From positions 32,001-96,000 of the forward strand of contig JBGAIQ010000001.1 in assembly GCA_044225365.1 (NCBI GenBank): a stretch of DNA of 64,000 nucleotides, written 5' to 3'. Under the pieces are notes generated by a model. The model was not told the origin of the DNA. It made no database searches and saw nothing but the letters and a program-made list of their open reading frames with translations. Below are positions 1 through 64,000 of this stretch, piece after piece (position 1 is the stretch's first letter; every line of letters begins with the position of its first letter). Both the position numbers and the translations under genes were made by a program. This DNA is from Planctomycetota bacterium. GTDB taxonomy: Bacteria > Planctomycetota > B15-G4 > JADJEK01.

Positions 1-732
1 AGCGGCGACTTCGTGGGCCTCGCCTGCGGCCTCGACGGCTACCTCTATTCGTCGGACTTCGATTTCACGACCGACACGCATGTCTACCGTATCGATCCAT
101 CGACCGGCGCCGCGACGCTGCTCGGCACGCTCGGCGGCGGCAACATGGTCGCGCGCGACATGATCTGCTACCTCGATTTCGCGTCGGGCGACGTCGATGG
201 CGATGGATATTCCTCCGCGATGGAGACCGCGGCGGGGACGAGTGATTACGACGCCGTGGCGCATCCGTTCTCCTCGCTCCTGACCACGCCGGTCCCGGTG
301 AACGCGTCGAACATGGTGAAGAAGCTGAAGATCAAGCTCCGCTTCGACAGCGCGAGCGCGGACACCATCTCCGTCTCCGGCAAGTTGCCTTCGGACGCCT
401 TCTCCGCTCTCGCGGGAACGGAGATGTACGTCGACGTCGGCGGCTACTTCACGGCTTTCACCTTGAACGGACTCGGTCAGGGCGTTGGCACCGACGGATC
501 GACGATCCTCGTCAAGCTGCATCCGGGGACCAGCAAGGCGACGTTCAAGCTCGATGTTCCTCCGACATCCGCCGCGGTGACCTTGCTCGACGACGGCCTC
601 GTGAACTCGACCGTGTCGCATCAGACGCTCTCGATCCCGATCGCGGTATGGCTCGAGACGGGCGTCTACACCGACGATCAGAACGTACGATACGACGCGA
701 TCGCGAACGTGAAGGGCACGGCCAAGCACTGA
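1..732 (+). CDS. 5'-truncated secreted/surface protein: propeller-like repeat, DGDG Ca-binding-like motif, C-terminal beta-rich domain
   Basis: Frame is open from the window start to TGA at 730-732; contains LYSSD...YRIDPSTGAATLLG and GDVDGDGYSSAMETAAGT motifs; typical codon bias. Confidence 0.6.
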   Translation, partial: SGDFVGLACGLDGYLYSSDFDFTTDTHVYRIDPSTGAATLLGTLGGGNMVARDMICYLDFASGDVDGDGYSSAMETAAGTSDYDAVAHPFSSLLTTPVPVNASNMVKKLKIKLRFDSASADTISVSGKLPSDAFSALAGTEMYVDVGGYFTAFTLNGLGQGVGTDGSTILVKLHPGTSKATFKLDVPPTSAAVTLLDDGLVNSTVSHQTLSIPIAVWLETGVYTDDQNVRYDAIANVKGTAKH

Positions 733-756
733 TCGCGCTCGGGACGGGCGGACGAT

Positions 757-799
757 GAGCATCCCGGGTCGTGGTCGAAAGCCGCGGCCCGGGATGCTT
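757..799 (+). terminator. Long GC-rich stem-loop after the first CDS (terminator-like)
   Basis: AGCATCCCGGGTCGTGGT-CGAAA-GCCGCGGCCCGGGATGCT, about 18 bp; the G-U pairs fit the + strand; U-tract is poor. Confidence 0.55.
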
Positions 800-868
800 G
801 ACTTCCCTCCCTCATGAAGCGAGAGTTCAGGTCCGCGCCCTTCGCGCGGAATGTCCCTTGGAGCCACC

Positions 869-1096
869 ATGGCGCTCGATCCCGAACTGCTCGACATCCT
901 GGCCTGTCCGGAGTCGAAAGCCCCGCTCATCTACTTCGAAGCGGAGGGCTTCCTGTTCTGTCCGAAGTCGCGTCGCAAGTATGCGATCAAGGACGGCATT
1001 CCCGTGATGCTCATCGATGAATCGGAACTGCTCTCCGAGGCCGATGCCAAGCGCTGGGTCGACCAGGCCAAAGCGGCGAATCTGAAGAACGCCTGA
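869..1096 (+). CDS. Trm112/YcaR (UPF0434) family protein
   Basis: MALDPELLDILACPESK...YAIKDGIPVMLIDE signature; GGAG RBS before ATG 869. Confidence 0.9.
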   Translation: MALDPELLDILACPESKAPLIYFEAEGFLFCPKSRRKYAIKDGIPVMLIDESELLSEADAKRWVDQAKAANLKNA

Positions 1097-1266
1097 TCGC
1101 GTATTCCAGCGCGAGCGGGGAGTTCCGAGAGGCGGGTGCGACTTCCCGCATTTCGTGCGCGCAACACCGCGATGCGCGATTCGCTTTTGAGGGGCAAGGG
1201 AACTCTTCGAGCGGGGGGTAGTCCGCCGAGATACGCATTCGTCGACTCCATGCGAGTCGTTCGATC

Positions 1267-1905
1267 ATGCGAATCCCCAGACCGAGATCCTCGATCATCG
1301 AAACCTGCACCGGAAGTCTTGCCTTCCGTCGGCTCGTGGTGATCGTCTGGGCCGCAGCGTCGGTCGCTGGCATCGCGGGATTGTCCCGTCTCGAGAGCGC
1401 GCCGGGCGCGCAGCGATCGGCCCCCACGAAGTGGACCGCGAAGCAGCTCGAACGACTCGGAGATCTCGACCATGAGCGTTGGAACCTCGTGGTCTTCGCC
1501 CATCCCAAGTGCCCCTGCATGCGTGCGACGATCGAGAACCTCGATCAGTTGCTCGTCGAGAGCGGGGATCGAATCGCCACGAAGGCCGTCTTCTTCCTCG
1601 ATCCGAACGCCGAAGCGTCGTGGGCCTTCACCGACACGTGGGACCGGGCGCGACGACTCCCGCGCACGAGCACGTTCGAGGATCGCGGCGGTGGGATCGC
1701 GGCCGACTTCGGCGCCGCGACTTCCGGCGACGTCTTCCTCTTCGATCCCGACGGCGCACTTCGCTTTCGCGGCGGATTGACGTCGGCGCGCGGGCACGCC
1801 GGCGGTTCGATCGGTGTGAAGGCGGTCCTGGATCTCGTACAGGGGCGGGGCGGCGATCGGTCCTCGACCCCCGTGTTCGGCTGTCCCATCGAGGAAGAAA
1901 GATGA
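1267..1905 (+). CDS. RedB-like exported redoxin-like protein
   Basis: N-terminal hydrophobic segment; FAHPKCPCxRAT, FGAATSG, GGLTSARGHAG and C-terminal VFGCP motifs recalled from RedB-family proteins; start codon uncertain. Confidence 0.7.
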   Translation: MRIPRPRSSIIETCTGSLAFRRLVVIVWAAASVAGIAGLSRLESAPGAQRSAPTKWTAKQLERLGDLDHERWNLVVFAHPKCPCMRATIENLDQLLVESGDRIATKAVFFLDPNAEASWAFTDTWDRARRLPRTSTFEDRGGGIAADFGAATSGDVFLFDPDGALRFRGGLTSARGHAGGSIGVKAVLDLVQGRGGDRSSTPVFGCPIEEER

Positions 1906-3767
1906 GCGACGACGACGTCGAGGCGATGCGCGCCGCGGAGATCTTCGCACGCTCACAGCGCTCGCTCCACGAACGAACCGACCGGCTGTTCGCGTGGCTC
2001 ATGGCGGGTCAGTGGTTCTTCACGGTTCTCTGCGCGGTGATGTTCTCTCCGCAGACGTGGGTCGGGAGTGCGAGCCGCATCCACATCCACGTGCTCGCGG
2101 CGACGGGACTCGGGGGCATGCTCGCGATCCCCGTCCTCTTCCTCGCATGGCGCAGGCCGGGTGAAGTCGCGACGCGATACTCGATCACGATCGCCCAGGC
2201 CCTGTTCTCCGCGCTCCTCATCCACGTGATGGGCGGACGAATCGAGACTCACTTCCACATCTTTGGATCCCTCGCGTTCCTCGCCTTCTATCGAGACGGG
2301 CGAATCATCCTGCTCGCGACGCTCCTCCTCGCGATCGATCACTTCTTCCGCGGGTGGCTGTGGCCGGAGTCGGTCTTCGGGCTCGCGGCGCCGGAGCGCT
2401 GGCGTTGGATCGAGCACACGGGCTGGATGCTCTTCGAGGACGTGTTCCTGATCTGGTCCTGTCGACGCGGTGTTCTCGAGATGAAGAGCGTCGCGAGTCG
2501 TCAAGCCGAGCTGGAACGAGTGAACGCGCGGATCGAGCACGAGGTCGAGTTGCGCACGGCGGAGCTGCGAGTCGCTCGCGATCAGGCGCTCGATGCCGTG
2601 CGGTTGAAGTCCGAGTTCCTCGCGAACATGAGCCACGAGATCCGTACACCGTTGAATGGCATCCTCGGATTCGTGCAGCTCCTCAGCGCATCGAAGCTGG
2701 AGACCGAGCAACGCGAGTTCGTGGCGACGATCGAGGAGAGCGGCGAGACGCTGCTCACGGTGCTCAACGACATCCTCGATTTCAGCAAGATCGAGGCCGG
2801 CCAGCTCAAGCTCGAGCACATCGAATTCGATCCGGCTCGGGTGATCGAGGGCGCTTCGGCATTGCTCACCGCGATGGCCTCCGCGAAAGACCTGGATTTC
2901 GTCGTCGAGACTCACGAGCTACGCGGATGCGTCGTCGTCGGCGATCCGACTCGTCTTCGTCAGGTGCTGCTCAATCTGATCGGCAACGCGATCAAGTTCA
3001 CCGAATCGGGCGGAGTGTCGGTGCGCGCGGCCTCGCAAGAACTCGATGCGAACCGAATCGAACTCGTGATCGAGATCACCGACACCGGGATCGGCATCTC
3101 GAATGAAGCTCGGTCGCGTATCTTCCAGGCATTCTCGCAGGCGGACGGCTCGACGACGCGGCGCTTCGGAGGTACGGGCCTCGGCCTGTCGATCTGCCGC
3201 CGTCTCGTCGAGTTGATGGAGGGCTCGATCACGTTGGTCAGTGAGCCCGGGTGCGGCAGCACGTTCACGGTGCGCCTCGAACTGCAGCGGGGGCGACGAT
3301 CCCAGGACGGCTCGGCGATCTCGGACGATTCGACGGAGCGACGGCCGAGCCGCGCGCGATCGCTCCGCGTGCTGGTCGCGGATGACAACCCCGTGAATCA
3401 ACGAGTGATCTCGGCCATGCTCCGGCATCGGGGTCACGTCGTCGACGTCGCATCCGACGGAGCTTCCGCTTTCCGAGCGCACGAGACCGCCCCGTACGAC
3501 CTCGTGTTCATGGACGCGCAAATGCCCGTGATGGACGGCTTCTCAGCGACGCGCGCGATTCGTGCTCGGGAGATGTTGAAGGGAACCTACACCCCGATCA
3601 TCGCGCTCACCGCCCACGCCATGCTCGGCTATCGTGATTTGTGCTTCGCCGCGGGAATGGACGACTATCTAACGAAGCCGATCGAGCAGGGCGAACTCGA
3701 TCGTGTGCTCGCGAAGGTACAAGAGAATTCGGCGACCGCGAAGCGACTCGAGGACGCTCCGGCGTGA
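1902..3767 (+). CDS. Membrane hybrid sensor histidine kinase/response regulator
   Basis: Multi-TM sensor (ETHFHIFGSLAFLAFYRD), H-box FLANMSHEIRTPLNG, N/G1/F/G2 boxes, REC domain (VADDN, MDAQMP, TKP); ATGA overlap with the upstream gene. Confidence 0.92.
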   Translation: MSDDDVEAMRAAEIFARSQRSLHERTDRLFAWLMAGQWFFTVLCAVMFSPQTWVGSASRIHIHVLAATGLGGMLAIPVLFLAWRRPGEVATRYSITIAQALFSALLIHVMGGRIETHFHIFGSLAFLAFYRDGRIILLATLLLAIDHFFRGWLWPESVFGLAAPERWRWIEHTGWMLFEDVFLIWSCRRGVLEMKSVASRQAELERVNARIEHEVELRTAELRVARDQALDAVRLKSEFLANMSHEIRTPLNGILGFVQLLSASKLETEQREFVATIEESGETLLTVLNDILDFSKIEAGQLKLEHIEFDPARVIEGASALLTAMASAKDLDFVVETHELRGCVVVGDPTRLRQVLLNLIGNAIKFTESGGVSVRAASQELDANRIELVIEITDTGIGISNEARSRIFQAFSQADGSTTRRFGGTGLGLSICRRLVELMEGSITLVSEPGCGSTFTVRLELQRGRRSQDGSAISDDSTERRPSRARSLRVLVADDNPVNQRVISAMLRHRGHVVDVASDGASAFRAHETAPYDLVFMDAQMPVMDGFSATRAIRAREMLKGTYTPIIALTAHAMLGYRDLCFAAGMDDYLTKPIEQGELDRVLAKVQENSATAKRLEDAPA

Positions 3768-3785
3768 CGCGCGATTCGGCGCGGG

Positions 3786-4904
3786 TCAGGGCGTCTGTGA
3801 CGTCTTCGGCTGGTAGTTCGGATTCCCGACCAGCACGTAGCAGTTTTTGCAGACCTCGGGGTAGTCGCGCGCGAACATGCGGCGGCGAAACTCCTGGTAG
3901 CGCGGTCCGTTCCAGATCGCCTCGAAGCTCTCCTTCGTGACGTCGCCCATCTTGAGCTCCTCCGGTCCACGGCAGCACGGGAACACCGCGCCGTCCGGGT
4001 TGACCTTGAGGTACGTCGTCGACATCGAGCAGTAGTTCGGGAATTGGCGCGAGATCGCGTCCGTGAAGCGCAGGCGAAGTTCCGCGAGCGGCGCCTTGTA
4101 ATGCTCCTCACGATTCGCAAAGTAGAAGCGGCCCTGGAACGGCGGGCGGAGTTCCAACGTGAGATCGATCTTGCGCGCTTCCGCGACCGCGCGAGCTTTC
4201 GTGAGCTCGGCCGCGATCTGCTCGTGCGAGACCTTGCCCTCCCAGACGAGGCTGTCGAACTGCGTGGAATTGGGGAGCAGTTCCTGGATGTTGCAGGCGG
4301 TGCCCCCGAGATCGGCGACGAGTTCGACGAACTTCGCCGCCTCGAACCAGTTCGTCGCCATCAACACGTAGTTGAACGTGACTTCGACGCCGTCCTGCAG
4401 CGCGCGCGGCAGCACGTTCTTCACGTTTTGCATGACGACGTCCCAGTTGGCGGGGACGCGGATCCGCTCGAACGTCTCCTTCGTCGCGGCGTCGAGCGAG
4501 ATCCAGAGCTTGTGCAGGCGGTCGCGGATCTTCTCGTAGCGTTCGAGCGTCAGCAGCGTGCCGTTGCTGAAGAGGTGCAGCCAGACGATGTGCTTGCGCG
4601 CCTGATCCGCGATGAGATCGACGTTGTTGAGCAGCGGCTCGCTGTTCGCCGACGGAGTCCAGTGCAATGTCCAGGGCAGGACGGAGTCGAGGAACTTGAT
4701 CCCGACCTCTTTGTCGAGCACCCAGTTCGGCTCGTCGTCCGACTTGGCGCACATGATGCACTTGAGATTGCAGAGATTGTTGAACGAGAACTCGAGACGA
4801 GTGGGGCGGCTCTTCCAGACCAGCGAATGCGTCGCAAGGTCCGAAGCGAGCGCGACTTCGTTGTCGAGTTCACGGTCGATCTTGGAGGCGGCAGGTTCCG
4901 ACAT
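3786..4904 (-). CDS. Radical SAM protein with SPASM/twitch domain
   Basis: CNLKCIMC motif; C-terminal C...NPDGAVFPCC...IWNG...CKNC; GGAG RBS before ATG 4904. Confidence 0.88.
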   Translation of the reverse strand: MSEPAASKIDRELDNEVALASDLATHSLVWKSRPTRLEFSFNNLCNLKCIMCAKSDDEPNWVLDKEVGIKFLDSVLPWTLHWTPSANSEPLLNNVDLIADQARKHIVWLHLFSNGTLLTLERYEKIRDRLHKLWISLDAATKETFERIRVPANWDVVMQNVKNVLPRALQDGVEVTFNYVLMATNWFEAAKFVELVADLGGTACNIQELLPNSTQFDSLVWEGKVSHEQIAAELTKARAVAEARKIDLTLELRPPFQGRFYFANREEHYKAPLAELRLRFTDAISRQFPNYCSMSTTYLKVNPDGAVFPCCRGPEELKMGDVTKESFEAIWNGPRYQEFRRRMFARDYPEVCKNCYVLVGNPNYQPKTSQTP

Positions 4905-4997
4905 GAGGCTCCATTGATAGCACGAAGCGTCGCAGCGGGCGCCCTCCAAATCGCCACACGCGGCACACCACGGGACGCGCCGCCGTCGACCCGGCGA

Positions 4998-5354
4998 TCA
5001 CTTCGCCGGCTTCGTCTTCGATTTGCCTTCGGAGGACGGCTTCTTCGCGGATTTCGCCGCGGGTGCCGCCGGACTCGATGGGGCCGTGCTCTCGGACTTC
5101 GTGGAGTCCGCTGCGGGTTTCGAACTCTCCCCGCCGCCCGAGTCCCGTTTTGCCGCGTCCTTGTAGGAGTCCGACCGATAGTCGGTGATGTAGAACCCGC
5201 TGCCCTTGAAGATGAACCCGCCGCCGACGCCGATCTTTCGCCTCAGCTTCTTCTTGCTGCACTTCGGGCACTTCGTGAGCGGGTCGTCCTTGATGCTCTG
5301 GAATTGCTCGAACTCGTTCTGGCACGCGTCGCAGACGTATTCGTAGGTGGGCAT
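4998..5354 (-). CDS. FmdB-family zinc-ribbon protein with low-complexity tail
   Basis: MPTYEYxCxxC...CPxC...FKGSGFYxTDY. Confidence 0.92.
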   Translation of the reverse strand: MPTYEYVCDACQNEFEQFQSIKDDPLTKCPKCSKKKLRRKIGVGGGFIFKGSGFYITDYRSDSYKDAAKRDSGGGESSKPAADSTKSESTAPSSPAAPAAKSAKKPSSEGKSKTKPAK

Positions 5355-5390
5355 CGCAGGCCTCTTGGAAGTGGGGAGGCGAGGAAAGGC

Positions 5391-5969
5391 TCAGGAGCTC
5401 TTCTGTTCGTTCGAGCCGCGCTTCTTGCACGCCACTCGCACCATCGCCGGACGGAGCAATCGATCGCCGATGCGATAGCCGCGCTGCCATTCGGCCGTGA
5501 TCGTGCCCGGAGCGACGGTGTCGGTCTCGTCCTCGGCGATCGCGTTGTGGAGATTGGGATCGAACGGTTTGCCGAGTGCCTCGACGGCTTCGACTCCGTG
5601 CTTCTTCAGCGCCTTCATCAGCAGGTCGTACACCATGCGCACGCCGAGGACGACCGGGTCGTTCTTCCGCTCGTCGCCACCGGCGCCGGCGAGGGCGCGC
5701 TCCATGTTGTCGACCGCATCGATCAAGTCGCCCGCGAAGTTCGTGATCGCGTACTGGCGCGCGTCCTGCAATTCGCGGAGCTGGCGCTTGCGCGCGTTCT
5801 CCTGATCGGCGAGTGCGCGCGCGGTGCGATCCTTCCATTCGTCCCGTTCCGCGGTGAGGCGGGTGACGGTGTCGTTCTCGTCGCCGTCGCGCGGGTCGGG
5901 TTCGCGTTCGGTCGCTTCGGAATCGAACTGCGAGGCGTCGGCTGCATCGTCGTCGGGCTTGCGCTTCAT
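5391..5969 (-). CDS. grpE: Nucleotide exchange factor GrpE
   Basis: [41 protein letters not shown]. Confidence 0.95.
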
Positions 5970-7111
5970 GGTTCGAACAACTCCCGTACCTTGTCGAGGA
6001 ATGATTTCCGCCGCGGGGTCGCGCTCGCTTCTTCGCCTTCGGCGAATTCGCGCAGCAGCACTTCCTGGCGCGGAGTCAATTTCCGAGGGACTTCGACCGC
6101 GACCTTCACGAGGAGGTTTCCGCGGCCGTATCCCTGCATGTTCTGGAGGCCGAGGCCACTCAATTCGAAGATCTTGCCGGACTGCGTTCCACGGGGGATC
6201 GTGAGAGGGGTGCGGCCCGAGAGCGTGGGAACCTCGACGTCGGCGCCGAGCGCCGCCTGCGGGAACGTGATCGGCATCTCGCAGACGAGGTCGTCGCCAT
6301 CGCGAGTGAAGATCGGGTGCGGCTTCACCTTGATGAAGCAGTAGACGTCGCCGCGAGCGTCACCCTGTTGTGGGAGTTCGCCCTCGCCGGCGACGCGCAA
6401 TTGCACGCCATCGGGAACGCCCGCCGGCACGCGAACCGTGATCGTCAGTTTCTTCGGGACACGACCCGCTCCGCGACACGCGGTGCAGGGAGTCTCGATC
6501 ACGCTGCCTGCGCCTTGACAGCGCGGACAAACCTGACGGATCGCGAAGAAACCCTGCGAGATCTGGATCTGGCCGTGACCGCCGCATTCGGCGCATGTCT
6601 TTCGTTTCGTGCCGACCTTGGCACCGGTGCCCGAGCACGTCTCGCACGGCTCGGCGCGACGGATGTCGACCTTCTTCTCCGCACCCTTGTCCACCTCGTC
6701 GAGCGTGAGTTCGATCTCCGCCTTCAACGAAGGGCCGCGCTCGCCGCGCCCGCGGCCGCGAAAGCCGAACATCTCGTCGAAAGGCGATCCTCCTCCGCTG
6801 CTCCCGCCGCCGCCAAAGATGTCACCGAACGCTGCGAAGATGTCCTCGAACGATGCGAAGCCGCGCGCGCCGCCGCCCGCCGCGCCCTCGAGACCCTTGT
6901 GCCCATACTTGTCGTAGATCGCGCGCTTCTGGTCGTCGGAGAGGACTTCGTAGGCCTCCGCGGCTTCCTTGAAGCGCTGCTCGGCCTCGGCGTTGCCCTT
7001 GTTGCGATCGGGGTGGTACTTGAAGGCGAGCTTGCGATACGAGCGCTTGATGTCGTCCTGCGACGACGTGCGTTCGACCTCGAGCACTTCGTAGTAGTCG
7101 CGTTTTGCCAT
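5966..7111 (-). CDS. dnaJ: Chaperone DnaJ
   Basis: J-domain with HPD, G/F-rich region, four CxxCxGxG repeats; start at MAKRDYY. Confidence 0.97.
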
Positions 7112-7209
7112 TCTGCCCGGGGGATTCTCGTTCCGTCGCTCTTGTCGAAAGGCCCCGGCGAGCAGGGGTTCGCTCACCGGGGCCCATCACGCTGCCTCGA
7201 ATACCGGCA

Positions 7210-8823
<1,614 letters not shown>

Positions 8824-8846
8824 CTATCTCTTTCCGGGTGCGTTCT

Positions 8847-9140
8847 TCAGGACTCGAGGCGCAAGAGGATCTCGCTCTCGCGCATGATCTTCACTTCCTT
8901 GCCGTCGATCTTGACGTCGGAGCCGGCGTACTTGCCGAACATCACGACGTCCTGGACCTTGACGGTCAGAGGATGGCGCTCGCCGTTCTTGCCGGACTTC
9001 CCGGCGCCGACCGCGGTCACGCGACCACGCTGCGGCTTCTCCTTCGCAGTGTCGGGCAGCAGGATGCCGCCGGCCGACTTCTGCTCGGCTTCGAGGACCT
9101 CGACCACGACCCGGTCGTCGATGGGACGAATCTTGACCAT
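8847..9140 (-). CDS. groES: Co-chaperonin GroES
   Basis: IRPIDDRVVV, GGILLPDTAKEKPQRG, KYAG. Confidence 0.98.
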   Translation of the reverse strand: MVKIRPIDDRVVVEVLEAEQKSAGGILLPDTAKEKPQRGRVTAVGAGKSGKNGERHPLTVKVQDVVMFGKYAGSDVKIDGKEVKIMRESEILLRLES

Positions 9141-9214
9141 GACAATTCTCTCCGATGCTGTTTGTATTCTTGGTTCGTGCGGACGGAATGGATCGAGAGT
9201 GAGGCGCTTCGGAC

Positions 9215-10906
9215 TCAGAAGTCCATGCCTCCGCCCATGCCACCCATACCGCCCATTCCACCCATGCCACCCATACCGCCCATACCGCCCATCTCGTCGT
9301 GACCACCGGGGCCGCCCTTGTTGTCGCTCTCCTTCTTCGGGAGTTCCGCGACGAGGGCGTCGGTGGTGAGGAGGAGGGCTGCGACGGACGCACCGTTGGT
9401 GAGTGCCGTGCGGACGACCTTGGCAGCGTCGATCACACCGAACTCGAGCATGTCGCCGAAGCGCTCGCCGAGCGCGTCGTAGCCGAACGAGCCCTTGCCC
9501 GCGAGGACCTGCTTCAGGATCAGCGGAGCGTCGGCGCCCGCGTTGTTCGCGATGGTGCGCAGCGGTTGCTCGACCGCCTTCTTCAGGATCTGGATGCCGA
9601 AGGCTTCGTCGCCCGCGACCTCGACCTTGTCGAGCGCCTTGCGGGCCCGTAGGAGCGCCACGCCGCCGCCGGGGACGATGCCTTCTTGCACCGCCGCGCG
9701 CGTCGCGTGGAGCGCATCCTCGATGCGCGCCTTCTTCTCCTTGACCTCGACCTCGGTCGCGCCGCCGACCTTGATCACCGCGACGCCGCCCGCGAGCTTC
9801 GCGAGACGCTCTTCGAGCTTCTCACGATCGTAGTCGGAAGTCGCCTTCTCGATCTCGCGACGGATCTGCTCGCCGCGCGCCTTGACGGCCTTGTCCGAAC
9901 CCGCACCCGAGACGATCGTCGTGTTTTCCGACGAGATCGTGATCTTGGCGGCCTTGCCAAGATCCGCGAGGCGGATGCTCTCGAGGTCGATTCCGAGATC
10001 CTTGAAGAGCGGCTTGCCGCCCGTGAGGATCGCGATGTCCTCCATCATGGCCTTGCGGCGATCGCCGTATCCCGGCGCCTTGACGGCCGCGCACTTCAGG
10101 ATGCCGCGCAGCTTGTTGACGACGAGCGTCGCGAGCGCCTCGCCCTCGACATCCTCCGCGATGATGAGCAGCGGGCGACCTTGCTGGCTGACCTGCTCGA
10201 GCAGCGGGATGAGCTTCTTCGCGGACGAGAGCTTGTCCTCGTGGATGAGCACGAAAGCGTTCTCGAGCTCTACTTCCATCTTCTCCGTGTCGGTCACGAA
10301 GTGCGGCGAGAGGAAGCCGCGGTCGAACTGCATGCCCTCGACGACGTCGACCTGGGTCTCGACGTTACGTCCGTCGTCGACCGTGATCACGCCATCCTTG
10401 CCGACGCGGCTCATCGCGTCCGCGATCATCTTGCCGACCTCGGCATCGTTGTTCGCGGAGATGGCGGCGACGTGGAGGATCTCGCGCTGATCATCGGCCT
10501 TCTTGGCGCTCGCGGTGATCTCCGCGCACATCGCGTCGACGCCCTTCTTGATGCCGCGGGTGAGCGCCGCGGCGTTCACTCCCGACGTGAGGAACTTCAG
10601 GCCTTCGAGGAAAACGGCTTCCGCGATGACCGTCGCCGTCGTCGTGCCGTCACCCGCGACGTCGCTCGTCTTCGATGCGGCTTCCTTCACGAGCTGCGCC
10701 GCCATGTTCTCGTAGGCGTCCTTGAGCTCGATCTCCTCGGCGACGGTGACGCCGTCCTTGGTGATCGTCGGTGCGCCCCAGCCCTTGTCGATGACCGCAT
10801 TGCGGCCGCGCGGACCGAGCGTGCTCTTCACGGCGCGGGCGATCTTGATGACGCCGTCGCGCAGTCTCTCACGAGCTTCTTGTTCGAAGGCGAGCTGCTT
10901 CGCCAT
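9215..10906 (-). CDS. groEL: Chaperonin GroEL (copy with GGM tail)
   Basis: [28 protein letters not shown]-terminal (GGM)n. Confidence 0.98.
9224..9292 (-). repeat. Imperfect 9-bp tandem repeat encoding the GroEL GGM tail
   Basis: (CCRCCCATN)n on the + strand translates as MGGMGGMGG... on the - strand. Confidence 0.9.
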
Positions 10907-11253
10907 GGTGAGTTGTACTCCCGTCTTGGGTTTGCTTTCGGAAAACGACGAAGCGCAACGGTCCGACTCCGCTCTCGAAGCTCGGGCGCGAGCGCTTTTC
11001 TTGTTCTGACGACCGGTCAGGTCTCGTTCGTGGCGGTCGTGCGACCGCGAGTTCGCTGCGTTCGATCGCAGGACTCGCGGCGCGGCGGAATGTTCCGCAT
11101 CGACTGCACGGACGGCGACGCGATCGCCTCAGCAATTCGAATACCGACCCCTTTCGTCGCAGTGCCTGCGTTTCGGGGGCTCGAGTCGGTCCAGATGCGA
11201 GTCCATAAGCTTATATTTGCAAGTGACGTGCGGCAATGCGATGGAGCGAGTCG

Positions 11254-11311
11254 CGGCGCCGACATCCTGTCGTAGGAGCGCAGCGGCAGGAAACGGCGCC
11301 GACAGATTGTC
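11254..11311. promoter_or_regulatory. Two CGGCGCC-GACA-N3-TGTC boxes exactly 40 bp apart in the divergent region upstream of groEL
   Basis: CGGCGCCGACATCCTGTC (11254-11271) and CGGCGCCGACAGATTGTC (11294-11311); palindromic cores. Confidence 0.5.
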
Positions 11312-11448
11312 ATGGTCGCGTTCTAGCGTCCTGCTTCGCAGGGTCGTTTCGAGCCGTGGATGCGATCTCGCACTGCGGGGTGCGAGCACGTAGATTGCGC
11401 GACCTTCGACCCCCAGGCCCCGCAAGAACATCGATCGGGACGTGCGTC

Positions 11449-12648
11449 ATGCTCACGCTGCTCGCCCTCTGCTCGGCTTTCGTCCTCGCGCCGCCGGTGT
11501 ACACCGTGCGGGCGATCGGACTCGAACCCCTGGCGGCGTCGAATCTCGAACTCGACATCGCGAGTCGAACCCTGCGGCTCGTCCTCGAATCGGGGACGCG
11601 TGAGATCCCGCTCGCGGACCTGATCCGGATCGATGTCGCCGGCAGCGCCTCGGTGTTCGACGCGGATTGCGACGTCTTGCTCGCCGACGGATCGCGCTTC
11701 CTCGCGCGGCTCGCCGATGGGGTCGAGGACTCCCTGGCAATCGAGACGCCGGCGTTCGGTCGTAGCGCGATCGCACTCGAGCACGTGCGATCGGTCGCGT
11801 TCGGCGATGCGAGCCTTCGTCCCGACCCCACGCGCTGGCCGCCCCTCGCGGAGGACTCGGCGCTGCGACGTGGCAAGGGCGAGGGCGACAAGGTGGTGGG
11901 AACCCTCACCAAGATCGGGCGTGATGGCGTCGACATCGCGAGCGACATCGGCGCGATCCATCTCAAGGTGACCGATCTCCTCGGTGCGAGCATCGGCGTG
12001 GATCCAAAAGATGCAGCGAAGGCGAGTGCGGTCGCAGGCGGCATCGACGTCGATCTGCGCGACGGAGGATCGCTGCACGCCGAACTCCTCGCGATGCACG
12101 CCGGTGCGATCGCTGTGAAGACGGTGTTCTCGCCCACGCTCGATCTGCCGTTCTCCCACGTCGAACGAATTCGGTTCCACAGCGAGCGTTTCACCTGGCT
12201 CTCCGACCTCGAACCCGCGACGGTGGAGGAGATGCCCTACCTCGGTGGCGCCGACGACTTCATCTTTCACTGGCGCAAGGACCGCAGCGTGACGGGCGAG
12301 CCGCTCGCGGTCGGCGGAGTTCGCTACGGCAAGGGGATCGGAGCGCATTCGCGCACGCGTCTCACCTACGCGCTCGATGGGAAGTTCACGTCGTTCGAAG
12401 CCGCCGCGGGGATCTGCGACGAGGTCACCGCACTTCGCGTGAACGGCTCGGTGGTGGTGCGCGTCCGAGTCGACGACCAGCCGGTCTTCGAGAGCCCGCT
12501 GCTGCGCGGCGGAGACAAGGCATTCCCCATTCCCCGCGTCGATCTGAAGGGCAAGAAGACGCTTCTCGTCGAGTTCGATTTCGGAGATCAGGGCGACGCG
12601 GGCGATCGTGCGGCCCTCGTCGATCCGCTTCTCACTCGATCTCCGTGA
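11449..12648 (+). CDS. Secreted NPCBM/NEW2 domain protein
   Basis: Signal peptide MLTLLALCSAFVLA; C-terminal WLSDLEP...YGKGIGAHSRTRLTYALDGKF...GSVVVRVRVD NPCBM signature. Confidence 0.85.
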   Translation: MLTLLALCSAFVLAPPVYTVRAIGLEPLAASNLELDIASRTLRLVLESGTREIPLADLIRIDVAGSASVFDADCDVLLADGSRFLARLADGVEDSLAIETPAFGRSAIALEHVRSVAFGDASLRPDPTRWPPLAEDSALRRGKGEGDKVVGTLTKIGRDGVDIASDIGAIHLKVTDLLGASIGVDPKDAAKASAVAGGIDVDLRDGGSLHAELLAMHAGAIAVKTVFSPTLDLPFSHVERIRFHSERFTWLSDLEPATVEEMPYLGGADDFIFHWRKDRSVTGEPLAVGGVRYGKGIGAHSRTRLTYALDGKFTSFEAAAGICDEVTALRVNGSVVVRVRVDDQPVFESPLLRGGDKAFPIPRVDLKGKKTLLVEFDFGDQGDAGDRAALVDPLLTRSP

Positions 12649-12753
12649 GATCGGGAAGACCGCCCGCCGACCGTCCACGGATCGATTCGGCCCGCGACGA
12701 GCGGATCCCTGTCACCGGCCGCCGTTCGATGCGTTGTGTCGTCGGAGGTCGAG

Positions 12754-13470
12754 ATGAACGACGAACACGGAACGGACGAAGAGAAGGATCTCGATTCGCG
12801 GCCGCGTGAGCGGCTCGTGGAACGAGGCGTGGGCGCGCTCGGCGCGAACGAACTGCTCGCCTTGGTGCTGGGCACCGGCAGCCTCGGTGAGGATGCCGTG
12901 ACCCTCGCATCGCGCCTCTTGGCGCGCGGCGGATTGCGCGGGCTCGCTCGGCGGTCGGCCCACGAACTCGCGCGCGAGCGCGGCATAGGACCGGCGCGCG
13001 CGGCGCGACTCGTCGCGGCGTGCGAGATCGGGCGCAGACTTGCCCAGTCCACCGCCATGCGGGGCACGCCGTTGCGAGGAGGTGGAGACGTGTATCGCCT
13101 CCTGGCGCCGACTCTGCGCGATCTGCGAAAGGAAGTGTTCGTCGCGCTCCTGCTCGACGGCAAGCATCGCCTTCTCCGCGAGGAGCGTGTCTCGGAGGGA
13201 TCGCTCACTTCCGCGATCGTGCATCCGCGCGAAGTGTTCGGCCCCGCGATCCGCGAGTCCGCGGCCGCCGTGATCGTCGCTCACAATCATCCCTCGGGCG
13301 ATCCGTCGCCGAGTCGCGAGGACATCGCCGTGACCGAGCGCCTCATCGAGGTGGGCCAACTCGTCGGAGTCGAGTTGATCGATCACGTGGTGATTGGCGA
13401 TCCCGGCTACGTGTCGCTGCGCGAGCGCGGCTGCTTCCAGCGCGAGCTCGACACCGCCCGCCGTTCGTGA
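12754..13470 (+). CDS. radC: RadC-family JAB domain protein (UPF0758)
   Basis: RPRERL, ELLALVLGTG, HhH GIGPA, VHPREVF, AHNHPSGDPSPS, DHVVIG. Confidence 0.95.
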   Translation: MNDEHGTDEEKDLDSRPRERLVERGVGALGANELLALVLGTGSLGEDAVTLASRLLARGGLRGLARRSAHELARERGIGPARAARLVAACEIGRRLAQSTAMRGTPLRGGGDVYRLLAPTLRDLRKEVFVALLLDGKHRLLREERVSEGSLTSAIVHPREVFGPAIRESAAAVIVAHNHPSGDPSPSREDIAVTERLIEVGQLVGVELIDHVVIGDPGYVSLRERGCFQRELDTARRS

Positions 13471-13480
13471 TCATCGCCGA

Positions 13481-14785
13481 TCAGTGCTTGCCCGTGCGAT
13501 CGCGAAGGAACGTGTCGCTCACGCCATTGGCGTCCCCTGCGGCGAGGTTCGTCGCGAAGGACGAGAACAGGACGAAGCGGCCGTTGTTCGAGATCGCGTT
13601 GGGGAACGAATCGCCGTCGCCAGGCGTCTTCGAGTCGTCGATCGAGACGAGCGAAGTCGTTCCCTTCTTCAGATCCCGCACGTAGGTCTGGTTGCCGGTG
13701 GCTTGAGCGGAGAAGTTGGTGGCAGGAGTCTGGAACACGACGTAGCGCGCGTTCCCGCTGATTCGTGGCAGGTCGCAGTAGGCGTTGGCTTCTACTCCTT
13801 GTGGACCGAGCGATGCGCGCACCGTCGTGTGGTGCTTGCGATCGTGGACGAAGACGTCGGCGACGGCGTTCGTGTCGTTCGGGACGAGGTTCGTCGCGTA
13901 GGAGCGGAATGCGACGAAGCGACCGTTCGCGCTGAGCGAGGGTTGCAGGCTGATGTCGTCGCTCTGAACGCCGATACTGCTGATCGAGACGCGATCGACT
14001 GCGCCCGTGATGCGATCCTTCACGAAGACGTCCACGAGGCCGTTCGTGTCCGCGGCGACGAGATTCGTCGCGTCGGACACGAACGTCACGTAGCGCCCGT
14101 CGGAAGAGATCTCGGCGCCGTAGCTGTGTCCGTTCGATTCGACGCCGGCGGCATCGACGCTCATGCGCGACGTCACTCCGGTCGTGAGATCGCGGAGGAA
14201 GACATCGACTTTGCCGTTCGTGTCCCCAACGATCACGTTCGTCGCCGCGCTCGAGAACAGAACGAAGCGACCATTGCCCGAGATGGCGCAGTCCCACGCC
14301 GCCCCGTCGGCGTCGCCGCCACCCGGATTGCCGCTTACTTTCGTCGTCGTATTCATGTCGAGGTCGCGAACGAAGACGTCGACGGCCTGATTGAGGTCTC
14401 CTGAAGACAGGTTCGTCGCGCCCGACAAGAAGGCGATGACCTTTCCATCGTTGGAGCAGCTCGGGTTCGAGCAGCCGGCGTTGGCGGGACCGGAGTCGAA
14501 CGGGCTCACCGAGACGAATCGCGTCAACGACGCCTTCATGTCGCGCACGAAGACCTGATCGAATCCGTTCGCGGCGCCGCCGTCGAATTCGGCGCCCGGC
14601 GAGGTGAATACGGTGTAACGCCCGTTCTTCGAGACGTCGCCGCCCCAGCTCGGATTCGTCGCCATCGTTCCGGAGAAGCTCTCCGAGACGAGACGTGTGC
14701 TGCCGGCGAGTACGAGATGCGGGGTGCTGAATGCAATGACGAAGGCAACTCGCAAGGAGGTCGTGCGAGTGAGGCGATGCAACAT
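13481..14785 (-). CDS. Secreted TolB-like/WD40-type beta-propeller repeat protein
   Basis: About six repeats of ISxxGRxVxFxSxATNLxxxDxNxxxDVFxRD; signal-peptide-like N-terminus. Confidence 0.85.
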   Translation of the reverse strand: MLHRLTRTTSLRVAFVIAFSTPHLVLAGSTRLVSESFSGTMATNPSWGGDVSKNGRYTVFTSPGAEFDGGAANGFDQVFVRDMKASLTRFVSVSPFDSGPANAGCSNPSCSNDGKVIAFLSGATNLSSGDLNQAVDVFVRDLDMNTTTKVSGNPGGGDADGAAWDCAISGNGRFVLFSSAATNVIVGDTNGKVDVFLRDLTTGVTSRMSVDAAGVESNGHSYGAEISSDGRYVTFVSDATNLVAADTNGLVDVFVKDRITGAVDRVSISSIGVQSDDISLQPSLSANGRFVAFRSYATNLVPNDTNAVADVFVHDRKHHTTVRASLGPQGVEANAYCDLPRISGNARYVVFQTPATNFSAQATGNQTYVRDLKKGTTSLVSIDDSKTPGDGDSFPNAISNNGRFVLFSSFATNLAAGDANGVSDTFLRDRTGKH

Positions 14786-14989
14786 GGGAGTGCTCGAATT
14801 CTCTTCGGGATCGGATGGAGCGCACGCATGCCCCTTGCGCGCTCGGACTCCAGGCCTCCTATCGACGGACCTTCTTGCTTTCTTGATGACGGACTTTCGA
14901 CGCCGGCGAATTCGCCGCGCGCGGTAGATTCGCGGCCCGACGCCGGAACGAATCGACGAACGATTCGATGCTCGTGTGGAGCCTGGTCG

Positions 14990-16276
14990 ATGGCAGGGAA
15001 AGAGCGCCAAGCCGAACTGCCCGCGGAGCCCATCGAACGCGGAGGAGGTCCACTCGGACGGGCCGCATGGCTCGCGCTCCTCGCGGCATTCCTGGGCTGG
15101 CTCTTCGACGGATTCGAGATGGGGCTCTTTCCGCTCGTCGCTCGCCCGGCGTTGCGGAGTCTCCTCGCGTCTTCGGGAGCCGGCGACGAAGTGGTCTCGG
15201 AGTGGATCGGGATCATCACCGCAGCGTTCCTGCTCGGCGCCGCGAGCGGGGGGATCGTCTTCGGCTGGCTCGGGGATCGGGTGGGGCGGGTGCGCGCGAT
15301 GTCGCTCAGCATCCTCACCTATTCGCTCTTCACCGGTCTCACTTACTTCGCGAACGAGCCCTGGCAGCTCGGAGCGCTGCGATTCGTGGCGGCGCTCGGC
15401 ATGGGCGGCGAATGGTCGCTCGGCGTCGCGCTCGTCATGGAGGTGTGGGGCGAGCGGCATCGTCCTCTGCTCGCCGGAGCCATCGGCGCTGCGGCGAATC
15501 TCGGGTTCCTGCTCGTCGGCAGCGTCGGGAAGTGGTTGCCGATCACGATCGATTCCTGGCGCTGGATCATGCTGGTCGGCGCACTGCCGGCCCTGCTCGT
15601 GTTCCTGATCCGACTCGGGGTGAAGGAATCGGAGCGCTGGCGCGAGGCGAGTCGTTCTGCGCCGACGCGACCTCTCGCCGAAGTGTTCGGCGCCGCGCTG
15701 CGCGGCCGGACGTTCGTCGCGATCGGACTCGCGTCCGTCGTGCTCATCGGCACCTGGGCCGCAGTGACGTGGATCCCCTCGTGGGTCGACCGGCTGAGCG
15801 GCGGGAAGGATCCCGGCGCGAAGGCGACGGCGGTCCAGGCCTACGGCATCGGTGCGACTCTCGGCAGTTTCCTCGGTCCTTTGCTCACGTTCCTCGGTCG
15901 CCGCGCGCAGTACGCACTCTTCTGCGTGCTGTCGACGATCGCGTGCGCGATCCAGTTCCGGTTCCTGCACGAGTGGAACTCGATGTTCGTGGTCATGATC
16001 GGCGTGACCGGTGCGACGACCGCAGCGTTCTACGGATTCCTTCCGCTCTATCTCCCCGAGTTGTTCCCGACGCGGGCGCGCGCGACGGGCCAAGGCGTCG
16101 CGTTCAACTTCGGACGGGTCTTCGCGGCCGGCTTCGCCCTTCTCGGCGGGCAGATCGCGAAGGCGTTCGACGGGGATCTCGCACGAGCGGGCGGGATGGT
16201 GACTCTCGTGTATCTGCTTGGACTCGTGCTCGTCCTTTTCGCGCCCGAAACCCGCGGCGAGAGGTTGCCCTCGTGA
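14990..16276 (+). CDS. MFS transporter (sialate/aromatic acid-like subfamily)
   Basis: LGWLFDGFE, motif A GWLGDRVGR, GMGGEW, PELFPTRARATG, PETRG; about 12 TM helices. Confidence 0.92.
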   Translation: MAGKERQAELPAEPIERGGGPLGRAAWLALLAAFLGWLFDGFEMGLFPLVARPALRSLLASSGAGDEVVSEWIGIITAAFLLGAASGGIVFGWLGDRVGRVRAMSLSILTYSLFTGLTYFANEPWQLGALRFVAALGMGGEWSLGVALVMEVWGERHRPLLAGAIGAAANLGFLLVGSVGKWLPITIDSWRWIMLVGALPALLVFLIRLGVKESERWREASRSAPTRPLAEVFGAALRGRTFVAIGLASVVLIGTWAAVTWIPSWVDRLSGGKDPGAKATAVQAYGIGATLGSFLGPLLTFLGRRAQYALFCVLSTIACAIQFRFLHEWNSMFVVMIGVTGATTAAFYGFLPLYLPELFPTRARATGQGVAFNFGRVFAAGFALLGGQIAKAFDGDLARAGGMVTLVYLLGLVLVLFAPETRGERLPS

Positions 16277-16439
16277 ACGGCGCGCGAAGCGAAGACGGGA
16301 ACCGCTTCACTTCGCCGGGAGGGAAGGCTAAAACCATACGTTTCGAACCCCGCTGCGAAGTGGGGCGTGCGGGGCGATGCTCGCCTCGTCCCGTCGGCAA
16401 CGGCCGCGCGAAACGAATCCACGCTCCGGAGTGCCCGGT

Positions 16440-17198
16440 TTGATCGCCTTCATTTCCGATCTTCACTCCAACATGGAGGCGATCCGCGCGGTCCTCGATC
16501 ACATCGCCGCGCAGAAGATCCAGCGGATCATCTGCCTTGGCGACGTGATCGGTTACGGACCGGAGCCGGTCGCCGCGCTGCGACTCGTCAAGGAGTGGGA
16601 AGCGTGTCTGCGTGGCAACCACGAAGAAGCGCTGCTCTACATCGCCGAGGACTTCAACGAGAAGGCGCGCGCCGCCCTCGACTGGACCCGCGATCGTTTG
16701 AACGACGAGTCGTTGCCGCGCGACGAACGCTACGGCTTCTGGTCGATCATCGCCGACGTGATGCGCGAGACGATTCGACTCGAGGACGCGCTCCTGGTGC
16801 ACGGATCGCCACGCGATCCGATTCGCGAGTACATGCTGCCGCGCGACGTCCAGAACCCGACGAAGATGAAGCAAGTCTTCGACAAGATGGATCGGCCGAT
16901 GTGCTTCGTGGGTCACAGTCACGTGCCCGGCGTCTACGCCGAATCCGGTGGTTTCATCTCGCCGACGCAGATGGAAGGCCAGGCGTATCGCGTTGCGAAG
17001 GGTCAGAAGCACCTCGTGAACGTCGGGTCGGTCGGACAACCGCGCGATGGCGACAATCGCGCGTGCTACGCGACGTGGGACGGCGAGACGGTTCGATTCC
17101 ACCGCGTCGAGTACGACTACGCGACCACCATGAAGAAGATCTACGAGTCCGGCGGACTCCCGCGATACCTCGCGGACCGATTGAAGGTTGGCCGTTGA
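16440..17198 (+). CDS. Metallophosphoesterase (calcineurin-like; YfcE/PrpA type)
   Basis: ISDLHSN, LGDVIGYG, GNHE, HGSP, GHSH, NVGSVGQPRDG; start could be TTG 16440 or GTG 16431. Confidence 0.9.
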   Translation: MIAFISDLHSNMEAIRAVLDHIAAQKIQRIICLGDVIGYGPEPVAALRLVKEWEACLRGNHEEALLYIAEDFNEKARAALDWTRDRLNDESLPRDERYGFWSIIADVMRETIRLEDALLVHGSPRDPIREYMLPRDVQNPTKMKQVFDKMDRPMCFVGHSHVPGVYAESGGFISPTQMEGQAYRVAKGQKHLVNVGSVGQPRDGDNRACYATWDGETVRFHRVEYDYATTMKKIYESGGLPRYLADRLKVGR

Positions 17199-17261
17199 TC
17201 TCGCGTAGATCGCAGCCATCCCGGACCGAACCGACGACGACAACCAACCGACAGGCCCCAC

Positions 17262-19094
17262 GTGGATAACCAGCGCGTACGACTGACGCTGCTCGTAGCA
17301 TTCATCTTCACGATCATGTTCTTCTGGGCGACGAACAAGGATCGGCCGCCCGTTCCCCCCGTGACCAAGGATCCGAGCGCGCCGCAGGCGAACACGTCTT
17401 CGGGGAGCGGCGGTTCGGGGACGAGCGCGAGTAGTCCTGCGTCCGCGAGCAATTCGAACCCCGCGCCGGCGGTTCCCGCGAAGTTCGAGGTCACGGCCGT
17501 TCCGGAAGTGCCGGTGCTCCCGCTCGAGAACGAGTTCCTCCGCGTCGAACTGTCGGCCATCGGCGGGTCGATTCGCCAGGTCAGTCTGAAGAAGTTCTAC
17601 GAGACGCCGCCGCCCCGCGGCGCGCGGCCGGAGGACATCGACCCCGCGCTGCTCGTCCAACTCCTGCCGACGACTCCGAAGGCGATCGCGCCGACGCTGG
17701 CGTTCGCGGAGCATGGCGCCTCCGACGCCGAGAACCAATTGCTCGCGACGAAGCCGTGGACCGTTTCGGAGGAGCGCTCGGACGCGGGCGACCGCACCGT
17801 CGTCTTTGGATTTCGCACGGCCGACGGCATCGAGATCGAGAAGCGACTCACCCTGAAGAAGGACAGCTACGCGCTCGACATCGAACTGCGCACCAAGAAG
17901 GTCGATCCGACCTTGCCCGCGGCGAAGATCTTTCGCATCCGAATCGGCTCGGGCGTGAAGGACACGCATCGTGGGCAGTTGTCCCAGGATCCTTCGTGCG
18001 TCGCCATGCAGGACGACGGTCGCGGCGAGATCGCGGTCACCGTGAAGCACGCGAAGGACCTCGGGACGGCGATGGTGACGCTCGAGCGTCAGGGCGAGGC
18101 TCGACTGCCTTTCGCGGGCGTTGCGAACCACTATTTCGCCCTGCTCCTCACTCCCGCCGACGATGCCGCCGATCAACGCACCGTCGGCACGAATCTCTCG
18201 ACGTTCGACGCCAAGGATCCGGAAGCCGTGACGACCGAAGTCGCGGTCTCGATGCCGCTCGACGAGAGTTCAGCGCAACGGACGCATCTCCGGCTCTACG
18301 CCGGCCCCAAGGATCCGCGCCTCCTCGAGGCGCAGGGTCTGCCGCGACTCGTGCATCTCGTCGAGGAGGACTACGGGAGCTGGAAGAGCCTGCGCTGGGT
18401 CAACAAGGCGTTGCTCGGTGGCCTGCGCTTCTTCCACGGCCTCGTCGGCAACTGGGGCGTCGCGATCATGCTGCTCACGCTCCTGATCCGCGCCATCGTG
18501 TTCCCGATCACTCGCGCCCAACAGGTGAGCATGGCGCGCTACAGCGCGAAGATGGCGGTGCTGAAGCCCAAGCTCGATCGCCTCAAGGCCGAGATGGGGG
18601 ACAACCCGCAGAAGTTCGCTCAAGAGCAGATGAAGCTGCTGCGCGAGCACCAAGCGACACCGCCGCTCTTCGGCTGTCTCTCGAGCTTCATCACATTGCC
18701 GGTCTTCGTCGGGATGTGGCAGAGTCTGCGCAGCGCGATCGAGGTTCGGCAGGCCGAATTCGTCGGTTGGATCCACGACCTCTCCCTGCCCGACGCGCTC
18801 ATGACGATCGGCACGATCCACATCAACGTGCTCCCGATCCTCGCCACGTCCGCCTTCGTGCTGCAGGTCGCAATGCAACCGAAGCCCGCCGATCCACAGG
18901 CCGCTCAGCAGCAGAAGATGATGATGGTGATGCCGATCATCTTCGGTGTGGTCTTCTACAACTACGCAGCCGGCCTCTCGCTCTACTCCCTCACCTCGAG
19001 CAGCCTCTCGATCTTCGAGTCGAAGGTGATCCGGAAGAAGTGGCCGGTGCCTACGGCGGCTTCGTTCCAAGCTGTTCCCGTGAAGAAGAAGTAG
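17262..19094 (+). CDS. yidC: Membrane protein insertase YidC
   Basis: N-terminal TM, large periplasmic domain (LYAGPK), GNWGVAIMLLT, GCL, WIHDLSLPD, GLSLY. Confidence 0.95.
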   Translation: MDNQRVRLTLLVAFIFTIMFFWATNKDRPPVPPVTKDPSAPQANTSSGSGGSGTSASSPASASNSNPAPAVPAKFEVTAVPEVPVLPLENEFLRVELSAIGGSIRQVSLKKFYETPPPRGARPEDIDPALLVQLLPTTPKAIAPTLAFAEHGASDAENQLLATKPWTVSEERSDAGDRTVVFGFRTADGIEIEKRLTLKKDSYALDIELRTKKVDPTLPAAKIFRIRIGSGVKDTHRGQLSQDPSCVAMQDDGRGEIAVTVKHAKDLGTAMVTLERQGEARLPFAGVANHYFALLLTPADDAADQRTVGTNLSTFDAKDPEAVTTEVAVSMPLDESSAQRTHLRLYAGPKDPRLLEAQGLPRLVHLVEEDYGSWKSLRWVNKALLGGLRFFHGLVGNWGVAIMLLTLLIRAIVFPITRAQQVSMARYSAKMAVLKPKLDRLKAEMGDNPQKFAQEQMKLLREHQATPPLFGCLSSFITLPVFVGMWQSLRSAIEVRQAEFVGWIHDLSLPDALMTIGTIHINVLPILATSAFVLQVAMQPKPADPQAAQQQKMMMVMPIIFGVVFYNYAAGLSLYSLTSSSLSIFESKVIRKKWPVPTAASFQAVPVKKK

Positions 19095-19102
19095 CTCGCG
19101 GG

Positions 19103-19150
19103 CTCCAACATTTTGCGTCCCCTCTATCATCGTCCCACAACCGGTGGTAG
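19103..19150 (+). promoter_or_regulatory. Tandem NrdR-box-like operators flanking a TATCAT -10 element
   Basis: ctcCAAcATtTTGcgt (19103-19118) and ccaCAAccggTGGtag (19135-19150), 32 bp start-to-start, versus consensus acaCwAtATaTwGtgt; TATCAT at 19125-19130; directly upstream of nrdR; second box is degenerate. Confidence 0.6.
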
Positions 19151-19291
19151 AACCAGCCAACGCGGCGGACGGAGCATGGATTTGGAGCGGTTGCGGTACT
19201 TCGGGCGGTGAAAGCCTGGTGGCGCAAGGGGTTCCAAGCGGCGTCCGGTGCGCCCGTCGCGACTTCGCATCCCCTGAACCCACGGCATCGC

Positions 19292-19768
19292 ATGCGCTGC
19301 CCATTCTGCTCCGCGAACAACGATCGTGTCATCGACTCGCGAACGTCGGGAGACGCGTTCGTGATTCGTCGCCGACGTGAGTGCATTCAATGTGCGAAGC
19401 GGTTCACGACCTACGAGAAGGTCGAGGAGCCCACACTGCACGTGATCAAGAAGGACGGATCGCGGGTCCCCTTCGATCGCGCCAAGATCATGAACGGCCT
19501 GCTCAAGGCCTGCGAGAAGCGTCCGGTCTCGGTCGATCGGCTCGAAGAAGTCGTGAACCGGATCGAGGCGCAGCTCAACGAGTCGTTCGACAAGGAAGTG
19601 TCTTGTCGGTTCGTCGGCCAGCTCGTGATGAACGCGTTGAAGGAGATCGACGAAGTCGCGTACGTGCGCTTTGCGTCGGTCTACCGCGAGTTCAAGGACA
19701 TCGAGGAGTTCATGCACGAACTCCAACCCCTGCTCGATGCGCGGAGGCTCCCGATCCGTGATTCGTAG
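19292..19768 (+). CDS. nrdR: Transcriptional repressor NrdR
   Basis: MRCPFC, VIDSR, IRRRRECxxCxxRFTTYE, ATP-cone, VAYVRFASVYREF. Confidence 0.98.
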   Translation: MRCPFCSANNDRVIDSRTSGDAFVIRRRRECIQCAKRFTTYEKVEEPTLHVIKKDGSRVPFDRAKIMNGLLKACEKRPVSVDRLEEVVNRIEAQLNESFDKEVSCRFVGQLVMNALKEIDEVAYVRFASVYREFKDIEEFMHELQPLLDARRLPIRDS

Positions 19769-21881
19769 CGCAAGAGTCGTGCGGAAGAGAGACGGCCGCG
19801 AAGTGCCGTTCGAGCAGGCCAAGATCGTGAGCGCGATCTGGAGTGCAGCTCGTTCCGTTGGCGGCGGCGATCGGCTCCTCGCCGAGGAACTCGGTTCCGT
19901 CGTCGCGATGTTCATCGAGCGCGAGTTCCAGGATCGCACGCCGTCGATCGACGATGTCTCCGATCTGATCGAGAAGGTGCTCGTCGAGACGGGTCATGCG
20001 CGCACGGCGAAGGCCTACATCCTCGAGCGGGAGCGACGCGATCGCATCCGTCAAGCATTGCGCGTGCGCGACGACGCCGCGGGTGCGCTCCCGTTCGACG
20101 GCTACACGCGAACGAGTGGAACGCACGCGCATGGGAACCCGCGAGGCGTGCTCGGATTCGGCATATCGCCCGCCGTCGACGCGCATGCGAGGGGGAGCGT
20201 CTCGCCGTGGTCGAAGGCGAAGATCATCGAGGCGTTGATCCTCGAAGCGGAGGTGCCGAACACGGTGGCCGCGGAGATCGCGTCCGAGGTGGAGCGTCGA
20301 GTCTTCGCATCGGGCATCACGCGAATCTCGACCTCATTGGTGCGCGCGCTCGTCGACAACGAGCTCTTCGAGCGCGGCTACACGCGCTGGCTCGATCGGC
20401 AGGGCGTGCTCGGGCTGCCGCGCTACGATCTCGATCGCATGGCCCGCGGGGGCGTCGAACTCGATTCGGCCTCAGCGCACTCGACGCCGTACTTCGGGAC
20501 CGCGCTCGACGGCGAAGTCGCGCGTGCGACGTGGTCGCAGTACTCGCTGCTCGAGATCTACCCGCAGCCCGTCGTCGAAGCGCACTCCGCGGGTCGGATC
20601 CACCTCGGCTGTCTCGCGGCGCCCTCGCGATTCCAGTCGCTCGCGATCGACCTCTCCAAGATCGCGCTCGAACGCCTGGCGCTGCCGTTGCCCCCGCAGC
20701 GGGCGGAGCGAGCGGGTCTGCAGGTGAGCGACCTGGTGCGAGAACCCGAACTGCTCCGCGTCATCGCGGCGCGCGCCACGAGCCTCGGTCACGAACGGAT
20801 CGTCCTCGAGGGGCTCGAGAACGCGATCGGTCGCGAACTCGAATCGGGCGCAGCGCCGCGCGATGTCGCGCGCGGATTCGCTCTCTCTCTTGCGGTGCCC
20901 GCGGGGCCCGAGGGGGTCCAGGGCCGGATCGAACTCGATCTTCCGATCGCGGTCGCGACCGGGTCGCGCGAGGGGCTCGCCGCTTCCGTCGCCTATGCGG
21001 AGTTCGTGCAGGAACTCTTGTCCGCGATCGCCCGCGTGCCGACCTTCCTCGCGCCACCGGCGATCGCGTTCCGTCTCGAGGGAGCCGCAGATGCCTCGGG
21101 CGATGTTCTCGCTGCGATCTCCCTCGCCGAAGTCGATCCCGAGCGCGTGCGGATTCGCGCGGGGCGTCGCATGCCCGGCCTTCCTCCCGTGGTGCCTTTG
21201 CTCGAGCGCGTCGCCGTGAACCTCGCGCATCCGTCGCTGCTCGCACCGAAGGGCGACACGTCGGCGGCGATCGCGCAGATCACGACGGCCATCGAGATCG
21301 CGGCCGAGGCGTGCGAAGCTCGCCTCCGGTTCCTGGCGTCGCTCGTCGGATCCGCGGCACCGCGCGAGCGCGCGGCGGCGATGTTCGGCAGCGACGAGCT
21401 CGCGGTGGGCGGCTTCGAGATCGCCCTCGCCGCGATCGACTCCGCGGCGCGCGCCCAGACTGGAGAATCGGTGGTGCGCGACGAAGGCCGCGAATACGCA
21501 CGCTCGGTCGTGGCCGCCGCGCGCGGCGTCGTCGCTCGCGAGTCCGCGTCGCGGCGCATCCCGATCGTGCTCGCCCTCTGTGACGATCGCGTCGCGCTCT
21601 CCCGTTTCGGCCGCTCGGACGCGGAGCGCTTTCCGCGAACCCGCGATGCCGCGGCCCTGCCACACGACGGCACTCGCTACGTCTATCACGGCGGCGTGCC
21701 GGCGCTCCACGCGGATGCGTCGGAACTGCCGATCGAGAAGATCGCCCGCATCGAGGCCGAGCTGCGCGCTCGCCTCGCTCCGAGCATCGTGACCCTGCCC
21801 TATGCTGCGGTCGAAGACCGCGTTCAGTTCCTGAAGATGATCGACCCGCTCTTGCGGGAGGACCTGCTTCGATGCGCTTGA
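19758..21881 (+). CDS. Tandem ATP-cone protein with a degenerate class III ribonucleotide reductase (NrdD)-like body, apparently catalytically dead
   Basis: ATP-cone 1 (VRKRDGREVPFEQAKI) and cone 2 (PWSKAKIIEALILEA...LVRALVDNELFERG); NrdD-like segments AHSAGRIHL, VAVNL, SRFGRSDAERFP; no C-terminal Zn-ribbon and no RxxGY glycyl-radical loop. Confidence 0.75.
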   Translation: MIRSARVVRKRDGREVPFEQAKIVSAIWSAARSVGGGDRLLAEELGSVVAMFIEREFQDRTPSIDDVSDLIEKVLVETGHARTAKAYILERERRDRIRQALRVRDDAAGALPFDGYTRTSGTHAHGNPRGVLGFGISPAVDAHARGSVSPWSKAKIIEALILEAEVPNTVAAEIASEVERRVFASGITRISTSLVRALVDNELFERGYTRWLDRQGVLGLPRYDLDRMARGGVELDSASAHSTPYFGTALDGEVARATWSQYSLLEIYPQPVVEAHSAGRIHLGCLAAPSRFQSLAIDLSKIALERLALPLPPQRAERAGLQVSDLVREPELLRVIAARATSLGHERIVLEGLENAIGRELESGAAPRDVARGFALSLAVPAGPEGVQGRIELDLPIAVATGSREGLAASVAYAEFVQELLSAIARVPTFLAPPAIAFRLEGAADASGDVLAAISLAEVDPERVRIRAGRRMPGLPPVVPLLERVAVNLAHPSLLAPKGDTSAAIAQITTAIEIAAEACEARLRFLASLVGSAAPRERAAAMFGSDELAVGGFEIALAAIDSAARAQTGESVVRDEGREYARSVVAAARGVVARESASRRIPIVLALCDDRVALSRFGRSDAERFPRTRDAAALPHDGTRYVYHGGVPALHADASELPIEKIARIEAELRARLAPSIVTLPYAAVEDRVQFLKMIDPLLREDLLRCA

Positions 21882-24800
21882 AGAAGATCGAGATCCACGG
21901 CTTCAAGTCCTTCGCGGACAAGACGGACTTCGAGGTCGGCAAGGGCGTGACGTGCCTCGTCGGCCCCAACGGCTGCGGCAAGAGCAACGTCGTCGACGCG
22001 CTCAAGTGGTCCCTCGGTGAGCAGCGCGCTAGCGCGCTCCGCGGCGACTCGATGGCGGACGTCATCTTCAAGGGCAACGGCAATCGCCCGGCGATGGGTT
22101 TTGCCGAAGTCACTCTCATCTTCGACAACGAAGCGGGCGAATTGCCGATCGATCTCCCCGAAGTCGCCGTGACGCGACGGCTCTATCGGAGCGGCGATTC
22201 GGAGTACCTGCTGAATCGGCAGCCCGTGCGTCTGAAGGACGTGCGGGAACTGTTCGTCGATACGGGCCTCGGAGCCAATGCGTACGCCGTGCTCGAGCAG
22301 GGCAAGATCGACGCCGTCCTGCGCGCGAATCCGGTCGATCGGCGCGCGCTCTTCGAAGAAGCGGCGGGCATCCAACGGTTCCGACTGCGCAAGAAGGAAG
22401 CCGCTCGCAAGCTCGAGAAGGTCGATCAGAATCTGTTGCGCGTCGCCGACGTCATGGCGGAACTCGAGAAGCGCGAGCGATCGCTGAAGGTCCAGGCCGG
22501 AAGGGCGCGATCCTACGTGCAGCTCACTGCGCGCCTCACCGAATTGAAGACGGTGCAATTCCTGGTCGCCGGATTCGAGATGGCGCAACGGTGGATGGAA
22601 CTCGTCACGCGCCTCGAGGCCGCACGTCTCGACGACGTGACGAGCGATCAGGCGCTCGTCGCCGCCTCCGCCGAGGTCGAGGCCCGCGACAAGATCGTCG
22701 TCGGCGAGCGCGATCGCGCCGGTGAACTCCGCACGCGCGAAGCTCAGGTCCATGCCGAGCGCGACGGCGCGCGCACTCAGATGCAGGCGCTCGAGATGCG
22801 GCGCGAAGAGTCGGAACGCGCGGCTGCGGATCGTGAGAAGAGGATCGGCGAACTCGACGCCGAGATCGTCGCTCGCGGCCAGGAAGTCGAACAGCGCGAG
22901 GCCGATGTCGCCCGCTTCGAAGGGGAGCTGAAGGACGCGCGCGCGATCGTTGCCGAACGCAAGACTGCGCTCGCGGCCGAGGAGCGCGCCGAGCAGGAAC
23001 GGGCCGCCGAGATCGAGCGTTTGCGGCGTTCGGCCATGCAGGCCGCGCAGCAGGAACTCGAACTCTCGAATCGACTGACCGCCGTCGAGACCCGCGGCCG
23101 CAGTCTGCGGCAGTCGCGAGAACGACTCGTGCGGCGCGAGGCCGAGATCGCGGGCATGCTCGAGAAGGTGCGCATCGATGCCTCCTCGATCGAGAGCAAT
23201 CTCTCCCGTCTCGGGCGAGAGGCGGAAGAGCAGGGCGCCTCGCTCGAGCGCGCGCGCGAGGAACTCGGTGCCCGCCGCACGCGCGAACACGAATTGCGCA
23301 ATGCGATCGCGGAGTTGTCGGCGCAGCGCGCCGGCAAGGTGGCCCGTCGCGATACGCTCGCATCGGTCATCGAGAAGATGGAGGGCGTCGACGAGGGCTC
23401 GCGCATCCTGCTTCGTGCCGCGCGCGACGACAAGGCGCGCCATGGCGGAGTCCTCGGACTCCTCGGCGAGATGTTCACCGTGCCGCGCGAACGAGCACGT
23501 GCGGTGGACGCGGCGCTCGGCGCCCTGGCCGGTGCAATCGTCGTCGAGAACGTCGAGGCTTTGCGACGCAGCGTCGAGTTCCTGCGCGCTCAGGGCAAGG
23601 GAACGGCGACGTTCTTCGTGCTCGACAAGGCGCGCGGACCGTCGAGCACGCAGGGTCCGGGGGAGTCGCTCCTCGAGGGCGTCGATCTCCCGGATCACGT
23701 GGCCCCGTTGTCGATGGCGGTCCTTGGCGGCGCGCGCCTCGTGCGCTCGGAGGACGCGCTGTTCGAGGCGCTCGGCGAGGGTGCGTTCGTCGTCACCGAG
23801 GACGGCATGCGCCTCGACGCGAACGGCGCGTTCCAGGACCGACCGAAGAAGCAAGCGCTCGGATTCGTCGAGCGCAAGGCGGAGCGCGATGAGCTCACGA
23901 AGGAGCTCGTCGTCCTCGAAGAGAAGCTGCATCGGATGGGCGAGGACGAGGCGCGGCTCGCGGGCGAGATCGCCGAGTGGACCGCGACCGTGTCGGAGGC
24001 CGAAGCGCGTCGACGCGCTGTCGAGGCCGGGATCGTGGAGACCCGAAGCGCATCCGAGCGACTGCGCGATCGCGCTCAGATCTTCCGTCGCGAGCTCAAG
24101 GTGAGCGCGCACGAACGCTACGACGTCGAGCGCGAGGAGACTCGCAATCATTCCGAGCGATTCGCGGCGTCCGCTGCGCTTGTCGGCAAGCAGGACGAGC
24201 GCACTGCGCTCGAGGCGAGCCGGATGGCGCTGGTGGCCGCCCGCGAAGAGCGGGAGGCTCTGCTGCAAGCGCTCGTCGAGGCCGCGGCGCAAGCGACGCG
24301 CGAGGTCGTGCGAGTGGAAGAGCGCGCACGTTCGGCCCAATCCGAACTCGCCGTCCTGAAGCGTGGTCTCGACGAACTCTTGCGTGCGCGATCCGATCAG
24401 GAGCGCGAGCGGACGAATCTTCAGGAGCGCGCGGCCCGGGCGACCGCCGACGCGGCGGCCCAGCGCGAGATCGCTGACCGGCTCGCACTCGAAGTCGAAG
24501 CGCTCGTGACCTCGATCGCATCCGCCGATGCCGCCGTCGAGGTGGCGATGTCGGCTTCGCGGGAATCGCGACAAGCCGCTCTCGAAGCCGCGGAGCGTCG
24601 CGAACAGGCGCGGGCGTGTCTCCATCGCCTCGAGATCGAAGAGCGAGAGCTCGACCTCGGCCGTACGAATCTTCGCGCTCGCGCGCAGGAAGAGATCTCT
24701 CTCGACCTCGACACCAAACTGTCGGAATTCGATCCCACGCAATCCCCACCCGCCGAGGTGCTCGCGAGCGAGATCGCGGAACTGCGCGACAAGGTGGCTC

Positions 24801-25429
24801 GACTCGGCAACGTGAATCTCGACGCGATCAACGAACTCGAGGAGGTCGAGCAACGGCTCGAATTCCTCACCAAGGAGCGGTCGGATCTCGACGCCGCGAG
24901 GCGCTCGCTCGAGGACACGATCAAGGAGCTCGATCAGATCTCGAAGGGCAAGTTCGCCGAGACGTTCGAGATCATCCGTGGACACTTCCGTGAGATCTTC
25001 CGCAAGCTGTTCCACGGCGGACGCGCCGACATCATGCTCACCGAGGGAGCGGACGTCCTCGAGGCGGGCGTCGAGATCATCGCGGGCCCGCCCGGCAAGG
25101 ATCCACGGTCGATCACGTTGCTTTCGGGCGGCGAGCGCACGATGACCGCGGTCGGTCTGCTCTTCGCGCTGTTCAAGGCGAAGCCGGCACCGGTCGCTGT
25201 GCTCGACGAAGTCGATGCCGCGCTCGACGAAGCGAACACGGAGCGCTTCTGCGGACTCCTCTCCGAGTTCATTGGCCAGTCCCAGTTCCTGATCGTGACC
25301 CACAGCAAGCGCACCATGTCGTACGCTGACATCATCTTCGGCGTCACGATGCAGGAGAATGGCGTGTCCAAGCGGATCGGGATCCGGCTCGAAGACTACG
25401 AGGACAAGGATCAGGGACAGGTCGCGTAG
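21872..25429 (+). CDS. smc: Chromosome segregation ATPase SMC
   Basis: Walker A GPNGCGKSN, Q-loop, long coiled coils with hinge, LSGGE signature, Walker B/D-loop LDEVDAALD. Confidence 0.97.
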   Translation: MRLKKIEIHGFKSFADKTDFEVGKGVTCLVGPNGCGKSNVVDALKWSLGEQRASALRGDSMADVIFKGNGNRPAMGFAEVTLIFDNEAGELPIDLPEVAVTRRLYRSGDSEYLLNRQPVRLKDVRELFVDTGLGANAYAVLEQGKIDAVLRANPVDRRALFEEAAGIQRFRLRKKEAARKLEKVDQNLLRVADVMAELEKRERSLKVQAGRARSYVQLTARLTELKTVQFLVAGFEMAQRWMELVTRLEAARLDDVTSDQALVAASAEVEARDKIVVGERDRAGELRTREAQVHAERDGARTQMQALEMRREESERAAADREKRIGELDAEIVARGQEVEQREADVARFEGELKDARAIVAERKTALAAEERAEQERAAEIERLRRSAMQAAQQELELSNRLTAVETRGRSLRQSRERLVRREAEIAGMLEKVRIDASSIESNLSRLGREAEEQGASLERAREELGARRTREHELRNAIAELSAQRAGKVARRDTLASVIEKMEGVDEGSRILLRAARDDKARHGGVLGLLGEMFTVPRERARAVDAALGALAGAIVVENVEALRRSVEFLRAQGKGTATFFVLDKARGPSSTQGPGESLLEGVDLPDHVAPLSMAVLGGARLVRSEDALFEALGEGAFVVTEDGMRLDANGAFQDRPKKQALGFVERKAERDELTKELVVLEEKLHRMGEDEARLAGEIAEWTATVSEAEARRRAVEAGIVETRSASERLRDRAQIFRRELKVSAHERYDVEREETRNHSERFAASAALVGKQDERTALEASRMALVAAREEREALLQALVEAAAQATREVVRVEERARSAQSELAVLKRGLDELLRARSDQERERTNLQERAARATADAAAQREIADRLALEVEALVTSIASADAAVEVAMSASRESRQAALEAAERREQARACLHRLEIEERELDLGRTNLRARAQEEISLDLDTKLSEFDPTQSPPAEVLASEIAELRDKVARLGNVNLDAINELEEVEQRLEFLTKERSDLDAARRSLEDTIKELDQISKGKFAETFEIIRGHFREIFRKLFHGGRADIMLTEGADVLEAGVEIIAGPPGKDPRSITLLSGGERTMTAVGLLFALFKAKPAPVAVLDEVDAALDEANTERFCGLLSEFIGQSQFLIVTHSKRTMSYADIIFGVTMQENGVSKRIGIRLEDYEDKDQGQVA

Positions 25430-25516
25430 CAGCGCCACGAGATCATCGTGGCGGGGCCGCGGCGCGCGACCGTAGTACCTGCTTCGCGGCCGCCCTTCAC
25501 CCGCAACTCATCCCAT

Positions 25517-25557
25517 GAAAGAACGAGGTCCGCGACGACGGGAGTCATCGCGGACCT
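25517..25557 (-). terminator. Rho-independent terminator of the minus-strand transcript; may also stop smc readthrough
   Basis: AGGTCCGCGATGAC-TCCC-GTCGTCGCGGACCT followed by CGTTCTTT; the one non-Watson-Crick pair is G-U only on the minus strand. Confidence 0.75.
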
Positions 25558-25651
25558 TGCTGCTTCGTGAAAGTGAGCCAGGAGGGGAACTCCGGGAAAA
25601 GGGGAAGAAGGGGAGAAGAGTTTTACACCGTAGCAGGTAACCCTCTGGCTC
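25517..25651 (-). ncRNA. Candidate ~135-nt small RNA with CU-rich loop and intrinsic terminator
   Basis: Minus strand: TACAAT -10 six nt upstream; GAGCCAGAGGG pairs with CCCTCCTGGCTC; AACTC/GAGTT stem encloses TTCTCCCCTTCTTCCCCTTTTCCCG; 14-bp terminator stem with UCCC loop, then TTCTTT. Confidence 0.65.
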
Positions 25652-25912
25652 GATTGAATTGTAGCGGATCGCGCTTGGGACCCGGTTGTAGGACTCGACT
25701 CCGTAGGTCGATTCGATCGCGTCGATTCGTCGCAATGAACTGCGGACTTCGACGCTCCGTGGGGTGTCACTGCCGTAGCATGCGACTCCGTCGCAACGGA
25801 AGCCAACACAGTAGGGAGCGGATTCGCGGAAACAAGCGACGTCCAAGAAATCTCATCGAATGCAATTCGAAACCCGGTAAACGTGCAGCACGCGCGAAAC
25901 GAAGCGCGACTC

Positions 25913-26842
25913 ATGGCCAAGAACCGATCTGCACTTCGCAATTCCCTGGAGTACGGGGCCGTCGTCGCACTCACATCGACCTTTCGAGTGATGCCACGCC
26001 CCGTCGCGTTCTGGCTCACGGATCGAATCGGAGATCTGGCCTATCTGTGGGATGCGAAGCATCGCCGCGTCGCGATCGAGAACATTGGACGCGTATTTCC
26101 GGAATGGTCTCCAACGCAAGTCCGTCGAGCCGTCCGCCAGGTCTTCCGCAACTTCCTCCGCGTCGCGATCGAGCTTGCGATCCTGCCGGATGAACTCGAG
26201 AAGCGCGGTCTGCGCGATGTCATCGAAATCGTCGGTGAGGAGCACGTGAGGGCCGCATTCGCGTCCGGCAAAGGGGTCATCGTCTACAGCGCTCACCTCG
26301 GCAACTGGGAAGCCATCGCCGCCGCCGGCGAGCCGCTCTCCATGAAGCTGCACTCGGTCGGTCGCGCCCTCGACAACCCTCTCATCGACAAGATGTTGAT
26401 CCAGCATCGGTCGCGCTACGCAAGGTCCGTCGTGCCCAAGGAGGGCGGACTCCGGCGCATCGTACAGTTGCTCCGCGAGGGTTGTGGCGTTGCGATGTTG
26501 CTCGATCAACACGCCGGTCGAGACGGTATCCTGGTGGAATTCCTCGGACGTCCGGCTGCGACGTTTCGCGCTCCCGCGGAACTCGCCTGGAAGTTCGGCC
26601 TGCCCATCCTCGGCGGATTCGGCATCCGAGTCGATTCCTCGACGGACTCGAAGTTGCGGTTCCGCCTGGAGTTCCAGGAACCGCTCCTGCCCGATCCGAC
26701 GCAACCTCGTGAGGATGAAGTGCGGAGGCTCACTCAGTCGATGACGGATCGGATCGCTGTCTACGTGCGCCGTCATCCTGAGCAGTGGAACTGGCTGCAT
26801 CGTCGCTGGCGTGACGTGAAGACCCCGGAGAGTCGCCCTTGA
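25913..26842 (+). CDS. Lipid A late acyltransferase (LpxL/HtrB-like, lysophospholipid acyltransferase family)
   Basis: SAHLGNWE, DNPLID, LLDQH, VEFLG, HPEQWNWLHRRW. Confidence 0.9.
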   Translation: MAKNRSALRNSLEYGAVVALTSTFRVMPRPVAFWLTDRIGDLAYLWDAKHRRVAIENIGRVFPEWSPTQVRRAVRQVFRNFLRVAIELAILPDELEKRGLRDVIEIVGEEHVRAAFASGKGVIVYSAHLGNWEAIAAAGEPLSMKLHSVGRALDNPLIDKMLIQHRSRYARSVVPKEGGLRRIVQLLREGCGVAMLLDQHAGRDGILVEFLGRPAATFRAPAELAWKFGLPILGGFGIRVDSSTDSKLRFRLEFQEPLLPDPTQPREDEVRRLTQSMTDRIAVYVRRHPEQWNWLHRRWRDVKTPESRP

Positions 26843-27798
26843 TCCCGCCCGAGAAACCGCGCCCGATCGACCTCGCCCTCGTGCGGACGGTCCCGCTCGA
26901 TTCGCGGCCGAGTCTCGTCGAGACCTCCGCGTTTGCAGCGCCGACTCTGCCCGGTGCCGATTTCGCACGGTTCATGCAGTCGTTCCCGCGCATCCACGCA
27001 GGAAACGCCTTTCGCGACCTCGTCGAGGCGATCGCCAAGGCGCGAGAGCGCGGCGCTCCCGTCATCCTTGGAATCGGGGCGCACGTCATCAAGGTGGGGC
27101 TCGCGCCGCTCGTCATCGATCTGCTCGAGCGCGGCGTCGTGACCGCGATGGCGCTGAACGGCGCGGGCATCATCCACGACTTCGAGATCGCGACGATCGG
27201 GCGCTCGTCGGAGGACGTCGGAGCGGGGCTGGACGACGGTTCGTTCGGCATGGCGAAGGAGACGGCGGAGGAAGTGAACGGCGCCGCTGCCGACGCGCTC
27301 GAGAAGGGCTGCGGCCTCGGACGGGCGATGGGCGAGCGACTGCTGCGCAGCAAGCCGCGGCACCTTCCGTATTCGATCCTCGCTGCCTGCGCGCGCCTCG
27401 GTCTGCCGGCTACGGTTCACGTGGCGCTCGGAGCCGACATCGTCCACATGCACGGCAACGCGAATGGGGCGGCGATCGGTGCGGCATCGCTTTCCGACTT
27501 CCGACTGCTCGCGGGCGTGGTCGCGACGATGAGTGGCGGCGTGTACCTCAACGTCGGCTCCGCCGTCGTGTTGCCCGAGGTCTTCCTCAAGGCGTTGAAT
27601 CTCGCTCGCAACGTCGGGCACGACGTGAAGGACTTCACGACGGCCAACTGCGATCAGATCCGTCACTATCGACCGCGGATGAACGTGCTCGTTCGACCCG
27701 GCGGCAAGGCCATCGAACTCGTCGGTCATCACGAGTTCCTGTTTCCGTTGTTGCGTCTCGCCGTGCTCGATCGCCTCGGCATTCGGGAGGGTTCATGA
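26839..27798 (+). CDS. Conserved hypothetical protein, deoxyhypusine-synthase-like NAD-binding fold (GSU2086-like)
   Basis: GAHVIKVGL, NGAGIIHDFE, SEDV, FGMAKET, GADIVHMH, GSAVVLPEVFLKAL, GHHE; overlaps both neighbours; fold call is from recall. Confidence 0.65.
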   Translation: MIPPEKPRPIDLALVRTVPLDSRPSLVETSAFAAPTLPGADFARFMQSFPRIHAGNAFRDLVEAIAKARERGAPVILGIGAHVIKVGLAPLVIDLLERGVVTAMALNGAGIIHDFEIATIGRSSEDVGAGLDDGSFGMAKETAEEVNGAAADALEKGCGLGRAMGERLLRSKPRHLPYSILAACARLGLPATVHVALGADIVHMHGNANGAAIGAASLSDFRLLAGVVATMSGGVYLNVGSAVVLPEVFLKALNLARNVGHDVKDFTTANCDQIRHYRPRMNVLVRPGGKAIELVGHHEFLFPLLRLAVLDRLGIREGS

Positions 27799-29261
27799 CC
27801 GGAGGTTTGATCTCCATCGCGCGATCCGCGCGTCCGGTGACCGTGGGAGTCGTCGGCGACTTGATCCTCGATCGCTACCTGCGCGGCGAGACCGAACGCA
27901 TCTCTCCGGAGGCGCCGATTCCCGTCCTCGCGGTCGATCAGGAAGAAGTGCGACTCGGAGGCGCCGGCAACGTCGTCGCGAATCTGCTGTCGATCGGGGC
28001 CGAAGTCTGGGTCGGCGGAGTCGTCGGGGCCGACAAGAACGGCGTGACGTTGTGCGATTCACTGCGCGAAGCGGGAGCGAACGTCGACGCCGTCGTCGTC
28101 GATCCGGGTCGGCCGACGATCGAGAAGACGCGACTCATCGCTCGCAGTCAGCAGATGCTGCGCTTCGACCGCGAGAAGACGCATGCGCTCGAGCCTGCGG
28201 TCGAGTCGGCACTCGTCGCGAAGATCGCCGCGCTCGCGCTGCGCTCCGACATCGTCGTCGCGTCGGACTATGCGAAGGGAGTGCTCACGAAGCCCGTGCT
28301 CGCCGCGCTGTTCGCGTGTGGGAAGCGGGTCCTCGTCGATCCGAAGGGGACGGACTACAGCAAGTACCGTGGCGCGTACGCGATCACGCCGAACCGGCAC
28401 GAGGCCGAGGCCGCGACCCACGTGAAGATCACGGACGATGCGAGCCTCGAGCGCGCTGCCGCGCTGTTGTTCGACATCGTGGGCTCGCCCGTCGTGATCA
28501 TCACGCTCGGCAAGGACGGCATCTATTGCTCCGAGCGCGGCGTCGGCGCGTTCCACATCCAGACCGAAGCGAAGAAGGTGTTCGACGTGACGGGTGCCGG
28601 TGACACGGTGATCGGTCTTCTCGCGCGCTATCTCGGCGCGGGCGTCGATCTGCGTCACGCCGTGCGCATCGCGAATGCGGGTGCCGGCATCGTCGTCGGC
28701 AAGCTCGGCGCTGTCTCGGTGAGTCCGCAGGAGTTGTATCGCGCGTTGTCGGATCCGGGCGACGAGATCGTGCGCGACAAGATCCTCTCGCGCGACGAAG
28801 CAGCCTCGATCGCGCGAGATCTGCGAGCGAAGGGGCAGCGCATCGTCTTCACGAACGGCTGCTTCGATCTCTTACACGCGGGTCACGCGCGGTACCTCGC
28901 GCAAGCTCGCGCCCAGGGCGACGTGCTCATCGTCGGGCTGAACAGCGACGAGTCGGTAAGGCAATTGAAAGGCGATGGTCGTCCGTTGCTCGCGATGGAC
29001 GATCGCGCCCAGCTTCTCGCAGCGCTCGGTGTCGTCGACTTCGTCGTCCCGTTCTCCGAACTCACTCCGCAATCGTTGATCGAGGAGATCACGCCGAGCG
29101 TGCTGGTGAAGGGCGCCGACTGGAAGGGAAAGGGCGTCGTCGGCAGCGAGTGGGTCGAGCGCCATGGCGGCCGGGTCTTCTTCGCCGATTTCCTCGATGG
29201 GAGATCGACGACCGGCCTTGTCGAGCGGATCAAGTCGGGTAAGGGCTGGCGCGAGAAGTAG
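27795..29261 (+). CDS. hldE: Bifunctional heptose-7-phosphate kinase/heptose-1-phosphate adenylyltransferase HldE
   Basis: RISPEAPIPV, GGAGNV, SDYAKG, DVTGAGDT; second domain FTNGCFDLLHAGH, GLNSDESV, VKGAD, STT. Confidence 0.97.
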   Translation: MTGGLISIARSARPVTVGVVGDLILDRYLRGETERISPEAPIPVLAVDQEEVRLGGAGNVVANLLSIGAEVWVGGVVGADKNGVTLCDSLREAGANVDAVVVDPGRPTIEKTRLIARSQQMLRFDREKTHALEPAVESALVAKIAALALRSDIVVASDYAKGVLTKPVLAALFACGKRVLVDPKGTDYSKYRGAYAITPNRHEAEAATHVKITDDASLERAAALLFDIVGSPVVIITLGKDGIYCSERGVGAFHIQTEAKKVFDVTGAGDTVIGLLARYLGAGVDLRHAVRIANAGAGIVVGKLGAVSVSPQELYRALSDPGDEIVRDKILSRDEAASIARDLRAKGQRIVFTNGCFDLLHAGHARYLAQARAQGDVLIVGLNSDESVRQLKGDGRPLLAMDDRAQLLAALGVVDFVVPFSELTPQSLIEEITPSVLVKGADWKGKGVVGSEWVERHGGRVFFADFLDGRSTTGLVERIKSGKGWREK

Positions 29262-29293
29262 TTGACGTCGATGGAGGGCGGCAGCGTCCATCC

Positions 29294-29311
29294 TGGCACA
29301 GGGCGTGTTAA
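29294..29311 (+). promoter_or_regulatory. Sigma54-like promoter, TGGCAC-N6-TGTTAA variant
   Basis: TGGCACAGGGCGTGTTAA upstream of the bEBP gene; same motif at 39034. Confidence 0.45.
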
Positions 29312-29433
29312 CCGAGCGATTTCGCTCGCATCACTCCGTTGATGGTGCGATTCACCACGTTACCCGTTCAGTTCCGCGCGATATCCTCGCGCGGCGTTCG
29401 CAATCGCGCGGACCCTTCCTGCTGAACGGAGCG

Positions 29434-31422
29434 ATGATCGTGACCGCAATTCTCGACGTTCGTGTGCGCGAAGAGGGCAAGGAAGAGAGCGTTCAGTTCG
29501 GCAAGTCGCGGATCACGATCGGTCGCGCGACGAGCAACGATATCTGCGTCGTCGACCGCCAGGCCTCCCGAGTGCACTGCGCGATCGAATGGGTCGACGA
29601 CGGAAATGCACGGCTCCAGGATCTGGGTTCACAGAACGGCACGTTCGTGAACGGTCAGCGCGTTCTTTCGATCGACCTGCGGCCCGGGGACGTCATCAAG
29701 GTCGGCCAGGCGGAGATCCATTACGCGCCGGATCGCAAGAACGGTAGCGACACGATCGTGCCCGATGCCGGAACCCGCGCGCGGTCGGTCGACGACATGG
29801 TGAAGGAGCTGTCGCAGGAACGCGCATTCCTCATGCGGCTCATCGCGATCGGACGCGACATTGCGCTCGAACACGAATTGATGCCGTTGCTCAATCGCGT
29901 GCTCGACGCCGTCGTCGAGCTAACGGGTGCGGAGCGCGCATTCATCGTGCTGTCCGATGGACACGATGGCCTCGAATGCGAGTGTTCGCGGAACTTCGAA
30001 GGCTCCGAGGTGCGTAACGCCGACGTCGCGGTCTCGCGCTCGATCGCGCAGGAAGTGATGCGACGCGGGCAACCCGTGTTCTCGGTGAACGCTCGTGAGG
30101 ACGATCGATACAAGAGCGTCCAGTCGATCGTCAATCTCGGACTGCGCAGCGTGCTCGCGGCGCCGCTGAAGTTCCGCGATCAGATGCTCGGCGTCGTGTA
30201 CATCGACAATCGGCTAGAGGCCGCCGCGTTCAATGCGCGCGATCGAGATCGACTACTCGCGTTCGCGGATCAGGTCGCGGTCGCGGTCGCCAGCGCACGG
30301 CTCGTTCGCGACCTCACCGAGTCGAACAAGGCGCTCGGCTCTGCGAGAGCGCGCCTCGAAGCGCTCAATCGCGATCTGCGCCGCACCGTTTCCGATCGTG
30401 AAGCGGAACTCGCATCGGTTCGAGCGCGTCTCGCCGGCGAGGATCCGAACGAAGCCGAGATGAAGTACGAGACCGTCGGAATCGTCGGGCGCTCACCCGC
30501 GATGCGATCGGTGTTCGAACTCCTCGATCGCGTCGTCGAATCGGATTTCCCCGTGCTCATCGAGGGCGAGAGCGGAACCGGCAAGGAACTCCTGGCGCGG
30601 GCGGTGCATCGCCTCGGTAATCGCAGGTCCGAACCGTTCGTATCCGAGAATTGCGCGGCGTTGCCCGAAACGCTGCTCGAATCGGAGTTGTTCGGATCGG
30701 TGAAAGGCGCGTTCACGGGAGCGACCAATCGTCGCGGCCTGCTCGAGCGCGCCCACGGCGGCACATTGTTCCTCGACGAGGTCTCCGAGATGTCGCCCGC
30801 ATTGCAGGCGAAGCTCCTGCGGTTCCTGCAGGACGGCGAGTTCCGGCCAGTGGGGCGGACGGATCCGATCCACGTGAACGTGCGGATCATCTCGGCGTGC
30901 AACAAGGACCTTCGCCAGCTCGTCGCACAGGGGCAGTTCCGCGAGGATCTCTTCTACCGCCTGAACGTGCTGCCGGTTCGGCTGCCGCCCTTGCGGCAGC
31001 GCCGCGAGGACATCCCCTTGTTGCTCGAACGATTCGTCGCGCGCGCGGCAATCGCGCTCGGGCGACCCGCTCCGGCGATCGCGCCCGAAGTCCTCGAAGC
31101 GCTCACGAAGTACGGCTGGCCCGGTAACGTCCGTGAACTCGAGAACGAAGTGCGACGGCTCGTCACGCTCTCGGACTCGACCGTCACGCTCGATCAGGTG
31201 TCGGCGCACGTGAAGCAACGCGCGGTGAGCGCCGGAAACGTCGACGAAGGTGACCTCGCTCAGATGGTCCAGACCATCGAGGTTCGCGAGATCAAGCGAG
31301 CCCTCGATGCGGCCCATGCCAACAAGACGAAGGCGGCGCAGATCCTCGGGATCTCGCGCTTCGCCCTCAATCGCAAGCTCGAGAAGTATGGCCTCGCGAG
31401 TTCGGATTCGAGCGACGGCTGA
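29434..31422 (+). CDS. Sigma54 enhancer-binding protein: FHA-GAF-coiled coil-AAA+-Fis HTH
   Basis: FHA (IGR, SRVH, DLGSQNGT), GAF, GESGTGKE, GAFTGA, LFLDEV, FREDLFYRL, WPGNVREL, AAQILGISR. Confidence 0.95.
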   Translation: MIVTAILDVRVREEGKEESVQFGKSRITIGRATSNDICVVDRQASRVHCAIEWVDDGNARLQDLGSQNGTFVNGQRVLSIDLRPGDVIKVGQAEIHYAPDRKNGSDTIVPDAGTRARSVDDMVKELSQERAFLMRLIAIGRDIALEHELMPLLNRVLDAVVELTGAERAFIVLSDGHDGLECECSRNFEGSEVRNADVAVSRSIAQEVMRRGQPVFSVNAREDDRYKSVQSIVNLGLRSVLAAPLKFRDQMLGVVYIDNRLEAAAFNARDRDRLLAFADQVAVAVASARLVRDLTESNKALGSARARLEALNRDLRRTVSDREAELASVRARLAGEDPNEAEMKYETVGIVGRSPAMRSVFELLDRVVESDFPVLIEGESGTGKELLARAVHRLGNRRSEPFVSENCAALPETLLESELFGSVKGAFTGATNRRGLLERAHGGTLFLDEVSEMSPALQAKLLRFLQDGEFRPVGRTDPIHVNVRIISACNKDLRQLVAQGQFREDLFYRLNVLPVRLPPLRQRREDIPLLLERFVARAAIALGRPAPAIAPEVLEALTKYGWPGNVRELENEVRRLVTLSDSTVTLDQVSAHVKQRAVSAGNVDEGDLAQMVQTIEVREIKRALDAAHANKTKAAQILGISRFALNRKLEKYGLASSDSSDG

Positions 31423-31527
31423 GCCGTCTCGCGCGAGTCACTAGATGTCGGATCGAGGAACGAGTAGAACCGCGGTGCTGTCGATCGGCGGATCGAGTTC
31501 TCGCGAGAAGCCGAAGAAGAAGTCGGG

Positions 31528-34500
31528 ATGACGTCCACCCCGGAGCCCGTGAAGATCGCCGGATACCGGATCGAGGGAATGCTCGGCACCGGTGGGATGA
31601 GCCGCGTCTACGCCGCGCGTCAGCTCTCCGTCGATCGGCGAGTCGCGCTCAAGATCTTCGAACTCGGCGGCGGAGGCGGCTCGCAGGCGGCAGCCCGACT
31701 GCGACGTGAGGCGCACCTCCTCGCCAAACTCGATCACGAGAACGTCGTCCGCTGCATCGATTTCGGCGAGTCCGACGGGTACTTCTATCTCGCTCTCGAA
31801 CTCGTCGAGGGAGAGAGTCTCAAGCAACGCCTCGATCGGAGCGGCCGGCTCTTCGGGAAGGATGCGGCGAAGATCGCCGTCGCGGTCGCGCAGGCGCTGC
31901 AGCACGCGCACGCCAAGGGAGTCGTGCATCGCGACGTGAAACCGGGGAATATCCTCATCGCACGCGACGGACGGGTGAAGCTCTCTGACTTCGGTCTCGC
32001 ACGCACCCCGGAGGATGCCGAGATCACGCAACCCGGCACCGCGCTCGGTACGCCGCAGTACTTGTCGCCCGAGCAAGCGCGCAGTCCGCGCCGCGCCGGG
32101 CCGCAGAGCGACGTCTACTCGCTCGGTGCGACGCTGTACCACATGATCACGGGCGAGCCGCCGCATCAGGGCGAGACGCTCGCCGAGGTGATCACCGCGA
32201 TCCTCTTCGAGCCGGTGACACCGCCCGAGCAGCTCGTCCCCGATCTCGATCCCGCTCTGTCTCGCATCATCGCACGCGCGATGGCGAAGGACCGGAGCCG
32301 GCGATATCACAACGTGCTCGAACTCAACGCCGATCTCGTGTCGTGGCTCGGCGGGCAAGCGGATTCGACGTCCGGCATCTCCTGGGACGACGCCGGTGCG
32401 GCCCGATCGAACTGGTCGCGAGGAAAGAGGTGGGGAGTCGCGGCGCTCGTCGTCGGCGTCGTCGCGCTCGTCGTGGTTACGACGCTCGCGATCTCGAAGT
32501 GGTCCTCGTCGCCCGAGTCGACCCCGCCGCGGCCTGTCGCGACGGCCATCGCCCCGATCGATCTTTCCGACGTTCGCAGTGGGAGGGCGACGTACGTCGA
32601 AGCGATCCATCGGATCGAGTCCTTGCCGCTCTCCGATTCGCGACGGGAACCCGCGCTGCGAGAATTGATCCTCGATGCGGAGACCTTCATGACGACCGCG
32701 GCTCACGGCGCCCGCGTCCGCGCCCTCCCAGAGATGTTCCGCGGCCAGTTCGAGCGGGCGCACGACCGCTTCGACGAGGACTACCGCAGTCGGATCTCGA
32801 AGGTACTCGGCGAGGATCCTTCGACCATCCCCGAGCCCCTCGCGGCGGTCGTCGCGGCGGCATCGCTTGCCGAACATCGCGCGATCGACGCCGACGTGGC
32901 CACGATTCGCGAGCGAGCGAGCGCCGCCTGCGAAGCCCTCCTCGCGGCGTATCGAGAATCGTTCACCGCGCAACTCGCGAGCGACCGACTCGACGAGGCC
33001 GACGAGATCGTGAAGAAGGTCCGGAGCGACATCCCGCAGACGCTGACATTGCGCTTCCAGACCGCGGTCGCCGATGCGCTGCACGGCGGAAGTCCCGATG
33101 GAACGAAGGATGTGACTCCGGCCGCCGATTGGCTCGCGAGCGAAATCGCGGCGTGGGAAGCGGCGGCGCTCGACCTCGAGAAGCGACGGGATTCGCGGCG
33201 GGAGGAAATCTCGTCCGCGGCGTGCACGGCGATCCGTGAGTTCGCGATCCCGGATTCGGATCCCACGCCGATCAGAGACGTCGAGACCAGCTTGCGGGCG
33301 ATCGTTCAAAGCAAGCTGGGGCCAACGGCCGCAGCGATTCGAACGCGCTGGCCGGAAGTCGAAGCAGCGATCGGTGCGCGGATCTCCGAGATCGATACGT
33401 CGCGCACCGAGGCGGCGGCGGCGCACCGCGCGGAGCAGGAGGCCGATCTCGCGAGTTCGTTGTTCGACGCCTTGTCGAAGGGCGATCTCGTCCTCGCGAA
33501 CCAACTCGCGGGCAGGTGGGTGCCCGCTCGCGACAGCGATCCACTCCTCGTGACGCTCCTGCTCGGCAAGGATGACTTCATCAAGGCCGAGAAGGCCGTC
33601 CTCGATGACTTCGAGTCGAACGTCGGCAAGGCGCAGCGGATCCGCATGCGATCACTCGAGTTGGCGGCGACGCTCGATTCGGTCGACCGCGCGGCGCGAA
33701 CGCTCGAGTTCACGAAGCCGAACTACAAGGTTCCGATCACGGATCTTGCGACCGACGAGTACGAGAGCCGGGCGGGTGCCGCGGCGACTCCGTTGTTCCG
33801 CACGCTCCTCCGACTGTTTCGGGGAGACGCGGACGGCGCGAGCGCGGCCGCGAGAGGACACGAGGACGAGCCATGGTTTCGCGGCGCGAGCGCGGCGATC
33901 GCCGACCTGGCGTCGAGCCTCGCGGGCAAAGCACGATCCGACGCCGCGGAAGCAGACGCACTCCTCGCGCAGTTCGAGGCCGCGACCGCGAAGAAGGATC
34001 TCGCCGCCGCCGCCGCCGCCGCGAGCAAGCTGCTGTCGAATCCTCGCCTCCATCACCTGCCGAAGGTGAAGGCCTCGCTGCCCGAGCTGAAGCGGGCTCG
34101 CGAATCCGGTCAGGCTGCGGCCGCGCGCGAGAAGAAGCGAGACAACGTTCGCGAAGCGTCCAGCGGGAAGGTGGAGTTCGAGACCGACGGTCGGGTTCAT
34201 TGGTCCTATTCGTTCGACGACCCAGCGGAGGCGAAGGACTTCGTCCTTCCCGGCAGCGAGTGGCGAGTGGGCGGAGGGCGACTGTCCTCGTTGTCGGAGC
34301 TCGAACGGGTCCCATCGGGTGGATCGATCGACCTGTTCCGCAACCGCACGGGGATCACGAAGCGACTGGGGATCCAAAGTGATCGCAGTTGTGAGGTCGA
34401 ACTCGAACTCGTGCTTCCTCTCGAGCCGGCGCCGGGACTCATCGGCATGCGCGTCTTCTCGACGTGCTTCTTGCTTCGCACGATGCCGGGCGGTGGGGGG

Positions 34501-34815
34501 CAGGTGAATTCGTGGCTGGGCGATCTCGACGACTTCCGCGACTACTTCTTCGATCCCGCGCTCGGGGAGACTCAGCCGAAGAAGCGCGGCGGCGGTTGGA
34601 AGTCGTTCGCGCTCGAACGCGGAAATCGATATCACGTCGCGATCGAGAGCTCGGGCGGCAGTGACGCGGAGTGGATCCTCCGCATCGAGGACAGCGAGGT
34701 GTATCGCTGGAAGCCCAATGGCGAGCCCCGCGCGACGAATCTCGAGTTCCGAACGGAGATGCCGTGCGAGATCGACGCCATCTCCATCCGCGGCTACGTG
34801 GCGGGAGTGAAATGA
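31528..34815 (+). CDS. Membrane Hanks-type Ser/Thr protein kinase with a large C-terminal helical and beta-sandwich region
   Basis: GTGGMSRVY, VALK, HRDVKPGN, DFG, GTPQYLSPEQ, SDVYSLG; TM near residues 302-322. Confidence 0.92.
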   Translation: MTSTPEPVKIAGYRIEGMLGTGGMSRVYAARQLSVDRRVALKIFELGGGGGSQAAARLRREAHLLAKLDHENVVRCIDFGESDGYFYLALELVEGESLKQRLDRSGRLFGKDAAKIAVAVAQALQHAHAKGVVHRDVKPGNILIARDGRVKLSDFGLARTPEDAEITQPGTALGTPQYLSPEQARSPRRAGPQSDVYSLGATLYHMITGEPPHQGETLAEVITAILFEPVTPPEQLVPDLDPALSRIIARAMAKDRSRRYHNVLELNADLVSWLGGQADSTSGISWDDAGAARSNWSRGKRWGVAALVVGVVALVVVTTLAISKWSSSPESTPPRPVATAIAPIDLSDVRSGRATYVEAIHRIESLPLSDSRREPALRELILDAETFMTTAAHGARVRALPEMFRGQFERAHDRFDEDYRSRISKVLGEDPSTIPEPLAAVVAAASLAEHRAIDADVATIRERASAACEALLAAYRESFTAQLASDRLDEADEIVKKVRSDIPQTLTLRFQTAVADALHGGSPDGTKDVTPAADWLASEIAAWEAAALDLEKRRDSRREEISSAACTAIREFAIPDSDPTPIRDVETSLRAIVQSKLGPTAAAIRTRWPEVEAAIGARISEIDTSRTEAAAAHRAEQEADLASSLFDALSKGDLVLANQLAGRWVPARDSDPLLVTLLLGKDDFIKAEKAVLDDFESNVGKAQRIRMRSLELAATLDSVDRAARTLEFTKPNYKVPITDLATDEYESRAGAAATPLFRTLLRLFRGDADGASAAARGHEDEPWFRGASAAIADLASSLAGKARSDAAEADALLAQFEAATAKKDLAAAAAAASKLLSNPRLHHLPKVKASLPELKRARESGQAAAAREKKRDNVREASSGKVEFETDGRVHWSYSFDDPAEAKDFVLPGSEWRVGGGRLSSLSELERVPSGGSIDLFRNRTGITKRLGIQSDRSCEVELELVLPLEPAPGLIGMRVFSTCFLLRTMPGGGGQVNSWLGDLDDFRDYFFDPALGETQPKKRGGGWKSFALERGNRYHVAIESSGGSDAEWILRIEDSEVYRWKPNGEPRATNLEFRTEMPCEIDAISIRGYVAGVK

Positions 34816-34816
34816 G

Positions 34817-36724
34817 ATGATCCTCGCCAAGTCGCTTCACAAGGCACTCTTCTTCGTCACCCTCTTCTGCGCTGTTCCGCGATCGTGGGCGGCCGACGGG
34901 GTCGACGACCCTGCGCGCCCCGCTCTGCCGCCGTGGATCGCTGGGCTCTCCACGCGAACGGCGGCCGATCGCGAGGGGGCTTTCGCCGACCTCCCGCATC
35001 ACATGCTCGATCCCCGCGAGCTGAAGGTCCTGCTCGCGGCGGCACAGAACGATCCCGAGGTCGAGGCTCGTGCCGCGGCGGCATCGATGGCAACGCCGGC
35101 GCTCGCGCCGCTGCTCGCTCAGGTCGCCCGGGGCGCGCCGGACGGCTCGGCCGCCGAGGCGGCGATGGCGCGAAAATGGCTCGTCGGTCTCGTTGCGACG
35201 GAGATCGCTCGCCGCGCTCCACTCGAACGACTCACCTCGCGCGCCGTACGCGTCAAATTGTTCTCGGACGGAGTCGTGAGCGGAGCGAGTTGGCCTCTCG
35301 TCGGCGCCCTCTCGTTGCAGCGGGCGATCGCGATGCTGGATCGCCACGCGCACCTCGAGTCGCGACTCGTCCTCGATCCCACGCTGAGGCCGCTCGACCT
35401 GCCACCGGTCGAGGGACTCGAGTTCCTGCCGACCACGGCGGGAGGACTCCTCAAGCGACTCCTCGAATCCCGCGGCCTGCGGATGGTCGACGTGGGTCTC
35501 TTCTCGGTCGTGACCTCGACGCAGACCGAGCAGGCGATCTCCGACGAACGCGAGAAGCAGAGCGAGACGCGCGAAGGGGTCAGGATCGAACTCGGATCGG
35601 CGCGGTTCCTCGTCGATCTCCTCGTCGGTCCCGCGCCCGCCGATCCCGTGACTCGCTTCTTCGTCTGGCGAGCGCTCGCATTCCAAGGTGCAGCGGAAGC
35701 CGCGGGCCGGGCCGAGGCCGATGCGGTGCACGATCTCGATCTCTCGATGCTCGCAGCCACCGCGCGAACGGCGAGCGCGGCGTTCGTGCGCAAGACGATC
35801 GAGGTCAGTTGCGGAGCGAGCGAGGCCGCCGTCGATGCTCTCGTTCAGGAGATCGAAGTCGGAGGTCCCGACGAGGCGTTCGCCGCGGTCTTCGACGAGC
35901 TTCGAACGAGCCCGGTCCCGCGTGCGCGGGCTGCGGCACTCGGATTGTTCCTGCGTGCGAGTGACCGAGGATCCGCGATCTTCCTGCGATCCTTCCTCGA
36001 GGACGAGACGCCTGTGGTCCGTCGACTCGTGCTCACCGCGCTCCTTCGAGGCGACGGTGTGGAGCAGGGGGACTTCGTCGATGCGTCGACGCCGAAGACG
36101 ATGGACTCTCTCGCACGAAGTCTCTCGGACGACGTCCTCGCGCGTCCGAGCCTCGCCGCGTGGCTGCATCGCGAGCGCTCGCCGCGGCCTCTCTGTCCCA
36201 CAGAGGCCCGATTTCGATCGACGATCCTCTCGCGGAGCCCCACCCTCGCGGCGTTCGACTTCGGACTGCGCTTTCACAGCGCCACACCCACGGAGCTGAG
36301 ACAAGTGAGCGGCGACCAGGGAGCGAACTTCCTCCTCGGCGCAGCGCTCGGCTCGATCGATGGTGGGTGCGCGAGCCCGGCGGTGGCCCGACTTGCGGTC
36401 GAGCGACTCGGGGCGGACCCCGCCCTCGCAACGGTCGCGCTCTCTCGCTGCGGTCGACCGCAGGAATACCAGGTGGGAGCCGATCGCATCGGGAGCTTCG
36501 ATGAACGGACGGCGCGCGCCCTGATCTCCTTCGCGGGGATCGAACACGCATCCGGTCGCGATGAGTTGGCGAGCGCGATCTACGCAGCGCTGCGGCAATC
36601 CAAGTCGCAGAACCGACTCGGTGTGGCGCTCTACAAAGAGATCGACGCCGTCCTCTCCGCGAGCGACTGCGGCGATCTCGATCTCGTCGAGGAATGGGAG
36701 CTCGGAACGATCACGAGCGGTTGA
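34817..36724 (+). CDS. Exported hypothetical protein, alpha-helical/HEAT-like
   Basis: Starts 1 nt after the kinase stop; signal-peptide-like N-terminus; HEAT-like FLEDETPVVRRLVLTAL. Confidence 0.6.
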   Translation: MILAKSLHKALFFVTLFCAVPRSWAADGVDDPARPALPPWIAGLSTRTAADREGAFADLPHHMLDPRELKVLLAAAQNDPEVEARAAAASMATPALAPLLAQVARGAPDGSAAEAAMARKWLVGLVATEIARRAPLERLTSRAVRVKLFSDGVVSGASWPLVGALSLQRAIAMLDRHAHLESRLVLDPTLRPLDLPPVEGLEFLPTTAGGLLKRLLESRGLRMVDVGLFSVVTSTQTEQAISDEREKQSETREGVRIELGSARFLVDLLVGPAPADPVTRFFVWRALAFQGAAEAAGRAEADAVHDLDLSMLAATARTASAAFVRKTIEVSCGASEAAVDALVQEIEVGGPDEAFAAVFDELRTSPVPRARAAALGLFLRASDRGSAIFLRSFLEDETPVVRRLVLTALLRGDGVEQGDFVDASTPKTMDSLARSLSDDVLARPSLAAWLHRERSPRPLCPTEARFRSTILSRSPTLAAFDFGLRFHSATPTELRQVSGDQGANFLLGAALGSIDGGCASPAVARLAVERLGADPALATVALSRCGRPQEYQVGADRIGSFDERTARALISFAGIEHASGRDELASAIYAALRQSKSQNRLGVALYKEIDAVLSASDCGDLDLVEEWELGTITSG

Positions 36725-36751
36725 GCGTACCGCGACGACCCACGCGGATCG

Positions 36752-38797
36752 TCATTTCTGCTGTTGGGCCGGGGGCACGGTGAGCGTCACGTCGGTCGCC
36801 ACGCCATCGCGGACCACCACGGTTTTCTCGGTCTTGCTCGCGAGCATTGCGGCGAGCAGCGGATTCACCGGCTGCCCATCGACTTGCTCCGCCATCAGAG
36901 AGAGCTTCCACTCGCCCGGCGGGAGGTTCGTGAGGATGAAGCGGCCATCGTAGTCCGGCTTCCGCGTCTGCTGTGAACCGAGCGCGGCGGTCTGGGAGGC
37001 GGGATTGTTCGGGTCGGGGACGAGGCTCGCCGTGATCGAACCATCGAAGAACGGCTTTCCCGACTGATCCACGCACCGACCGTGGATCTCGCCACCCGAG
37101 CTCAAGGTCACGATCCCGATGTCCGTCACCTGACCCTCGGTGAGCGCGACTTCCGGCTTCGTCACGGCGGTGAAACCCATCGCCTTGACCGAGATCTGGA
37201 TCGGAGAACTCGTTGCATCGAGGTGTTCGATGAGGAACGAGCCATCCTTGCGGGTGCGGGCCTTCTGGATTCGCGGGGCAGCCGACCCCGGCATCTCGGC
37301 GAAGATCTTGGAGAGGAAGTTGTCTTGGTAACCGTTCTCCTCGACGTTCACTTCCGCGCCGGCGACCGGTTCGCCCTTCGAACTCATCACGCGTCCGGAG
37401 AGGCCGCCGCCTTGGCGCAGGATGATCTCGATGTTCTCCGTCGGGTGATCGCGATCGACGAAGAACTTCGCGGAGGACGAGGGAGCAAAGCCGTCGACCG
37501 TGGCTTCCATCTCGTACTGACCGGGTTCGACGTCGACGAACTCGAACGAACCGTTCGCGGAGTTGAATGATTGCGTCTGATTCGTGGGCCAGGCCTTGTC
37601 CTCGCGCACCGCCTTCAGCATGAGTTGGAATCGCGTCGCTGCGCGACCCGTCGCGTCGTGCGTCTTGCCCCGAACGATGCCGCGCGACTCGAGCTGGACC
37701 CGCACGTCATTGGCGTCCGCGGGGAATTGACCGACGAGCTTCTGGCTGAAGCCCTTCTTCTGCGCGGTGAGCTGATACGTGCCTTCGCCGAGGCTTGCGA
37801 GCTCGAACGTGCCGTCGCCCTTCGACTGGACGTTGCTGCGCGACGAGGGAGCGTTCGGCGCCTGGTTGATCTGGTCGCCTTCGATTCGTACGTCGGCGAT
37901 CGGGGTGCCGCGCGCATCGGTCACGACACCTCGAATCGAATGGGCCGCAGGCATGTCGAAGTTGAAGATCCGATTTCCCTCGGCCGGAGCCTGCAGGAAG
38001 ATCTGCTGCTCCCGCTTCACTTGAGTCGCGTGACCAGCCGCGGAGCAGACGAGCTCGAACGAGGTGAAGTGAACCGTCTTGATCTCGTAGTTGCCGTTCG
38101 CGTCGGTCGTCACCGACGCCCACGGCTTCTTCTGCGACGCGTCGAGGTAGTTCGTGTTGAGGATGTCCCACAGTTCGACCGTCGCTCCGGCGAGCGGAGT
38201 CTGTGTCACGAGCGAGTTGACCATTCCCTTCAGGGTGGATCCCGGAGTCAGCACGATCTCGGGGACGACGCTCTCCCCTTTGCCGAGCGCACTGATCAGG
38301 CGTTCACCCTGCGCGTAGTCGGGGTGACTCGCGGTGATCACGTAGTTCGTGCCGGCGGCGATGTCCTCGAGCACGTAGTTGCCATCGGCGTCCGTCTTCG
38401 CCGAGAAGCCCGTCGGCTTGTGCGACATGATCGTGCGCATCACCGGATTCGCCGGCCCGAAGTAGAGAGTGACGTTCGCGTTGGGAATCCCCTGGTTCGA
38501 CTTGTTGACCACCCGTCCCGCGATCGTCGAGTTGCCCATCGCGTTCTCGTCCTGCGATTTCGCGACGGTGCGCACCGGTTCACGAACCGTTCCGTCCGGC
38601 TCGGCCTTCCCGGTCTCCCCGACCTGAGGCGCTTCGACCTCGGGCGTCGATCCCGGATCCTTCGGATCTTTCTTCCCAGCGGTGGTGGGTCCGCTCGAAT
38701 TCGAGTCCTTGCTCCCGGAGAAGAGCCCGCTCATGACGGCGGCGCCGGCTCCGAGAAGGACGATCAATACCACGGCGAGTGCGGTCGACGGTTTCAT
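36752..38797 (-). CDS. Membrane-anchored protein with repeated carboxypeptidase-regulatory-like (transthyretin-fold) domains
   Basis: N-terminal TM; about six repeats of GxVxxxxGxPxxxAxV...TDxxGxY/F. Confidence 0.85.
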   Translation of the reverse strand: MKPSTALAVVLIVLLGAGAAVMSGLFSGSKDSNSSGPTTAGKKDPKDPGSTPEVEAPQVGETGKAEPDGTVREPVRTVAKSQDENAMGNSTIAGRVVNKSNQGIPNANVTLYFGPANPVMRTIMSHKPTGFSAKTDADGNYVLEDIAAGTNYVITASHPDYAQGERLISALGKGESVVPEIVLTPGSTLKGMVNSLVTQTPLAGATVELWDILNTNYLDASQKKPWASVTTDANGNYEIKTVHFTSFELVCSAAGHATQVKREQQIFLQAPAEGNRIFNFDMPAAHSIRGVVTDARGTPIADVRIEGDQINQAPNAPSSRSNVQSKGDGTFELASLGEGTYQLTAQKKGFSQKLVGQFPADANDVRVQLESRGIVRGKTHDATGRAATRFQLMLKAVREDKAWPTNQTQSFNSANGSFEFVDVEPGQYEMEATVDGFAPSSSAKFFVDRDHPTENIEIILRQGGGLSGRVMSSKGEPVAGAEVNVEENGYQDNFLSKIFAEMPGSAAPRIQKARTRKDGSFLIEHLDATSSPIQISVKAMGFTAVTKPEVALTEGQVTDIGIVTLSSGGEIHGRCVDQSGKPFFDGSITASLVPDPNNPASQTAALGSQQTRKPDYDGRFILTNLPPGEWKLSLMAEQVDGQPVNPLLAAMLASKTEKTVVVRDGVATDVTLTVPPAQQQK

Positions 38798-39033
38798 GGG
38801 ATCTCTCGAGGCACCTGGTCGAATGGAACGAGCACGAAGGAGCGTGAGACGCGAAGTCGGGTACAACCTTGCGAAACAATCTGAGCTCGCCCAGCGTAGC
38901 AGTCGAATGGGTGCATTCGAGCCCCACCCGCGACACCGTGGGAGGCGGCACGAATGCCGGACTTTCAGCGCAAGGAACTCGTCGCAAACCGATTATCCTC
39001 AACGGTTCGCCACGAGAGGACTTTTTCGGAATA

Positions 39034-39051
39034 TGGCACGGTCCTTGTTAA
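39034..39051 (+). promoter_or_regulatory. Sigma54-like promoter, TGGCAC-N6-TGTTAA variant
   Basis: TGGCACGGTCCTTGTTAA matches TGGCACG-N4-TTGC except C>T at -12; 60 nt upstream of ATG 39112. Confidence 0.6.
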
Positions 39052-39111
39052 GCGTGGTGGGTACGGGTCGCATCGCGACGATTCGTCGTAGAGCGCCCGG
39101 GAGCATGAATC

Positions 39112-39864
39112 ATGTTGGCGTATTTCGGCTTCTACGGGATCCAAGGGCCTTGGCTCATTCCAAGTCTCTTGATCCTGCTGCTGTCCTTCTGGGCGCAGAT
39201 GCGGGTCCAATCGGCGATCGCGCGCTACGGCGCCATCCGTTCGCGGAGCGGTCATACCGGCGCGGACGTCGCGCGGATGCTGCTCGAGGCGCGCGGCATC
39301 ACGGACGTCAAGGTCGAGCGCGTCGGCGGGTTCCTCTCCGATCACTACGACCCGACGACGAAGACCCTGCGCCTCTCCGAGGTGAGCTACGACTCGGATT
39401 CGATCGCGGCGATCGGCGTCGCGGCGCACGAGACCGGTCACGCCTTCCAGCACGCCGACGGCTACGCGTGGCTCGGCATGCGTAGCGCCCTCGTCCCGCT
39501 CGTCAACCTCGGCAGCACCCTGCTGCCGTTCCTCATGATGTTCACGATCGGGTCCTTGTACTTCACTGGATTCGGCTCGCATCACGCCAGTTCTCCGCCG
39601 GGCATCCTCGCGTATCTCCTCGTGTCTGCGCTCGGCGCGATCGCGCTCTTCTCCCTCGTCACGCTGCCCGTCGAGATCGATGCGTCGCGACGCGCACTCG
39701 TCACCATCGGGGCCGCAGGTATCCTGGAGGAAGGCGAGGAGCTCGAAGGCGCTCGTCACGTTCTCACCGCGGCGGCCTGGACCTACGTCGCGGCGGCGAT
39801 CCACGCCGTCTTCGAACTCTTGAGATGGTCCTCCATCCTGTTCGGACGGCGGCGGAATGACTGA
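39112..39864 (+). CDS. Membrane neutral zinc metallopeptidase (YugP family)
   Basis: TGADVAR, LSDHYDP, VAAHETGHAFQH, TLPVEIDASRRA, LTAAAWTYVA. Confidence 0.93.
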   Translation: MLAYFGFYGIQGPWLIPSLLILLLSFWAQMRVQSAIARYGAIRSRSGHTGADVARMLLEARGITDVKVERVGGFLSDHYDPTTKTLRLSEVSYDSDSIAAIGVAAHETGHAFQHADGYAWLGMRSALVPLVNLGSTLLPFLMMFTIGSLYFTGFGSHHASSPPGILAYLLVSALGAIALFSLVTLPVEIDASRRALVTIGAAGILEEGEELEGARHVLTAAAWTYVAAAIHAVFELLRWSSILFGRRRND

Positions 39865-40525
39865 AGCGAACGACGGCGCAGAATCGCCACCGCTTTCGGA
39901 GCAGAGTCTCGGCACGTTCCTCGACGGCTGCGCGGCGAGGACCCCGACTCCGGGCGGCGGCGCCGGATGCGCCGTCGTCGCCGCGATCGGCGCGGCGTTC
40001 GGCGCGATGGCCGCGCGCTACACCGAGGGACGCAAGGGAAGCGAGCCGCACGCTCGAGCGGTGGCCGCGGGGATCGCAGCGCTCGACATCGCCCGCACGG
40101 CGCTGCTCGATCTCGCGCAGCGCGATGTCCACGCCTACGCCGGGTTCGATCGTGCGCGACGCCTCAAGAAGAGCACATCCGACGAGGCGCGCATCCGGAC
40201 GCACGCGATGCAGAAGGCGGCGCGCGAGTCGGCGAACGTACCGCTCGCTGCGATCCGTATCACTGCCGACGCCCTCGACGCCATCTCGGCGATCTCTCCT
40301 CATCTCAATCCACACCTCGCGAGCGATACGGGTGTGTCCGCGATCCTGTTGAAAGCGGCATTGCGCGGCCTGCTGCTCAACGTCGAGGTCAACCTGACTT
40401 CGCTTCCTGCCGATGAAGCGGATCGACTTCGCAAGGAAGCGAACGAGATCGTGTCCCGCGGCGAATGGGCCGCACAATCGACGCTCGCCGACGCCAAGGC
40501 GGCGATGCGGGGAGAGATCCTCTGA
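39857..40525 (+). CDS. Formimidoyltetrahydrofolate cyclodeaminase/cyclohydrolase family protein (FTCD C-terminal)
   Basis: FLD..AARTPTPGGGA, NPHLASD, LLNVEVNL. Confidence 0.85.
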   Translation: MTEANDGAESPPLSEQSLGTFLDGCAARTPTPGGGAGCAVVAAIGAAFGAMAARYTEGRKGSEPHARAVAAGIAALDIARTALLDLAQRDVHAYAGFDRARRLKKSTSDEARIRTHAMQKAARESANVPLAAIRITADALDAISAISPHLNPHLASDTGVSAILLKAALRGLLLNVEVNLTSLPADEADRLRKEANEIVSRGEWAAQSTLADAKAAMRGEIL

Positions 40526-42075
40526 TGACGAAGCGCCCGCTCGCTCTCATCGTGCTCGACGGCTTCGGCGACGGCCCGAAGACCGCTTCGAATGCGATCC
40601 ACGTCGCTCGGCCGAAGTACATCGAGGAACTCGAGGCGCGGTATCCCCGTGGCCAACTCTTCACGAGCGGCGAGTGCGTCGGTCTCCCTGCGGGCCTCAT
40701 GGGCAACTCGGACGTGGGGCACATGAACCTGGGTGCGGGACGCATCGTGTGGCAGGACCTCGTTCGCATCGATCACGCGATCCGTGACGGGCAGCTGCGC
40801 TCGAATCCCGCGCTGGTCGGCGCGGCGGACGCCATCCGCGGCAAGCCCGGCAGTCTCCATCTCATCGGGCTCCTCTCCGACGGCGGCGTGCATTCCTCGG
40901 ACCGACACCTCGCGGCGTTGATGTCGTTGTATCGCGATCTCGGTGTCGCGAGCGATCGCTGCTTCGTCCATGCGCTCCTCGATGGGCGAGACACGCCTCC
41001 GAATTCGGCGCCGGGATACATCGCCGCGCTCGAAGACCAGATGAGATCCGCGAAGTTCGGATCGATCGCGAGCGTTTGCGGGCGCTACTTCGCGATGGAT
41101 CGCGATCAGCGTTGGGAGCGCGTCGAAAAAGCCTATCGCTGCCTCGTCGAGGGAATCGGCGAGACGGCGAACAGCGCGAGCGAAGCGGTCGCGATGGCCT
41201 ACGCCCGCGGCGAGACCGATGAGTTCGTGTTGCCGACCATGATCGGCGCTCGCGGCCGAGGTCGCATCCAGAGCGGCGACGCCGTGGTGTTCTTCAACTT
41301 CCGCGCGGATCGCGCGCGGGAGATCACGCTCGCCTTCCAGGATCCCGAGTTCAACGGCTTTGCTCTACCGGCGCCGCGGCCGCAGGTGTACTTCGCGTCG
41401 CTCACGCGTTACCGCAAGGACTTCCCCGACCTCCACGTCCACGACGCGTTCCCGCCGCAGTCGTTCCAGAACATCCTGACGCAGGTCCTGGCCGCGCGAG
41501 GCGTTTCGCAGTTGCGGATTGCCGAGACGGAGAAGTACGCGCACGTCACGTACTTCTTCTCCGGCGGCGTCGAAGCGACGGTCGCGAAGGAGGAGCGGGT
41601 GATGATCCCGTCGCCCAAGGTGGCGACCTACGATCTGAAACCAGAGATGAGCGCTCCCGAAGTGACGAGTCGACTCGTTTCCGAGATCCAGCGGGAGGTC
41701 CACGACGTCATCGTCCTCAATCTCGCGAATCCCGACATGGTGGGACACAGTGGCAAGCTCGACGCGGCAGTGCTCGCCGTGAAGGCCGTCGATACCGCGC
41801 TCTCGAAGATCGTGCCCGAGATCCTGAAGCGCGATGGGGCGGTGCTCCTCACGGCCGATCACGGGAATTGCGAACAGATGTGGGACGACGTGAACGATTG
41901 TCCTCACACCGCGCACACGACGAATCCCGTTCCGCTCGTGATGATCGGCGAGCGCTTCCGCGGCAAGCGGCTGCGCGAAGGCGGGGTCCTCGCTGACGTG
42001 TCGCCGACCATGCTCGAGATCCTCGGGATCGAGCAACCCGCGGAGATGACCGCCACGTCGCTCTTCGCCCGTTGA
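40525..42075 (+). CDS. gpmI: 2,3-bisphosphoglycerate-independent phosphoglycerate mutase
   Basis: LIVLDGFG, MGNSDVGH, SDGGVHS, GRYFAMDRD, NFRADR, AETEKYAHVT, NPDMVGH, TADHGN. Confidence 0.97.
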   Translation: MTKRPLALIVLDGFGDGPKTASNAIHVARPKYIEELEARYPRGQLFTSGECVGLPAGLMGNSDVGHMNLGAGRIVWQDLVRIDHAIRDGQLRSNPALVGAADAIRGKPGSLHLIGLLSDGGVHSSDRHLAALMSLYRDLGVASDRCFVHALLDGRDTPPNSAPGYIAALEDQMRSAKFGSIASVCGRYFAMDRDQRWERVEKAYRCLVEGIGETANSASEAVAMAYARGETDEFVLPTMIGARGRGRIQSGDAVVFFNFRADRAREITLAFQDPEFNGFALPAPRPQVYFASLTRYRKDFPDLHVHDAFPPQSFQNILTQVLAARGVSQLRIAETEKYAHVTYFFSGGVEATVAKEERVMIPSPKVATYDLKPEMSAPEVTSRLVSEIQREVHDVIVLNLANPDMVGHSGKLDAAVLAVKAVDTALSKIVPEILKRDGAVLLTADHGNCEQMWDDVNDCPHTAHTTNPVPLVMIGERFRGKRLREGGVLADVSPTMLEILGIEQPAEMTATSLFAR

Positions 42076-42106
42076 GGAGCGATCCGTCGGGAGTCGCGAA
42101 TTTGGC

Positions 42107-42136
42107 TTGGAAACCCCGAAGTCCTGCCGCTACGAT
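42107..42136 (+). promoter_or_regulatory. Sigma70-type promoter for tRNA-Ala
   Basis: TTGGAA-18 nt-TACGAT, about 30 nt upstream of the tRNA. Confidence 0.45.
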
Positions 42137-42165
42137 TTCGCGCTCTCTCGGACGCAATGTACTGT

Positions 42166-42241
42166 GGGTGCGTAGCTCAGCTGGGAGAGCGCTACGTTCG
42201 CAACGTAGAGGTCGCCAGTTCGATCCTGGTCGCATCCACCA
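42166..42241 (+). tRNA. tRNA-Ala (anticodon CGC)
   Basis: GGGTGCG/CGCATCC acceptor with G3-U70, D-arm AGCTCAGCTGGGAGAGC, anticodon arm CTACG-TTCGCAA-CGTAG, TTCGA T-loop, encoded CCA. Confidence 0.97.
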
Positions 42242-42256
42242 AGACTTATGATCGCG

Positions 42257-42308
42257 GAAGGAACCGCGCGGCAGCCCCGCTTCTTATGGGGCTTCGCGCG
42301 GTTCCTTC
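42257..42308. terminator. Large hairpin between the convergent tRNA and RND gene (likely bidirectional terminator)
   Basis: GAAGGAACCGCGCGGCAGCCCC...GGGGCTTCGCGCGGTTCCTTC. Confidence 0.65.
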
Positions 42309-45300
42309 ACGTTTCCAGGCTCGGCGCCCCGCGTAGAAGCTGCGGCGAGACGTTCGCGAAAGGTCTCGACGAGTGCGTAGAGCGCGGGGATGACGACGAG
42401 CGTCAGCAAGGTCGACAGCAAGAGACCGCCGATGACGGTCACCGCGAGCGGAGCCTGGAGTTCGGATCCGGCCCATAGCCAGACCGGAAGATGTTGGATG
42501 CCCGGGATCCGTTCGAGCACACCGGTCAGCGGCACGAGGCCGAGGACGGTCGTTCCGGTCGTCATCAAGATGGGGCGGAGGCGAGCTCCCGCGGCTTCGA
42601 CGAGCGCGTCGACGACCGACATCCCGCGCGCTCGCAATTGATTCGTGTAATCGAGCATCACGATGGCGTTCTTGACCACGATTCCCGCGAGCACGACCGC
42701 GCCGATCAGCGCGACGACCGACATCGGGGTGTGGGTCAGGTAGAGCGCGAGGATGCCGCCGACGAGGGCGAGCGGAATCGTCATCATGATGATGAGCGGC
42801 TGGATGATCGATTCGAACTCGGCGGCCATCACGAGATAGACGAGGAAGATCGCGATGAGCGTGACCATCTTCATCTCGTCGAGCGCGCCCCCGATGTCGG
42901 CGCCTTGTCCGCCCGTCGAGCACGTGATGGTCGGGTGTTCGCGTTCGACATCGGACAGGACCCGGCGGATGTCGTTCAGCGCGGATCCGATGTCGAAACC
43001 GCTCGTGCTCGCCGACACCACGGCAGCGCGTTGGCCGCTGATGCGACGGATCTCGGAGGGGCCCTCGACGATCTTCACCTGCGCGACCTGTCGCAGCGGG
43101 ATGGGCGCGGTGGCTCCGAGATCGACCGTGACGCCCGGGAAGAACGTGCGATCGACCTTCTTCGAACTGCCCGTGCTGGTGCCTCCTCCCTCCGAGCCGC
43201 GGTCGAGCGTGTCGGCGAGATCGACGGCACGGCCGCGATTCACGGTGAGCGACAGCAGATCGTCGACGGTCATGACGTCGGACTTGACGCGGATGTCGAC
43301 GCGGCGATCGCCTTCGGCGAAGCGCGTCGAGACGACGCCCTGCACCTGCGCGCGAATTCGATTGCTGATCGCTTCGATGTCGAGGCCGAAGCGCAGCATT
43401 CGCTCGCGATCGAGCGTGAGCAGGATCTCTGGATTCCCGCGACCGATCGTCGAACGAACGTCGGAGAGCTCTGGGATCGCCTGAAGCTGGCGCGTGAGAT
43501 CGACTGCCGCCGCACGTAGCTCCGTGAGGTCTTCGCCGCGGGCTTCGACTGCGAGCGGCGCTTTGATCGAGAAGAGCGTGGGCCGTGAGAAGCGGAATCC
43601 CGTCAGTTCCGCGCGCTGGGAGAGGATCGAGCGGACGTCTTCGATGAGACGTTGCTCGAACTTCGCGCGCTCGGCGGCCGGGATCGAGCCGCTGCCCGTA
43701 CTGAGCTTCAGAAGGATCTTCGCCGTGTGACTGCCCTCGTCGACTCCCGCAACCTCGTCGCGAGCGATGCCGCACGACGAACTGACTTCGGCGATTCCGG
43801 AGACCTTGGAGATCGCATTCTCGACGGGGAGGAGCATCGCCGCGGTTTCCTCGACGGGCGTGCCCACGCGCAGGTCGACATCGACGATCAACTCGCCCTG
43901 GTGCACTTCGGGCAGCATCTCGGATCCGAGTTCGTCGACGAGGCCGTACGTGACGACGCCGATCGCGGTCGCGAAGATCATGAGCGCGACCATGCGCAGG
44001 TTGCTCTTCAGTAGGAATCGCAGGACGGCGGGATACGCCTTCGCGAGGGGCAGGTAGGTGCGATCGAATAAGAACGCGAGGGGAGCTGCCGCGAGAGCCA
44101 GCACGCGGATCGCCAGCGCACCGAGTCCGATCACGGCGTAGATCGCCGCCGCGACCACTCCGAGCATCACCCGCCCGAGGAACTCACAAGCGATCTGCAA
44201 GAGATCGACGGGGAATCGAACGACGCGGCCGATCTTCTCGAGCGCTCCCGTCGACGGAGCGCGATCGCGCAGGGCTCGCACCGCGAGCAGGCCACGCGGC
44301 CGCACGATCGGGCCGAGTAGCGCCCCGAGGAACGCTTTGGGTTGCGCGTAGATCGATCCGCGTTCGTTCCACGCGCCATGCTTTCGCGTCTTCTTCTCCT
44401 CGGCCGTTCCGCTCATGCTCGAGAATTGCGCGGCGAGCACGGGGACGAAGAACAGGGCGACGAAGATCGATGACGCGAGCGCGAACACTACGGTGAGCGC
44501 CTGGTCCTTGAAGATCTGTCCCGCGATGCCGGAGACGAACGCCACCGGGAAGAACACGGCGATCGTCGTCAGCGTCGAGGCGATGACGGCGGCGCCGACT
44601 TCGCGTGTTCCACGCAATGCGCCGCGGGTCGGATCGTCCCCTTCCTCTCGACAACGTACGATCGACTCGAGCACGACGATCGAGTCATCGACGAGCATGC
44701 CGATGCCGAGCGCGAGCCCGCCGAGCGACATGATGTTGAGCGTGGTGTGCGTCGCGAACATGCAGGCGAACGTCGCGATCACCGAGAGCGGGATCGAGAT
44801 CGAGAGCATCGACGTCGCGCCGAGGTTGCGCAGGAAGAGCAGGAGCACGACGACCGAGAGCAGACCGCCGAGTAGACCGGCGCCCTTGACTTCCTCGATC
44901 GCGTTCTCGATGAAGACCGATTGATCGGAGAGCACGCGGGCTTCGATGCCGCGAGGAAGCTTGGAGACGATCGTGTCCTGGGCCCGCTTCTTCCGCTCCG
45001 CGAGGTCCCGCAGCTTGAGGACGGCGGCAGGTTCCTGCGGGCGGGACTTCGCATCGTCCTTCGTCCCGGGGCTCGCGGAGGTCGCGGGTGCGTCCTTCTC
45101 GAGTTTCAGCAATTCAGCGCTGAGGAGCTTCTCGGGATCGGGTTGTTTTCCCGACTCGATCTCCGCCAGGAACTTCCGATCCTCGTCGCTGCCGAGGAGG
45201 CTTGTGCGCACTGCTTTGGCGAGGTCGACGATGTTCGCATCGGCCTCGCGGAAGACTTGCAGCTCGACACTCTCACGTCCGGCGACGCGGGTGATCACGT

Positions 45301-46159
45301 CGCGTTCCTTCGCCGTGCGTTCGACCGTCGCGACGTCCTTCACTCGAATCGGCTGCCCGCCGCGTTCGGCGACACCGAGATCGAGGATCTCGTCGAGCGT
45401 CTTGAACTCGTTCAACGTGCGGACGAGGTATTCCGTGTCGCCCTCGATCAGCTTGCCGCTCGCGAGGTTCACGTTCTCGATGCGCAGTTTGCGATCGACT
45501 TCGGAGATGTCGAGATTGAGCTGCGACAACTTCTTGTTGTCGAGGCGAACACGGATCTCGGTCTCGAGACCGCCGCGCGTCTTCACCGCCGCGACGCCGG
45601 AGATGGTCTGCAGTTTGCGACCGATGATCTCCTCCGCGGCGACGCGCGTCTCGGCGAGATCGCGATCGCCGTAGACCGCGATCCGCAGCACGGGGTCGAG
45701 CGACGGGTCGTAGCGCAGGACGAGCGGCGCCTTCACGTCCGCCGGCAGGTTCGCGCGGTCCAGTCGCTCGCGAATCTCCTGCGTCGCGAGCGAGAGCGAT
45801 TTGCCCCACTGGAATTCGAGGAGCACGTCGGAGACGCCGGGACGAGAAGTGGAGCTGTGGCCAACGAGCCCGGGAAGGACCGCGAGCGCTTCCTCGATGC
45901 GTTTCGAGATGCGCTCTTCGATGTCCTCGGGTCCGGCGCCGAGGTACTCCGTGCGAACGGTCACCGAGGGGTAGCTGATCGGCGGCAGGAGCTCGAGCGG
46001 GATCTTGCGGAAGGAGATGTAGCCGAACGTCGCGACGGCGAGCACGATCATCGTGACCGCGACGGGGCGCGCGATCGCGAAGCCGTACGCGCCGCCGTCC
46101 TTCAGCGCTTCGTCGCGACGGGCCTTTGCTTCGTCGCGATCCGTTTCGCCGCGGGTCAT
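42284..46159 (-). CDS. RND efflux permease (AcrB/AcrD/AcrF family) with insertions
   Basis: AIARPVAV, P.ELLP.I.YP, TM4 GMLVDDSIVVLE, ASTLTTIAVFFP, GIVVKNAI, RLRPILMTT, VIGGL. Confidence 0.95.
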   Translation of the reverse strand: MTRGETDRDEAKARRDEALKDGGAYGFAIARPVAVTMIVLAVATFGYISFRKIPLELLPPISYPSVTVRTEYLGAGPEDIEERISKRIEEALAVLPGLVGHSSTSRPGVSDVLLEFQWGKSLSLATQEIRERLDRANLPADVKAPLVLRYDPSLDPVLRIAVYGDRDLAETRVAAEEIIGRKLQTISGVAAVKTRGGLETEIRVRLDNKKLSQLNLDISEVDRKLRIENVNLASGKLIEGDTEYLVRTLNEFKTLDEILDLGVAERGGQPIRVKDVATVERTAKERDVITRVAGRESVELQVFREADANIVDLAKAVRTSLLGSDEDRKFLAEIESGKQPDPEKLLSAELLKLEKDAPATSASPGTKDDAKSRPQEPAAVLKLRDLAERKKRAQDTIVSKLPRGIEARVLSDQSVFIENAIEEVKGAGLLGGLLSVVVLLLFLRNLGATSMLSISIPLSVIATFACMFATHTTLNIMSLGGLALGIGMLVDDSIVVLESIVRCREEGDDPTRGALRGTREVGAAVIASTLTTIAVFFPVAFVSGIAGQIFKDQALTVVFALASSIFVALFFVPVLAAQFSSMSGTAEEKKTRKHGAWNERGSIYAQPKAFLGALLGPIVRPRGLLAVRALRDRAPSTGALEKIGRVVRFPVDLLQIACEFLGRVMLGVVAAAIYAVIGLGALAIRVLALAAAPLAFLFDRTYLPLAKAYPAVLRFLLKSNLRMVALMIFATAIGVVTYGLVDELGSEMLPEVHQGELIVDVDLRVGTPVEETAAMLLPVENAISKVSGIAEVSSSCGIARDEVAGVDEGSHTAKILLKLSTGSGSIPAAERAKFEQRLIEDVRSILSQRAELTGFRFSRPTLFSIKAPLAVEARGEDLTELRAAAVDLTRQLQAIPELSDVRSTIGRGNPEILLTLDRERMLRFGLDIEAISNRIRAQVQGVVSTRFAEGDRRVDIRVKSDVMTVDDLLSLTVNRGRAVDLADTLDRGSEGGGTSTGSSKKVDRTFFPGVTVDLGATAPIPLRQVAQVKIVEGPSEIRRISGQRAAVVSASTSGFDIGSALNDIRRVLSDVEREHPTITCSTGGQGADIGGALDEMKMVTLIAIFLVYLVMAAEFESIIQPLIIMMTIPLALVGGILALYLTHTPMSVVALIGAVVLAGIVVKNAIVMLDYTNQLRARGMSVVDALVEAAGARLRPILMTTGTTVLGLVPLTGVLERIPGIQHLPVWLWAGSELQAPLAVTVIGGLLLSTLLTLVVIPALYALVETFRERLAAASTRGAEPGNVKEPREAP

Positions 46160-47433
46160 TGCGAACCCGTTGCGATCGAGACCGGATCACCGTCGCGCAG
46201 GCGATCCTGACCCACGAGGATGACGCGCATGTTCATGTCGGGCGGTGCGCCGTCGACCGTGAGGATCTCGTACTGACCGTGCGACGCTTCGTCGCGTTCG
46301 ACCAGATGGCGCCGAGCCACGCCGTTCTCGAAGCTGAACAGCCAGTCCTTCTTGTCCTCGCGGACGATCGCGCGCTTGTTGACGACGACGCCTTCCTTGC
46401 TGCCGACCAGGATCGCGGCCTTCGCGAACATACCGGGCTTCACCTTGCCGATCGCATTGTCGGGCAGGCGGACGCGGACCCGGATCTGCCCGCTGCTCGG
46501 GTCGACGGACGGGTTGATCGCTTCGATCTTGCCGATGAACGTGTCCTTCGGAAATGCGCCGAGCGTGAGTCGCGTCTCGAGTCCGAGGTGCGATACGGCT
46601 TCGAACTGGTCCTGATTGATCGATACGTAGGCACGCAATCGCGAAGGATCGACGAGGGTGAACAGGTGCGTGCTCGAGTTGACGAGCAATCCGGAATTGA
46701 CGTCCCGTCGCTGCACGACGCCGTCGATCGTCGAAAGCACGATCGTGTCGGCAAGGTCCTTCTTGGCGGCATCGAGTTCGATCTTCGCGGACTCGGTCGC
46801 GAGCTTGGCGAGTTCGACTTCGATCTTGCTGCGTTCCACGCCGAGGTCGAGCGCCTCGAGTTCAGCGGTCTGCCGCGCGAACTCGGCCTCGGTGTCCTGG
46901 ATCTCCTTCTCGGTGAGGACTTCGATCCCGCCCTTCTGCGTGTCGAGAGCGCGTTGGAAATCCGCCTTCGCCTTGTCGAACTGGGCCTTCTGCGCACGCG
47001 CGCGGGCGGCGGCCTCCTTCGATTGGGAATCCGCCTGCTTCTCCGACTGCTGGCGCTGGCGCCACATCGCATCGCGGCGTGCGACTTCGATCTTGAAGTC
47101 GACGTCGTTGAGGAGGAGCAAGGGTTGCCCGACCTTCACTTCGGACCCTTCGTCGACGAGGACTTCCTTGATGTACGCCGGTCCGACCTTGGGGTAGACG
47201 TCGACGCGCAGGTCGGCCTCGATGTCGGTCGTACCGGGGATGGTGGAATCGACCGGGCGCAACTCGAATTTTCCGACCTCGACGAGCGTGGTGGCGGCGC
47301 CGCGCGGCGTCACGACCTTGGGATCGGGAGTATCGGTTGCAATTCCAGGAGCGCCCGCGGAGTCCGGACTACACCCGGCGGCGAGCGCGAGCCAGCCGAG
47401 TCCGAGTGTCACGGCGAGGGCGCGCAGGGGCAT
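46156..47433 (-). CDS. RND periplasmic adaptor (membrane fusion protein), lipoprotein
   Basis: Lipobox LAAGC, lipoyl halves VDEGSEVKVGQPL and STIDGVV, long hairpin, INPSVD, KPGMFA. Confidence 0.92.
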   Translation of the reverse strand: MPLRALAVTLGLGWLALAAGCSPDSAGAPGIATDTPDPKVVTPRGAATTLVEVGKFELRPVDSTIPGTTDIEADLRVDVYPKVGPAYIKEVLVDEGSEVKVGQPLLLLNDVDFKIEVARRDAMWRQRQQSEKQADSQSKEAAARARAQKAQFDKAKADFQRALDTQKGGIEVLTEKEIQDTEAEFARQTAELEALDLGVERSKIEVELAKLATESAKIELDAAKKDLADTIVLSTIDGVVQRRDVNSGLLVNSSTHLFTLVDPSRLRAYVSINQDQFEAVSHLGLETRLTLGAFPKDTFIGKIEAINPSVDPSSGQIRVRVRLPDNAIGKVKPGMFAKAAILVGSKEGVVVNKRAIVREDKKDWLFSFENGVARRHLVERDEASHGQYEILTVDGAPPDMNMRVILVGQDRLRDGDPVSIATGSQ

Positions 47434-47696
47434 GGCTCGCGGCCGGAATCGCCGGGTGGGGAATCGATCGGAGGGCGGGGACGAAGTCGTGGGCTGCAAG
47501 GATCCTCCCGGCGCGCGGGCAAGGCGGTCGTCGAACGTGCCGTTTCGTGAGTGCAGAACTCTGCGCAATACGCTCCGTCCTGCGCTGCGTTGGCTACGAT
47601 CCCGCTCGCTCCGCCGTTCCAGTGAAGGAACCGCGTCGCGAACTCTTCAGCATCTCTCGGGACGATCCAACGGACGCACATTCCGGAATCCTCACC

Positions 47697-48947
47697 ATGA
47701 TATCCGTCGACGAAGCGATCGCGATCATTCTGCAGCGGACATCGACCCCTTCGGCCGACTCGTTCGAACACGTGTCGCTGCTCGATTCTCTCGGCCGCGT
47801 GCTCGCAGCGCCCGTTGTCGCGAAGGACGATCTGCCGCTCTTCTCGCGTTCGACGGTCGACGGCTTCGCGGTGCGGGCCGCGGATGCTCCACTGTTTCGG
47901 GATCCAGGACTGCGAATCGTGGGGGAGTCCGCCGCGGGCATGCCATCCGGATGCAGTGTGGGAGCGGGCGAAGCGGTCAAGATCTTCACCGGTGCGAAGC
48001 TGCCGAGCGGCGCCGACGCCGTGATCATGGTCGAGGACTCGACGACCGAAGGCGATCACGTCCGCTTCGGCGTCACGGCCCGCGCCGGACAGAACTACTC
48101 GAAGCAGGGCGAGGACCTGAAGCGCGGGGATACCGCCCTTTGCGCCGGGGACGCCATCTCGAGCGGCGCGATCGGACTCCTCGCCTCTCTCGGGGCCACC
48201 TCGCTGGGGGTGAGATCGCGGCCGCGCGTCGCGATCCTGCCGACGGGGACCGAGCTCGTCCGCGCGCACGAGACGCCGCAAGAAGGGCAGATCCGGGAGT
48301 CCAACGCCGCGGTGCTCGCGGCGCTCATCCATCTCGCGGGATGTGAACCCGTCGACCTCGGCATCGTGCGGGACGATCGGGCGCGGATCAAGCAGGCGGC
48401 CGAACGCGGCCTCGAGTGCGACGTGCTGCTCGTCTCGGGCGGTTCGTCGGTCGGCGACTACGATTTCACGCCGGAGATCCTGGCCGAGCTGGGAGTCGAA
48501 GTTCACTTCGATCGCGTGAATCTGAAGCCGGGAAAGCCCACTTTGTTCGGTACCCGCGGCGATCGCGCGGTCTTCGGACTTCCGGGCAATCCCATCTCTG
48601 CGTTCGTGACCTTTCACCTGTTCGTGCGACCCGCGCTCCTGGTGCGGGCGGGCCTGCCTGCCTCACCGCCTCCGCGATTGGGGGCGCGATTGCTCTCGTC
48701 GGTGAAGCGCAGCAAGGATCGCGATCAGGCATTGCCCGCCGCGCTCACGATCGATCCGCAGACGTACGATCTCGCAATACGCTTCGTGGGCTGGCACGGC
48801 TCGGGCGACGTGACGTGTCTGAGCGATGCCAACGCTCTCCTCTTCGTGCCGCGGGGCGACGGCGCGCTCGAAGCGGGCGAGATCGTTCGCGCCACGCCGC
48901 TCGACGGCGGACGCATGGGGGACTTCGCGATGGGATTCGCGTCATGA
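47697..48947 (+). CDS. moeA: Molybdopterin molybdotransferase MoeA/Glp
   Basis: LGRVLA, STVDGFA, IFTGA.LP.GADAV, TGTELV, SGGSSVGDYD, KPGKP, GLPGNP. Confidence 0.95.
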   Translation: MISVDEAIAIILQRTSTPSADSFEHVSLLDSLGRVLAAPVVAKDDLPLFSRSTVDGFAVRAADAPLFRDPGLRIVGESAAGMPSGCSVGAGEAVKIFTGAKLPSGADAVIMVEDSTTEGDHVRFGVTARAGQNYSKQGEDLKRGDTALCAGDAISSGAIGLLASLGATSLGVRSRPRVAILPTGTELVRAHETPQEGQIRESNAAVLAALIHLAGCEPVDLGIVRDDRARIKQAAERGLECDVLLVSGGSSVGDYDFTPEILAELGVEVHFDRVNLKPGKPTLFGTRGDRAVFGLPGNPISAFVTFHLFVRPALLVRAGLPASPPPRLGARLLSSVKRSKDRDQALPAALTIDPQTYDLAIRFVGWHGSGDVTCLSDANALLFVPRGDGALEAGEIVRATPLDGGRMGDFAMGFAS

Positions 48948-50554
48948 CCGATCGAACTCCGCGCTCGCGGCCCTTCGTGCTCGCCGTGCTCTCCGCGTTG
49001 CTGCTCGTGTTCGCGCAGCAGCCCTACGGCGCGTGGCCGCTCGCATTCTTCGCGATCGTTCCGCTCGCCTTGCTCGCGGAGATGGACGAAGCCGCCGCCC
49101 CGCGCCGCTACCTCGCCGCGTATCTCGGCGGCTACGTGCATTTCTTCGTCGGGTGCTTCTGGCTGCGCCACACGCATCCCGCGAGCCTCGTGATGATGAC
49201 GGCCGCCGAGGCCTTTGCGTTTCCGCTCTACGTGTTCTTTCACCGCAGTCTTCGCGATTCGAAAGTGCCAAGCGTGATCGCGTTGCCGTGTGCATTCGTC
49301 GCCGTCGAGTGGCTGCGCTCGGCTGGCCCATCCAACGGGTTCCCCTACTTGCTCGTCGGTTGCGCGCTGGCCACTCCGATCGAATTGCCGCAGGCTGCGG
49401 AATGGGGCGGAGTCTTCTATCTGTCCTTCCTTGCCGCACTCGCGAACGGCTTCCTCGTCCTCGGCTGGCGGTGCCGACCCGTAAAGGCGGTCGCGATCGC
49501 TTGCCTCTTCGCTGCGTTCCACGTTCCCTTCCTCCTCTACGTCTACGGCAAGTCGCGCATCCCGGAGATCGAGGAGCGCGAGACGACGGGGCCGACGGTC
49601 GTCGCGATCCAGGCGAACATCCCGCAGGATCTGAAGCAGGACGTCAAGCGAGGCCGCAAGGACTCGGCAGAGGAGATCTTCCGTCAGCATCTCGACCTGA
49701 CGAAGCAAGCCGTAGTCGAGCACGATGTCGATCTCGTGGTCTGGCCCGAGACGATGTTCCCCAAACCACTCGGCGCGCGCTTCGAAACCGTCGACGAGCA
49801 CGACTTGGTGGGGATTCAAACGATCGAGCGAGTGCTCCGTCCCGCAAGCGCTCATCTGCTCCTCGGAGCTGTGACTGTCGATGGAACAGAACCAATCAAG
49901 GATCCCACTCGCAACTCCGCGATCCTCTACGCGTTCGACGGAACGCGAATGGGCGTGTATTCGAAGACCGTCCTGGTCCCAGGTGGCGAATTCATCCCCT
50001 TCTACTCAGCTCTCAAGTTCATCATCGATCCGATCGTGCTCTCGATCTCGCCGGTCGTCCCGCAACTGACCGCGGGCGACGGGCCCACGGTGTTCTCCAT
50101 CGCGACGGGGGACGGTGTGATGCACCCTTTCGGTACCACGATCTGCTACGAGAACGTGTATCCGGACTACTGCGCGAAGATCGCGCGGGGGGTCGAGTTC
50201 GTCGTCAATCTCTCGAACGAAGCCTGGTTCAAGGACAGCGGCGAGTTCGATCAGATGGAGGCCGCGTCGCGCTTGCGGGCGATCGAATCGCGCCGCAGTC
50301 TCGTCCGCGCGACCAATTCGGGCATCTCCGCGCTCTACGACGCGACGGGCAAACGACTCGCCGTGCTCACCGACGAGCAGGGCCGCGATCGGGAGATTCC
50401 GGGCTTCCTGAAGGTCCAGGTTCCGATCTGCGCCGAGGAAACCGTCTTCGCGCGGCGGAGGAGTGCGCCCTTCGCCGTGCTTTCGGCGATCGTCGCCATC
50501 TCGTCCCTGCTGCGCGAATTCGTGCGCCGTTACCGGCGGCTCACGGCGCGCTAA
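48944..50554 (+). CDS. lnt: Apolipoprotein N-acyltransferase
   Basis: TM domain with EWLR; nitrilase triad motifs WPET, K.VLVPGGEFIP, ICYE; RAIE.RR, NSGIS. Confidence 0.95.
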   Translation: MTDRTPRSRPFVLAVLSALLLVFAQQPYGAWPLAFFAIVPLALLAEMDEAAAPRRYLAAYLGGYVHFFVGCFWLRHTHPASLVMMTAAEAFAFPLYVFFHRSLRDSKVPSVIALPCAFVAVEWLRSAGPSNGFPYLLVGCALATPIELPQAAEWGGVFYLSFLAALANGFLVLGWRCRPVKAVAIACLFAAFHVPFLLYVYGKSRIPEIEERETTGPTVVAIQANIPQDLKQDVKRGRKDSAEEIFRQHLDLTKQAVVEHDVDLVVWPETMFPKPLGARFETVDEHDLVGIQTIERVLRPASAHLLLGAVTVDGTEPIKDPTRNSAILYAFDGTRMGVYSKTVLVPGGEFIPFYSALKFIIDPIVLSISPVVPQLTAGDGPTVFSIATGDGVMHPFGTTICYENVYPDYCAKIARGVEFVVNLSNEAWFKDSGEFDQMEAASRLRAIESRRSLVRATNSGISALYDATGKRLAVLTDEQGRDREIPGFLKVQVPICAEETVFARRRSAPFAVLSAIVAISSLLREFVRRYRRLTAR

Positions 50555-50596
50555 AGGCTCCCGTACGATGGTGTTTGTCGGTCGTCCGAATTTGTT

Positions 50597-50624
50597 TTGA
50601 CGGCGGATCTTCGACCCATACAAT
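50597..50624 (+). promoter_or_regulatory. Near-consensus sigma70 promoter
   Basis: TTGACG-16 nt-TACAAT, about 215 nt upstream of ATG 50840. Confidence 0.7.
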
Positions 50625-50839
50625 CCGCGGCGATTCTGGCTAGGCCACGTGATTCAGTGCTTTGGCAAGGGCCGACTCAGCGCCGGTGACGAACACGGTG
50701 AACCGCGGCGAGTCGCCTCGCTGCGAACGCGAGTCGAGCGAACTGCCGAAGCAGTCGCGAGAGAACGAACCTACGGCCGAGCCGCTACGAACTTGTGAAC
50801 GAGTTTCGAACGCGACGGCTCGCTTATTGAGGAACGAGA

Positions 50840-51694
50840 ATGAGCTCGATCGGAAAAATCTTCGTTGTTTTGAACCTGGTGTTCTCGCTCGTCGTGCTCG
50901 GCGTGGTCGGCGCGATCCTGGCGAAGAGCAACGAATTCAAGGGCAAGCTCGACACCGAGACTGCCTCGCACAAGTCCGACGTCGACAACGCGGCGAAGGA
51001 GAAGGCGACCCTCAGCGGTGACATCGCGCGCCTCCAGGCCGACAAGCGCGGCAACGAAGAGAAGATCGCGGGCCTCGACGCCCAGGTGAAGAGCCTCGAG
51101 GGCGACAAGGCCAAGCTCAGCGCCGACATCGACACTCTCCGCGGCGACATGAGCAAGCTCCAGGCCGACTATCAGAAGTTCACGAGCACGCTCGCCCAGG
51201 TGACGACGCACAATGAAGCGCTCACCAAGGAGAACGGCGAGATGCGCGAGGCCAAGCATGCGGCCGAGGCGAAGCAGAACGCCGCAGAGCAGGACCTCGC
51301 TCGCGCCAATCAGTCGATCGAAACGATGAAGAGCGAGACCGAGCAGCTCAAGAAGCAGATCGAAGAGTGCGAGGCCCAGAAGGGTGATCTCGCGGGTCAG
51401 ATCGAAGCGGCCATCCAGGCCGGGTTCGACATCTCGAAGGTCCGCGCGCAGCCCGCGATCGACGCGGTCGTCCAGAGCGTGAACCACCAGCTCAACCTCG
51501 TCGTCCTCTCGGTCGGCTCCGATGTCGGCGTCACCAAGGGCATGAAGTTCTCGATCCATGGCGGCGGTCAGTTCAAGGGCGAGGTCGTCGTCGACAACGT
51601 CTATCCGGACAACTGCTCGGCCCACATCCTTCCGAACGTGAAGGGCACCGAGGCGGGCATCGCGAACAACGACAAGGCGACGACGCGGCTTTGA
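50840..51694 (+). CDS. Membrane-anchored long coiled-coil protein with a C-terminal small beta domain (FlgT-C/MreC-like motif)
   Basis: N-terminal TM, about 165 aa heptad-rich region, C-terminal VVLSVGSDVGVTKGMKF...GEVVV; strongly biased codons. Confidence 0.85.
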   Translation: MSSIGKIFVVLNLVFSLVVLGVVGAILAKSNEFKGKLDTETASHKSDVDNAAKEKATLSGDIARLQADKRGNEEKIAGLDAQVKSLEGDKAKLSADIDTLRGDMSKLQADYQKFTSTLAQVTTHNEALTKENGEMREAKHAAEAKQNAAEQDLARANQSIETMKSETEQLKKQIEECEAQKGDLAGQIEAAIQAGFDISKVRAQPAIDAVVQSVNHQLNLVVLSVGSDVGVTKGMKFSIHGGGQFKGEVVVDNVYPDNCSAHILPNVKGTEAGIANNDKATTRL

Positions 51695-51737
51695 TCGCTG
51701 CGGCAACCCCTAACCAATTTCGAACGAGAGGTGAGCC

Positions 51738-51905
51738 ATGGCGAACGAGATGGAAAGCGCAGAAGTCGAAGGAGCGGGACAGCCGGAAGGCGGAGTTTCG
51801 CTCGAAGTCGGGTTGATTCTCGCGACGACGATTGCTCTGGTGTTGTCGATCGTCGTCGGATTCCTCGAGCTCAAGAACTACGCTGCGGGCATTCTCGCCC
51901 CCTGA
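51738..51905 (+). CDS. 55-aa single-TM small protein (absent from the ORF track)
   Basis: SD GAGGTG; MANEMESAEVEGAGQPEGGVSLEVGLILATTIALVLSIVVGFLELKNYAAGILAP*; followed by a terminator. Confidence 0.8.
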   Translation: MANEMESAEVEGAGQPEGGVSLEVGLILATTIALVLSIVVGFLELKNYAAGILAP

Positions 51906-51925
51906 TCGACAGTTCGAGGTCCGAT

Positions 51926-51970
51926 CGACACGCCGCCGCAGACCGAAAGGTCGCGGTGGCGTTGTCGTTT
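51926..51970 (+). terminator. Intrinsic terminator
   Basis: CGACACGCCGCCGCAGACC-GAAA-GGTCGCGGTGGCGTTGTCG followed by TTT. Confidence 0.7.
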
Positions 51971-52117
51971 CCATATGCTGCGCACGGCGTCATGGCGGTG
52001 ATGGTGTGCGGCGGGGCTCGATTCGTTCGCATTCTGCGAGCGGCATGATCGGTATCGAGCGGCACTGAGGACAGTGGGTCGATCGCGCGAATCGAGGTTT
52101 TGGCTGTGAGTTCTCGG

Positions 52118-53173
52118 ATGTTGCGACCTCTCGAATGGCTGATCGGTCGATTCTCGATCGACATGGGGATCGATCTCGGAACGGCCAATACGCTGGTGTG
52201 CGTTCCTGGCGATGGCATCGTGCTGAACGAGCCGTCGGTCGTCGCCGTGAAGAAGGACACGAACGAAGTCCTTCTCAACGGCAACGCCGTCGGGCACACC
52301 GCGAAGGAGATGCTCGGCCGCGTGCCGGGGAACATCCTTGCGATCCGTCCCTTGAAGAACGGCGTGATCGCCGACTTCGAGATCACGGAGAAGATGCTGC
52401 GGTACTTCATCCGCAAGGTCCACAATCGATCGTTCCTCGTGCGACCGCGCATCGTCATCTCGATCCCGTCCGGAATCACCGCGGTCGAGAAGCGCGCCGT
52501 CATCAATTCCGCCGAGAGGGCGGGGGCGCGCACGGTGTACCTCGTGCTCGAACCGATCGCGGCCGGCATCGGCGCCGGGTTGCCGATCGCGGAGCCGACG
52601 GCGAACATGATCGTCGACATCGGTGGCGGCACGACGGAAGTCGCGGTGATCTCGCTCTTCGGCATCGTCGAGGCCAAGTCGGTGCGCGTCGCGGGTGATG
52701 CGATGGACGAGGCGATCGTCGCCTACGTGAAGAAGCACCACAATCTGCTCATCGGCGAGCAGAGCGCGGAGCAGATCAAGATCCAGATCGGTTCGGCGTG
52801 GCCGCTCAAGGAAGAGAAGAAGATGCAGATCGCGGGCCGCGATCAGCAGGCGAATCTCCCGCGGCAGACGGTGATTTCGTCGGAGGAGGTGCGCGAAGCG
52901 CTCTCCGAACCCGTGAGTGCGATCATCGAAGCGATCCGCAATTGCCTCGAGCGCACTCCGCCCGAACTCGCGGCGGATCTCGTTCACAACGGAGTCACCC
53001 TCGCGGGCGGCGGCGCGCTCCTGCGTGGTCTCTCGACCGCGATCGAGAATGCGATCCAACTGCCGGTGCACGTCGCGGAGGATCCGCTCACGTGCGTCGC
53101 GCGCGGGACCGGCGTGTTCCTCGACGAGTTGGAGCTCTACTCGAAGGTCCTCGAGACGAGCGACGAACTCTAG
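52118..53173 (+). CDS. mreB: Actin-like rod-shape protein MreB
   Basis: [41 protein letters not shown]. Confidence 0.98.
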
Positions 53174-53272
53174 TCGCGCGAAGTTCTCCCGGGTGATGCG
53201 CGCGGGCGGTGCGCGATCGACCGTTCGTGGTGGACCGGAATCGCATGGCAGGCGGATTGGTTCGGGGCTTTC

Positions 53273-54583
53273 GTGGCGCGGTCAACCTCCAGATTCTCTG
53301 CCTCGGTCGCTGTCGTTGGATTCGCGCTGCTCGCGCTGACTCCCGCCGCACCCACCGCCGTTCGCCGTTGTGAAGTCGTCTTCATCCACCTCTACCGCGT
53401 CGTCGACTTCCTCGTCGCGCGCGTGCGAGCGTCCGTTCATGGGCCGCGCCCGGCCGTCGCGCCCGCACTGCCCGAAGCGATCCAGGATCAACTGCGGCGC
53501 GGCCTCGCGAGCTGGGATGCGACGCTGCGATCGGGGAACAAGACGCATTCACCGAAGTTGCTCTCCGCCATCGCGAGGATCATCTCGATCGATCGCACGA
53601 AGCGACGGCTGCTCGTCGATGCCGGCCCGGGTCGATCACTCGAGCCGGGCGACCCCGTCAGCGCCGGCGAGTTCGTCGTCGGTCGAGTTGCGCATGCGCA
53701 GGACGGCGTTGCGGTCGTCGAGACTCCGTGGACGCCGGAGGCGCGGTTCGCGGGATCGTGCTTGTCGGAGGGTGCGTTCGCCGGCCCGGTCCGTTTCGTG
53801 ATGCGCGGACTCGATCGCGAAGAGGCGGTCGCCGCCGCCACCAATCCCGAGCGACGCGAAGGGCTGCGCGATGGGGCGCTGGTCGAGGTTCCCGCGCTCG
53901 ACGATCTCCTTCCCCCCACCGTCGCACGCCTTCCCGAGAAGCTCGTCCTCGGGCGCCTCAAGGTCGACGAGTGGCTGCTCAAGGCGAGCGGCGAGGTCGC
54001 GTATCTCGTCTACCCCGCGATCGACCTCGAGATGCTCGATGCCGTCGCCATCGGAGTCCCGCGCGACCGCAAGCATCCGTTCCGGGACAAGGAATTCGAG
54101 GTCCATGAGTCGACGACGCTGTCGTGCGGATTGCTGTCGAGCTGGCGCGACGGGTCCGCGCTGATCGCCTACGACGTGCCCGTCGGCGCGGCCGTCCTCA
54201 CCGAAGGGCGACTCACGGGCACGGTCGAGGACAGCCTGCTCGGCGCGGTGCGCGTGCGGGGCATCTTCGATCCCGGTCGTTCGCTCTCGGTGCTCGTGAT
54301 CGGCCAGGACGAAGCGTTTCCGGCCCTCGTCGACGTGATCGGACACGCTCACGACCGGGCCCGGCTTCGCGTGACTCGCTTGCCGCAGAACCGCAGGTTG
54401 GCGAAGGGGGATCTCCTGGCGACCGCCGGGAAGGGCCCGCACATCGAGCGCGGCCTGCTGCTCGGCCAGGTGATCGGTGTCGATGGCGATGTCGTCGAGG
54501 TCGACGCGCCCACCCCAGAGCGGGGCAGTCCCTCGACCGTGGCGAGCCGCGACGGGTATCCCGCGAATCCGTGGGGGAGCTGA
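53273..54583 (+). CDS. mreC: Divergent MreC-like protein with an apparently duplicated beta-barrel region
   Basis: Lies between mreB and mreD; two MreC-like modules (LLVDAG...GDPV...VVGRV and VGAAVL..GRLTGTV...GDLLATAGKG...GLLLGQV); start uncertain. Confidence 0.65.
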   Translation: MARSTSRFSASVAVVGFALLALTPAAPTAVRRCEVVFIHLYRVVDFLVARVRASVHGPRPAVAPALPEAIQDQLRRGLASWDATLRSGNKTHSPKLLSAIARIISIDRTKRRLLVDAGPGRSLEPGDPVSAGEFVVGRVAHAQDGVAVVETPWTPEARFAGSCLSEGAFAGPVRFVMRGLDREEAVAAATNPERREGLRDGALVEVPALDDLLPPTVARLPEKLVLGRLKVDEWLLKASGEVAYLVYPAIDLEMLDAVAIGVPRDRKHPFRDKEFEVHESTTLSCGLLSSWRDGSALIAYDVPVGAAVLTEGRLTGTVEDSLLGAVRVRGIFDPGRSLSVLVIGQDEAFPALVDVIGHAHDRARLRVTRLPQNRRLAKGDLLATAGKGPHIERGLLLGQVIGVDGDVVEVDAPTPERGSPSTVASRDGYPANPWGS

Positions 54584-55053
54584 TGGCGCAGCTTCCCTTC
54601 CTCCTGATCTCGGCGTTCCTGTTCTACGTGCAGGCAACCCTCGCGCGCATGACGGATTTCTGTCCGGACATTGGACCCGTCCTCGCGGTCTATCTCGGGC
54701 TCTTCGCACGGCGCGAGCGGATCGGCATCGCCGCGCTCCTGCTCGGACTCCTGCGCGCCTCCCTCGACCTCGAACCCGCGGCGGCGATCGTGCTGCTCTA
54801 CCTCGCGGTCGCGCAGGCCGTCGTCCTGATTCGTGAAGTGGTTTACACCGACCGCATGGTCTCGCAGTGGATCGTGACCTTCGCCGGCACGGCGCTGTAC
54901 ACGATCCTCTATCGAATCGCTTCTCTCGCACTCCCGATGGGTGCGGCGAGTGGAAACGGTATGATGGGCCGCCTGGCGGTTGCGACACTCGGAGCGACGC
55001 TCGTCGCTCCTTTGATCATGAGCTTGCTGCGCGTATTGCGCGTCGGGCCATGA
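54583..55053 (+). CDS. mreD: MreD-like membrane protein
   Basis: 156-aa hydrophobic protein, PD motif after TM1, LGLL..SL; TGATG coupling; lies before mrdA. Confidence 0.75.
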   Translation: MAQLPFLLISAFLFYVQATLARMTDFCPDIGPVLAVYLGLFARRERIGIAALLLGLLRASLDLEPAAAIVLLYLAVAQAVVLIREVVYTDRMVSQWIVTFAGTALYTILYRIASLALPMGAASGNGMMGRLAVATLGATLVAPLIMSLLRVLRVGP

Positions 55054-55091
55054 CGAATTTCGGCGCGTTCGCACTGCTCGCGACGTGAGCC

Positions 55092-57398
55092 ATGATTCTC
55101 GAACGGTTGCGGTGGTTGACGTGGATCTTCGTGCTCTTGTTCGCCGTCGTCGACGCGCGACTGGCGCATCTGCAATTCGTCGCGCGTGATTTCTGGGAGG
55201 GCGAAGCCCGAGCGACACGCGAGGACGGCGAATTCGTCCCGTTCCGACGCGGCGCCATTCTCGATCGCTTCGGCAAACCCCTCGCCGTCGGCGAGATCGA
55301 TCAGACTCTGAATCTGCTCTACTCGAAGTTCCGTCGCGAGACGCCGCTCGGGCAGATCTCCGCGGGCGTGCGCACGATGATCGACGATCTCGGTCGAAGC
55401 GATCTCGAACAACCCGCGATGCACGAGATCCTGCAGCAACCGGAGCGTTGGACGCGCGCGCTGCTCTCGGAGAGTCAGGCCGATCTCGCGAAGGCGCCGC
55501 GCAGCGTTCGCTACGACTACTGGTTCTACACTCGCTCGCTCCTCGGGATGACGGAGAAGGAATTCCGAGCCGCGCGCGAGGCGACGCCGCTCGACAAGCC
55601 GTTCTCCGAACTCGTACCGGACGCGATTCCGCGTGCAGTGGCTCGCATCAAGGTCCAGGCAGATGCGCTGCGCGAGCTCGCTGCGGCGATCGGGCAGGAT
55701 CGGCCATGGCTCGTCACGACGATCGAGAACAAGCTCGCGGACCTCGAAACGCAGATCTCGAAGCAGGTCGCAGCGGCGCGGTCGAAGAGCGACGGTCAGG
55801 GTGGCGACGACCTGAAAGCGCGATCCGACGCAAAAGTGGTTCGGCCGATCCGCCAGGACTACGAGAGCCGACTCCAGTTGCTCTCACGCGGCATTCCGTA
55901 CAAAGCGGTCTTCCTGGTGAACACGACGCCGGACCGCTTCGCCGGTTTCGAGATCCGCGACATCGATTCACGGCGTTACCCGGCGAAGTACGAGAACATC
56001 GCACCGATGTTGATCGGCTGGGTCGGCGATGCGCCGCCCGCGCTCTGCGAAGTAACGCGTCAGCACGAACTGCGCCTTCGTGAACTCGAGAGCCGCGAAC
56101 CCGAGGCGATCGACGACGACGCCGCCCGCGAGATCGAGCAACTGAAGCACACGATCCGTTCCGACGACTACCGTCCCGAGGAGCAGCTCGGTCGCGAGGG
56201 GATGGAAGGCGTCCTCGAAGCGGCGCTGCGCGGTCATCGCGGCTGGAAGCGCGTGAAGCACGATCGCGCTCAGCGCGACGTCGAGCTGCTCGACGAGGAT
56301 CAACCGATCGACGGTCAGGACGTGCGTCTGACGCTCGATGCCGAACTCCAACTCGCCGCCGAGCGCGCGATGGAGCATTTCCATCATCAGGGTTCGGTCG
56401 TGCTCCTCGATCCCGAGGATGGCGCGATCCGCGCGATGGCGACGTGGCCGAATCCGACGCGCGAGCAGATCAAGAACGACTACAGCGAGCTGGTGGAGGA
56501 CAAGCTGCATCCGTTGTTCCACCGCGCGTTCCACATGCCGGGCAATCCGCCGCCGCCGGGATCGGTGTTCAAGCTCGTGGTCGCGGCCGCGGGCCTCGAG
56601 AGCGGAGTGCTCGGGGAGTTCACGGAGCACTTTTGCGCAAAGGAGTTCGACGCGCACGGGATGATTCTTCATTGTCTCTTCCACCACGGAACCCTGAGTC
56701 TGAAGGACGCGATCGAGAAGTCGTGCAATGTCTACTTCTACGAGACCGGCGCCGCGCTCGGCTATGCGCGGATCACCGACATGGCTCGTCGCTTCGGCAT
56801 CGGCACCCCGAGTGGATTCGGCGATCCGCGGAAGCTCGGACTCGGCGGTGAATCGCGCGCCGTCGTCGAGGACAAGTGGCTGCCGCCGGCGAAGAGCACG
56901 AGCTACGCGTTCACGCTGCAGAGCGCGATCGGACAGGCCGCGTTCGACGACATCACGCCCCTGCAGGTCGCGACGTTCGTCGCGCCGTTCGCCAACGGCG
57001 GCGATCGTGTCACGCCGTACCTCGTCGACCGCATCGGGGATGCGCCGGCGCCGCACACGCCGCCCGAGAAGATCGGTCTCAAGCCGTCGACGATCCGGAT
57101 CATCGATGACGCGATGAAGATGGTCGTGGAGCCGCCGCACGGAACGGCGCGTCCCGAGAACGGCCAGGACCTGCGGCTCTGGAGAGTGGCGGGAAAGACT
57201 GGCACACCGGAGGTCGAGCGCGGTGAGGACCACGCGTGGTTCGCGGGATATTTCCCCGCCGAGAATCCGACGCTCGTGTTCGCCTTCTATGCCGAAGCGA
57301 TCGGCAAGCACGGCGGCACCGTTGGACGCCCATTCATGTTCGACCTGCTCTCGCAGCCCGAGCTCGAGAGCTACGTGAAGAAGACGGTGACGAAGTGA
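55092..57398 (+). CDS. mrdA: Class B penicillin-binding protein (PBP2/MrdA) with helical insertions
   Basis: RGAILDRFG, RRYP, GREGME, GQDVRLTLD; SxxK (GSVFK), SCN, KTG motifs; HAWF. Confidence 0.93.
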   Translation: MILERLRWLTWIFVLLFAVVDARLAHLQFVARDFWEGEARATREDGEFVPFRRGAILDRFGKPLAVGEIDQTLNLLYSKFRRETPLGQISAGVRTMIDDLGRSDLEQPAMHEILQQPERWTRALLSESQADLAKAPRSVRYDYWFYTRSLLGMTEKEFRAAREATPLDKPFSELVPDAIPRAVARIKVQADALRELAAAIGQDRPWLVTTIENKLADLETQISKQVAAARSKSDGQGGDDLKARSDAKVVRPIRQDYESRLQLLSRGIPYKAVFLVNTTPDRFAGFEIRDIDSRRYPAKYENIAPMLIGWVGDAPPALCEVTRQHELRLRELESREPEAIDDDAAREIEQLKHTIRSDDYRPEEQLGREGMEGVLEAALRGHRGWKRVKHDRAQRDVELLDEDQPIDGQDVRLTLDAELQLAAERAMEHFHHQGSVVLLDPEDGAIRAMATWPNPTREQIKNDYSELVEDKLHPLFHRAFHMPGNPPPPGSVFKLVVAAAGLESGVLGEFTEHFCAKEFDAHGMILHCLFHHGTLSLKDAIEKSCNVYFYETGAALGYARITDMARRFGIGTPSGFGDPRKLGLGGESRAVVEDKWLPPAKSTSYAFTLQSAIGQAAFDDITPLQVATFVAPFANGGDRVTPYLVDRIGDAPAPHTPPEKIGLKPSTIRIIDDAMKMVVEPPHGTARPENGQDLRLWRVAGKTGTPEVERGEDHAWFAGYFPAENPTLVFAFYAEAIGKHGGTVGRPFMFDLLSQPELESYVKKTVTK

Positions 57399-58624
57399 AG
57401 TCGCGCGCGCTCGCCATCGACGACTTCGACTGGCACCTCCTCGCGGTGGCGCTCGTCCTCACGTTGATCGGCTTCGCCTTCGTCTGGTCGACGACGACGA
57501 CTCCGGAGAACGAGGGCGGTCTCCTCTATCGTCAGATGCTCTACGCCGGCGCCGCGCTCCCAATGGTCGCGGTGATGATCCGCGTGCCGTACCCGTCGCT
57601 CGCGCGGGGAATGTTGCAGACCGCGTACGTGCTCGGAATCGGTGTTCTCGTCGTCCTGCTCATGCGGCGCGGTGACGAAGTGCGCAACACGCAGGCCTTC
57701 TTTCGTCTGCCCTTCGATTTCTCGCTGCAGCCCTCCGAGTTCATCAAAGTGTTGCTCATCCCGACGCTCGCGCTCTACCTGCGCCACAAGCCCGCGCCGC
57801 GGACCGTGCGCGAGCTCCTGATTCCGACGCTCATCGTCGGTGTGCCGGCGGCGCTCATCGCGAAGCAGCCCGACCTCGGATCCGCCGTGATCCTCGTCCC
57901 CGTGCTCGCGGCCATGTTGTTCTGCGCCGGAACGCGGCTGTGGCTCATGATCTCGATCGGTCTCGTGATCGCGGTGGTCGCCGTCGCCTACTACTTCTCG
58001 CCCTTGATGTACGACTACCAGCGCGAGCGCATCCGCAGCTTCTTCCAGTCGATCCCGCAGCAGACCGAGCTCGCGCGGCAGCATCGGGCGAAGGGCGAAC
58101 ACGCGGAGGCCGAGAAGGTCGAGAAGGGCCTGCGTCAGTTGAAGCAGGGCAGCAACCTGCAGGTCTACCACGCGATGATTTCGATCGGCTCGGGCGGCGC
58201 GTTCGGCGCGGGCATCCATCGCGGCGAGCACAACAAGCTGAACTTCCTGCCCGAGCGACACAACGATTTCATCTTCGCCGTGATCGGAGAGGAGTGGGGC
58301 TACATCGGCGGCACGATCGTGCTCGCGCTCTACTTCCTGCTCGTGACGCTGATCTTGAACATTGCACGGCGCACTCGCGACACGTTCGGGCGATTGATCT
58401 GCGTCGGCGTCGCGACGATGTTCGGTTTCCAGATCTTCCTCAACACGGGCGTCGCGAGCGGCATCCTGCCCGTGACCGGTGTGACGCTGCCCTTCTTGTC
58501 GTTCGGCGGTTCGTCGATGCTCGCCTCGTACCTCGCGGTCTCGCTCGTGCTCTCCGTCGGCGCGCATCGCGTGACGGTGCTCGATGGCAATACGTTCCAT
58601 CGCCTCAGCATGAGCTCGACGTGA
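57395..58624 (+). CDS. rodA: SEDS glycosyltransferase RodA
   Basis: QPSEFIK, QPDLG, YQRER, IGSGG, LPERHNDFIF, GEEWG, PVTGVTLPF.SFGGSS; GTGA overlap with mrdA. Confidence 0.95.
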   Translation: MKSRALAIDDFDWHLLAVALVLTLIGFAFVWSTTTTPENEGGLLYRQMLYAGAALPMVAVMIRVPYPSLARGMLQTAYVLGIGVLVVLLMRRGDEVRNTQAFFRLPFDFSLQPSEFIKVLLIPTLALYLRHKPAPRTVRELLIPTLIVGVPAALIAKQPDLGSAVILVPVLAAMLFCAGTRLWLMISIGLVIAVVAVAYYFSPLMYDYQRERIRSFFQSIPQQTELARQHRAKGEHAEAEKVEKGLRQLKQGSNLQVYHAMISIGSGGAFGAGIHRGEHNKLNFLPERHNDFIFAVIGEEWGYIGGTIVLALYFLLVTLILNIARRTRDTFGRLICVGVATMFGFQIFLNTGVASGILPVTGVTLPFLSFGGSSMLASYLAVSLVLSVGAHRVTVLDGNTFHRLSMSST

Positions 58625-59718
58625 AGCCGCTGCTGCAGGGCATTCGCATCCTCGATCTCTCGCGCATCCTCGCGGGTCCCTTCGCGACCCAGCTCCTCGC
58701 CGATCTCGGCGCCACGGTGATCAAGGTCGAGCCCCTCGGCGGCGATCCGACGCGGACCTGGGGACCGCCGTTCGCGCCAAATGGGCAGAGCGCGTACTTC
58801 CGGTGCGCGAATCGCGGGAAGACGAAGATCGAGCTCGATCTGAGGTCGGAGGAAGGGCGTGCGATCGTCGACGCTGAATTGCGGAAGGCCGACGTCGTCG
58901 TGGAGAACTTCCTGCCGCGCTCGGCGCGCGACCTCGGTCTCGATGCGAAAGCGCTGCGTGCGCGCTTCCCGCGACTCGTCATCGCGTCGATTCGAAGCTT
59001 CGCGTCCGACACGGAGGCGAAGGACCGCGCGGGATACGATTTCCTGATGCAGGCCGAAGCGGGCTGGATGCAGATCACGGGCGAGGTCGACGGAAGGCCG
59101 CACAAGGTCGGAGTCGCGCTCGTCGACGTGCTCGCGGGACTGTACGCGAGCAACGCGATCCAGGCAGCGCTGCTGCATCGCGAGAGGACGAGCGAAGGAA
59201 CGCACGTCGAGATCCCGCTCTTCGAGACCGCGCTCGCCGGGCTCGTCAACGTCGGATCCTCCGCGCTGCTCACCGGCGCTCGTCCCGAGCGATTCGGCAA
59301 CGCGCATCCCAACATCGTGCCGTATCAGTCGATCCGGTGCCGCGATGGCGAGATCGCGATCGCGGTGGGGAACGATCGACAGTTCAAGGATCTCTGCGCA
59401 GCGCTGGGGATCGACGTATTGCCGGAATGGTCGAGCAACCCGGGTCGAGTCCAGCACCGTGCCGCCGTCATCGCGGCGATCGAACGCGCGACCGCGAGTC
59501 TTCTCGTCGCCGACGTCGAGCGTCTGTGCGCAGACCACGAGGTCGCGGCGGGCCCGATCCGCGGCGTGGAGGAAGCGCTAGCACTCCCGCCCGGGATGCT
59601 GCATCGCGCGGTTCACGTTCTCGCGGATCCGGCGAGTGGAGAGGGCGTTCGAGTCGTGGGATCGCCGATCCTCGTCGATGGGGATCGCGCTTGCGCGACG
59701 ACCCCGCCACCGCTTTGA
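58621..59718 (+). CDS. Family III CoA-transferase (CaiB/BaiF)
   Basis: LQGIRILDLSRILAGP, DLGA.VIKVE, NRGK, ADVVVENF, GYD, catalytic-Asp region VALVDV, GNAHP.IVPY. Confidence 0.95.
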   Translation: MKPLLQGIRILDLSRILAGPFATQLLADLGATVIKVEPLGGDPTRTWGPPFAPNGQSAYFRCANRGKTKIELDLRSEEGRAIVDAELRKADVVVENFLPRSARDLGLDAKALRARFPRLVIASIRSFASDTEAKDRAGYDFLMQAEAGWMQITGEVDGRPHKVGVALVDVLAGLYASNAIQAALLHRERTSEGTHVEIPLFETALAGLVNVGSSALLTGARPERFGNAHPNIVPYQSIRCRDGEIAIAVGNDRQFKDLCAALGIDVLPEWSSNPGRVQHRAAVIAAIERATASLLVADVERLCADHEVAAGPIRGVEEALALPPGMLHRAVHVLADPASGEGVRVVGSPILVDGDRACATTPPPL

Positions 59719-59765
59719 GTCCAATCCGCGGCGAACACTTCGTGGAACCCACCGCGCACGCTGAG

Positions 59766-59860
59766 TAGACTCCACGCGAACTCACGACCCTTCCGCAGGC
59801 GAGGGCGTCGAAGCTCCCGTGCCCGACGATTCGGGCGTCGCTCCTGCGGAGTCGTGAGGC
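59766..59860 (+). promoter_or_regulatory. Putative -10 (TAGACT) plus structured 5' leader of the BMC operon
   Basis: CTCACGAC/GTCGTGAG and TCCGCAGG/CCTGCGGA stems close a junction with GGGC/GCTC and GCCCGA/TCGGGC hairpins. Confidence 0.55.
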
Positions 59861-59870
59861 GAGAACCAGC

Positions 59871-60197
59871 ATGAACCAGATCGCGCTCGGAATGGTCGAG
59901 ACTCGCGGACTCGTCGGTGCCGTGGAAGCCGCGGACGCCATGGTGAAGGCCGCGAAGGTCACCCTCATCGGCAAGGAGAAGGTCGGCGGGGGATTCACGA
60001 CCGTGATGGTTCGTGGCGAAGTCGGAGCGGTGAAGGCCGCGACCGAGGCTGGCGCAGCCGCCGCGCGACGCGTGGGTGAACTGGTCTCCGTCCACGTGAT
60101 CCCGCGCCCGCATCCCGAGGTCGAGAAGCTCCTGCCGAAGCTCTCCGCGCCCGGCGTGATCGGTGGCAACGACGCCAACGCCGACAACAACGACTGA
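59871..60197 (+). CDS. BMC-H hexameric shell protein (EutM/PduA-like)
   Basis: [44 protein letters not shown]. Confidence 0.97.
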
Positions 60198-60236
60198 ACG
60201 GCCTCCTGAACGATCGAACGGAAGGACGCTCTCTCG

Positions 60237-61697
60237 ATGTCCCTGAAAGACGCCGATCTGCTCTCGATCCAGGAGGGCCGCGAACATCTGCGCCGCGCGC
60301 ACGACGCGTTCAAGATCTATCGCAAGTTCGACCAGGCGCGGGTCGATCGCATCACGCTCGCGATGGTGGAGGCGGGAGCCCGCGCGGCCGAGAGTCTCGG
60401 ACGACTCGCGGTCGACGAGACCGGGATCGGCGTCGTTGCGTCGAAGAAGGACAAGAATCTGTTCTCCACGCTGAATGTGTGGGAGGACATCAAGGATCTG
60501 AAGACGTGTGGAGTCGTCCTCCGCGACGAAGCCCGCGGCTTCCATCAGATCGCGGAGCCCTACGGCGTCGTGCTCGCGATCGTGCCGACGACGAATCCTA
60601 CGTCGACCGCGCTCTTCAAGGCGATCATCGCCGCGAAGACTCGCAACGCCATCGTGGTCTCGCCGCACCCGCGCGCCGTGCGCTGCATCGCCGAGTCGGT
60701 GCGGATCGTGCGCGAAGCCGCCGAGCGCAATGGCGCCCCGAGCGGACTCATCGCCTGCATCGAGCGACCGACGATCGAAGGCACGCAGGCCGCGATGCGC
60801 GATCGCAACACCGATCTCATCCTCGCGACGGGCGGGCCGGACCTCGTTCGCGCGGCGTACTCCGCGGGCAAGCCGGCGTACGGCGTCGGTCCCGGCAACG
60901 TCCCCGTGTGGATCGATCGCAGCGCCGATCTTGCGATCGCGGCGAAGGGCGTGGTCGCTTCGCAGACGTTCGACAACGGCACGATCTGCGCGTCCGAGCA
61001 GTCGCTCGTGATCGACGCTCCGATCCACGACGCCATGATGAAGCAGTTCGTCGCGCACGGCGCCTACGTCGTGAACGCGGCCGAGAAGAAGCTCCTCGAG
61101 GGTGTGGTCGCAAAGGGCGGGAGGATGAACCCCGACGTCGTCGGGCAGTATCCCGTGAAGATCGCGAGGATGGCCGGTTTCTCGATCCCCGAGAAGACCA
61201 CCGTGCTGCTCGTGCCGGAGACCGGGGTCGGTCGCGAATTCCCGCTCTCGCTCGAAAAGCTCTGTCCGCTGCTCACGGTATACGTCGCGGACGGTTGGAA
61301 GGCGGGCTGCGAGCGCTGCATCGAAGTGCTCGAGTACGGCGGGCTCGGTCACACGCTCGGGATCTACGCGACGGACACCAAGGTGATCTGGGCGTTCGCC
61401 GAGGAGAAGCCGTCGCATCGCATCATCGTGAACGGTCCGACCTCGCAAGGAGCCGTCGGCTATTCGACGCATCTGCGACCGTCGATGACGCTCGGGTGCG
61501 GCGCGTCCGGCAACAACATCACGTCGGACAACGTGTCGGCGCAGAACCTGATGCTCATGAAGCACGTCGGCTTCACGAAGCCGGGATTCGTCGAGAAGTA
61601 CGTCGTTCCGGCGCGACCGCCCTACATTGGCGCCGTGAGCCCGGGATTCGAGGGTCGCGAGACCTCGTCCGTGCCCGGTCCGTCGCGCCCGAAGTGA
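60237..61697 (+). CDS. CoA-acylating aldehyde dehydrogenase (EutE/PduP/AdhE-N-like)
   Basis: PTTNPTST, SPHP, ATGG, GVGPGN, FDNGTICASEQ (catalytic Cys), EKLCP, GHT, TLGCG..G.N. Confidence 0.95.
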   Translation: MSLKDADLLSIQEGREHLRRAHDAFKIYRKFDQARVDRITLAMVEAGARAAESLGRLAVDETGIGVVASKKDKNLFSTLNVWEDIKDLKTCGVVLRDEARGFHQIAEPYGVVLAIVPTTNPTSTALFKAIIAAKTRNAIVVSPHPRAVRCIAESVRIVREAAERNGAPSGLIACIERPTIEGTQAAMRDRNTDLILATGGPDLVRAAYSAGKPAYGVGPGNVPVWIDRSADLAIAAKGVVASQTFDNGTICASEQSLVIDAPIHDAMMKQFVAHGAYVVNAAEKKLLEGVVAKGGRMNPDVVGQYPVKIARMAGFSIPEKTTVLLVPETGVGREFPLSLEKLCPLLTVYVADGWKAGCERCIEVLEYGGLGHTLGIYATDTKVIWAFAEEKPSHRIIVNGPTSQGAVGYSTHLRPSMTLGCGASGNNITSDNVSAQNLMLMKHVGFTKPGFVEKYVVPARPPYIGAVSPGFEGRETSSVPGPSRPK

Positions 61698-61760
61698 AGT
61701 GAACACAGCATCGATTCGCCCCCAAGGCGGTGAATCGCAGAAACGAGGAGTCCGTCACAC

Positions 61761-62078
<318 letters not shown>

Positions 62079-62714
62079 ATGGCGGGCATCGACCTCCGCA
62101 CCTTCGTCTTCCTCGACGCGATGCAGCCGCAGTTCGCGTCGTACGTCGCGTCGACGGCGAAGGGGTATCTTCCGGTCGCGGGGCAGGCCTCGCTGTGGGT
62201 CGAGATCGCACCCGGGATCGCGATCAATCGCGTGACCGACGTCGCGCTGAAGAGCGACGACGTGCGCCCGGCACTGCAGGTCGTGGAGCGCGCGTTCGGC
62301 GTCCTCGAGATCCACGCGGCCTCGCAATCGTCCGTGCTCTCTGCGGGTCGTGCGATGCTGGACTACCTCGGCGTGAAGGAGACCGATCGACTGCGGCCGC
62401 GAGTGATGTCGTCCGAGATCATCACCGGCGTCGATCACTATCAGACGATGCTGGTCAATCGGTCGCGCATGGGCAACATGCTGCTCGGGGGCGAGACGCT
62501 CTACATCCTCGAGACGCATCCCGCGGCGTATGCCGTGCTCGCCGCGAACGAAGCGGAGAAAGCGGCACCGATCAAATTGATCGACGTGCGACCGATCGGC
62601 GCGTTCGGGCGCCTCTACCTCGGCGGATCCGAGGCGGCGATCCGCGAAGCGGCCGCCGCGGCCGAGCAGGCGCTGGAGAACGTCCAGGGCCGAGCGAACG
62701 ACAACCCGCGTTGA
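62079..62714 (+). CDS. BMC-T double-stacking permuted trimer (BMC-Tdp; CcmP/CsoS1D/Haliangium T2-like)
   Basis: [67 protein letters not shown]. Confidence 0.93.
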
Positions 62715-62745
62715 GCGCCATGGGAACTCCACGAGCCTCCATCGC

Positions 62746-63336
62746 ATGAGCGCCTACGCCCACGAGCCGTGCATCGGACTCCTCGAACTCGCGAGCATCG
62801 CTCGCGGCGTCGAGGTCGTCGATGCGGTGATGAAGGCGGCGAGCGTGGACGTCCTCTTCTCCCGGCCCTTCAGTCCCGGCAAGTATGCGCTGCTCGTCAC
62901 AGGTTCGGTCGACGACGTGCGTTCGGGTCTTCGCGTCGGCGCGGAGATCGCGGGCGAGGACCTGCTCGACGAGATCGTGATCCCGAACATCGCGGACGGC
63001 GTGCTCGCGTGCCTGTCGCGACCGATCGCCGTTCCCGTCCTCGACGCGATCGGAATCGTCGAGACGAGCACGATCGCGTCGACGCTGCTCGCCGCGGACG
63101 CCGCCAGCAAGCGGGGGAGCGTCACGTTGTTCGAGATGCGCTTCGCGCAAGGGATCGGCGGCAAGTCGTACTTCACGCTCACGGGCGAGGTCTCCGACGT
63201 CGAGGCATCGATCCTCGCGGGCGCGGAGTCGGCGCGGGAACGCGGCACGCTGGTTCATCGCGTCGTGGTGCCGCGTCCGCACGAGTCGCTTCGCGATGTG
63301 ATCGCGCGTCACGAGCACCCGCTGGGAGGCTCGTAG
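62746..63336 (+). CDS. BMC-T single-layer trimer (PduT/Haliangium T1-like)
   Basis: IGLLELASIARG...DAVMKAA, PGKY, GIVET, AAD.A.K, GIGGKSY..LTG.V.DV, VVPRPH. Confidence 0.92.
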   Translation: MSAYAHEPCIGLLELASIARGVEVVDAVMKAASVDVLFSRPFSPGKYALLVTGSVDDVRSGLRVGAEIAGEDLLDEIVIPNIADGVLACLSRPIAVPVLDAIGIVETSTIASTLLAADAASKRGSVTLFEMRFAQGIGGKSYFTLTGEVSDVEASILAGAESARERGTLVHRVVVPRPHESLRDVIARHEHPLGGS

Positions 63337-63339
63337 GCG

Positions 63340-63942
63340 ATGGCAGCGCGCTTGATCACGGAAGCGGACGTGCGCGAAGGACGGGCGGGAAATCCGATCG
63401 TCGTCGATGCAGGCACCGTCATCACGCCTTCCGCGCTCGACGCCGCCCACGCGCGCGGCATCGCGGTCGAGTATCGGCGGGACGCGCCTCGCTTTGGCTC
63501 GAATGCGACGCCCATCGCGAACTCCACGCCCGCGGCCCCCGCGCCCTCGCCACGAGACGAGCATTCGGCTTCCGAACTCGATCTCGCCGCGCCGCCGCTG
63601 GTGAAGGCGTGCGGCTGCGAGACCGCGGGCAAGTGCGGGTGCCGCAGCGAGCCGATCTGCTCGAAGCCGCCATCGCCCGAGGTGCGGCCTTCGGAATCGA
63701 AGAGCACGCGCGAGTCGGATTGGTCGCTCGTCTTGCGCGACCGCGGGAGTCGCTTCGACGCCTCGGCGTTCCAAGAAACCGGTGGTACCGGCGAGCGGCG
63801 GGGGGCGAGTCCCGCGTCTCTCGGCCGCGCCGTCCTCACGATCGATCTCTCGGCGGGCGGGCTCGACGCGGCGATCCGCGCGCTGAAAGCGCTGCAGGCC
63901 GCGGGGCTCGATGTCGGCGTCGAATTGCGCAAGGATGCATAG
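63340..63942 (+). CDS. BMC-associated hypothetical protein (ITExDV...ITPSAxD N-domain, Cys cluster, C-terminal amphipathic segment)
   Basis: Starts 3 nt after the BMC-T stop; LITEADV...GTVITPSALDAA..RGI.V module; CGCETAGKCGC..PIC. Confidence 0.7.
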   Translation: MAARLITEADVREGRAGNPIVVDAGTVITPSALDAAHARGIAVEYRRDAPRFGSNATPIANSTPAAPAPSPRDEHSASELDLAAPPLVKACGCETAGKCGCRSEPICSKPPSPEVRPSESKSTRESDWSLVLRDRGSRFDASAFQETGGTGERRGASPASLGRAVLTIDLSAGGLDAAIRALKALQAAGLDVGVELRKDA

Positions 63943-64000
63943 TCGCAGTTTGACGCAGGCCGGACTCCAGCGTGGAGAGGTCGTGGAACCCGAAGTATGA

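Follow-up and report, generated by a model that had tools for sequence, protein, structure and literature searches.

C-rich-loop small RNAs (sRNAs) of Gram-positive bacteria pair directly with mRNAs without Hfq. RsaE/RoxS of Firmicutes have unpaired UCCC/CCCC motifs, and the cuckoo/CcsR sRNAs of Alphaproteobacteria are present as sibling copies with pyrimidine-rich hairpin loops and a hallmark anti-Shine-Dalgarno motif, CCUCCUCCC. More generally, multiple sibling copies per genome are typical of trans-acting sRNAs. Yfr1 of cyanobacteria is a short, phylum-wide RNA in which an ultraconserved unpaired sequence lies between variable stems. One report describes the 6C sRNA (B11) as binding several mRNAs via C-rich loops with no RNA chaperone (PMC6486639). 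Here we describe a locus of a Planctomycetota bacterium, inside a window of 64,000 nucleotides (i.e., the whole stretch of DNA that was analysed), which from sequence comparisons is very probably a real, functional RNA gene: a standalone small non-coding RNA belonging to an uncatalogued Planctomycetota family.

As read from the sequence, its fold and a terminator scan, the unit occupies about 135 nt of the minus strand (25651-25517) and comprises an 11-bp closing stem, a three-way junction, a G-free, CU-rich loop of 23 nt, and a 14-bp terminator with its U-tract. The conserved core, that is, the three-way junction (P1, P2, P3) and the CU-rich loop, is the stretch matched by our covariance model (25573..25653, minus strand; model R1, 86.6 bits, E 7.6e-15, at G000:C95:57573-57653); it is 81-97% identical to its counterparts from other genera and families, and the flanks do not align. 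In the fold, the 5' strand of P1, GAGCCAGAGGG (25641..25651), pairs with 25586-25583 and 25581-25575, so that C25582 is bulged from the 3' strand, CCCU-C-CUGGCUC (25575..25586). P2, a small variable hairpin placed by alignment A1 (25626..25639; UACC, loop, GGUG), is formed at this locus by the pairs A25638-U25627, C25637-G25628 and C25636-G25629; among homologues the first of these is A-U, G-U or U-A, and pair 16-30 of A1 is represented by 12 GC, 12 GU, 3 UA and 2 AU. Other genomes have longer P2 stems, some of them GNRA-capped. In P3, AACUCU (25622-25617) pairs with GGAGUU (25593-25588), and the apical loop that it closes, UCUCCCCUUCUUCCCCUUUUCCC (25594..25616), contains neither G nor A, is unpaired in the minimum free energy fold and, being G-free, cannot fold back. 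This loop holds UCCCC twice and UCCC once, with C tracts spaced about 8-9 nt apart; CCUCC is absent. On the plus strand the locus reads as four G tracts in an arrangement compatible with a G-quadruplex.

These features bear on a preliminary description of the locus, which had proposed a structured non-coding RNA on the minus strand with an 11-bp closing stem and a 14-bp terminator with a UCCC loop. Both stems were found, and the fold, the covariation and the G-U versus A-C counts given below all agree with its choice of strand and its view of the gene as non-coding. Two details needed correction: there is indeed a small hairpin at the junction, but the covarying pairs in A1 show its pairing to be ACC/GGU rather than TTAC/GTAA, and the CU-rich loop is present but spans 23 nt, the earlier count of 25 having arisen because a U-G pair was left open.

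A 159-nt stretch across the locus folds at -60.2 kcal/mol, compared with -40.1 ± 3.9 for 200 shuffles, none of which was as good (z -5.2); for the opposite strand the z value is -3.7. Across the 31 distinct sequences of A1, 90.9% of the cells are paired and 14 of the 22 pairs have changed on both sides, as against 7.7 ± 1.5 pairs in shuffled alignments (0/500 as high) and at most 62% paired cells in slid controls. Compensatory changes extend to 21/22 pairs in A2 (46 distinct sequences) and to all 22 in A3, which consists of 66 distinct metagenome and viral sequences outside model building. The 13 pairs of P1 include 11 (A1), 12 (A2) and 13 (A3) that changed on both sides, and P3 has compensatory changes at 6/6 pairs in both A2 and A3. 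G-U cells outnumber A-C cells by 65 to 15 in A1 and by 82 to 23 in A2, which identifies the minus strand as the RNA strand. One homologue, L015, was omitted from A1 since MAFFT left its 5' stem unplaced (the model accommodates it by an insertion and scores it at 79.3 bits), and 4 of 34 pattern matches in genome contigs (L043, L059, L061, L065) were discarded as low-complexity or unstructured chance matches. The homologue search and covariation analysis that had been suggested as a check uncovered a family whose main copy lies beside smc and whose stems show compensatory changes in all three alignments.

The loop is nearly invariant in the family. The stretch CCUUCUUCCCCUUUUCCC is kept in matches from other Planctomycetota families and in phage copies, and about 20 nt of the loop are unchanged between families with about 44% identity in their orthologous proteins; since several searches demanded the loop sequence, its near-invariance is partly by construction. 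Junction residues are conserved too (GGUUG...GUAAAAC). Overall the conservation is RNA-like, with compensatory changes in the stems and non-aligning flanks, and operates at the level of nucleotides, not codons. Three mechanical open reading frames overlap the site, two of them on the minus strand (112 aa and 202 aa) and the third, of 208 aa, on the plus strand; neither the 202-aa nor the 208-aa frame has a Pfam match.

A -10-like hexamer, TACAAT, can be read directly on the minus strand 6 nt upstream of the closing stem (25658..25663), as the preliminary description had noted, yet it is absent from the closest relatives (L002-L011), and a scan of 25000-26300 returned no promoter-like site and no -35 element beside TACAAT. 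Over the family, a TAnnnT whose last base lies 2-16 nt before the model start accompanies 21/46 distinct copies, compared with 1/46 in a control window, and f3 copies have TTTGCC-N17-TATCCT upstream. At the other end, the terminator scan found an intrinsic terminator (25516..25557, minus strand) in which the 14-bp stem and UCCC loop (25557-25526) are followed by CGUUCUUUCA. By the criteria of a custom script, 15/17 orthologues (L001-L016 and L054) have at the same place a hairpin and T-tract of their own, unrelated in sequence; over all copies, terminators number 20/47 versus 12/47 in an antisense control. A separate terminator lies downstream of the element in f1 and f5 copies, and in phage copies and many f3 copies a U-rich run directly follows the closing stem. 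The predicted length of the RNA is about 135 nt at this locus, and about 85 nt in copies with the U-tract immediately after the closing stem. A search of sequencing runs with 25000-26300 gave no RNA run.

The gene lies between smc (21872..25429, plus strand, convergent with the RNA; Pfam SMC_N 2.3e-67 and SMC_hinge) and a lipid A biosynthesis acyltransferase-like gene (25883..26842, plus strand, divergent from it; Pfam Lip_A_acyltrans 3.7e-46, with an alternative start ATG at 25914). The main copy occupies this same interval in 25 genomes, and in 24 of them smc and/or the acyltransferase gene are read from the other strand, with nothing but smc antisense downstream on the RNA strand; in the single inverted case (L006) the element still has its own terminator. 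By eye, the acyltransferase leader offers the loop a 5-bp match only. The possession of a terminator, together with an orientation against the neighbours in 24/25 genomes, indicates a standalone unit, and the earlier suggestion to this effect was sound.

The locus also stands apart from catalogued RNAs. With Rfam 15 at gathering thresholds, the whole window yields only a tRNA, at 42166-42238; when 25200-26000 was searched at E up to 10, the only matches were sodF_sRNA (20.7 of 46 bits), flg-Rhizobiales (19 of 55) and ROSE_3 (15.4 of 43). We dismiss all three as chance matches far below the gathering score: the first two match the plus strand at the terminator hairpin and at the purine-rich stretch complementary to the loop, and ROSE_3 falls on the minus strand inside smc (25267-25350). 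Phage and distant copies had no Rfam match at E up to 1, and ARAGORN predicted no tRNA or tmRNA gene in the locus itself (L001) or in 13 phage loci. The cmscan check thus leaves the locus with no family match, in agreement with the prior impression that it was not a tRNA, SRP, 6S, tmRNA or RNase P RNA. Three protein families associated with RNA partners were sought in the genome, which is 94.3% complete: Hfq (PF17209; controls matched in 5 reference genomes), CsrA (PF02599) and Ro60/TROVE (PF05731) each had 0 matches. The loop, having no G, also lacks the GGA motifs of CsrB/RsmZ-type sponges, and Y RNA and YrlA had no Rfam match. A plus-strand reading, as an acyltransferase leader or a purine-rich CsrA-type RNA, was rejected on the G-U versus A-C counts, the strand of the terminator and the lack of a CsrA gene.

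The family is present in 28/42 genomes of the order, at 1-4 copies per genome (f1 11/11, f5 5/5, f3 10/16, f2 1/1 and f4 0/8), and in 14 of 151 genomes sampled phylum-wide, 9 of which lie outside the order. Sibling copies are dispersed and not tandem; in the genome studied here a paralogue on contig C63 has a loop enlarged to about 53 nt, in which CCC tracts recur at intervals of about 8 nt. The loop is present in at least 119 metagenome contigs, and among the matches listed 63 of 80 such loci fit the model. We also observed the element in viruses: of 13 IMG/VR contigs with the loop, 11 match the model, and five of these contigs are complete phage genomes. The phage carriers belong to at least two unrelated lineages, and two of the copies (L218 and L223) have been reduced to a plain stem with the same loop. 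A search of GenBank phages with a phage copy and its flanks gave no match. The phage-borne copies are a new observation of this work.

The longest arm of the three-way junction presents a 23-nt, C/U-only loop, which we hypothesize to be the working surface of the molecule. In the most likely mode, the loop would pair directly with purine-rich (G/A) single-stranded stretches of a few mRNAs, at or near their ribosome-binding sites and without Hfq; phage copies would then impose the same regulation on the host. A base-pairing regulatory sRNA is our best overall explanation, offered tentatively, at a little under an even chance; on the premise that the RNA gene is real, our analysis brings it close to even. 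Base pairing is favoured because the loop is unpaired and G-free and because the Shine-Dalgarno sites of this genome are purine-rich and GGAG-type (peak at -13 to -9; the tail of the 16S rRNA reads CACCUCCUUUCU). The lack of Hfq, CsrA and Ro genes fits chaperone-independent pairing by C-rich sequence, and the several sibling copies per genome were counted in favour of a trans-acting sRNA.

Searches for targets of such pairing returned null results. The preliminary description had portrayed the loop as anti-Shine-Dalgarno-like and had proposed target prediction as a check, which we ran as duplex and complement tests over 3302 predicted start regions of this genome, with 30 to 50 same-composition shuffled loops as controls; the gene calls used are crude (ORFs were chosen by a GC3-based method, and each start was set at the first ATG). 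The mean duplex energy of the loop with start regions was -9.34, versus -9.73 ± 0.45 for shuffled loops; sites at or below -14 kcal/mol numbered 529 versus 593 ± 90; and exact complements of at least 7 nt in the interval -25..+5 numbered 105 versus 118 ± 37, none of them reaching 10 nt. Targeting was not conserved: among 465 reciprocal-best orthologue pairs shared with 2.0 Mb of one f3-family genome, 4 fell in the top 10% of both genomes versus 3.5 ± 1.4 expected from shuffles, 28/60 of which equalled the observed value. No paralogous gene family was enriched as a target (best p 0.027, uncorrected, for clusters of at least 6 members). PEP-CTERM genes were rejected as a target family that could account for the RNA here: a single PEP-CTERM match in this genome exceeds the cut-off, and regular-expression scans gave none. 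Start regions, orthologues and gene families were alike in giving no signal and, CCUCC being absent from the loop, the anti-Shine-Dalgarno label is so far not supported. Complements of 11 and 12 nt are in excess genome-wide (96 and 49, versus 59 and 19 for a reversed control) because the count includes the RNA's own copies, read on the antisense strand; these account for all of the long complements, so we discarded long antisense targets. Triplex targets were set aside too, as the reversed control, which is equivalent to a parallel-triplex target, shows no excess. An rRNA partner was likewise rejected: the best duplexes are -23.2 with 16S and -20.7 with ITS plus 23S rRNA, versus -22.9 ± 1.9 and -22.8 ± 1.9 for shuffled loops. 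The target tests have little power to detect a small regulon, and trans-acting base pairing may be compatible with these results. The near-invariance of about 20 nt, the conserved junction residues and the hairpin-only phage versions are a separate argument against base pairing, in that they exceed what a 6-8-nt seed would need.

These same features count for a decoy or sponge, a reading that we consider less likely: the closed, G-free loop would be a high-affinity platform for a host pyrimidine-reading factor (Rho via its YC-binding sites, S1, or a cold-shock-domain or KH protein), which the host would titrate with the RNA and the phage would disable. About 20 loop nucleotides are unchanged across families and among phages from two or more unrelated lineages, junction nucleotides are conserved, L218 and L223 keep only the stem and loop, and start regions are no more complementary to the loop than to shuffled loops. 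The C-tract spacing in the main copy and the enlarged loop of the C63 paralogue would suit such a platform, although that spacing was judged by eye on few sequences. Rho is described as reading successive CC or UC dinucleotides, six at most (PMC13323073), and Rho genes are present in 40/42 genomes of the order. On the other hand, the binding partner is only hypothetical; a 23-nt loop, with its roughly three C tracts, falls short of what a Rho hexamer requires; and the co-occurrence of Rho or RRM proteins with the RNA has no clean pattern: Rho is present in 7/8 f4 genomes, which are RNA-negative, and in RNA-less f3 genomes, and RRM_1 is found in 8/8 f4 genomes but is missing from three RNA-positive ones (G025, G034 and G038). 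It is also conceivable, though improbable, that the loop is not an antisense seed but a trap for a host C/U-reading machine, foremost Rho, which would bind the YC tracts and be unable to thread the closed loop. Were this so, the host would tune its transcription surveillance with the RNA and lytic Planctomycetota phages would use it to switch surveillance off; it would represent an RNA-based anti-termination or anti-defence decoy common to host and virus.

We give little credence to a cis-acting element, i.e., a structured terminator, attenuator or antiterminator that acts on its own transcript. In three annotated phages the element does sit within rows of genes with the same orientation as its neighbours, in one of them with the next start codon just 8 nt downstream, and the U-rich run right after the closing stem of phage and many f3 copies would befit a terminator. 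Yet in 24/25 syntenic hosts the element faces away from its neighbours with only smc antisense beyond it, a separate terminator follows the f1 and f5 copies, and a terminator needs neither an invariant 20-nt loop nor a conserved three-way junction. It is very improbable that the element is no RNA at all but a signal in the DNA itself (a site bound by protein, or a single-stranded structure for replication or packaging) or a short coding frame: the plus-strand G tracts, the placement in the replication modules of two phages and the mechanical frames could be so read, but on one strand G-U is four times as frequent as A-C and the element is flanked by promoter-like and terminator signals, and the conservation, with compensatory stems, is not codon-level, the 202-aa and 208-aa frames being without a Pfam match.

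Planctomycetota form a large and environmentally widespread phylum; our literature search found no functionally studied small RNA from it, and none with this loop. As an RNA candidate the family is well supported, by strong covariation, a fixed address beside smc across the order, siblings, and relatives in other families. Any explanation of this RNA must cover the complete phage genomes that carry copies: that at least two phage lineages share loop and scaffold suggests that the loop contacts something worth phage coding space. The family therefore offers a handle both on post-transcriptional control in Planctomycetota and on host takeover by their almost unstudied phages.

With a base-pairing regulatory sRNA as our preferred reading, the comparison with known systems can be made more precise. 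Like LhrC1-5 of Listeria, the family is multi-copy with a CU-rich loop or seed. It shares with the cuckoo/CcsR sRNAs pyrimidine-rich hairpin loops and the presence of several siblings in a genome, but CCUCCUCCC and CCUCC are absent from the loop, there is no Rfam match, and cuckoo/CcsR copies are tandem whereas those described here are dispersed. UCCCC (twice) and UCCC (once) recall the motifs of RsaE/RoxS, from which this RNA differs in architecture and phylum, in the lack of an Rfam match, and in a complementarity to ribosome-binding-site regions that is not above shuffled controls. We know of no phage-borne copies of 6C, and in this respect the two families part. The 6C sRNA of Mycobacterium and other Actinobacteria, as described, is like the present RNA small and standalone with C-rich, G-free hairpin loops, and its chaperone-free binding is paralleled here by a genome in which no Hfq gene was found; on the other hand, 6C belongs to another phylum, gave no match here in cmscan at E up to 10, and displays two short C loops on two hairpins as opposed to the single long CU loop that the three-way junction carries here. 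With Yfr1 the likeness is one of design, an invariant unpaired stretch set between variable stems: sequence and fold are unrelated, and the invariant stretch of the Planctomycetota RNA is about twice as long and is found in phages as well.

The 453-bp gap between smc (21872-25429, plus strand; Pfam SMC_N, 2.3e-67) and a lipid A acyltransferase-like gene (25883-26842, plus strand; Lip_A_acyltrans, 3.7e-46) holds the element on the minus strand. Reading that strand directly, TACAAT (25663-25658) precedes the P1 closing stem, whose 5′ strand, 25651-25641, is paired to 25586-25583 and 25581-25575 around a single bulged C; then come a small hairpin, P2 (25639-25626), and the P3 hairpin (25622-25617 with 25593-25588), the loop of which, UCUCCCCUUCUUCCCCUUUUCCC (25616-25594), is free of G and A. 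A 17-nt linker leads from the P1 3′ strand to a terminator (25557-25526; 14-bp stem, UCCC loop) followed by CGUUCUUUCA; because this hairpin folds on both strands, it could end smc transcripts too. The minimum free energy of the 159-nt stretch is -60.2 kcal/mol, vs -40.1 ± 3.9 in shuffles (z -5.2), and its opposite strand folds with z -3.7. We also observed, on the plus strand, a short hairpin, CGCCACGAGAUCAUCGUGGCG (25434-25454), 5 nt past the smc stop codon and without a U-tract, and a long open frame (19641-21881) immediately 5′ of smc.

The element is a conserved family of predicted RNAs rather than a chance fold. By DNA search, its 77-nt core recurs at 81-97% identity in 25/41 related genomes, with unalignable flanks; in several genomes there are second copies with wholly different closing-stem sequences in which pairing is retained. 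Exact matches to the loop in contigs, limited to one genome per species, gave 34 loci, 30 of which have the same architecture: their titles are mostly those of Planctomycetota, Phycisphaerales or Phycisphaeraceae MAGs, two read just ‘bacterium’, and one, on a 1.3-kb contig, reads Ignavibacteriae. We discarded the remaining four as chance matches. In a MAFFT alignment of copies (A1; 32 rows, 31 distinct sequences), 90.9% of cells are paired (shuffles, 83.5%) and 14 of 22 pairs have both-sided changes (shuffles, 7.7 ± 1.5); no shuffle among 500 did as well, and with the partners slid out of register pairing was at most 62%. Two larger alignments consist of matches to R1, the covariance model of the element: A2 (50 matches, 46 distinct sequences) has 91.6% of cells paired and both-sided changes in 21/22 pairs, and A3 (74 metagenome and viral matches, 66 distinct sequences, none used in model building) has 85.4% and 22/22. 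Both favour the structure because they are fitted to the model; their slid controls (at most 55% and 49%, respectively) argue that the covariation signal is real. The preliminary description's account of the minus-strand fold was accurate, except in the register of P2: it had paired TTAC with GTAA, which is ruled out by covariation of (A/G/U)CC with GG(U/U/A). Having the loop counts in a candidate's favour in BLAST, the pattern scans and the model alike, so relatives with divergent loops would escape, and for the same reason the invariance of the loop is partly ascertained.

The strand that had been proposed for the RNA is upheld by an excess of G-U over A-C cells (65 vs 15 in A1; 82 vs 23 in A2). 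By the criteria of our own script, a hairpin and T-tract of unrelated sequence lie 3′ of the core in 15/17 orthologues (loci L001-L016 and L054), and in 20/47 over all copies, vs 12/47 in an antisense control; copies in family f3 of the order and in phages have no separate terminator, and a T-rich run directly follows their GC-rich closing stem. On the upstream side, a TAnnnT ending 2-16 nt 5′ of the model start is found in 21/46 distinct copies, vs 1/46 in a control window, and f3 copies have a promoter-like TTTGCC-N17-TATCCT. Since such a hexamer was not found in the closest relatives (L002-L011), and a generic promoter scan of the window gave no promoter-like site, the candidate promoter of the window copy is TACAAT alone. 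Just 5′ of the closing stem, L003, L004, L007, L010 and L011 have short direct repeats (CGACAACA twice, CCCTCAAGAACAACTG twice and AGCCAGA three times, the last AGCCAGA being the P1 strand itself).

The locus is one member of a real, new and widely distributed structured family, a predicted RNA with an exposed, pyrimidine-only loop. R1 finds three clear copies in its own genome (86.6, 73 and 44.9 bits) and two weak ones (27.8 and 24.7 bits). One paralogue (C63:48634-48742, plus strand; L069:1501-1609) has a loop grown to ~53 nt, with CCC tracts about every 8 nt in UUUCCCUA-like units, a promoter-like TTGCGG-N17-CATACT and its own terminator. Among 42 genomes sampled from this order only, 28 have matches (families f1, 11/11; f5, 5/5; f3, 10/16; f2, 1/1; f4, 0/8), as do 14/151 genomes sampled phylum-wide, nine of them outside the order and from five other families. 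These distant copies retain GGUUG-P2-GUAAAAC-P3 and have the loop CUCUCCUUCUUCCCCUUUUCCC or, in one family, UCCACCUCAUCCCUAUUCUCC.

Members of the family are found on host chromosomes and in complete phage genomes alike. Scans for the loop pattern hit 13 IMG/VR contigs and at least 119 from metagenomes, 80 of the latter being taken as loci; R1 fits 11/13 viral loci and 63/80 among the metagenome loci listed. Five viral records that we queried are 41-73 kb long and each rated 100% complete, four with direct terminal repeats. Three phage genomes (G186, G187 and G190) were analysed whole (124 ORFs vs PHROGs): each encodes a large terminase, a portal protein and a major head protein, and no integrase family was found with an E-value of 1e-5 or lower. 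G190 differs from the G186/G187 pair in both its terminase and its portal family, and therefore at least two phage lineages are involved. In the phage copies the three-way junction is complete, the loop reads GACUCUCCUUCUUCCCCUUUUCCC, and a U-run comes immediately 3′ of P1; neither a tRNA nor an Rfam family was found in their regions, and a search of GenBank phages with them was without match. Two viral loci (L218:131-190 and L223:135-189) present the identical invariant loop on a minimal, plain 13-bp hairpin, without P2 or junction.

The loop had been read as an anti-Shine-Dalgarno seed, a reading that found no support in our target tests. The 16S 3′ end of this genome is GGAUCACCUCCUUUCU. 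With a crude gene caller we predicted 3685 ORFs, 3302 with a usable first ATG; a clear peak of purine motifs between -13 and -9 and enriched AGGAGG, AAGGAG and GGAGGA hexamers indicate that SD sites are in use and that many predicted starts are right. RNAduplex of the loop against -35..+15 of the 3302 starts gave a mean of -9.34, vs -9.73 ± 0.45 for 30 shuffled loops, with 529 sites at or below -14 kcal/mol (593 ± 90); exact complements of at least 7 nt in -25..+5 numbered 105 (118 ± 37 in 50 shuffles), and none reached 10 nt. Against 2.0 Mb of a same-loop f3 genome (465 reciprocal-best pairs, median identity 44%), four pairs ranked among the top 10% in each of the two genomes, vs 3.5 ± 1.4 in shuffles, of which 28/60 did no worse; clusters of at least six paralogues were not enriched as targets (best p 0.027, uncorrected), and rRNA complementarity was at the level of shuffled loops. 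None of the start-region, orthologue-pair or gene-family tests gave a signal, and the loop has no CCUCC core. The results speak against the loop masking SD sites in general, but leave room for a regulon limited to a few tens of genes. The strongest complements genome-wide are the antisense strands of the element's own copies, plus one locus on contig C22. There, at ~44,880-45,060 (plus strand, outside the window), a CU-rich unit, CUUCUCUCCCCCUUCUCCCUUUUCCCGG, has a different scaffold, with a 13-bp hairpin and U8 3′, this U8 terminator being on the strand opposite to the complement match; the unit may represent a second type of CU-rich sRNA. We tentatively regard the element as a candidate base-pairing regulator of purine-rich mRNA sites, a reading to which we give slightly less than an even chance.

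It is possible, if doubtful, that the element is instead a putative decoy for a protein or machine. This idea arises because Rho, according to one source (PMC13323073), targets pyrimidine-rich RNA and recognises as many as six interspersed CC or UC dinucleotides. Rho is present in 40/42 genomes of the order; Rho_RNA_bind has two matches in most f1, f2, f3 and f5 genomes, f3 genomes without the element included, and one match in 6/8 f4 genomes. The matches in the window's own genome are at C17:7678-7899 and C20:30547-30771, and one of the two falls inside an open frame of unusual length (861 aa). Searches of this 94%-complete genome for Hfq, CsrA and TROVE were negative (controls matched reference genomes). 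RRM_1 proteins are encoded twice here (C63:127537-127746 and C84:103699-103914) and in 33/42 genomes of the order, and do not track the element: they occur in 8/8 element-free f4 genomes and are absent from element-positive G025, G034 and G038. Something else altogether takes what probability the named readings leave. That the element is a cis-acting module is improbable. Such a role would fit the phages, where it is co-oriented with neighbour genes in G186 and G187 (flanked by genes for helicase and for primase or resolvase) and in G190 (two genes 5′ of the small terminase). Against it, of the 25 genomes with one copy between the smc 3′ end and/or the acyltransferase gene, 24 have that copy on the opposite strand. 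Non-syntenic copies have unrelated contexts. The sole inverted syntenic copy (L006:1499-1578, genome G001) is co-directional with its two neighbours, smc and the acyltransferase gene, and still ends in a terminator of its own.

We found no account of the element in the literature searched on Planctomycetes and Phycisphaerae small or non-coding RNAs and on candidate structured RNA motifs in general. In a table of a 2010 motif survey, ‘Rhodopirellula-1’ is the one name given for Planctomycetota (PMC2864571), and the passages on ncRNAs in a P. limnophila essential-gene study treat them in generic terms only (PMC10632474). As had been anticipated for a novel RNA, no Rfam 15 family matches the window locus, the phage copies or the distant copies. 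RsaE/RoxS, the cuckoo/CcsR RNAs and Yfr1 are C-rich-loop sRNAs whose features bring them near the element in working principle. Also among the nearest is 6C, another C-rich-loop sRNA (PMC6486639). In contrast to 6C, RsaE/RoxS, cuckoo/CcsR and Yfr1, the element is without a CCUCC anti-SD core, bears on its three-way junction just one long pyrimidine loop, ~20 nt of which are near-invariant, and is also carried by phages.
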